Notes under the pieces: generated by a model
What the model saw: only the letters and a program-made list of their open reading frames with translations
The model's database searches: none
What the model was told of the DNA's origin: nothing
In this document: piece after piece, positions 1 through 7,431 of the stretch
How positions within the stretch are numbered: the stretch's first letter is position 1
How the letters are laid out: each line of letters begins with the position of its first letter
Program-made: the position numbers and the translations under genes
Source of the DNA: a virus
Taxonomy: Duplodnaviria > Heunggongvirae > Uroviricota > Caudoviricetes
Length of the DNA stretch: 7,431 nucleotides
Strand: one strand, 5' to 3'
IMG/VR virus record: IMGVR_UViG_2693429642_000010

Positions 1-189
1 CAGTTCAGCCACCGTGCGGGAACCAGGAGTACCGAGCCCTTTTCTGGCGGCGGTAACCCATTGTCCTAAAGTGCCTTCAGGAAGAGATAATCGGGAAGCG
101 CCTTCACTGATCGAAAGTTGATTTTCAAGAACCGTTCTGACAGCTTCGGCTTTGAACTCTTTAGAGTAACGTTGGGTTTTTCTGCTCAT
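1..189 (-). CDS. IS3-family transposase OrfA, N-terminal helix-turn-helix part (partial, 63 codons in window)
   Basis: Reverse complement of 1-189 translates without stops as MSRKTQRYSKEFKAEAVRTVLENQLSISEGASRLSLPEGTLGQWVTAARKGLGTPGSRTVAEL. GGAG Shine-Dalgarno 6 nt upstream of the ATG (plus 196-199). The N-terminus matches my recollection of IS600-like OrfA (unverified). Confidence 0.85.
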   Translation of the reverse strand, partial: MSRKTQRYSKEFKAEAVRTVLENQLSISEGASRLSLPEGTLGQWVTAARKGLGTPGSRTVAEL

Positions 190-253
190 TATTAGCTCCT
201 TCTGATGCCATTCTATTTCAGGAAGGAGTGTCCGTTAAACTCAGGCTACCTCA
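1..253 (-). mobile_element. IS3-family insertion sequence, one end only (element continues beyond window start)
   Basis: Minus-strand transposase OrfA starts at 189 and runs out of the window. Read on the minus strand from 253 the element terminus is TGAGGTAGCCTGAGTTTAACGGACAC, i.e. a TG... end with an internal GGACAC motif, as in IS3-family inverted repeats. Exact boundary at 253 is inferred, not verified against a reference IS. Confidence 0.7.
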
Positions 254-347
254 GACATGATATTAAGCTCATGGCAGGTACATCTCTTGACTGGTCATAG
301 AGATAAATTTAATGCTGAGAAATGCAGTATTGAATTTATCAATTTTT

Positions 348-587
348 CTATTTCCTGCGTATGGCACGTAACTTCTTAATGTGTTCTGCCGTTTCGATCT
401 CTTCTGCTATCCGATCTGCATCAGCTTTATTCACAGGTTCAAAGTCATGATTAAAGCGGAACATGCTGGCGATACATGTTCTGCCTTTTCGGATGTAGTG
501 AACTTTGTTGTGGGTAGAACGCAGGATTTTGCAGGGAGTGCCGTGGTGGTCGACGTACCAGGTGTTAGGAAAAATGATTCTGAACAT
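348..587 (-). CDS. hypothetical small protein (79 aa), last gene of the leftward operon before the IS
   Basis: ORF with ATG at 587 preceded by GAGGTG Shine-Dalgarno (plus 591-597 reverse complement) at about 7 nt spacing. Same strand as the neighbouring prophage genes. No family recognised. Confidence 0.5.
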   Translation of the reverse strand: MFRIIFPNTWYVDHHGTPCKILRSTHNKVHYIRKGRTCIASMFRFNHDFEPVNKADADRIAEEIETAEHIKKLRAIRRK

Positions 588-634
588 TTTTACACCTCAG
601 TTGGACGATGTTGAAATTTGCTGCTTTGAGGCCA

Positions 635-853
635 TCACAGTCCCCATTGTTTGTTCTTAAGTTCGATCTCCTCCTGGCAACTTGCACAAGTCCGACAACC
701 CTGAACGGCCAGGCGTCTTCGTTCATCTATCGGATCGCCACACTCACAACAATGAGTGGCAGATATAGCCTGGTGGTTCAGGCGGCGCATTTTTATTGCT
801 GTGTTGCGCTGTAATTCTTCAATTTCTGATGCTGAATCAATGATGTCTGCCAT
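635..853 (-). CDS. TraR/DksA-family C4 zinc-finger protein (72 aa), phage-encoded RNA polymerase secondary-channel binder class
   Basis: Translation contains CCECGDPIDERRRLAVQGCRTCASCQ, i.e. CxxC-(14-17)-CxxC with the GxPIxExRR signature of TraR-type proteins. Size and position in the delayed-early left arm fit lambdoid TraR homologs. Confidence 0.8.
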   Translation of the reverse strand: MADIIDSASEIEELQRNTAIKMRRLNHQAISATHCCECGDPIDERRRLAVQGCRTCASCQEEIELKNKQWGL

Positions 854-908
854 CTTTCATTAATCCCTGAATTGTTGGTTAATACGCTTGAGGGTGAATG
901 CGAATAAT

Positions 909-929
909 AAAAAAGGAGCCTGTAGCTCC
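909..929 (-). terminator. possible weak intrinsic terminator for leftward transcription
   Basis: On the minus strand GGAGC-UACAG-GCUCC (5-bp GC-rich stem, plus 915-929) is followed immediately by a U6 run (plus 909-914), just downstream of the orf61-type gene stop at 952. Stem is short, so strength is doubtful. Confidence 0.3.
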
Positions 930-951
930 ATGATGATTTTGTTTTTCATGT

Positions 952-1167
952 TCACCGTTCCTTAAAGACGCCGTTTAACATGCCGATCGCCAGGCTTAAA
1001 TGAGTCGGTGTGAATCCCATCAGCGTTACCGTTTCGCGGTGCTTCTTCAGTACGCTACGGCAAATGTCATCGACGTTTTTATCCGGAAACTGCTGTCTGG
1101 CTTTTTTGATTTCATAATTAGCCTGACGGGCAATACTGCGAAGGGCGTTTTCTTGCTGAGGTGTCAT
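952..1167 (-). CDS. hypothetical small protein (71 aa) in the lambda orf61 position
   Basis: Open frame 952-1233; the first 22 codons (MHFSGSGLHILCAYACRHGTCS) look non-coding and lack an RBS, so the internal ATG at 1167 (MTPQQENALRSIARQ...) is preferred. RBS is weak; start is uncertain. Confidence 0.5.
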   Translation of the reverse strand: MTPQQENALRSIARQANYEIKKARQQFPDKNVDDICRSVLKKHRETVTLMGFTPTHLSLAIGMLNGVFKER

Positions 1168-1243
1168 TGAACAAGTCCCATGTCGGCAAGCATAAGCACA
1201 CAGAATATGAAGCCCGCTGCCAGAAAAATGCATTCAGTGGTTG

Positions 1244-1435
1244 TCATACCTGGTCTCTCTCATCTGCTTCTGCTTTCGCCACCATCATTTCCAGCTTTTG
1301 TGAAAGGGATGTGGTTAACGTATGAAATTCTTCGTCTGTTTCTACTGGTATTGGCACAAACCTGACTCCAATTTGAGCGAGGCTATGTGCCATCTCGATA
1401 CTCGTTCTTAACTCAACGGGAGATGCTTTGTGCAT
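1244..1435 (-). CDS. small protein, lambda orf63-type (63 aa)
   Basis: 192-bp ORF with GAGGGG Shine-Dalgarno 4-8 nt upstream of the ATG at 1435. Overlaps the 3' end of the next gene by 28 nt, the same arrangement and length I recall for lambda orf63/orf60a. Confidence 0.6.
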   Translation of the reverse strand: MHKASPVELRTSIEMAHSLAQIGVRFVPIPVETDEEFHTLTTSLSQKLEMMVAKAEADERDQV

Positions 1436-1596
1436 ACAGCCCCTCGTTTATTATTTATCTCCTCAGCCAGCCGCTGGGCTTTCAGTGGATTTTGGATAAC
1501 AGAAAGGCCGGGAAATACCCAGCCTCGCTTTGTAACGGAGTAGACGAAAGTGATCGCGCCTACCCGGATATTATCGTGAGGATGCGTCATCGCCAT
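1408..1596 (-). CDS. small protein, lambda orf60a-type (62 aa)
   Basis: [35 protein letters not shown]... immediately downstream of exo on the same strand, overlapping the exo 3' end by 10 nt. Confidence 0.6.
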
Positions 1597-2267
1597 TGCT
1601 CCCCAAATACAAAACCAATTTCAGCCAGTGCCTCGTCCATTTTTTCGATGAACTCCGGCACCATCTCGTCAAAACTCGCCATGTACTTTTCATCCCGCTC
1701 AACCACGACATAATGCAGTCCTTCACGCTTCATACGCGGGTCATAGTTGGCAAAGTACCAGGCATCTTTTCGCGTCACCCACATGCTGTACTGCACCTGG
1801 GCCATGTAAGCCGACTTTATGGCCTCGAAACCACCGAGCCGGAACTTCATGAAATCCCGGGAGGTAAACGGGCATTTCAGCTCAAGGCCATTGCCGTCAC
1901 TGCATAAACCATCGGGAGAGCAGGCGGTGCGCATACTTTCGTCGCGATAGATGATCGGGGATTCAGTAACATTCACGCCGGAAGTGAATTCAAACAGGGT
2001 TCTGGCGTCGTTCTCGTACTGTTTTCCCCAGGCCAGCGCCTTAGCATTAACTTCCGGAGCCACACCGGTGCAAACCTCAGCCAGCAGGGTGTGGAAGTAG
2101 GACATTTTCATGTCAGGCCACTTCTTTCCTGAGCGGGGCTTTGCTATCACGTTGTGAACTTCTGAAGCGGTGATGACGCCGAGCCGTAATTTGTGCCATG
2201 CATCATCCCCCTGTTCGACAGCTCTCACGTCGATCCCGGTACGCTGCAGGATAATGTCCGGTGTCAT
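1587..2267 (-). CDS. exo: lambda-type exonuclease (Red alpha), 226 aa
   Basis: Translation [69 protein letters not shown]... matches my recollection of lambda Exo almost residue for residue. Same length (681 bp). Start overlaps the bet stop (ATGA at 2264-2267). Confidence 0.95.
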
Positions 2268-3049
2268 GCTGCCACCTTCTGCTCAGTGGCTTTCTGTTTC
2301 AGGAATCCAAGAGCTTTCACTGCTTCGGCCTGTGTCAGTTCTGACGATGCGCGAATGTCGCGGCGAAATATCTGGGAACAGAGCGGCAATAAGTCGTCAT
2401 CCCATGTTTTATCCCGGGCGATCAGCAGAGTGTTAATCTCCTGCATGGTTTCATCGTTAATCGGAGTGATGTCGCGTTCCGGCTGACGTTCTGCAGTGTA
2501 TGCGGTATTTTCGACAATGCGCTCGGCTTCATCCTTTTCATAGATACCAGCAAATCCGAAGGCCAGACGGGCACACTGAATCATGGCTTTATGCCGTAAC
2601 ATCCGTTTGGGATGCGACTGCCACGGTCCCGTGATTTCTCTGCCTTCGCGGGTTTTGAATGGTTCGCGGCGACATTCATCCATCCACTCGGTAACGCAGA
2701 TCGGATGATTGCGGTCCTTGCGGTAAATCCGGCATGTACAGGATTCATTGTCCTGCTCAAAGTCCATGCCATCAAACTGCTGGTTTTCATTGATGATGCG
2801 GGACCAGCCATCAACACCCACCACCGGAACGATGCCGTTCTGCTTATCAGGGAAGGCGTAAATTTCTTTCGTCCACGGATTAAGGCCGTACTGGTTGGCG
2901 ACGATCAACAATGCGATGAACTGCGCATCGCTGGCATCACCTTTAAATGCCGTCTGGCGAAGAGTGGTGATCAGTTCCTGTGGGTCGACAGAATCCATGC
3001 CGACACGTTCAGCCAGCTTCCCTGCCAGCGTTGCGAGTGCTGTACTCAT
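2264..3049 (-). CDS. bet: lambda-type single-strand annealing protein Beta (Red beta), 261 aa
   Basis: Translation [72 protein letters not shown]... matches lambda Bet as I recall it. 786 bp, as in lambda. Confidence 0.95.
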
Positions 3050-3054
3050 CCGTT

Positions 3055-3351
3055 TTATACCTCTGAATCAATATCAACCTGGTGGTGAGCAATGGTTTCA
3101 ACCATGTACCGGATGTGTTCTGCCATGCGCTCCTGAAACTCAACATCGTCATCAAACGCACGGGTAATGGCTTTTTTGCTGGCCCCGCAGCGTTGCAAAT
3201 GATCGATGCAGAGTGATTCAAACAGGTGCTGTGGAAGACCTTTTTCCATGTCGTCTGCCAGTTCTGACTCTTTCTCTTCACGGGCAATCTGCTGGTAGTG
3301 ACGTGCCCAGCTCAGAGCCTCAAGACGATCCTGAATGTAATAAGCGTTCAT
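3055..3351 (-). CDS. gam: RecBCD inhibitor Gam, short form only (98 aa)
   Basis: Translation [60 protein letters not shown]... matches lambda Gam from its internal Met onward. AGGAG Shine-Dalgarno 7 nt upstream (plus 3359-3363 reverse complement). In-frame stop upstream at 3406-3408 with no start codon between, so the long-form N-terminal extension is not encoded. Confidence 0.92.
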
Positions 3352-3426
3352 GGCTGAACTCCTGAAAATGGCTGTGAAAATATCGCCCGCGAAATGCCAG
3401 GCTGATTAGGAAAACAGGAAAGGGGA

Positions 3427-3633
3427 TTAGTGATTCAGGCCGTTACCGCGTCCGTCGAGAAAAACTTCCACGAGCAAATCACGGGTATAAGTGCGCTCGA
3501 TGCCGCGATGCAGATAAAGCCGTCCGCGTAAATTAGCTGATGCAGTCCAGGTACCATCTTTGTGTTTGACCAGCATTCCTGGCATGACCGCGCCGCGATT
3601 AACGGTCTGCGTTCCGTAATGTTGATGAACCAT
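3427..3633 (-). CDS. hypothetical small protein in the kil position (68 aa from the RBS-supported start; open frame extends to 3717 = 96 aa)
   Basis: ATG at 3633 has AGGAG 5 nt upstream (plus 3639-3643 reverse complement). The farther ATG at 3717 has only GAGG at 10 nt and adds a Pro/Gly-rich 28-aa extension. Sits immediately upstream of gam on the same strand, where lambdoid phages carry kil. No family recognised. Confidence 0.45.
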
Positions 3634-3904
3634 AAAAACTCCTGCCCGTAAGCTGGGCTGCTGAACATATAGAGACTTCTGCGCGTATTCAGGCGGTGGA
3701 TGGCCGCCGGTTGTCATAACTAAGCCGCCTCGTTGAAGCGACTAAGGTATGAAATGTTGAGTTGATTTCAGCTGGTCACACCGACGTTCACGCGTCCGTT
3801 TCACCCCTCGCACTCCCCGAAGCCTGCTGAAATTCAAACTGCGGATCTAAGCGGTCATCGCAACGGTGAATCAGGTAGTTGCCGTATCGTTGTGTTGTTG
3901 CGAT

Positions 3905-3990
3905 GAACCTATTTAAAACTATGGTTGTTTTATCGTCAACAACAAAAGTTGTTTTATTGGTTGTTTTAGATATAACTGGTTGTATTTAGG
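3905..3990 (-). promoter_or_regulatory. OL/pL-like leftward early promoter with operator repeats
   Basis: Minus strand reads TTGACG (-35, plus 3934-3939) - 16 nt - TTTAAA (-10, plus 3912-3917). Three TGGTTGT cores at 3922-3928, 3958-3964 and 3977-3983. The 17-mer AAAACTATGGTTGTTTT (3915-3931) lies between the -35 and -10 and is the exact reverse complement of a 17-mer at 4974-4990. Confidence 0.55.
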
Positions 3991-4080
3991 ATGGATTTAT
4001 TTTGTGACTTGAATCGCATAGCGATAACTGAAGCGAGGTTATGGTGGTTTTTTTAACGGTGTGTGTGATGAGGGGAGGGC

Positions 4081-4107
4081 AAAAGAAAACCCGGCACGGT
4101 GACCGGG
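4081..4107 (-). terminator. intrinsic terminator downstream of the repressor gene (t-imm-like)
   Basis: On the minus strand CCCGG-UCACCGUG-CCGGG (5-bp all-GC stem, plus 4090-4107) is followed by UUUUCUUUU (plus 4081-4089), about 120 nt past the repressor stop at 4229. Confidence 0.55.
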
Positions 4108-4228
4108 ATTCTTACGCCGTTAGGTAAAGATATTATTGCGGTGGCTTAATATTACTACCTAGAGCAAAGATAGGAATTAGTTCTTTACTGAATGAGCACA
4201 ATGCCCAGTTGATAATTTTTAATTGGTA

Positions 4229-4918
4229 CTACCCATGCTTCCTATATGTCTGCGGCATGCTCCCAATAACCTTACCGAAGATGAACACCCGGTTCATCTC
4301 GTCTTTCTCGATCGGGTCCCACGGTGAGTAGCTTTTGTTATCAGAGATGACCAGCAGCTTATCCTTCATCATTTGCAGGCGCTTTACATGGGCTGTGTCG
4401 TCGTACAGAAACGCATAGATACCATCACCGTCGAAAGATTTAACTGTGATATCAACGAACAGCAGATCACCTGGTTCGATCGTTCCTGACATGCTGTCAC
4501 CACGCACGTTAATGATGCGGATATTTTCCGCCTTCCTACCATCGAACATGTGACGAGCATCGTCAAACGAGTACTCAACCGAGCGTAGAACTTCTACAAA
4601 CTCACGGTTGATGACTCCCGGCCCAGCACTGACTTCTATATCAAGAACGTCAATCTTGAAGTATTTGGAATGGCTGACAGTTGATTGTATTGGTTGCACT
4701 ATACTGTCTGACATATTTCCAACGCCAGAAGATAACCATTCTGCGCGCACACCCAAAGCGTTCGCGATCTCCACGATTTTAGTTGTTTGATTAGCTTTCC
4801 CTGTTTCGATTTTCTGAATAGCAGCCTGGCTAACCCCGACCAAATCCCCAAGCGCCTTTTGTGTAAGGCCTCGCGCTAATCTGGCTTCTTTAAGTCTTTC
4901 TGAGAGTGTTGTTTTCAT
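4229..4918 (-). CDS. CI-type prophage repressor: N-terminal XRE-family HTH plus C-terminal S24 (LexA-like) autopeptidase domain, 229 aa
   Basis: MKTTLSERLKEARLARGLTQKALGDLVGVSQAAIQKIETGK... is a classic XRE helix-turn-helix. The C-terminal part has a candidate Ala-Gly autocleavage site (VSAGPG), the serine motif GDSMSG and the lysine motif HVKRL as in LexA/CI. Start at 4918 preferred over the upstream ATG at 4984, whose 22-codon extension has no RBS and would run through the operator region. Not lambda cI itself. Confidence 0.85.
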   Translation of the reverse strand: MKTTLSERLKEARLARGLTQKALGDLVGVSQAAIQKIETGKANQTTKIVEIANALGVRAEWLSSGVGNMSDSIVQPIQSTVSHSKYFKIDVLDIEVSAGPGVINREFVEVLRSVEYSFDDARHMFDGRKAENIRIINVRGDSMSGTIEPGDLLFVDITVKSFDGDGIYAFLYDDTAHVKRLQMMKDKLLVISDNKSYSPWDPIEKDEMNRVFIFGKVIGSMPQTYRKHG

Positions 4919-4924
4919 AGTCCA

Positions 4925-4995
4925 AATGTACAACCAAGGTTTTATTCCATCAAACGAAAATGGTTGTTGATTAAAAACAACCATAGTTTTAATCT
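4925..4995. promoter_or_regulatory. OR-like region with divergent pRM-like (leftward) and pR-like (rightward) promoters and three operator cores
   Basis: Cores: ACAACCA 4930-4936, TGGTTGT 4961-4967, ACAACCA 4977-4983. Rightward: TTGATT (4967-4972) - 15 nt - TTTAAT (4988-4993), with 17-mer AAAACAACCATAGTTTT (4974-4990) between them. Leftward: TTGATG (minus strand, plus 4948-4953) - 17 nt - TACATT (plus 4925-4930), ending 6 nt before the repressor ATG. Confidence 0.55.
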
Positions 4996-5022
4996 TGATT
5001 CAAATTAACCACGGAGGTTGTT

Positions 5023-5253
5023 ATGAACCCAGCTATCAAAACAGCGATCAATATCGTTGGTTCACAAAAGAAACTGGGCGCTGCTTGCGAAGTTTCACAG
5101 CAGGCCGTCTATAAGTGGCTTCACAACAAAGCAAAGGTATCCCCTGAACATGTCGGCAGCATTGTTACGGCTACTGGTGGAGTAGTGAAGGCATACCAGA
5201 TTCGCCCGGATCTTCCGGAGTTGTTTCCACACACCGAAAAGAACGCAGCTTAA
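5023..5253 (+). CDS. Cro-like small HTH regulator (76 aa), YdaS-type Cro analog
   Basis: GGAGG Shine-Dalgarno at 5013-5017, 5 nt before the ATG. Small basic protein with an HTH-like segment (QKKLGAACEVSQQAVYKWLHNK). Divergent from the repressor across the operator region. Not lambda Cro. Confidence 0.8.
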   Translation: MNPAIKTAINIVGSQKKLGAACEVSQQAVYKWLHNKAKVSPEHVGSIVTATGGVVKAYQIRPDLPELFPHTEKNAA

Positions 5254-5322
5254 ATTTCCATTTCACGCTCTTTAACAATAAGCAATCAACTTAACAGTCA
5301 ATTCAAACTAAAGGAGTCAATT

Positions 5323-5481
5323 ATGCAACCACTTACATACCAACAGACTAGCGGATTTAGCCCGACTGCGGTGATAAATCGTTCTCAAACAAAACAGGCG
5401 CCAGGCCACGAAAAATCCGTGATGCCGTTCGCGCCTGGTCGGCTGCAGATAATCAGGATGTTGTTGCCGCACTCATTGTGA
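5323..5481 (+). CDS. upstream ORF (52 aa), probably the frame-shifted N-terminal portion of the cII-position gene
   Basis: ATG at 5323 with a near-ideal AAGGAG Shine-Dalgarno (5311-5316) at 6 nt spacing. Reading frame stays open to TGA 5479-5481 and overlaps the alternative frame (open from 5361) for about 118 nt. Confidence 0.4.
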   Translation: MQPLTYQQTSGFSPTAVINRSQTKQAPGHEKSVMPFAPGRLQIIRMLLPHSL

Positions 5482-5861
5482 ATGAGTATCGGGAGCAGGG
5501 CGGCGGCACCATCGATTTCCCTGATGATGTCAGCCGTGCACGCCAGAAGCTGTTCCGCTTCCTCGATAACAAATTCGATTCTGAAAAATACCGAAATAAC
5601 GTGCGTGAACTGACCCCGGCAATTCTGGCGGTACTACCGCTGGAATATCGCGGCCACCTGGTTGAGCAGGATAGCTTCATGGCTCGGCTGGCTGAAATGG
5701 AAAAGGAACTCAGTGAGGCAAAGCAGGCGGTCATTCTCAACGCACCACGCCACCAGAAACTGAAGGAGATGAGTGAAGGCATTGTGTCGATGTTTCGTGT
5801 GGACCCGGATCTGGCTGGTCCATTAATGGCGATGGTTACCACCATGCTGGGGGCAATATGA
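5478..5861 (+). CDS. cII-position regulator, possibly YdaT-like (CII functional analog); C-terminal frame as called, 127 aa from GTG
   Basis: Long ORF ending in an ATGA overlap with the alternative O start at 5858. Its GTG start at 5478 has no Shine-Dalgarno and overlaps the upstream ORF stop (GTGA), and the frame is open back to 5361. Family assignment is from recollection and needs a profile search. Confidence 0.55.
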   Translation: MNEYREQGGGTIDFPDDVSRARQKLFRFLDNKFDSEKYRNNVRELTPAILAVLPLEYRGHLVEQDSFMARLAEMEKELSEAKQAVILNAPRHQKLKEMSEGIVSMFRVDPDLAGPLMAMVTTMLGAI

Positions 5862-5947
5862 CAGGTTCAGAAATGGCGAAAGCCGGTCTGCGGGAACAGA
5901 GCCGACTTTCAGGTGCAAATCGTAACGCACTCATTGCGGAAGGAATT

Positions 5948-6877
5948 ATGGCAAACACTGCTGAGATATTCAATTTTCCAGTGCCGGATGAGGCACAAAA
6001 GGAGCCGCGCGTGGCAGATCTCGATGATGGTTATACGCGCATTGCAAATGAGTTGCTGGAAGCTGTGATGCTGGCCGGATTAACACAGTACCAGCTTCTG
6101 GTCTTCCTGGCTGTCATGCGCAAAACATATGGCTTTAATAAAAAACTGGATTGGGTGAGCAACGAGCAACTTTCCGAGTTGACCGGGATATTGCCGCACA
6201 AGTGTTCTGCTGCAAAAAGTGTTCTGGTAAAGCGTGGGATTTTTATTCAGAGCGGGCGGAATATCGGCATTAATAATGTGGTCAGTGAATGGTCAACATT
6301 ACCCGAATCAGGTAAGAAAAATAAAGTTTACCTGAAAGAGGTAAATTTACCTGAATCAGGTAAGAAAAGTTTACCCAAATCAGGTAAAGACGTTTACCCG
6401 AATCAGGTAAACACAAAAGACAAACTAACAAAAGACAATATAAAACCTTTTTCGTCCGAGAATTCTGGCGAATCCTCTGACCAGTCAGAAAACGATCTTC
6501 CTGTGGTGAAACCGGATGCTGCAATTCAGAGCGGCAGCAAGTGGGGGACAGCAGAAGACCTGACCGCCGCAGAGTGGATGTTTGACATGGTGAAGACCAT
6601 CGCGCCATCAGCCAGAAAACCGAATTTTGCAGGGTGGGCTAACGATATCCGCCTGATGCGTGAACGTGACGGACGTAACCACCGCGACATGTGTGTACTG
6701 TTCCGCTGGGCATGCCAGGACAACTTCTGGTCCGGTAACGTGCTAAGTCCGGCCAAACTCCGCGACAAGTGGACCCAACTCGAAATCAACCGTAACAAGC
6801 AACAGGCTGGCGTGACAGCTAGCAAACCAAAACTCGACCTGACAAACACTGACTGGATTTACGGGGTGGATCTATGA
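5948..6877 (+). CDS. O: replication initiator protein O (309 aa from this start; alternative start at 5858 gives 339 aa)
   Basis: From MANTAEIFNFPVPDEAQKEPRVADLDDGY... the N-terminus aligns with the lambda O N-terminus as I recall it (MTNTAKILNF...NVADLDDGY...LRKTYG). C-terminal third (...FDMVKTIAPSARKPNFAGWANDIRLMRERDG...TDWIYGVDL) looks lambda-type. Iterons lie inside the gene. Stop overlaps the P start (ATGA at 6874-6877). Confidence 0.9.
   Translation: MANTAEIFNFPVPDEAQKEPRVADLDDGYTRIANELLEAVMLAGLTQYQLLVFLAVMRKTYGFNKKLDWVSNEQLSELTGILPHKCSAAKSVLVKRGIFIQSGRNIGINNVVSEWSTLPESGKKNKVYLKEVNLPESGKKSLPKSGKDVYPNQVNTKDKLTKDNIKPFSSENSGESSDQSENDLPVVKPDAAIQSGSKWGTAEDLTAAEWMFDMVKTIAPSARKPNFAGWANDIRLMRERDGRNHRDMCVLFRWACQDNFWSGNVLSPAKLRDKWTQLEINRNKQQAGVTASKPKLDLTNTDWIYGVDL
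6299..6412 (+). repeat. replication origin iterons (O-binding sites) inside gene O, followed by an A-rich region (6413-6452)
   Basis: Five copies of an approximately 19-bp unit TTACCyGAATCAGGTAAr starting at 6299, 6328 (degenerate), 6347, 6371 and 6394, each with dyad ends TTACC...GGTAA. They encode the repeated peptide PESGKK / PKSGK. Followed by ACACAAAAGACAAACTAACAAAAGACAATATAAAACC. Confidence 0.85.
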
Positions 6878-7431
6878 AAAACATCGCCGCACAGATGGTT
6901 AACTTTGACCGTGAGCAGATGCGTCGGATCGCCAACAATATGCCGGAACAGTACGACGAAAAGCCGCAGGTACAACAGGTAGCGCAGATCATCAATGGTG
7001 TGTTCAGCCAGTTACTGGCAACTTTCCCGGCGAGCCTGGCTAACCGGGACCAGAACGAACTGAACGAAATTCGCCGCCAGTGGGTGCTGGCTTTCCGGAA
7101 AAACGGGATCACCACAATGGAACAGGTTAACGCAGGAATGCGCGTAGCCCGTCGGCAGAATCGACCATTCCTGCCATCACCCGGGCAGTTTGTTGCATGG
7201 TGCCGTGAAGAAGCATCCGTTATTGCCGGACTGCCAAACGCCAGCGAGCTGGTTGATATGGTTTACGAGTATTGCCGGAAGCGTGGCCTGTATCCGGATG
7301 CAGAGTCTTATCCGTGGAAATCAAACGCGCACTACTGGCTGGTTACTAGCCTGTACCAGAATATGCGGGCCAATGCGCTTACTGATACGGAATTACGGCG
7401 CAAGGCTGCCGATGAACTGACTTGTATGACC
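6874..7431 (+). CDS. P: replication protein P (helicase loader), lambda type, 5' partial (186 codons, continues past window end)
   Basis: Translation MKNIAAQMVNFDREQMRRIANNMPEQYDEKPQVQQVAQIINGVFSQLLATFPASLANRDQNE... matches lambda P as I recall it. No stop before the window end. Confidence 0.95.
   Translation, partial: MKNIAAQMVNFDREQMRRIANNMPEQYDEKPQVQQVAQIINGVFSQLLATFPASLANRDQNELNEIRRQWVLAFRKNGITTMEQVNAGMRVARRQNRPFLPSPGQFVAWCREEASVIAGLPNASELVDMVYEYCRKRGLYPDAESYPWKSNAHYWLVTSLYQNMRANALTDTELRRKAADELTCMT

What the first reader, a model, noticed from the sequence alone, without database searches (positions are those of the whole stretch)
348..853. TraR-family zinc-finger protein plus an adjacent unknown 79-aa protein at the distal end of the leftward operon
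The TraR/DksA-like protein carries the four-cysteine motif and the GxPIxExRR signature, so it probably binds the RNA polymerase secondary channel and reprograms host transcription. The neighbouring 79-aa ORF has a good RBS but no recognisable family. A weak terminator-like hairpin lies upstream of the pair.
Basis: partly seen in the sequence, partly recalled or inferred. Interest (0 to 1): 0.45.

Follow-up and report, generated by a model that had tools for sequence, protein, structure and literature searches.

The report
Lambda Orf73 ortholog plus DUF4222 gene
These are two ordinary, already catalogued early genes of a lambda-like E. coli prophage: a near-copy of lambda Orf73, which is known to bind RNA polymerase and shut down ribosome synthesis, and a small DUF4222 protein related to the virulence regulator RgdR, whose mechanism is still unknown.

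Summary
They sit at the distal (xis-proximal) end of the pL "exo-xis" region of a lambdoid prophage.

- **ORF 635-853.** It is 92% identical to phage lambda Orf73. That TraR homolog has been shown experimentally to bind RNA polymerase, inhibit rRNA and r-protein promoters, slow host growth and raise burst size (mBio 2022). Every motif used to define the family is present: DxxDxA, CxxC-17-CxxC and the RR pair.
- **ORF 348-587.** The 79-aa ORF is not family-less. It is a clear member of Pfam DUF4222 (PF13973, E 1.4e-19) and PHROG 285. It is under purifying selection (dN/dS about 0.25). One member of this family has been characterised: RgdR of EHEC O157.
- **Structure of the 79-aa protein.** An AlphaFold model (pLDDT 88) gives a basic SH3/Tudor-like beta-barrel followed by a conserved basic C-terminal helix. 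The RGD motif of RgdR is absent.
- **Upstream hairpin.** It is the terminator "t2" already predicted in lambda.
- **Database status.** Both exact proteins occur on at least 1000 public contigs under these names.

The only open question is how DUF4222 proteins work. A link to RNA polymerase or to Orf73 is possible but unsupported. Interest is low.

The parts
635..853 (-). orf73 ortholog: 72-aa TraR/DksA-family C4 zinc-finger protein that binds the RNA polymerase secondary channel
   Evidence: PF01258 35.2 bits against a cutoff of 24.9; phrog_54 E 1.2e-25. 92% identical to lambda Orf73. Aligns end to end with F-plasmid TraR of PDB 5w1s/6n57. The exact sequence is on at least 1000 contigs, named TraR/DksA family transcriptional regulator.
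348..587 (-). 79-aa DUF4222 protein (PHROG 285): basic, with an SH3/Tudor-like barrel and a C-terminal helix; same Pfam family as RgdR
   Evidence: PF13973 E 1.4e-19; phrog_285 E 8e-37. RgdR hits the same Pfam model at E 2.1e-23. 30% identity to RgdR over 47 aa. AF2 pLDDT 87.6. dN/dS 0.24-0.28. pI 9.9.
593..598 (-). Shine-Dalgarno sequence GAGGTG of the DUF4222 gene, 5 nt before the ATG
   Evidence: Read from the sequence.
597..635 (-). 12-codon upstream mini-ORF. Its ATG overlaps the orf73 stop (TGATG) and its TGA stop lies inside the DUF4222 Shine-Dalgarno sequence. It is in frame with DUF4222. Possible translational coupling (inferred).
   Evidence: Sequence. Homologs P0003 and P0012 read through this stop as MASKQQISTSSNWGVK-MFRII. 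A Klebsiella phage has the TraR stop and the DUF4222 start overlapping by 1 nt.
864..868 (-). Weak Shine-Dalgarno-like AGGGA, 10 nt before the orf73 ATG
   Evidence: Read from the sequence.
905..929 (-). Weak intrinsic-terminator-like hairpin (929..915) with a U-rich tail. It corresponds to the predicted t2-lambda and is overlapped by the predicted promoter p1 (-35 TCATCA at 936..931, -10 TTTTATTAT at 912..904).
   Evidence: -8.6 kcal/mol, z -2.8. The sequence matches t2-lambda and p1-lambda as printed in PMC4195576. Identical to lambda except for one base.

Best explanation
The window is the early-left (pL) arm of a lambdoid E. coli/Shigella-type prophage. Region 348-853 holds the last two genes of its accessory 'exo-xis' block.

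**Gene 1 (635-853).** This is the ortholog of lambda orf73. It is made early from the N-antiterminated pL transcript. Its N-terminal helix (D3-x-x-D6-x-A8) reaches through the RNA polymerase secondary channel towards the active site. Its zinc-ribbon globular domain (R46, R47) sits on the rim helices and beta'Si3, and its C-terminal helix contacts betaSi1. Without needing ppGpp, it inhibits rRNA and r-protein promoters. This diverts host resources and raises phage yield.

**Gene 2 (348-587).** This is a DUF4222 protein: a 9.5-kDa basic protein with a five-stranded SH3/Tudor-like barrel and a conserved basic C-terminal helix (E-x-E-H-I/L-K-K-L-R-A). By analogy with RgdR, the only studied member, it most likely acts as a small accessory modulator of host gene expression. 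It would work through low-specificity nucleic-acid binding and/or by binding a host regulator, not as a sequence-specific repressor.

**Relationship between the two.** They are best seen as independent mosaic 'moron-like' modules that are co-transcribed and possibly translationally coupled here, not as an obligate two-component system.

**Shown:** gene identity, family membership, motifs, fold prediction, synteny and purifying selection.
**Taken from the literature on a 92%-identical ortholog:** RNA polymerase binding and promoter inhibition.
**Inferred:** the activity of the DUF4222 protein.
For: **Orf73 ortholog**
- 92% identity to lambda Orf73. Homology to lambda runs from orf61 through orf73 and breaks only in the last ~10 codons.
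- All functional motifs named in PMC9239242 are present: DxxDxA, CxxC-17-CxxC, the R48/R49 equivalents, and the two extra cysteines.
- Experimental data for lambda Orf73 are summarised.

**DUF4222 protein**
- Family assignment.
- RgdR biology (activates LEE1, represses motility, binds DNA non-specifically).
- AF2 model with pLDDT 87.6.
- pI 9.9, close to 10.1 for RgdR.
- dN/dS 0.24-0.28.

**Genomic context**
- Exo-xis position next to xis/int in phages 4A7, SfI, BP-4795, YYZ-2008 and a Klebsiella phage, and in Salmonella and Citrobacter prophages.
- Variable spacing to the TraR gene: 12 nt to 2.8 kb between the tblastn matches.
- RgdR sits in a PICI-like element (prophage Sp7) with no TraR-like gene annotated.
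Against: - Nothing contradicts the Orf73 assignment. The NCBIfam TraR subfamily model scores just below its cutoff (54.4 against 59.7). The last ~10 residues differ from lambda and fall in the helix that contacts betaSi1 in TraR.
- For DUF4222 the functional analogy is weak. Identity to RgdR is only about 30% over the barrel.
- RgdR's 16-residue N-terminal extension and its RGD motif are absent; RGD aligns to P7-N8-T9.
- RgdR's own mechanism is unresolved.
Confidence: 0.8

Rival explanations
1. The two proteins form a functional pair at RNA polymerase. DUF4222 would be a Tudor-like binder of RNA polymerase (for example at the beta lobe/protrusion, as for the UvrD C-terminal domain, CarD or the Mfd RNA polymerase-interacting domain). 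It would cooperate with, or tune, the secondary-channel factor Orf73.
For: - A TraR-like gene is on the same strand in 87 of the 89 fetched loci that have a DUF4222 match; 77 have the same 51-nt gap between the tblastn matches as the window type, but this sample is highly redundant.
- The TGATG overlap and in-frame mini-ORF in the window, and a direct stop/start overlap in a Klebsiella phage, suggest translational coupling.
- RgdR phenotypes (LEE1 up, motility down) go in the same direction as DksA/ppGpp effects on LEE1. For flagella this rests on my own knowledge of Lemke et al. 2009, which I did not check.
Against: - In BP-4795 and YYZ-2008 the two genes are 1.6-2.3 kb apart, separated by ea22 and other genes.
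- RgdR works from an element with no TraR-like gene annotated.
- AF2 on a natural frameshift fusion gave pTM 0.40 with the TraR globular part disordered. That is uninformative, not supportive.
Confidence: 0.1
2. DUF4222 proteins counteract xenogeneic silencing. They would bind H-NS (or AT-rich DNA) and relieve H-NS repression of phage, PICI and island genes.
For: - RgdR activates the H-NS-silenced LEE1 promoter independently of Ler, lowers motility and raises Congo-red binding. This set resembles partial loss of H-NS function (phenotypes; the comparison with hns mutants is my own inference).
- RgdR binds DNA without sequence specificity, and an inactive variant does not bind.
- The protein is small and basic, and is encoded by horizontally moving elements.
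Against: There is no direct evidence. No similarity to known H-NS antagonists was seen in the fold searches. The window protein lacks the RgdR residues shown to matter.
Confidence: 0.1
3. The DUF4222 protein is an accessory factor for site-specific recombination (excision/integration directionality), because it always lies next to xis/int.
For: It is the last or next-to-last gene before xis in every lambdoid locus inspected. SH3-like barrels occur in integrase and transposase DNA-binding domains: HIV integrase C-terminal domain and TnsB.
Against: In the PICI-like element, RgdR lies just upstream of the primase gene, far from int. RgdR phenotypes concern host gene expression. The exo-xis region is a known dumping ground for unrelated accessory genes.
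Confidence: 0.04
4. The 79-aa ORF is a chance or decaying ORF without function.
For: It sits next to an IS600 insertion in a possibly defective prophage.
Against: dN/dS is 0.24-0.28. The length is conserved at 79 aa across Escherichia, Salmonella, Citrobacter, Enterobacter and Klebsiella. The Pfam match is strong and the Shine-Dalgarno sequence is strong.
Confidence: 0.01

Closest known systems
Bacteriophage lambda Orf73 (exo-xis region)
   Same: 92% identical over 71 aa. Same gene order (orf60a-orf63-orf61-orf73) and the same upstream t2/p1 sequence. Same six cysteines, DxxDxA motif and RR pair.
   Different: V49A, and a different C-terminal tail (EEIELKNKQWGL against EDLELISKQRGSK). A mosaic junction lies in the last ~10 codons. 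Downstream, lambda has ea22, ea8.5 and orf55, whereas the window has DUF4222.
F-plasmid TraR (PDB 5w1s, 6n57) and DksA
   Same: Same length class and the same N-helix / zinc ribbon / C-helix layout. Same secondary-channel mechanism, independent of ppGpp.
   Different: Only remote sequence similarity (phmmer E about 1e-5). Two extra cysteines. Lambda Orf73 activates promoters weakly or not at all, unlike TraR. DksA is larger, has a coiled coil and needs ppGpp.
RgdR / ECs1581 of EHEC O157:H7 (DUF4222 prototype)
   Same: Same Pfam domain PF13973. Basic pI of about 10. Predicted barrel followed by a basic C-terminal helix. Encoded by a mobile element of Enterobacteriaceae.
   Different: About 30% identity. 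No 16-residue N-terminal extension and no RGD motif. Lies in a lambdoid exo-xis region next to xis, rather than upstream of the primase in a PICI-like element. No functional data exist for the lambdoid clade.
Lambda Ea22 / Ea8.5 / Orf55 (positional counterparts between orf73 and xis)
   Same: Same slot in the pL operon and the same early expression. Small accessory proteins implicated in the lysis-lysogeny balance.
   Different: Not homologous. Ea8.5 is PF20735 and Orf55 has no Pfam hit.

Membership tests
TraR family (phage/plasmid DksA-like C4 zinc-finger RNA polymerase secondary-channel factors) | Pfam zf-dskA_traR domain above the gathering score | tested here: met
   PF01258 35.2 bits against a cutoff of 24.9. 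phrog_54 'DksA-like zinc-finger protein' E 1.2e-25.
TraR family (phage/plasmid DksA-like C4 zinc-finger RNA polymerase secondary-channel factors) | NCBIfam TIGR02419 C4_traR_proteo subfamily cutoff | tested here: not met
   54.4 bits against a cutoff of 59.7, a narrow miss. The F-plasmid TraR equivalog NF010268 scores 27.8 against 108. The protein is therefore a family member but not an equivalog of F TraR.
TraR family (phage/plasmid DksA-like C4 zinc-finger RNA polymerase secondary-channel factors) | CxxC-17-CxxC zinc-binding motif | tested here: met
   C35-C38 and C56-C59 with 17 residues between them. Extra C36 and C53 as in lambda Orf73.
TraR family (phage/plasmid DksA-like C4 zinc-finger RNA polymerase secondary-channel factors) | N-terminal DxxDxA motif (active-site contact) | tested here: met
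   D3-I-I-D6-S-A8. The motif is defined in PMC9239242.
TraR family (phage/plasmid DksA-like C4 zinc-finger RNA polymerase secondary-channel factors) | Arg pair equivalent to TraR R48/R49 (rim helices and beta'Si3) | tested here: met
   R46-R47 align with TraR R48-R49.
TraR family (phage/plasmid DksA-like C4 zinc-finger RNA polymerase secondary-channel factors) | Direct binding to RNA polymerase and inhibition of rrnB P1 | not testable with these tools
   Shown for lambda Orf73, which is 92% identical.
DUF4222 (PF13973) / PHROG 285 | Profile match above the gathering score over the whole domain | tested here: met
   69.8 bits against 27, profile positions 1-53 of 53. phrog_285 positions 1-79 of 83, E 8e-37.
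RgdR-type regulators (functional subgroup of DUF4222) | RGD motif at residues 20-22, shown to matter for T3S activation | tested here: not met
   RgdR R20-G21-D22 aligns to P7-N8-T9 of the window protein.
RgdR-type regulators (functional subgroup of DUF4222) | 99-aa architecture with an N-terminal extension, and a PICI/P4-like context upstream of the primase | tested here: not met
   79 aa, starting at the barrel, in the lambdoid exo-xis region next to xis.
RgdR-type regulators (functional subgroup of DUF4222) | Activation of LEE1/T3S, repression of motility, non-specific DNA binding | not testable with these tools
   Known only for ECs1581 and C1493.

The most novel reading that the evidence does not exclude
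DUF4222 proteins may be a second, uncharacterised class of small phage/PICI factors that act directly on the host transcription machinery. They would use a Tudor-like barrel that docks on RNA polymerase or on H-NS. In lambdoid phages the protein would be co-produced with Orf73, by translational coupling, to complete a ppGpp-independent, stringent-like reprogramming of the host. This would also give RgdR's unexplained global effects on EHEC virulence a mechanism.
Probability: 0.12. Interest if true: 0.5.

Novelty: already known. Interest (0 to 1): 0.15.

Why it matters
As it stands, this matters little. It is a correct recognition of a well-studied lambda gene (orf73) and of a catalogued domain family.

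The residual value is the DUF4222 protein. The family is narrow: 109 clusters at 50% identity among 1.84 billion representatives. It is very common in E. coli prophages, Stx phages and PICIs. Its one studied member controls type III secretion and colonisation in EHEC by an unknown mechanism.

The fold prediction and the conserved C-terminal helix reported here give concrete handles for testing that mechanism.

Tried and rejected
1. **PDB sequence search with the DUF4222 profile.** Nothing significant (best E 0.58).
3. **AF2 on P0121.** This is a 167-aa database 'fusion' of TraR and DUF4222, apparently caused by frameshifts. It was used as a crude docking test. pTM was 0.40 and residues 29-89 had pLDDT below 50, so it is uninformative. 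A first alignment that included the window TraR was misaligned and was discarded.
4. **Rfam on 1-1700.** Only chance-level eukaryotic miRNA and snoRNA matches.
5. **PADLOC.** No defence-system match for DUF4222. TraR gave a meaningless weak hit.
6. **Search of viral contigs for related loci.** It returned 80 almost identical loci (94-100% identity to the window protein), so the 87/89 co-occurrence with TraR is not independent evidence.
7. **Plus-strand antisense ORFs across the region** (381-614, 505-660, 608-814). Nothing beyond their presence in the mechanical ORF list was found or looked for; I treat them as shadows of the two genes.
8. **Search for the window's IS600/phage junction in complete E. 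coli genomes.** Not found.

Full report
**What the window is**

The ORF list and family scans show a lambdoid early region. On the minus strand, from right to left, lie:
- a cI-like repressor (4229-4984);
- gam (3055-3351), bet (2264-3049) and exo (1587-2267);
- DUF1317/orf60a (1408-1596) and DUF1382/orf63 (1244-1435);
- an orf61-like ORF (952-1233);
- the 72-aa zinc-finger ORF (635-853) and the 79-aa ORF (348-587).

On the plus strand, cro-like and O-like genes follow.

Megablast finds positions 251-1600 at 96-99.8% identity in Escherichia phages 4A7, 1H12 and 21, in Stx phages and in thousands of E. coli genomes. In intact relatives the next genes are xis and int. The pair therefore sits at the distal end of the pL operon, in what the literature calls the exo-xis region. 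In the window, xis and int are replaced at about position 253 by the end of an IS600 copy.

**Checking the observation**

Both ORFs, their coordinates and their strand are correct.

The 72-aa protein:
- It carries C35xxC38-17-C56xxC59 plus C36 and C53, so it has six cysteines.
- It has G39DPIDERRR47.
- It has an N-terminal D3xxD6xA8.

The 79-aa ORF:
- It has a strong Shine-Dalgarno sequence (GAGGTG, 5-nt spacer).

The hairpin:
- It lies at 929-915 on the minus strand and is followed by U6.
- Its energy is -8.6 kcal/mol with z = -2.8. It is weak but better than most shuffles.
- It matches, base for base except for one G-to-T change, the terminator 't2-lambda' predicted by Bloch et al. 2014. That paper also predicts an overlapping promoter, p1.

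**The TraR-like gene**

It is the ortholog of lambda orf73: 65 of 71 residues are identical.

Nucleotide homology with lambda runs uninterrupted from orf61 through orf73. It breaks in the last ~10 codons, which is a typical mosaic junction.

Family evidence:
- Pfam PF01258 is passed.
- The NCBIfam TraR subfamily model is narrowly missed, at 54.4 against 59.7 bits.
- phmmer against the PDB aligns it end to end with F-plasmid TraR from the RNA polymerase co-structures 5w1s and 6n57.

Gopalkrishnan et al. 2022 (PMC9239242) reported the following for lambda Orf73:
- It binds RNA polymerase.
- It inhibits rrnB P1 and rpsT P2 in vitro and in vivo when expressed from pL.
- It complements a dksA-null strain.
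- It slows host growth and raises phage yield about 4-fold.
- It needs the DxxDxA residues.
- It activates thrABC, argI and rpoH P3 weakly if at all, which the authors suggest could be due to the two extra cysteines.

All of these residues are conserved in the window protein.

**The 79-aa gene**

Contrary to the finding, it has a family.
- Pfam DUF4222 (PF13973) matches at E 1.4e-19 over the full 53-position model.
- PHROG 285 matches at E 8e-37.
- RefSeq annotates it as 'DUF4222 domain-containing protein'.
- The exact sequence is on at least 1000 contigs.

Distribution:
- Word-indexed searches found 154 close clusters in Escherichia, Salmonella, Citrobacter and Enterobacter. Most are exactly 79 aa or carry alternative C-terminal tails.
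- An exhaustive profile search of 1.84 billion representatives found only 109 clusters at E <= 1e-3. The family is narrow.
- tblastn finds it in 128 phage records, including phage 21, SfI, BP-4795, phiP27, YYZ-2008, Stx1 phages, and Klebsiella, Enterobacter and Salmonella phages. In the six phage loci whose annotation I inspected it lies next to the int/xis end.

Selection:
- dN/dS against Salmonella and Citrobacter homologs is 0.24-0.28, so it is a real gene under purifying selection.

**The characterised relative**

A literature search for DUF4222 led to RgdR (ECs1581) of EHEC O157:H7.

I fetched ECs_1581 from the Sakai genome. It hits PF13973 at E 2.1e-23 and aligns to the window protein at 30% identity over the barrel.

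What is known about RgdR:
- It is 99 aa and basic.
- It activates the LEE1 promoter with or without Ler.
- It represses motility and increases Congo-red binding.
- It binds DNA weakly and non-specifically.
- Its mechanism is unresolved.
- It is encoded in OI-51/Sp7, now regarded as a PICI, immediately upstream of the primase and without a TraR-like gene annotated in the stretch shown.

How the window protein differs:
- It lacks RgdR's N-terminal extension.
- It lacks the RGD motif, which aligns to P7-N8-T9.
- It is therefore a family member but not an RgdR-type protein in the narrow sense.

**Structure of the DUF4222 protein**

AlphaFold2 was run with a 61-sequence alignment of both subfamilies. 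It gave pLDDT 87.6 and pTM 0.66. The model has five short strands (10-12, 18-24, 28-33, 36-41, 50-52), a short helix (42-48) and a long C-terminal helix (54-78).

- a PWWP domain bound to ssDNA;
- the C-terminal Tudor domains of UvrD/PcrA, including the complex with the RNA polymerase lobe;
- FeoA and DUF1653;
- eL27, NusG and Spt5 KOW domains;
- CarD and Mfd.

Foldseek against the PDB adds TnsB and the HIV integrase C-terminal domain, but nothing at E <= 0.001. BFVD gives uncharacterised phage proteins and DUF1653.

Other properties:
- The protein is basic, with pI 9.9.
- The C-terminal helix motif E-x-E-H-(I/L)-K-K-L-R-A is kept even in homologs of 36-47% identity.

This fits a small nucleic-acid-binding or protein-adaptor module. 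It is consistent with RgdR's non-specific DNA binding but does not identify a target.

**Are the two genes a pair?**

Evidence for a link:
- They are adjacent in the window type, in SfI, in a Salmonella prophage (167-bp gap) and in a Klebsiella phage, where stop and start overlap.
- In the window, the orf73 stop overlaps the ATG of a 12-codon mini-ORF (TGATG). That mini-ORF is in frame with DUF4222 and stops inside its Shine-Dalgarno sequence. Some homologs read through this stop. Translational coupling is therefore plausible.

Evidence against an obligate link:
- In Citrobacter, BP-4795 and YYZ-2008, one to five genes (ea22, DUF551 and others) lie between them.
- RgdR has no TraR partner.
- The 87/89 co-occurrence I measured comes from near-identical loci.
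- An AF2 run on a frameshift 'fusion' from the database was uninformative.

I therefore treat them as independent accessory modules of a mosaic region. A joint action on RNA polymerase remains a low-probability but interesting alternative.

**Comparison with what is known, and novelty**

Gene 1 is lambda Orf73 in all but its tail. Gene 2 is a catalogued DUF, with a studied paralogous subgroup. The hairpin has been published as a prediction. Nothing here is new as an object.

What is still unknown is the mechanism of DUF4222 proteins. It matters somewhat because RgdR affects EHEC type III secretion and colonisation.

**Verdict**

- Novelty: already known.
- Interest: 0.15.

Noticed in passing
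window 1-253: End of an IS600 (IS3-family) copy; the orfA start is at 189..187 on the minus strand. It abuts phage DNA about 43 bp from where xis starts in phage 4A7, so xis and int are displaced or deleted and the prophage may be defective. No complete E. coli genome in the collection has this junction, which hints at a Shigella or draft-genome origin.
   Followed up: partly
window 302-347, + strand: Strong strand-specific hairpin: 16 bp including two G.U pairs, -17.4 kcal/mol, z -5.8, against only -7.4 on the minus strand. It is followed by AAUUUUU, just downstream of the DUF4222 stop. It looks like a terminator for a rightward (antisense) transcript. It is present in phage 4A7 but absent from the Salmonella, Citrobacter, Klebsiella, BP-4795 and SfI homolog loci.
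   Followed up: partly
window 597-637, - strand: The orf73 stop overlaps the ATG of a 12-codon mini-ORF (TGATG). The mini-ORF is in frame with DUF4222 and ends at a TGA inside its Shine-Dalgarno sequence. Some database homologs have TGG there and are called as N-terminally extended proteins (MASKQQISTSSNWGVK-). This suggests termination-reinitiation coupling.
   Followed up: partly
window 952-1233 (-); L003 3213-3525: The orf61-like ORF is an intact 93 codons here, and is 97% identical to BP-4795 ORF9 (annotated ZapA-like). In reference lambda the same sequence is split by a frameshift into orf61 and an unannotated 60-aa ORF.
   Followed up: partly
window 860-955 (-): A tiny ORF of 29-31 codons between orf61 and orf73 is annotated as a hypothetical protein in phages 4A7 and SfI. 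It contains the t2 hairpin and the predicted p1 promoter, so its coding status is doubtful.
   Followed up: no
proteins P0103, P0107, P0098 (E. coli 'ybl17'): Some E. coli prophages carry a deletion that fuses the orf61-like gene in frame to residue ~21 of DUF4222, removing orf73 entirely.
   Followed up: no
protein P0359 (304 aa, metagenomic): A protein with four tandem DUF4222-like repeats was found by the exhaustive profile search. It shows that the barrel can occur as a repeated module.
   Followed up: no
window 635-853 (-); L005, L006, L088 homologs: The extra Cys53 (G-C-x-x-C-x-x-C) is conserved in phage Orf73 homologs of only 53-58% identity. Cys36 is found only in the E. coli/lambda sequences compared here. 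Cys53 could be an alternative zinc ligand rather than an accident.
   Followed up: no

Follow-up and report, generated by a model that had tools for sequence, protein, structure and literature searches.

A KilR-family kil gene of 68 codons preceded by a conserved leader RNA cassette in the early region of a lambdoid Escherichia coli prophage

In this study, we have examined a small open reading frame at positions 3427-3717 (minus strand) of a 7,431-nucleotide stretch of viral DNA, IMG/VR record IMGVR_UViG_2693429642_000010, which is referred to here as the window. Our analysis indicates that this interval very probably carries a kil gene of the KilR family, whose 68-residue product starts at the ATG at 3633 and would inhibit FtsZ-dependent cell division upon induction of the prophage. 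The gene is an ordinary KilR-type division inhibitor gene and is already known, since RefSeq already names it. The part of the interval upstream of ATG 3633 belongs to a conserved leader RNA, and this leader is the less-charted item of the locus.

Results

Locus and leftward transcript

The ORF list and a Pfam scan identify the window as early-region DNA of a lambdoid E. coli prophage. Encoded on the minus strand are exo (1587-2267), bet (2264-3049), gam (3055-3351; Pfam Gam, E 1.5e-62), the flagged ORF (3427-3717; 96 codons when read from the ATG at 3717) and an S24/HTH repressor, cI (4229-4984); genes of the cro/YdaS-like, YdaT-like and O-like types are found on the plus strand. The resulting gene order is cI, pL, kil, gam, bet, exo. 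The original prediction placed the ORF directly upstream of gam, and this is confirmed, with 75 nt between the kil stop codon and gam, the next gene downstream. Of 24 related loci, 21 likewise have Gam-Bet-Exo or RecE/RecT genes downstream of kil, and the order in Rac is identical. The 487 nt between the flagged ORF and the repressor gene contain no sizeable ORF; no N-like ORF was found between the repressor gene and kil (3742-4228), and lambda-type Red genes are present. PhiR34_1 and Turner, which are functional phages, have the same leader as the window, and the design of the left arm therefore seems to be N-independent.

A candidate pL (TTGACG-17 nt-TTAAAT) is located at 3939-3911 on the minus strand; we treat this promoter as inferred, because it was read by eye and the automatic scan made no call. 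Together with a repeated operator motif, TGGTTGTTTTA, it spans 3911-3968 (minus strand). The motif is directly repeated at 3922, 3941 and 3958 and is found again around pRM/pR (4971-5027). Upstream of pL, the terminator scan detected an intrinsic terminator that ends the cI transcript (4090-4107, minus strand). Given this candidate pL, kil would be the first ORF of the leftward operon.

Several other features of the region are also recorded here. Where the leftward transcript is predicted to begin (3765-3906, minus strand), there are two large stem-loops, with arms at 3906-3897/3864-3855, which enclose a CA-rich loop, and at 3833-3823/3775-3765. This stem-loop region and the first 150 nt of the pL leader, which raised the idea of a put-like element, are 94-99% identical in relatives. 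We also considered an anti-sRNA (AgvB-like) role for the CA-rich loop and rejected it, as there was no Rfam match and the literature examined places no such RNA here. On the plus strand, a perfect rrn-type boxA (CGCTCTTTAACAA) is found at 5266-5278, 13 nt after the cro stop codon, and no obvious boxB hairpin follows it. The YdaT/cII-like gene (5323-5861, plus strand) is broken into two ORFs that overlap each other (5323-5481 and 5478-5861). In a near-identical RefSeq locus, this gene is marked as frameshifted and the integrase as having an internal stop, and for this reason the prophage may be defective. Phage PhiR47_2 (L002, 1176-2604) carries a GevT/GevA toxin-antitoxin pair between its repressor gene and the terminator of that gene, which is the rexAB position of lambda; the corresponding point of the window (about 4184) is empty.

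Family assignment of the product

The original prediction described the protein as unrecognised and without a known family, a description that did not survive the profile searches it had proposed as a check, since these placed the protein in the KilR family at once. PHROG 294 ('Kil protein for bacterial septation inhibition') matches the window protein with E values of 1e-38 to 1.3e-37, with residues 1-68 covering profile positions 13-80. Rac KilR matches the same profile (E 7.5e-35), and both proteins begin at profile position 13. By BLASTP, the window protein shares 36% identity with Rac KilR (E 3e-12), and Met29 of the 96-aa reading is aligned to Met1 of KilR; its identity to the phi80 'FtsZ inhibitor protein Kil' is 41%. 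The Pfam family PF27398, in precomputed assignments, is found on homologues of the window protein and of Rac KilR alike, and our own scan, with a Pfam version lacking PF27398, gave no match for the protein. NCBIfam NF008465 'FtsZ inhibitor protein' also gives a match (E 2e-17), at 63 bits against a curated cut-off of 92 bits. Judged by these scores, the protein belongs to a sister subfamily of the Rac-type KilR proteins, because it does not reach the NF008465 cut-off. Profile, pairwise similarity, size (the family spans about 65-75 aa), fold and operon position all agree with membership of the KilR family, and a PDB sequence search returned no match.

The relationship to lambda Kil is different. 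No BLASTP alignment between lambda Kil and the window protein was obtained at E<=100, and lambda Kil falls into separate PHROGs (3924/2461), so that homology to lambda Kil was rejected. Because the protein matches PHROG 294, KilR and phi80 Kil and does not align with lambda Kil, we interpret it as a KilR-type protein in the lambda kil position. The earlier suggestion of a division inhibitor analogous to Kil is thus supported through homology to the family of Rac KilR and phi80 Kil, and the relation of the protein to lambda Kil is one of analogy rather than homology. The accompanying suggestion of an anti-defence function found nothing in its support, including any match to families of this kind.

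The gene is neither rare nor nameless. RefSeq WP_000233576.1, a 68-aa protein with the same extent as the window kil, bears the name 'phage encoded cell division inhibitor protein' in thousands of genomes, and kil with its leader (334 nt) is present in 2252 of 5426 complete E. coli genomes (about 40%). The family has few members, all of them in enterobacterial phages; an exhaustive search of 1.84 billion representatives gave 66 matches at E<=0.001. We found no experiment on the subfamily of the window protein in the literature searched.

Structure prediction, which had also been proposed as a check, gave a confident AF2/AlphaFold model of a small six-stranded beta-barrel, in which pLDDT falls over the last 8-9 residues. 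After the last strand, the protein ends in a flexible, glycine-rich C-terminal tail of 9 residues (DGRGNGLNH). The published model of KilR agrees with this picture, having a beta-rich core and an unstructured C-terminal tail (PMC12482147), and the core residues common to the subfamilies of the window protein and Rac KilR are kept. Apart from a single related phage protein, a BFVD structure search returned generic barrels; the modelled fold is a generic one and is uninformative on the target.

Coding status and start codon

The original prediction left the start codon ambiguous, between a 68-aa ORF with a strong RBS and a 96-aa form from a weaker start. Both in-frame ATGs do exist, at 3633 and 3717, and the difference between their RBSs is as described: a Shine-Dalgarno sequence, AGGAG (3639-3643, minus strand), is separated from ATG 3633 by a 5-nt spacer and is unpaired in the centroid fold, whereas ATG 3717 has only GAGG about 10 nt upstream. 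The ambiguity itself is resolved to the 68-aa form by a comparison with 24 loci from other genera, including Citrobacter, Kluyvera, Leclercia, Klebsiella and Scandinavium, and by the 154 leader variants described below. All 24 loci keep the ATG equivalent to 3633, encode products of 67-68 aa and have a purine-rich Shine-Dalgarno sequence 6-10 nt 5' of the kil ATG. In half of them (12/24) an in-frame stop lies 1-26 codons upstream of the kil ATG, with no start codon between. The N-terminal extensions that appear in database gene calls of homologues bear no relation to one another; the 68-aa form is the one annotated in RefSeq and in the HK225 record, and long forms are annotated in some phage records. 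Selection has clearly acted on this frame, since the median dN/dS is 0.11 (173 pairs among 21 orthologues from different genera), indicating strong purifying selection, and variable columns number 30, 25 and 62 at codon positions 1, 2 and 3. On the strength of the ATG and Shine-Dalgarno sequence in 24 of 24 loci, the upstream stops in 12, the unrelated extensions and the selection by codon position, these comparisons identify the 68-aa form from ATG 3633 as the conserved product. The kil coding sequence, that of a KilR-family cell-division inhibitor, accordingly occupies 3427-3633 on the minus strand (68 aa plus stop).

A leader RNA cassette upstream of kil

The 28-codon in-frame 'extension' (3634-3717, minus strand) is leader RNA and not conserved coding sequence. 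It overlaps a conserved three-hairpin RNA cassette (3644-3754, minus strand) that is also found at L003 2464-2600, at L241 1501-1640 and in many IMG/VR loci. All elements of the cassette are on the minus strand. Hairpin 1 (3715-3751) is identified by RNAalifold, covariation and a single-sequence fold. Hairpin 2 (3692-3708; GGCGG-CCAUCCA-CCGCC) is nearly invariant, its rare changes being C to U substitutions that still allow a G.U pair and a single change in the loop. A conserved box, GCGCAGAAGUC (3674-3684), is present in most cassette variants, in a reading frame that differs among them, and hairpin 3 (3644-3658; GCCC-AGCUUAC-GGGC) lies directly 5' of the kil Shine-Dalgarno sequence, a place taken by different short GC hairpins in other variants.

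Among 30 non-redundant variants, RNAalifold assigns 14 pairs to hairpin 1, of which 7 show compensatory changes; 98.2% of the cells are paired and the covariation score reaches 0.373, whereas controls with the partners displaced by 1-3 columns give 33-48% and 0.02-0.07. The basal stem pairs CAUA with UAUG, and ATG 3717 is therefore buried in the hairpin. Because many of the pairs are U.G, the structure is assigned to the sense RNA of the leftward transcript. When the window sequence is folded by itself, the three hairpins are recovered, and the kil Shine-Dalgarno sequence and ATG 3633 stay open.

The cassette is not tied to kil. A block of about 63 nt around ATG 3717 (3692-3754) is 85-97% identical in HK225, phi80 and phages of Enterobacter, Klebsiella and Salmonella, the flanks of the block differing among those phages, and in four of the genome loci it is found 300-1200 nt 5' of kil, unjoined to the gene. 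Two scans of viral contigs revealed more than 150 distinct cassette contexts. In their layout an intrinsic terminator usually comes first; then follow CAUACC, hairpin 1, UUAGUU-AUG-ACAACC and hairpin 2, a segment that varies, the box GCGCAGAAGUC, a short GC hairpin, and the Shine-Dalgarno sequence and start of the next gene, whichever gene this is. In 154 variants the ORFs from the equivalent ATG run from 11 to over 130 codons (133+); they stop short of the next gene, run into it out of frame or are fused to it. Two variants precede the same kil start with the leader ORF out of frame, and in one variant a 1-nt deletion downstream of the ATG changes the frame. Since ORF length and frame vary in this way, a 1-nt deletion occurs and the frames of the box differ, the 96-codon reading is an accidental in-frame junction of leader RNA and kil.

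Other identities of the leader were considered. The ORF from ATG 3717 begins MTTGGHPPP, which could point to a leader peptide with a polyproline stall; this was rejected as the main reading, because changes are mostly non-synonymous, the variant with a 1-nt deletion exists, the frames of GCGCAGAAGUC differ, and ORF length and frame are free. A nut site was rejected as well, since the sole good boxA match is the one downstream of cro (5266-5278) and the phi80 element lies after N, not before it. No Rfam model matched the leader element near its gathering score, the best reaching 10-18 bits against gathering scores of 35-70, and neither alignment nor BLAST detected similarity between the window leader and the Rac kilR/KilS region, KilS being an annotated sRNA in the Rac kilR leader of E. 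coli K-12 (L004, 6406-6503). In phi80 the cassette is placed directly after N, between the rho-independent terminator tL1A and the rho-dependent terminator tL1B, and the region is annotated only as the tL1 terminators. Our observations suggest that lambdoid phages place a portable leader before whichever gene follows N/tL1, here the toxic kil, and that the 5' part of the flagged interval is noncoding. We tentatively propose, and hold it somewhat less probable than its converse, that the cassette is an undescribed cis-regulatory RNA that controls or limits kil and other post-N genes; it could, for example, contribute to a Rho-dependent attenuator, serve as a processing site for RNase III or gate translation.

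Discussion

The founding and experimentally studied member of the family is KilR of the cryptic prophage Rac (E. coli K-12 b1352, 73 aa), which shares its PHROG and Pfam families with the window protein and aligns with the latter from Met1. Both proteins have a beta-rich core with flexible ends and both are encoded early-left, upstream of a recombination module. Rac KilR causes filamentation and loss of the Z-ring, and these effects are suppressed by extra FtsZ (PMC12482147; PMC5793797). Filamentation and Z-ring loss are seen at low dose, while high dose leads to cell rounding and mislocalisation of MreB, and toxicity is rescued by extra FtsZ but not by MreBCD (PMC12482147). The C-terminal tail is essential and its length sets potency; without its last three residues, Rac KilR still causes filamentation but cell rounding is abolished (PMC12482147). 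In a lysogen, Rac kilR is silenced by Rho/NusG, with relief through OxyS (PMC5793797). In gene context the two differ, as the window kil is found beside gam-bet-exo as the first ORF after pL, whereas Rac has recET, with the sRNA KilS and sieB upstream.

Phi80 Kil (PHI80_42, 69 aa) is annotated as an FtsZ inhibitor, and its tail is similar to that of the window protein (DGHGNPLTH in phi80). The phi80 pL operon also has the same RNA cassette upstream of kil. It differs in having N, nutL and tL1A before the cassette, whereas the window is without an N ORF, and in two small ORFs between the cassette and kil. Lambda Kil (47 aa) resembles the window kil in its place beside gam in a Red-type early-left operon and, with its FtsZ-directed division inhibition (PMC12482147), in the role proposed for the window protein, but not detectably in sequence. 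ZipA is required by lambda Kil and not by Rac KilR (PMC12482147). With other small FtsZ inhibitors, SulA and T7 Gp0.4, the window Kil would share a functional analogy only; these are described as non-homologous proteins with different predicted structures (PMC13423816).

On the analogy with Rac KilR, we infer that the likely function of the window protein is inhibition of FtsZ-dependent division early after induction. Upon induction, the S24-type repressor would be lost and the leftward early promoter would fire, producing a transcript on which kil would be the first ORF, ahead of gam-bet-exo. Kil would then act on FtsZ and block formation of the Z-ring, leading to filamentation of the host while the phage replicates. 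At high dose, disturbance of MreB would be a further possibility, and MreB is thus possibly also inhibited by the window protein. The in-frame ATG at 3717, for its part, belongs to the structured leader RNA and does not give rise to a conserved protein extension.

Several alternative explanations were weighed against this model. A chance open frame in a non-coding leader might be suspected from the shortness of the ORF and from the lack of a family in the Pfam version scanned, but the low dN/dS with its third-position excess, the profile matches and the confident AF2 model leave such a reading practically no probability, and we consider it already refuted by the comparative data. It is also very unlikely that the true or an additional product is a 96-aa, N-terminally extended Kil isoform from ATG 3717. 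The frame is indeed open from 3717, this arrangement is retained in many E. coli prophages and phages, and some phage records list long forms. Against such an isoform, the extension has no counterpart in other genera; in most of the 154 variants, including leaders before the same kil start, translation from the equivalent ATG would meet a stop after 11-60 codons or enter the next gene out of frame; the deletion variant alters the frame; ATG 3717 and its weak GAGG lie inside a hairpin supported by covariation; and RefSeq uses the short form.

A shift of target within the KilR family is likewise unlikely in our view: the protein may not act on FtsZ, may act on FtsZ without an effect on MreB, or may have another host-takeover or anti-defence role. 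Its identity to the experimentally studied protein, Rac KilR, is only 36%, and its score remains below the curated subfamily cut-off. In addition, the tail, on which the function of Rac KilR depends, has a different sequence and is three residues shorter (9 versus 12); the 12-residue tail that Rac KilR needs for full toxicity and cell rounding is not found in the window protein, and the truncated Rac KilR that filaments without rounding lacks just as many residues (PMC12482147). On the other side, the core residues and the operon position are conserved in both subfamilies, no match to defence or anti-defence families was found, and the annotators of phi80 and RefSeq call members of the subfamily division inhibitors, although they too relied on homology. 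A KilR-type inhibitor of FtsZ-dependent division is therefore the reading that we prefer.

In summary, little changes for the gene itself, which is a common and already-named prophage gene. The correct product has 68 aa, in contrast to the forms of 82-128 aa listed in several phage records and produced by many automatic gene calls. The 5' end of the flagged interval falls within the leader RNA cassette, and this cassette may explain the silencing of toxic early-left genes. The window protein also represents an abundant sister subfamily of KilR whose tail is shorter than that of the only studied member, and it is therefore naturally suited to testing the reported separation, by tail length, of FtsZ inhibition from MreB inhibition.

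Follow-up and report, generated by a model that had tools for sequence, protein, structure and literature searches.

Early gene expression in lambdoid phages is the textbook case of processive antitermination, brought about either by the N protein acting at nut sites or by the put RNA of HK022. In lambda and phi80, where N and nut operate, the left early region follows the order cI, terminator, OL/pL, leader and kil-gam-bet-exo. Laboratory derivatives of lambda of the nin5/byp type are independent of N because terminators have been removed or bypassed, and they express their early genes without it. HK022 and HK639 are lambdoid phages that have no N and in which a non-coding RNA segment opens the pL transcript; this put RNA allows factor-independent read-through of terminators via the beta-prime zinc-binding domain (PMC9378689). 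Finally, Nus-factor antitermination can also do without N: at rrn, suhB and CRISPR arrays a boxA by itself supports it against Rho (PMC7665894).

We compared with these systems a window of 7,431 nucleotides, meaning the whole stretch of DNA that was analysed (IMG/VR record IMGVR_UViG_2693429642_000010), which shares 99% identity with the Escherichia phages PhiR34_1 and Turner. Its open reading frames, their family matches and the near-identical annotated phages identify it as a lambdoid early region with the gene order of lambda and phi80. The minus strand carries exo (1587-2267) and bet (2264-3049), whose names are taken from the annotation of PhiR34_1, gam (3055-3351; Pfam match, E=1.5e-62) and kil (3427-3633), which encodes a 68-residue phage cell-division inhibitor (phrog_294, E=1.3e-37; PF27398). 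Residues 1-68 of Kil align with profile positions 13-80 of the 83 in phrog_294, a match over the whole protein, PF27398 is recorded on Kil homologs, and both PGAP and RefSeq phage records call kil as a CDS of 207 nt. The cI repressor gene (S24/HTH; 4229-4984, minus strand) lies upstream of kil across a gap, and a YdaS-like cro, a YdaT-like 'cII', O and P occupy the plus strand. The right arm of PhiR34_1 contains emrE, ybcK, ybcL, ybcM, ybcN, ninE, ybcO, rusA, ylcG, Q and a porin gene, which is the gene set of the cryptic prophage DLP12 in E. coli K-12, and relatives such as 4A7 and Perceval are classified by ICTV as Bievrevirus. The element is an intact lambdoid prophage of DLP12 type (Bievrevirus). 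Of 5426 complete E. coli genomes, 2210 contained the 5' part of its pL leader (3740-3910), mostly with at least 95% identity, and among the matches listed nearly all had no PGAP annotation beneath them.

An intrinsic terminator ends the transcript of cI, and of any cargo behind it, at 4081-4107 on the minus strand (stem CCCGGTCACCGTGCCGGG followed by a T-run, 4107-4090), and the block that is conserved across relatives begins at this terminator. An earlier description of the locus, hereafter the sequence-only reading, had placed a terminator here between the repressor and the early-left operon and had reported no rex-like gene between them; the terminator was found with its T-run, and the window holds no rex-like gene. 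What that description had missed is the defence cargo that occupies the rex position in relatives; the window retains a piece of it, a remnant of the ASCH-domain antitoxin gene gevA: the last 76 nt (4112-4187, minus strand), recognized by alignment to a relative. Positions 4187-4112 align with 3501-3576 of sequence L002 and positions 4240-4184 with 2068-2124 of the same sequence, and gevT and most of gevA are deleted in comparison with PhiR47_2. Literature searches for GevT/GevA and for lambdoid phages lacking N gave nothing usable. An ORF of 28 codons on the plus strand (4041-4127) was rejected as a gene, its frame being broken by indels in relatives.

The repressor-controlled pL promoter has a -35 element TTGACG at 3939-3934 and a -10 element TTAAAT at 3916-3911, and promoter geometry would put the transcription start at about A3904. 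It lies in an immunity-specific OL/pL block (3904-3999, minus strand), defined by the alignment of copies and with AACAACC half-sites in its operators, and 19 nt of it (3913-3931) are a perfect inverted copy of OR (4974-4992). We aligned 105 leader copies from IMG/VR and GenBank, a sample picked by an exact probe at 3798-3783 and hence biased towards conservation at those positions. Variation among these copies was concentrated in 3999-3904 (mean minor-allele frequency 0.21-0.32) with both flanks conserved, and this immunity-variable block stops exactly where the conserved leader starts. Three immunity types, two in the sample plus that of O157:H7, align with the same pL geometry (a -35 of TTGACG, TTGATA or TTGACC, 17 nt, a -10 of TTAAAT, TATTAT or TATTGT, and 6 nt to an A or G). 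The first 33 nt of the transcript (3871-3903, minus strand) are CA-rich (AUCGCAACAACACAACGAUA...) and were delimited by comparing immunity types: in the O157/SIR2 type the first ~33-34 nt are unrelated sequence, and conservation runs from 3870. Sixteen of the first 20 nt of the leader are the same as at the start of the HK639 leader, which in turn begins almost identically to the leaders of phi80 type. The CA-rich 5' end also resembles a GcvB target, but a relationship with AgvB-type anti-sRNAs was rejected, the AgvB genes being located 3' of pR' and unrelated. The untranslated leader measures 187 nt to an ATG at 3717 and 271 nt to the kil ATG at 3633. The sequence-only reading is therefore upheld in its description of a pL-like promoter followed by an untranslated leader of 190-270 nt, given these lengths, the promoter geometry common to three immunity types and the OR copy; its statement that the leader runs into kil-gam-bet-exo is likewise borne out by the profile matches of Kil and Gam and, for Bet and Exo, by the annotation of PhiR34_1.

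Unlike lambda and phi80, the window has no N gene, no nutL boxA/boxB and no tL1 intrinsic terminator. No N gene was found in the window or in seven annotated relatives, and none of the relatives examined has any gene between pL and kil. Translations of the leader had no family match in Pfam or PHROGs, and the longest open frame, searched against 5.8 billion proteins, retrieved Kil-domain homologs only, its upstream part being without a distant homolog. No boxA with two or fewer mismatches occurs on the leader strand (minus), so that the pL leader has no rrn-type boxA. A scan of the window with Rfam at E-values up to 10 returned nothing in the leader, and an nhmmer profile built from 14 phi80-type nutL leaders did not match. 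We therefore rejected derivation from a decayed N gene or a phi80-type nutL leader, for which local alignments also fell within the range of shuffled sequences.

The possibility of a put RNA was examined with a covariance model (R1) of nine put sequences, including putL and putR of HK022, putL of HK639 and five further homologs, the alignment of which displayed the two expected stem-loops with 7 compensatory pairs. The model scored HK022 putL at 95.7 bits, HK639 putL at 91.2 and HK022 putR at 64.4, all three being training sequences. When it was run with filters off on the window and 16 kb of PhiR34_1, the best score in the window was 6.2 bits (E=7.7), inside kil, the leader gave nothing, and no score in PhiR34_1 exceeded about 6 bits (E about 8). 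The put consensus with its two stem-loops (GAACGGC..CGUCGG; GGCGGG..CGGCAAU) had no match in the leader, and neither the window nor the first 16 kb of PhiR34_1 repeats any leader segment as a putR-like second copy. Such a copy is not universal among put phages, since the annotation of HK639 lists putL alone. Thus, the window resembles HK022 and HK639 in lacking N and in opening its pL transcript with a non-coding segment, but it differs from them in having neither a sequence or structure match to the put consensus nor a putR-like partner, and membership of the put RNAs was rejected on these grounds. The conserved leader does begin at the predicted +1 of pL, a feature shared with put RNA in location only. 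To judge from all of these searches, the leader is without an N gene, nutL or put RNA, and the lack of N holds for the whole phage family. The earlier claim that no N-type antiterminator lies between pL and kil therefore stands, there being no family match here and no such gene in annotated relatives, whereas a put-like RNA, which the same description had suggested, agrees with the leader in no testable feature of membership except its position just after pL. Its alternative, that the Red genes rely on no such mechanism at all, is the part that we favour, as set out below.

A widely conserved module makes up the 3' 120 nt of the leader and consists of a hairpin (H1), a short upstream ORF (uORF) that overlaps a second hairpin (H2), a third hairpin (H3) and a Shine-Dalgarno (SD) sequence. 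That this stretch is shared with N-bearing phages had gone unnoticed in the sequence-only reading. BLAST searches with the leader matched phi80, HK225, HK639, CobraSix, S9-5 and phages of Klebsiella and Enterobacter from about 3754 onward only, and we aligned these phages with 17 loci of Enterobacter, Citrobacter, Scandinavium and Huaxiibacter retrieved by the nearly invariant core of the module. The order in relatives is an upstream gene, an intrinsic terminator, CAUACC, H1, UUAUGACAACCGGCGGCCAUCCACCGCC, GCGCAGAAGUCU, H3 and the SD sequence, after which the gene differs between phages. In the window the expected CAUACC, covarying H1, AUGACAACCGGCGGCCAUCCACC, GAAGUCU, hairpin and SD sequence are all present in this order. 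H1 (3751-3715, minus strand) has an outer stem in which CAUA (3751-3748) pairs with UAUG (3718-3715), the latter holding the start codon of the uORF. Across the alignment 98.6% of cells were paired, compared with 31-51% in slid controls, 7 of its 15 pairs showed compensatory changes, and G-U pairs indicate that H1 acts as RNA of the pL strand. The core AUGACAACCGGCGGCCAUCCACCGCC (3692-3717, minus strand) comprises the start of the uORF (MTTGGHPPP...) and H2, in which GGCGG (3708-3704) pairs with CCGCC (3696-3692); its first 20 nt are invariant in the aligned relatives and the last 6 vary slightly. The first nine codons of the uORF, which overlap H2 (3708-3692), are almost unchanged at the nucleotide level, and its tail varies in sequence and in length from 12 to more than 40 codons. 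The remainder of the module (3634-3691, minus strand) holds the GCGCAGAAGUCU motif, H3 (3658-3644) and the SD sequence AGGAG (3643-3639).

In relatives, both N-type (phi80, HK225) and put-type (HK639), the tL1 intrinsic terminator immediately precedes this module. A stem and T-run were found immediately 5' of CATACC in phi80, HK225, HK639, KO-TP1 and ENT1, and also in nearly all of the 16 Enterobacter/Citrobacter-group loci that could be read upstream (one more is cut at a contig end); tL1A is annotated at this place in phi80 and a terminator in HK639. The corresponding stem was not found in the window, where GCTGAAATCAACTCAACATTT stands 5' of CATACC with only ATTT kept, and where the transcript upstream of CAUACC reads GCUGAAAUCAACUCAACAUUU with only three Ts left. 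The 3' half of the leader (H1, the uORF with H2, and the GAAGUCU motif) is homologous to the stretch just downstream of tL1A in phi80, from which it differs by the missing stem and T-run of that terminator and by deletions of 17 nt that put the uORF in frame with kil. HK639 and CobraSix likewise share the post-tL1 module with the window, but HK639 has a tL1 terminator behind its put-driven genes, and the window has none. The window is missing both tL1 and an N or put module, and the DLP12-type lineage appears to have lost N and the terminator together.

This joint absence shapes our preferred reading, which on balance we judge to be probably correct: that the left operon became N-independent when the N/nut-tL1 module was lost or replaced, leaving behind a leader that is an evolutionary mosaic with no dedicated antiterminator. 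The mosaic is composed of ~35 nt that vary with immunity, ~115 nt that are family-specific and weakly constrained, and the 120-nt post-tL1 module serving as 5'-UTR. Terminator-like hairpins from 3904 to the end of exo are all weak; the first convincing terminators are those at 1526-1504 and at 929-915 (GGAGCUACAGGCUCC followed by U6). With the tL1 stem lacking along with any N or put module, transcription from pL encounters no convincing intrinsic terminator as far as the end of exo. Upon derepression kil-gam-bet-exo would then be transcribed by plain read-through, without processive antitermination, and expression of kil and the Red genes in this manner is the most likely case. It is because tL1 is missing and no convincing intrinsic terminator separates pL from the end of exo that we favour the absence of antitermination; we infer that antitermination is dispensable and that Rho lets polymerase through the leader. 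The situation would resemble that of nin5/byp-type lambda, in which early expression proceeds without N because the relevant terminators are absent, but the architecture described here is natural, very widespread and located in the left operon rather than being a laboratory deletion.

Several observations speak against plain read-through. With 190-270 untranslated nt, the leader offers Rho a natural substrate, and sites of Rho-dependent termination are not readable from sequence. The 3' part of the leader is homologous to the tL1 region of phi80, which has the Rho-dependent tL1B nearby: an older phi80 record marks 't-L1' over the region of the module, and tL1B (RefSeq) lies ~75 nt past the matched stretch. 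An alternative explanation is that the leader is an attenuator or safety lock, in which Rho, translational control or both keep the toxic Kil off when pL leaks. The post-tL1 module would be central to such a lock, with H1 masking the AUG of the uORF, a PPP-containing uORF and the most C-rich stretch of the leader; expression would occur only at full derepression, and translation from ATG 3717, in frame with kil, would shield the RNA from Rho. Consistent with this, H1 covaries strongly and pairs with the uORF AUG, and the module is placed between the annotated tL1A and the Rho-dependent tL1B of phi80. In ~93% of family copies the reading frame of the uORF is that of kil; in the rest, a minor lineage, the uORF overlaps the kil start out of frame. 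The C/G ratio of the leader is highest (~1.55) at 3774-3684, with peaks of 1.47-1.56 in 78-nt windows and a fall to 0.5 in the centre, but even the peak is modest for a rut site; moreover, the module precedes many unrelated genes in other phages and is not specific to kil. Rho reportedly silences kilR of the rac prophage, a finding credited to Cardinale et al. in 2008, which we counted in favour of an attenuator. Both Rho action and translation of the uORF are predictions here, and we regard an attenuator as possible but not probable.

Plain read-through also has to accommodate the part of the leader that lies upstream of the module. About 150 nt of the 5' leader were found only in the DLP12-type family, where they stand in place of the N or put module and tL1; neither local alignment, assessed against shuffles, nor an nhmmer profile gave significant similarity to phi80-type nutL/N leaders. 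Within them lies a family-specific core with a G-rich middle (3755-3870, minus strand), and homologs of this core were not detected outside DLP12-type prophages. The core persists in 41% of complete E. coli genomes with an identity of at least 95% and is shared by three immunity types, which speaks against a plain spacer, since a plain spacer might decay or shrink. Furthermore, the two terminators downstream of exo are retained. They lie in an exo-orf61 segment with 97% identity to its counterparts in the N-bearing lambda, 434 and Stx phages, and in lambda N reads through them. Plain read-through would account for kil to exo but not for expression from pL of the genes beyond 929. For this reason, we keep a further alternative, improbable as we judge it: a new cis-acting antiterminator or anti-Rho RNA, in which the core would modify RNA polymerase as put does, while being unrelated to put, and pL transcripts would pass the lambda-type terminators downstream of exo. 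In its general form this proposal holds that 3870-3755, as RNA or via an Arg-rich mini-ORF, enables polymerase from pL to withstand Rho as well as the terminators at 1526-1504 and 929-915, and we consider that equally doubtful.

The position of the core at the very start of the pL transcript, where putL is found, its retention across three immunity types and the terminators kept in common with N-dependent lambda are all compatible with such an RNA. So is a domain of ~69 nt (3765-3833) in which two weak hairpins are enclosed by a long-range pairing of 8 bp between AUUUCAGC (3833-3826) and GCUGAAAU (3772-3765) on the minus strand, with z=-2.35 when folded in isolation, although this segment was chosen after the fact. 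The sequence-only reading had described an 8-bp pairing but placed it about 10 nt away, at 3815-3822 and 3755-3762; the pairing exists, the location was wrong, and Watson-Crick pairings of 8 bp arise in 25% of dinucleotide shuffles. Its remark on GC-rich segments fits the central leader, which is G-rich (26 of 60 nt at 3835-3776). Its description of the leader as structured, however, is contradicted by folding energies that are not below those of shuffled sequences (z of -0.21 over its full length, +0.72 over the 5' 149 nt and -0.33 over the 3' 117 nt). Structure prediction and covariation analysis, which it had proposed, supported no structure in the 5' core and only H1 in the leader, the latter by covariation in relatives. 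A consensus structure for the 5' 150 nt was rejected, as RNAalifold and single-sequence MFE folds disagree and no compensatory pairs occur: among the 105 copies, two variants in the 8-bp stem are wobble-compatible, but the common variants U3820C and G3804A break pairs of the enclosed hairpins. In addition, the put model gives no match, and the pR operon holds no partner element.

Nucleotide diversity also argues against a strongly constrained RNA. Values of pi were 0.023 for the core, 0.028 for the post-tL1 module and 0.030 for the kil-gam spacer, compared with 0.0016, 0.009 and 0.056 at the first, second and third codon positions of kil. The leader is thus about as diverse as the kil-gam spacer; its values are roughly half of that at third codon positions of kil and 3-15 times those at first and second positions, which suggests that the leader is only mildly constrained, like other spacers. 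On the strength of folding and diversity, we conclude that the core has no supported structure and is under mild constraint only, which we count in favour of plain read-through.

A last alternative places the activity in a peptide. The sole minus-strand ORF of at least 30 codons in the leader is an Arg-rich frame of 31 codons with a TTG start (3837-3742), which contains an internal GTG or ATG at 3804 from which a 20-residue form (MKRTRERRCDQLKSTQHFIP) could be made. This peptide, or longer read-through forms of it, might be a minimal N-like RNA-binding factor. The GTG at 3804 is preceded by GGAG at a spacing of 8 nt and is ATG in 24 of the 105 copies, and four of six common in-frame substitutions are synonymous. 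Its KRTRERR stretch resembles the arginine-rich motifs of N proteins. However, the stop codon TAG is CAG in 42 of 105 copies, giving fusions of 129-140 residues, and a 5-nt insertion or a 1-nt deletion shifts the frame in other copies. The peptide has no Pfam or PHROG match, this part has no distant homolog among the 5.8 billion proteins, a peptide of 20 residues lacks the NusA- and polymerase-binding parts of N, and the sampling is biased by the probe at 3798-3783. We found no similarity between phi80 N and this frame and rejected an origin from phi80 N. Similarly, the 'Kil' ORFs of 129-140 residues in some GenBank records were rejected, with a stop in 60% of copies, frameshifts and an N-terminal part without a distant homolog. 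The lost stops, the frameshifting indels and the absence of a family match make a functional peptide unlikely; the ORF is probably not a gene, and an N-like role for it is very improbable. The earlier assertion that no ORF with a start and ribosome-binding site exists in the leader is accordingly correct for N-like ORFs but too broad, in view of the GTG at 3804 behind GGAG and the frame from ATG 3717 into kil.

The right operon presents a different picture, which the sequence-only reading did not touch upon. A perfect rrn-type boxA (GCUCUUUAACAA, 12 of 12 matches) lies at 5267-5278 on the plus strand, in the pR transcript and 14 nt after the cro stop codon, which is the nutR position of lambda; this adds to the likeness with lambda seen in the Red/exo-orf61 DNA. 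No boxB-like hairpin was seen by inspection in the 45 nt between this boxA and the next gene. The boxA travels with this type of cro and is absent after the cro genes of the 4A7, Perceval and PhiR70_1 types. Over the 8.5 kb from pR to Q no strong intrinsic terminator was found, and Nus-factor antitermination directed by boxA may act on this path. Its resemblance to rrn, suhB and CRISPR arrays consists of a consensus boxA without a recognizable boxB on a long phage transcript; unlike in those systems, it is a candidate only, limited to this cro type, and it is not located in the pL leader.

Here we have described a very common E. coli prophage lineage, the DLP12 type, that has neither N/nut nor put in its left operon. 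If the left operon has indeed become N-independent through loss or replacement of the N/nut-tL1 module, dependence on N would be a module that lambdoid phages can exchange and not one of their fixed properties. We also identify a covarying leader hairpin and uORF as a module common to N-type, put-type and N-less phages. Both this leader module and the lone boxA are relevant to the control of kil and other toxic prophage genes by Rho, Nus factors and translation. Finally, should the leader core prove to be an antiterminator after all, it would represent a substitute for N in a prophage lineage carried by ~40% of E. coli genomes.

The 3' part of the leader, which in N-type and put-type relatives lies directly behind the tL1 terminator (the post-tL1 module; window 3634-3751, minus strand), is conserved across many lambdoid prophages of the Enterobacterales regardless of the gene that follows it. 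Within these coordinates and on the same strand are found a covarying hairpin (H1) that masks the AUG of a uORF, a nearly invariant AUGACAACCGGCGGCCAUCCACCGCC core that encodes MTTGGHPPP and, as further parts of the module, a GAAGUCU motif and a hairpin (H3). In HK639, H2 together with a T-run carries a terminator annotation. The codon at 3742-3744 (minus strand) is polymorphic between TAG and CAG, with CAG, present in 42 of the 105 aligned leader copies, giving rise to open frames of 129-140 aa. These frames are named 'Kil' in some records (GenBank PV340567 and OV696612) and other records give 68 or 96 aa; because of these differing lengths, public records disagree on where kil starts.

At its 5' end the pL transcript begins with AUCGCAACAACACAACGAU (3886-3904, minus strand), which can fold into a terminal hairpin in which AUCG pairs with CGAU around a CA-rich loop, and leaders of the phi80/HK639 type have a similar 5' end. 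Within this segment, CAACAACACAAC is complementary to the GcvB R1 seed. The same CAACAACACAAC also includes a near match (6/7) to the CACAACA target motif (PMC4104026).

The interior of the O gene (6294-6411, plus strand) contains at least five tandem, partly palindromic repeats of ~17-23 nt (TTACCYGAATCAGGTAA), which are the expected lambda-type origin iteron array. An exact 11-nt match, TGAATCAGGTA, between the leader (3867-3877) and these iterons (6304-6409) covers about half an iteron and probably arose by chance (E ~0.8). The YdaT-like 'cII' (5323-5861, plus strand) has lost one A from an A6 run near 5411, and the resulting frameshift splits it into ORFs of 52 and 127 aa, whereas the gene is intact (540 nt) in PhiR34_1, an annotated Escherichia phage 99% identical to the window. 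Either 'cII' is a pseudogene in the window or the missing A reflects a sequencing error.

A gevA remnant, the last 76 nt of the gene, persists in the stretch from cI to the terminator (4112-4187, minus strand). The rex-like position after cI looks like a defence-gene hotspot, with variable cargo in relatives that includes GevT/GevA, a HipA-like toxin/antitoxin and a SIR2-family protein, among others. The ~90 nt from the terminator to OL (4000-4089) show conservation between the different immunity types, with a pi of 0.06; a 28-aa ORF at 4041-4127 (plus strand) was rejected as a candidate, its frame being disrupted by indels in relatives.

Two intrinsic-terminator-like hairpins (915-929 and 1504-1526, minus strand) lie downstream of exo and orf61, in a region that shares 97% identity with lambda, 434 and Stx phages. 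Where N is absent, these hairpins would be expected to restrict how far transcripts from pL extend to the TraR/DksA-like gene and the int/xis side. On the pR transcript, a perfect (12/12) rrn-type boxA, GCTCTTTAACAA, is located at 5267-5278 (plus strand), with the cro stop 14 nt upstream, and is present only together with the cro type of the window. No boxB-like hairpin was seen beside it by inspection and there is no N gene. This boxA may be an N-independent site of Nus-factor antitermination for the pR operon.

Follow-up and report, generated by a model that had tools for sequence, protein, structure and literature searches.

Repressors of the phage 434 family, which join a helix-turn-helix (HTH) domain to an S24 domain, bind dyads as dimers. 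The operators of phage lambda are 17 bp in length and of the TATCACCGC type. In lambda, an OR of three sites separates the divergent genes cI and cro, and its PR-proximal part is duplicated in OL, which also has three sites; OL1 and OR1 are nearly identical (PMC8630535). OR1 occupies the spacer and -10 of PR, OR2 lies between the -35 elements at about -42 from PRM, OR3 lies over PRM, whose transcript is leaderless, and the S24 domain of cI has Ala-Gly, Ser, and Lys motifs (PMC8630535). Phage 434, whose operators, spacings, and promoter layout we took from its annotated record, has three 14-bp operators per side, in which the consensus half has ACAA at its four outermost positions and the center is A/T-rich and variable. 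In CP-933P, which has PaaR2, YdaS, and YdaT, experiments have established three operators on each side, the promoters PRM, PR, and PL, and a repressor gene that is leaderless (PMC8630535; PMC9986795), and PL copies PR (PMC8630535).

Apart from the 17-bp operators, each of these features of lambda, with the promoters and the leaderless transcript as predictions, and each of those of 434 recurs, as does the general layout of CP-933P, in the 7,431-nucleotide stretch of Caudoviricetes DNA analyzed here (IMG/VR record IMGVR_UViG_2693429642_000010; hereafter, the window). We estimate a probability of about 80% that repeats on either side of its repressor gene belong to a lambdoid prophage switch with 434-like 14-bp operators, in which they form the control regions OL/PL and OR/PR-PRM.

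Organization of the Early Region

The window is a lambdoid early region, in which exo, bet, and gam are directed leftward from PL/OL, followed by cI, OR, and the rightward genes cro, a cII-like gene, O, and P. The leftward operon beyond OL comprises a kil-like gene, gam, bet, and exo; compared with lambda, an N gene is unrecognized downstream of PL. The predicted PL leader (3718-3904, minus strand), folded as RNA in search of a put- or nut-like structure, is unremarkable (z = 0.2), and no Rfam family reaches its gathering score in the whole window.

The cI-like gene (4229-4918, minus strand) encodes a repressor of 229 amino acids with a 434-repressor-like N-terminal HTH and a C-terminal S24 (LexA-type) self-cleaving domain (Pfam HTH_3, 5.7e-13; Peptidase_S24, 1.2e-18). 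Among PDB chains searched with phmmer, the N-terminal domain matches the 434 repressor (1per_L, 5.6e-9, residues 5-68, 64 residues), cI also matches the designed 434 variant dh434 (1.8e-9), and the C-terminal part matches UmuD' (1e-4). The 434 repressor is the closest solved relative of the N-terminal domain, which is of the 434/Xre type and lacks the N-terminal arm of lambda cI. Self-cleavage motifs A98-G99, G-D-S142-M, and K179 can be read from the translation. The start at 4918 is preferred because two other records annotate a gene of 690 bp, relatives all begin with MKTTL, and the alignment to the 434 repressor starts at its residue 5. A 251-amino acid ORF from 4984, annotated as cI in PhiR34_1, was dropped in its favor; this ORF would start inside OR1 and cross the operators. 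The rex genes of lambda are absent. The cI transcript likely ends at an intrinsic-terminator-like hairpin with a T-run (4090-4107, minus strand; six pairs, five of them G-C; tail TTTTCTTTTG), which follows the cI stop at a distance of about 120 nt.

The cro gene (5023-5253, plus strand) encodes 76 amino acids with an HTH of the YdaS/P22-Cro type (Pfam YdaS_toxin, 4e-17; P22_Cro, weakly), and the cII-like gene is of the YdaT type (YdaT_toxin, 3.7e-30). Downstream of PR, the window thus resembles the CP-933P/Rac type in having a Cro of the YdaS type and a cII analogue of the YdaT type, whereas Cro and cII of lambda belong to families unrelated to YdaS and YdaT, and Cro of 434 is a paralogue of cI. 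The CP-933P/Rac type differs in having PaaR2 or RacR rather than a self-cleaving S24 repressor and in carrying toxin-antitoxin cargo that is absent here, and the operator consensus of CP-933P, GTTTAGTAA (PMC8630535), is unrelated to the ACAAC-N4-GTTGT found here. In the window, ydaT is split by a 1-bp deletion. Only matches with two or three mismatches were found to the YdaT site TTGATT-N6-AATCAA, the best placed of them at 5272-5289, between cro and ydaT, where the matches are weak and have three mismatches. The O gene carries five replication iterons, TTACCYGAATCAGGTAA, at 6294-6415.

Inverted Repeats and Candidate Operators of the Two Control Regions

An earlier note on this DNA read the two regions as pL-like and pR-like, with promoters that face outward and serve the early operons. 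Our analysis agrees; the regions lie on either side of the cI-like repressor gene and are homologous to each other. The sequence AAAACTATGGTTGTTTT at 3915-3931 has its exact reverse complement at 4974-4990, as claimed, but the shared block, given as 17 bp, is 19 nt at full length. An inverted-repeat search places its arms at 3913-3931, containing OL1 and part of the PL -10, and 4974-4992, with 100% complementarity. When the two intergenic regions were shuffled 2,000 times with composition matched, no exact inverted repeat longer than 14 nt arose. Once reverse-complemented, the left region aligns over ∼38 bp (GTTGTTGA..AAAACAACCATAGTTTTAA) with one 1-nt indel, in keeping with the ∼35 bp previously proposed, and a looser alignment extends over the entire array of three sites. 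The exact 17-bp identity is true of the window but hinges on one base specific to this genome. Position 3923 is G in the window and A in 79 of 80 close relatives, where OL1 and OR1 are therefore one central base apart.

Both regions have three candidate repressor sites, as the earlier note recognized in likening them to lambda OL1-3 and OR1-3. To follow the sites across genera, we compared seven relatives that share the recognition helix of cI (Kosakonia, two Klebsiella, Enterobacter, two Providencia, and Symbiopectobacterium), the window being the eighth genome. A consensus scan of 3300-5400 returned no promoters at its threshold; hence, promoters were assigned from position and conservation. 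The predicted hexamers match the consensus at 7 of 12 positions for PR, 8 of 12 for PRM, and 9 of 12 for PL, the last without the A at -10 position 2.

In the right region, the three 14-bp candidate operators have centers 23 and 24 bp apart and overlap the predicted hexamers of PR and PRM. OR1 (4977-4990, ACAACCATAGTTTT) is in the PR spacer and touches the -10. OR2 (4954-4967, ACGAAAATGGTTGT, reverse complement ACAACCATTTTCGT) has two mismatches and pairs a consensus half with an off-consensus half, TTCGT, that is invariant in all eight genomes; its center is 42.5 bp upstream of the predicted PRM start. OR3 (4930-4943, ACAACCAAGGTTTT) is in the PRM spacer. The predicted PR -35 (4967-4972, plus strand) is TTGATT in the window and TTGACT in 79 of 83 close relatives. 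The putative PR -10 (4990-4995, plus strand; TAATCT) is a weak match to the consensus (3/6), assigned from its conserved position, at which relatives have TATTCT, TATTAT, or TAATAT. The PR start is predicted near A5002. On the minus strand, the putative PRM -35 (4948-4953, TTGATG) directly adjoins OR2 and is TTGATG or TTGAAT in seven of eight genomes (TTGCCG in L135). The putative PRM -10 (4925-4930, TACATT) ends 6 nt before the cI ATG, and TA(C/A/T)(A/C)TT is found at this distance in the eight genomes (7 nt in Providencia L087 and L136). This position predicts a leaderless cI mRNA, and no Shine-Dalgarno is conserved ahead of the cI ATG across the eight genomes; in contrast, cI of 434 has a leader and a ribosome-binding site.

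A weak and uncertain fourth site may lie at 5008-5021 (ACCACGGAGGTTGT, one mismatch), about +7 to +20 of the predicted PR start and overlapping the cro Shine-Dalgarno. Its pattern, AC-N-AC/AAAAC-N4-GT-N-GT, is present in seven of eight genomes, with a match to the strict consensus in the two Providencia genomes. We regard a right region of four rather than three sites, possibly with partial cross-talk with the 434 repressor, as rather unlikely although deserving of some weight. The recognition helices differ, but the exact fit of OL2 to ACAA-N6-TTGT, the consensus of 434, makes such cross-talk conceivable. If the fourth site is true, it would add a layer of cro control that is absent from lambda and 434.

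In the left region, OL1 (3915-3928, AAAACTATGGTTGT, reverse complement ACAACCATAGTTTT) is in the PL spacer and overlaps the -10. Its half-sites are kept in all seven genomes with an OL, while its center varies (cata, tatg, tttg, tata). OL2 (3939-3952, ACAACAAAAGTTGT), centered 24 bp from OL1, has no mismatches and perfectly symmetric half-sites, and reads ACAAC-N4-GTTGT in seven of seven genomes. In an alignment of the left region of 80 close relatives, its half-sites have a single change, C3940A, which in one locus yields the allowed AAAAC form, and its center also has one, A3945T, in two loci. OL3 (3970-3983, ATATAACTGGTTGT, reverse complement ACAACCAGTTATAT) is a weak candidate with one consensus half and one A/T-rich half. 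ACAACCA and TAWAW are nevertheless kept there in all seven genomes that have an OL. The OL3 and OL2 centers are 31 bp apart in five enterobacterial genomes, including the window, and 42 bp apart in two Providencia; spacings of L135 and L136 were counted from the printed sequence. The predicted PL -35 (3934-3939, minus strand; TTGACG) overlaps OL2 by 1 nt, and tgac follows OL2 in seven of seven genomes. Together with the predicted -10, read from the sequence as TTAAAT (3911-3916, minus strand), it conforms to the pattern TTGAC(G/T/A)-17-TT(A/T)AAT kept in the seven genomes. The PL start is predicted near A3904, in a conserved CATCG context.

Recognition Unit of the Repressor

On the model of the earlier note, the repressor would recognize six independent TGGTTGT cores, three on each side, with the shared 17-bp block as operator. 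The count and layout of the cores hold (3922+, 3958+, and 3977+ at left; 4930-, 4961+, and 4977- at right). TGGTTGT is strongly enriched and clustered; its seven copies in the window compare with 1.16 expected, a number reached in 1 of 200 shuffles, and six of the seven fall in two ∼70-bp regions. Five of these six also overlap sites that are operators if the unit is a 14-bp dyad, A(C/A)AAC-N4-GTT(G/T)T. It is the role of TGGTTGT as the unit that we consider improbable. Orthologous sites have TAGTTGT, CAGTTGT, or AAGTTGT, so its TG is unconserved, and OL1 itself is TAGTTGT in 79 of 80 close relatives. A partner half-site is 4 bp away at every site, as fits the binding of a dimer to a dyad. OL2, the best left site and one that was overlooked, lacks the 7-mer (ACAACAAAAGTTGT) despite its perfect conservation in seven genomes.

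The copy at 3958-3964 (plus strand), proposed as an operator, is probably not one. It is unconserved in five of six distant relatives (absent or degenerate in L084, L085, L087, L135, and L136) and no other stretch is as polymorphic in close relatives, four of its seven positions being variable compared with 5 of 60 half-site positions (Fisher p = 0.005). A placement of OL3 at 3950-3963, which would include this core, was dropped for 3970-3983 on the basis of conservation and the 31-bp spacing.

The strict form of the dyad, A[AC]AAC....GTT[GT]T, has four matches in the window compared with 0.047 expected, a number reached in none of 2,000 shuffles, and all four are inside the two control regions. 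OR2 is recovered once two mismatches are allowed; both OR2 and OL3 have one consensus half each. We suggest that the 14-bp dyad rather than TGGTTGT is most likely the recognition unit and that the TG sits in the variable center of the dyad, which is probably uncontacted.

It is also very unlikely that the 25-bp OR palindrome, ATGGTTGT-N9-ACAACCAT (4960-4984), is a functional element in its own right, either as one large site for Cro or another factor or as an RNA or DNA hairpin or terminator. A terminator scan lists it as terminator-like on both strands, yet its stem has only three G-C pairs, and it is upstream of both predicted starts and would be transcribed only by PRE-type read-through. 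The halves of OR1 and OR2 that face each other seem to vary together (TGG/CCA in the window, TAG/CTA in Providencia, and GTTTT/AAAAC in Symbiopectobacterium), but the extended pairing is broken in L085 and L135 (TAG/CCA). With some 16 bp between their centers, its half-sites point to opposite sides of the helix, a poor fit for a simple dimer, and OL has no equivalent. An inverted repeat of this kind follows automatically from two neighboring near-consensus half-sites.

Conservation across Genera and Relation to 434 and Lambda

What is observed of this switch is its sequence anatomy, homology, cross-genus conservation, and co-variation. The seven relatives have the cI helix SQAAIQKIETG in common and are 54-84% identical in the N-terminal domain of cI. 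All seven retain OR1-3, in which the half-sites are conserved and the central tetranucleotide takes nine different forms, and OL1-3 are kept in all six in which an OL was found, a conservation of short A/T-rich words that carries limited weight because the relatives are few (eight genomes) and non-independent. Strict matches in the 5-6 kb loci of the relatives are confined to OR, the adjoining site at the cro Shine-Dalgarno, or OL. The motif and the helix occur together in eight of eight genomes, and the strict motif is upstream of cI in none of 26 relatives with other helices, 434 included. On this strict co-occurrence with one recognition helix across genera, a single repressor for both operons, as first proposed, is the best reading. 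Among 83 close relatives, changes fall at 5 of 60 half-site positions, 7 of 24 center positions, and 33 of 99 other intergenic positions (Fisher p = 2.4e-4). Exactly the seven relatives with the same cI helix have a cro that is 66-86% identical, and we judge cro to be inherited jointly with the same cI and operators. The helix of Cro, SQQAV, begins like that of cI, SQAAI.

Given these patterns, we can assign hardly any weight to the repeats having arisen by chance, common as short repeats are in A/T-rich regions such as these, or to their serving another DNA-binding function as integrase arm sites, nucleoid-protein sites, or replication iterons. The statistics are strongly against chance, cI lies between the sites, which overlap promoter-like hexamers pointing in opposite directions, and the motif accompanies one cI recognition helix from genus to genus while being absent where the helix is another; the replication iterons are elsewhere and differ in sequence.

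The sites are indeed unlike lambda operators, as previously stated; those are 17 bp rather than 14 bp and unrelated in sequence, and none of their type is present in the control-region sequence that was read. A known family does match, however, namely that of 434. OL2 fits ACAA-N6-TTGT exactly, and every other site in the window pairs an ACAA half with a half that is AAAA or weaker. Operator centers are 22 and 23 bp apart in OR of 434 compared with 23 and 24 bp in the window, and 23 and 31 bp apart in OL compared with 24 and 31 bp, the distance from OL3 to OL2 being 31 bp in both. The repressors share a Gln at position 2 of the recognition helix and an S24 C-terminal domain. In contrast, the recognition helices differ at four positions (TQQSIEQ in 434; SQAAIQK here), and the half-sites here invariably have C at position 5, a base that none of the 12 half-sites of 434 has there, and may have A at position 2. 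The two -35 elements of 434 overlap and its OR1 is over the PR start, whereas placement of the predicted promoters at OR here is lambda-like. With recognition helix and half-site base 5 both different, and the strict motif absent from OR of 434, the immunity type is, as judged from sequence, different from imm434.

Proposed Switch

Binding, occupancy order, cooperativity, promoter starts, and activation are predicted parts of the switch. Dimers of the 229-amino acid cI would bind the 14-bp dyads, reading the outer five bp of each half-site directly and leaving the central four uncontacted; the roles of residues in the recognition helix are extrapolated from structures of 434. OR1, in the PR spacer, and OR2, which abuts the PR -35, would jointly repress PR, which is predicted to drive cro, the cII-like gene, O, and P. 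From its center at about -42 from PRM, OR2 would also be positioned for activation of PRM, the putative source of the leaderless cI mRNA. OR3 would shut off PRM when the repressor is abundant. On the left, OL1, over the -10, and OL2, against the -35, would jointly repress PL and thereby the kil-like gene, gam, bet, and exo, with the weak OL3 31 bp farther out than OL2. The YdaS-type Cro may use the same sites in a different order of preference, and self-cleavage of cI stimulated by RecA would induce the prophage.

Distribution and Significance

The immunity type is present in at least 1,049 of 5,426 complete E. coli genomes (at least 19%) and in at least 550 IMG/VR contigs. Its repressor N-terminal domain is found at 100% identity in only six phage records of the collection, all recently deposited, and the next-best phage record, that of a Klebsiella phage, is at 74%. 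Searchable literature on lambdoid immunity and YdaS/YdaT yielded related systems but not this immunity type, nor any operator map, binding, footprint, or transcript data for it; the exact operator strings occur only in an unrelated fungal paper. The type thus seems to be common in E. coli yet never studied at the bench.

The findings leave the lambda paradigm unchallenged, and their value is practical. The map of operators and promoters, with its comparative support, points to bases worth mutating and makes superinfection immunity between such prophages predictable. The repressor is a natural member of the 434 family whose specificity is altered, with SQAAIQK as its helix and C at position 5 of the half-site, and it could be of use as an orthogonal genetic switch or in work on specificity.

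Results

Two control regions flank cI, at ∼3905–3990 on the left and 4919–5022 on the right, and judging from sequence, the recognition unit in both is a 14-bp dyad, A(C/A)AAC-N4-GTT(G/T)T. The earlier note described six TGGTTGT cores, three per side. That count holds (seven in the window versus 1.16 expected, six within the two control regions), but every copy is paired with AAAAC or ACAAC, and its initial TG belongs to a dyad center that varies across relatives. In the 7.4 kb, the strict motif is confined to OR1 (4977–4990, ACAAC-CATA-GTTTT), OR3 (4930–4943, ACAAC-CAAG-GTTTT), OL1 (3915–3928, AAAAC-TATG-GTTGT), and OL2 (3939–3952, ACAAC-AAAA-GTTGT), the last without TGGTTGT; 0.047 matches are expected and four were reached in 0 of 2,000 shuffles. 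OR2 (4954–4967, ACGAA-AATG-GTTGT) is found when two mismatches are allowed, and a 25-bp palindrome at 4960–4984 is accounted for by OR1 and OR2 having consensus halves that face each other. A fourth operator-like sequence, ACCACGGAGGTTGT (5008–5021), departs from the operator consensus at one position, overlaps the cro Shine-Dalgarno, and lies 31 bp from OR1, center to center. Its equivalent is present in seven of eight genomes with the window's cI helix, as a strict-consensus match in two Providencia genomes. It may be a weak extra operator, or a by-product or coincidence of ribosome-binding-site constraints.

The shared 17-mer (3915–3931) and its reverse complement (4974–4990) are confirmed as parts of a 19-nt exact inverted repeat (3913–3931/4974–4992); the longest arising by chance is at most 14 nt (2,000 composition-matched shuffles). 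The reverse-complemented left side aligns well with the right over ∼38 bp, interrupted by a single 1-nt indel; a looser alignment spans the entire operator array. Position 3923 is A in 79 of 80 close relatives, which gives OL1 and OR1 a one-base difference there; their exact identity is peculiar to the window's genome. Two control positions in this genome carry infrequent alleles: position 3923 in OL1, with its rare G, and position 4971 in the predicted PR −35, where TTGATT (4967–4972) replaces the TTGACT of 79 of 83 close relatives, which is identical to that of lambda PR.

The strongest evidence that cI reads the candidate sites is that its recognition helix and the motif co-vary. Scanning a single genome for each species and searching phage records at the protein level yielded seven relatives whose cI N-terminal domains are 54–84% identical and retain the helix SQAAIQKIETG: Kosakonia (L084), Klebsiella grimontii (L085), Enterobacter (L086), Providencia (L087), Symbiopectobacterium (L089), Klebsiella phage ST101-KPC2phi6.1 (L135), and Providencia phage PSTCR7lys (L136). 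Positions of OR1, OR2, and OR3 are equal in all seven, and the OL1–OL2 distance is 24 bp, as in the window, in the six with OL found. The five-base halves are kept while the central four bases are free to vary (tatg, cata, tata, ctta, cttg, caca, catg, tgaa, cgta), and all strict-motif matches in these 5–6 kb loci are in OR, the cro Shine-Dalgarno site, or OL. Upstream of cI in 26 relatives with other recognition helices, 434 included, the strict motif is absent. Cro is 66–86% identical in these seven relatives and no others, and its presumed recognition helix starts SQQAV versus SQAAI in cI; this co-occurrence and likeness would fit cI and Cro sharing sites. A larger second group of enterobacterial cI with helix AQPTIWRLTSG (L088–L106) has other repeated sites upstream, of the AATAGCAATGCGTATTG/CAATACGCAAGCGTAT type, and a Cro with a matching helix, AQPTVWRW, and is apparently another coherent immunity type.

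Polymorphism agrees with the dyad reading across 83 near-identical loci drawn from phage records and IMG/VR. Variable positions number 5 of 60 in half-sites, 7 of 24 in site centers, 33 of 99 in other intergenic sequence, and 4 of 7 in the TGGTTGT at 3958–3964. Half-sites differ from other intergenic positions (Fisher, P = 2.4e-4), centers (P = 0.03), and the 3958 copy (P = 0.005), with P values indicative rather than exact because the loci are related. All five half-site changes are confined to one locus each, and C3940A yields the allowed AAAAC form.

Assignments of OL1 and OL2 are clear. For a third left site, the TGGTTGT at 3958–3964 is degenerate or missing in L084, L085, L087, L135, and L136 and kept only in L086. 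At 3970–3983, ACAACCA and an A/T-rich half (TAWAW) are kept in all seven genomes with OL, 31 bp from OL2 in five enterobacterial genomes, window included, and 42 bp in two Providencia genomes, a gain of 11 bp, or about one helical turn. Accordingly, we take 3970–3983 as a weak OL3.

Three promoters are predicted: PL (minus strand; TTGACG 3939–3934, 17-nt spacer, TTAAAT 3916–3911), starting near 3904 in a conserved CATCG context; PR (plus strand; TTGATT 4967–4972, 17-nt spacer, TAATCT 4990–4995), starting near 5002 and with TATTCT, TATTAT, or TAATAT at the −10 position in relatives; and PRM (minus strand; TTGATG 4953–4948, 17-nt spacer, TACATT 4930–4925). All are weak matches that a consensus promoter scan left uncalled. 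OR1 and OL1 would lie in promoter spacers, touching the predicted −10 elements, and OR2 and OL2 would adjoin the predicted −35 elements. The OR2 center would be 42.5 bp upstream of the predicted PRM start, and OR3 would fill the PRM spacer. From the predicted PRM −10 to the cI ATG is 6 nt in six of eight genomes, window included, and 7 nt in two Providencia, and the eight genomes compared have no conserved Shine-Dalgarno before the ATG; a leaderless cI mRNA is predicted. Lambda cI and CP-933P paaR2 likewise have leaderless mRNAs (PMC8630535). The PhiR34_1 record annotates a 251-aa cI (L001 4530–5285, window 4229–4984) whose ATG falls within OR1. The 229-aa start at 4918 is favored by homologues and by alignment to 434, and the record's start is probably wrong.

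The ORF list and Pfam scan identify the window as a lambdoid early region. The minus strand carries exo (1587–2267), bet (2264–3049), gam (3055–3351), a 96-aa kil-like ORF (3427–3717), and the 229-aa cI repressor (4229–4918; Pfam HTH_3 5.7e-13, Peptidase_S24 1.2e-18). The plus strand carries a 76-aa Cro of the YdaS family (5023–5253; ORF list, Pfam), a YdaT-type cII analogue (5323–5861), O (5858–6877), and then P. E. coli phages PhiR34_1 and Turner are 99.6% identical to window 3700–5300, and in both records the matching region bears annotations of cI, Cro, cII, O, and P. The palindromic iteron TTACCYGAATCAGGTAA occurs five times within O (6294–6415); these repeats are presumed to be the replication origin, a lambda-like arrangement. 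No gene for an N-like antiterminator was recognized from PL to the kil-like ORF, and the 187-nt PL leader (3718–3904, minus strand) matches no Rfam family and is predicted to fold in an ordinary way (z = 0.2).

In the window, the A-run at 5412–5416 is one A shorter than the A7 of PhiR34_1 and IdasGreatGrand, and this 1-bp deletion breaks the YdaT-type gene into two ORFs, of 52 and 127 aa. The deletion could reflect a defective prophage, phase-like slippage, or sequencing error. Between cro and ydaT, TTAACAATAAGCAATCAA (5272–5289) has three mismatches to the YdaT site TTGATT-N6-AATCAA and matches the position of CP-933P's reported YdaT site; it is a candidate for PRE-type control. In the window, the interval from the cI stop to OL (3990–4228) is nearly empty (∼120 nt and a terminator at 4090–4107). 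This slot holds a lipoprotein gene in PhiR26_1 (L002 3415–3795), two unknown genes in IdasGreatGrand (L003 1560–2988), and rexA and rexB in the Klebsiella phage (L135 3449–4732); placed like lambda rex, it is a site of variable cargo.

Discussion

The closest solved structure to the cI N-terminal domain is the 434 repressor (5.6e-9). Operators of 434, read from annotated record OL657226, are 14-bp ACAA-N6-TTGT, which OL2 fits exactly, and center spacings are similar (434, OR 22/23 and OL 23/31 bp; window, 23/24 and 24/31). However, half-site position 5 is never C in 434 and always C in the window, the helices differ at four positions (TQQSIEQ versus SQAAIQK), and the window's Cro is of YdaS type; the window's switch is not 434 immunity. 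Its OR promoters have the lambda placement, in which the two −35 elements lie on either side of OR2, whereas in 434 these elements overlap and OR1 lies over the PR start. In 434 co-crystal structures, Gln28 contacts A1; the equivalent Gln31 of the window's cI is conserved. It is speculation that Lys36 (Gln33 in 434) could contact the G paired with C5. The experimentally established PaaR2/YdaS/YdaT switch of CP-933P follows the same logic, though its repressor is different and its operators are unrelated.

The cI gene is mosaic, with a junction at ∼4681 (residue ∼79). The C-terminal (S24) two-thirds are 95–97% identical to those of Lambda_4C10, 4A7, D2, and Perceval, phages whose cI N-terminal domain differs. 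The N-terminal domain, OR, and cro occur together in only six phage records. The DNA-binding module has therefore been swapped through recombination near the linker.

The operator strings are absent from relevant papers in the searchable literature, which includes few subscription journals, and earlier work may exist. Only six recent phage records have the window's cI N-terminal domain at 100% identity, and the domain is found in at least 550 IMG/VR contigs. Region 3880–5030 is present at ≥80% coverage in 1,049 of 5,426 complete E. coli genomes. This is an ordinary lambdoid switch, of an immunity type that is apparently uncharacterized and is widespread.

Follow-up and report, generated by a model that had tools for sequence, protein, structure and literature searches.

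What occupies the cII slot of this prophage, where one gene appears to be split across two reading frames at a run of five A's (A5)? The original prediction offered three options: a pseudogene, a gene decoded by low-level frameshifting, or a homopolymer error. The window (the whole stretch of DNA that was analysed, 7,431 nt) covers the immunity region of a lambdoid prophage of E. coli, to the left of which lie exo, bet, gam and kil. We find that the split gene very probably carries a real, heritable one-base deletion (A6 to A5) in a YdaT-family gene, and is an inherited pseudogene in a decaying prophage.

The arrangement of the two frames is as first described. The ATG at 5323 is well signalled, as AAGGAG ends 6 nt before it, and its frame runs for 52 codons (MQPLTYQQTSGFSPTAVINRSQTKQAPGHEKSVMPFAPGRLQIIRMLLPHSL) to a TGA stop at 5479-5481. 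In the -1 frame, a TAG at 5358-5360 is followed by an open stretch that begins at 5361 and ends with the TGA at 5859-5861. This frame offers no start codon before the GTG at 5478, which is preceded by a stretch (5460-5477, gttgttgccgcactcatt) that contains no GGAG-like motif, and the GTG overlaps the upstream stop as GTGA (5478-5481). Both frames meet at GAAAAAT (5410-5416), where the original prediction proposed that they could be joined. Adding one A at this point yields the 179-aa protein of thousands of relatives, residue for residue except for known polymorphisms; the 540-nt ORF of the relatives reads ...PGHEK-IRDAVRAWS..., which is the proposed fusion. The pairing of the two ORFs is thus not due to chance. 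The features of the locus are listed in the table.

Table. Features of the split gene and its neighbours, in window numbering.
Feature	Positions	Strand	Basis
Shine-Dalgarno AAGGAG of the ydaT-family (cII-slot) gene	5311..5316	+	Read directly; same in intact relatives
Authentic 5' part, codons 1-31 (MQPLTYQQTSGFSPTAVINRSQTKQAPGHEK), A-run included	5323..5415	+	Matches residues 1-31 of intact 179-aa proteins
A5 run that has lost one A (A6 in relatives)	5411..5415	+	Alignment
Out-of-frame tail of the 52-codon ORF (SVMPFAPGRLQIIRMLLPHSL, then stop)	5416..5481	+	Translation
Authentic 3' part in the -1 frame, residues I32-I179 and TGA	5415..5861	+	Translation
GTG overlapping the upstream stop (GTGA), sole possible restart codon	5478..5480	+	V53 of the intact protein
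Replication gene O, 339 aa	5858..6877	+	Pfam Phage_rep_O, 115 bits; annotated "replication protein"
Cro-like/YdaS-family gene, 76 aa	5023..5253	+	Pfam YdaS_toxin, 62 bits; weaker P22_Cro match
CI-like repressor (HTH and S24 peptidase), annotated at 251 aa	4229..4984	-	Pfam HTH_3 and Peptidase_S24

In the alignment, the stretch equivalent to 5416..5481 is read by the relatives in the other frame, and the authentic 3' part (5415..5861) carries the whole Pfam YdaT_toxin match together with the predicted tetramerisation helix. The YdaT reading frame is interrupted, with the break at 5411-5415 and the stop at 5479-5481. As the frame is broken, the region is a YdaT-family pseudogene and not a functional member of the family.

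The family was identified with profile searches and sequence searches of the PDB. The original prediction had suggested comparing the fused protein with the 127-aa downstream product, and both match Pfam YdaT_toxin (PF06254, cut-off 21 bits) at about 104 bits: the rejoined 179-aa protein scores 103.7 bits (E 7e-30) over residues 67-154, and the 127-aa ORF scores 104.6 bits. A Pfam search with the 52-aa product returned no match. Against the PDB, the rejoined protein aligned (phmmer) with 8bt1 over residues 28-107 (E 2.4e-4) and with 3c4r over residues 29-126 (E 6.5e-4), which points to a POU-like HTH domain at the N-terminus, homologous to that of the solved YdaT structures. The position is also that of a YdaT gene, 3' of a YdaS/Cro-like gene, divergent from a CI-like repressor, and 5' of O. 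Because of the PF06254 match, the alignments to 8bt1 and 3c4r, and the YdaS-family and O-family neighbours, we assign the cII-slot region, as judged from sequence, to a single YdaT-family gene.

YdaT has been shown experimentally to be the equivalent of CII in CP-933P and Rac, where it is a tetrameric DNA-binding regulator that acts like lambda CII (PMC8630535, PMC9986795, PMC11879457); tetramer formation, operator binding and the activation of repressor transcription are known from these two proteins. Members of the family fill the role of lambda cII in many lambdoid phages. The slot in the window is like that of lambda CII (after cro and before O), and the role, establishing repressor synthesis, is presumed to be the same, whereas the YdaT fold differs from that of lambda CII and combines a POU-like HTH domain with a four-helix-bundle tetramer (PMC9986795). 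None of the three products (52, 127 and 179 aa) had a Pfam match to Phage_CII at E <= 0.1, so "cII" is here a positional or functional label only. The CP-933P YdaT (PDB 8BT1), its homologue PDB 3C4R and the Rac YdaT of E. coli K-12 belong to the same Pfam family as the window gene, and CP-933P and Rac share with the window the ydaS-ydaT order next to a CI-like repressor. CP-933P YdaT and the window protein have about 28 identical residues among 80 aligned positions, from alpha1 to alpha4. Compared with the CP-933P/Rac type, the subfamily of the window is extended at both ends, by about 28 residues at the N-terminus and by a longer C-terminus, for a total of 179 versus 141 aa.

Counting the A-run in related prophages, the check proposed with the original prediction, showed A6 and one 179-aa ORF in nearly all of them. 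Where the window has A5, two aligned relatives have A6. Searches of complete E. coli genomes with exact 30-mers found 2126 with A6, four with A5 and none with A7. The extra base is present in all 16 isolated phages, in which the gene is mostly named cII or "CII-like" and in a few records is left as a hypothetical protein. Among the IMG/VR matches listed, 118 of 120 contigs have A6 and two have A5, and 73 of 74 metagenome contigs have A6 and one has A5. The A5/A6/A7 site was absent from a one-genome-per-species scan (GTDB representatives). Altogether, 174 of the 186 full-length copies retrieved are intact 179-codon ORFs. The intact "cII" genes of coliphages and prophages, such as WP_001182879.1 (Rb-50) and those of phages PhiR47_2, 4A7, D2 and Perceval, share 96-98% nucleotide identity with the window and have the same start, O-overlapping stop and position; they have A6 and a single ORF, whereas the window has A5 and a split gene. 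Among the related prophages, we found no intact one that combines A5 with an independently initiated downstream protein, and no conserved separate 52-aa gene.

A5 occurs in the complete genomes of BCE049, from a cow in China, of A3 and A26, from Australian wildlife, and of H22, from a human in the Czech Republic; among the IMG/VR matches listed, it occurs in contigs L057 and L120. All six are identical to the window over the 539 nt of the gene, and the nearest A6 alleles (Rb-50, L074 and L165) are four substitutions away from this haplotype. In a search with 2 kb, the A5 genomes were the four closest to the window (99.5-99.6%), and the next best (98.6%) has A6. Outside the gene the A5 copies have diverged. 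The window differs from A3/A26 at 45 sites, mostly in P (99.4% identity), and from BCE049 at 114 aligned sites over 674-7431. The best matches to the entire window are L120, which is exactly identical over 2133-7324, and A3/A26, and no retrieved record is 100% identical throughout. As these copies are identical in the gene yet have diverged in the flanks, the A5 allele predates the diversification of the flanks. Intact orthologues exist, and the lesion is derived and common by descent; in total, the A5 allele occurs in at least seven independent assemblies.

RefSeq/PGAP has flagged the gene as "frameshifted" in BCE049, A3, A26 and H22, and in BCE049 the label is "toxin YdaT domain-containing protein; frameshifted" at exactly equivalent coordinates. 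These pseudogenes (FQU84_RS12175 in BCE049, AOY54_RS09615 in A3, AOY79_RS13285 in A26 and P5708_RS14325 in H22) have the identical 539 nt with A5, the same neighbours (XRE/S24 repressor, YdaS-like Cro, O and P) and the same annotated boundaries as the window, from which their genomes differ at 45-114 flanking sites. The lesion is thus already known, as RefSeq annotates a frameshifted gene of a characterised family. We also considered the substitutions V26A, E42A and T50A (relative to O157-type alleles) as decay that followed inactivation, and rejected this because the intact Rb-50 allele has all three.

The element that carries the A5 allele is itself degraded in the sister genomes, where other disabling lesions were found. 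In BCE049 it is a remnant that sits between icd and a partial icd copy. The reading frame of quuD, the Q-like antiterminator gene, is interrupted by a stop codon. The holin gene essD lies immediately next to gpJ, and the annotation shows no terminase, portal, capsid or tail-tube genes between the two. In A3, A26 and H22 it is the integrase gene that contains an internal stop. Within the 7.4-kb window all other genes are open, and the sister genomes suggest that the window's own prophage is decayed outside these 7.4 kb. The A5 lesion is routine prophage decay.

The consequences for the protein can be read from the alignment with CP-933P YdaT, in which the POU-like HTH domain (alpha1 to alpha5, residues about 3-90, with alpha2 at Glu21-Glu34) is followed by the tetramerising helix alpha6 (PMC9986795). 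In the phmmer alignment, H29-E30-K31-I32-R33 are opposite H5-E6-H7-I8-R9 of CP-933P YdaT (8bt1). Combined with the published helix limits, this puts the frameshift at the very start of alpha1. The one-base deletion at codon 31/32 has shortened A6 to A5, and ribosomes starting at ATG 5323 would add 31 correct residues and 21 out-of-frame ones before stopping at 5479-5481. By the alignment, the 52-aa product is confined to the N-terminal extension specific to the subfamily and includes no part of the fold. The remaining 148 codons would be left untranslated, and with them the tetramerisation helix and nearly the whole DNA-binding domain. Small amounts of product could still arise by spontaneous -1 slippage or by inefficient restart at GTGA. 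Thus, we infer that the YdaT regulator is lost or nearly lost.

A function of the cII type would be needed only to establish lysogeny after infection and would be dispensable in a resident prophage. Loss of YdaT is therefore tolerated in a resident, already defective prophage, which need not establish lysogeny. Rac YdaT is toxic when expressed (PMC11879457), and this toxicity together with the dispensability means that the loss may be neutral or mildly favourable. The ATG of O overlaps the ydaT stop as ATGA (5858-5861), and the early stop would break this coupling of ydaT to O, so that expression of O and P may drop. An independent inactivating allele, in which W39 is changed from TGG to TGA, was found on metagenome contigs L151, L154, L164 and L205. 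These contigs have another haplotype with the A6 run intact, and the allele was not found in any complete E. coli genome. As the W39 stop is on a separate haplotype, YdaT appears to have been lost in resident prophages more than once.

The original prediction also raised termination-reinitiation at GTGA (5478-5481), which could yield a 127-aa YdaT with some activity, for example as a tetramer-poisoning or otherwise altered regulator. The stop and start codons do overlap, the upstream ORF is well translated, and the downstream frame is undamaged in all A5 copies. The 127-aa product holds the whole YdaT_toxin match (104.6 bits), and by alignment it retains the recognition helix alpha3 and the tetramerisation helix alpha6. 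However, the full Pfam match is explained by the profile, which begins after alpha2. The GTG corresponds to V53, opposite T29 of CP-933P YdaT and in the middle of alpha2 (phmmer alignment and the helix limits of PMC9986795), and a restart product would keep alpha3 to alpha6 and be without alpha1 and about two thirds of alpha2. Alpha2 is the first helix of the HTH, and its N-terminus contacts DNA (PMC9986795). A compact POU-like domain truncated in this way is unlikely to fold, and the 127-aa product probably does not form a working DNA-binding domain. In addition, the GTG has no Shine-Dalgarno sequence and is an internal valine codon in intact relatives. An active restart product is thus very unlikely.

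A related reading is that the A5 allele has been retained for a useful product, either the 127-aa YdaT made via GTGA or a trickle of full-length protein made by slippage. If so, the 127-aa product could act on related phages that enter the cell by poisoning or retuning their YdaT, or could avoid the toxicity of YdaT while translation of O stays coupled. The point that weighs against simple decay is that the downstream 148 codons have no further disabling mutation in any A5 copy, which indicates that the lesion is recent or that the remnant is still under some constraint. The undamaged codons are compatible with a retained product and equally with a recent lesion, and we regard retention for such a product as highly improbable.

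A homopolymer error, with a true genome that has A6 and an intact gene, was the explanation for which inspection of the A-run had been advised. Single-base undercalls in A-runs are a common long-read artefact, and BCE049 has other genes nearby that are flagged as "frameshifted," for example ycgN. The lone metagenome contig with A5 (L199) has a different haplotype, 2x coverage and many indels; its A5 is either an independent event or an error, and it may well be the latter. However, the window shares its A5 with four complete genomes, which come from three countries, and, among the matches listed, with two IMG/VR contigs, and all haplotype-matched A5 copies are on one haplotype that is identical over 539 nt. 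Across the other haplotypes (about 2120 genomes) A5 does not occur, and no genome has A7, whereas a random error would not track a haplotype. As A5 tracks one haplotype and persists through the divergence of the flanks, it is an inherited mutation and not a random homopolymer error, which is extremely improbable here.

Recoding at the A-run, by -1 ribosomal frameshifting or by transcriptional slippage, would supply a useful dose of 179-aa YdaT beside a 52-aa peptide. In its favour, the Lys-tRNA on AAA 5413-5415 re-pairs perfectly one base back (5412-5414), with AUC as the next codon; a one-base slip gives exactly the wild-type ...HEK-IRD... junction, and the upstream ORF has a strong Shine-Dalgarno sequence. 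The A-rich run at the junction of overlapping frames also resembles the programmed -1 frameshifting of dnaX and IS transposases. Unlike those systems, the window has a layout that is not conserved, a heptamer that is out of phase and no stimulator. More than 99% of the homologues, including all isolated phages, have a single A6 ORF in place of the two frames. In the zero frame the codons are CAC GAA AAA UCC, a phase that does not allow a tandem X XXY YYZ slip; the P-site Glu-tRNA would need to re-pair on CGA, and only slippage of a single tRNA is possible. No SD-like (GGAG-like) stimulator was found in 5390-5409, and the downstream region (5416-5500) has an unremarkable fold (z = -1.15), which is matched by 25 of 200 shuffles. 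A run of five A's is too short for appreciable slippage by RNA polymerase. Programmed frameshifts are annotated in neighbouring loci (IS1, IS1203 and IS2), and these are conserved features of their families, unlike the arrangement in the window. Any rescue by slippage is expected to be incidental and small, and recoding as the function of this site is barely credible. Of the three options first offered, the evidence favours the pseudogene over homopolymer error and programmed frameshifting.

With the locus read as an inherited pseudogene, its correct annotation is a frameshifted ydaT (cII-analogue) pseudogene, and not a pair of 52-aa and 127-aa genes or a recoding site. The A5 allele amounts to a natural knock-out of a regulator, and relatives of this regulator are toxic upon expression. 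According to a 2025 study, the Rac copy of ydaT "remains unmutated" (PMC11879457), and the alleles described here indicate that mutated ydaT alleles exist in prophage lineages other than Rac. The A5/A6 pair is also a ready-made isogenic contrast for the function of the 179-aa YdaT subfamily in plaque-forming phages with an unbroken copy of the gene.

The annotated start of the neighbouring CI-like repressor (4984) is probably too far upstream, and the true start is likely ATG 4918. We doubt the annotated start because relatives are shorter, being annotated at 229 aa (690 nt) from ATG 4918 (MKTTLSERL...), because the 22-codon extension (4919-4984, minus strand) overlaps ACAACCA/TGGTTGT repeats (region 4925-5027) that look like OR operators, and because cI and cro would be separated by only 38 nt if the long form were correct. 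A palindrome, TGGTTGTTGATTAAAAACAACCA, is located at 4961-4983 inside the extension. The CP-933P YdaT operator (TTGATTN6AATCAA) is absent from the cro-ydaT spacer, where the best match has three mismatches. Matches with two mismatches occur at 4967-4984 (the end of the annotated repressor ORF) and at 4995-5012 (the cI-cro spacer), and these are more likely CI/Cro operators. The cro-ydaT spacer (5258-5322) contains an imperfect direct repeat, TTAACAATAAGCAAT / TTAACAGTCAAT, around 5272-5306. Rfam searches at the gathering threshold gave no match anywhere in the window.

Several of the elements related to the window have further features. A 44.8-kb circular lambdoid element carries an intact copy of the gene and near-complete head, tail and lysis (morphogenesis) genes. 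This element is NZ_CP172337.1 (L011; 44,831 bp), filed as plasmid pCE-O153H30-A, and it encodes an integrase, an immunity region with intact ydaT, O, P, Q and lysis genes, as well as terminase, capsid, a contractile tail module, Avs2 and iss. Rather than a plasmid, it is probably a prophage that has been excised or is replicating. The BCE049 remnant is located within L008 (BCE049 2110000-2150000) and L001 (8567-12475), and its cargo includes an inverse autotransporter of 1302 aa, encoded immediately downstream of P, along with an alpha/beta hydrolase, an OmpC-like porin and sitABCD. In L120, a 5-base deletion and a cluster of mismatches lie inside exo, at the equivalent of window positions 1789-1793; this would be a further frameshifting lesion or an assembly fault.

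Between kil and the repressor, the window has about 590 nt (3634-4228) with no ORF of at least 60 aa on either strand and no RefSeq annotation. In lambda, N and nutL occupy this place. In related isolated phages the region has 88-99% identity and is labelled "hypothetical protein," Kil or GevA, and some relatives have accessory genes inserted at the equivalent position, including a Panacea-domain protein and, in A36, two hypothetical proteins.
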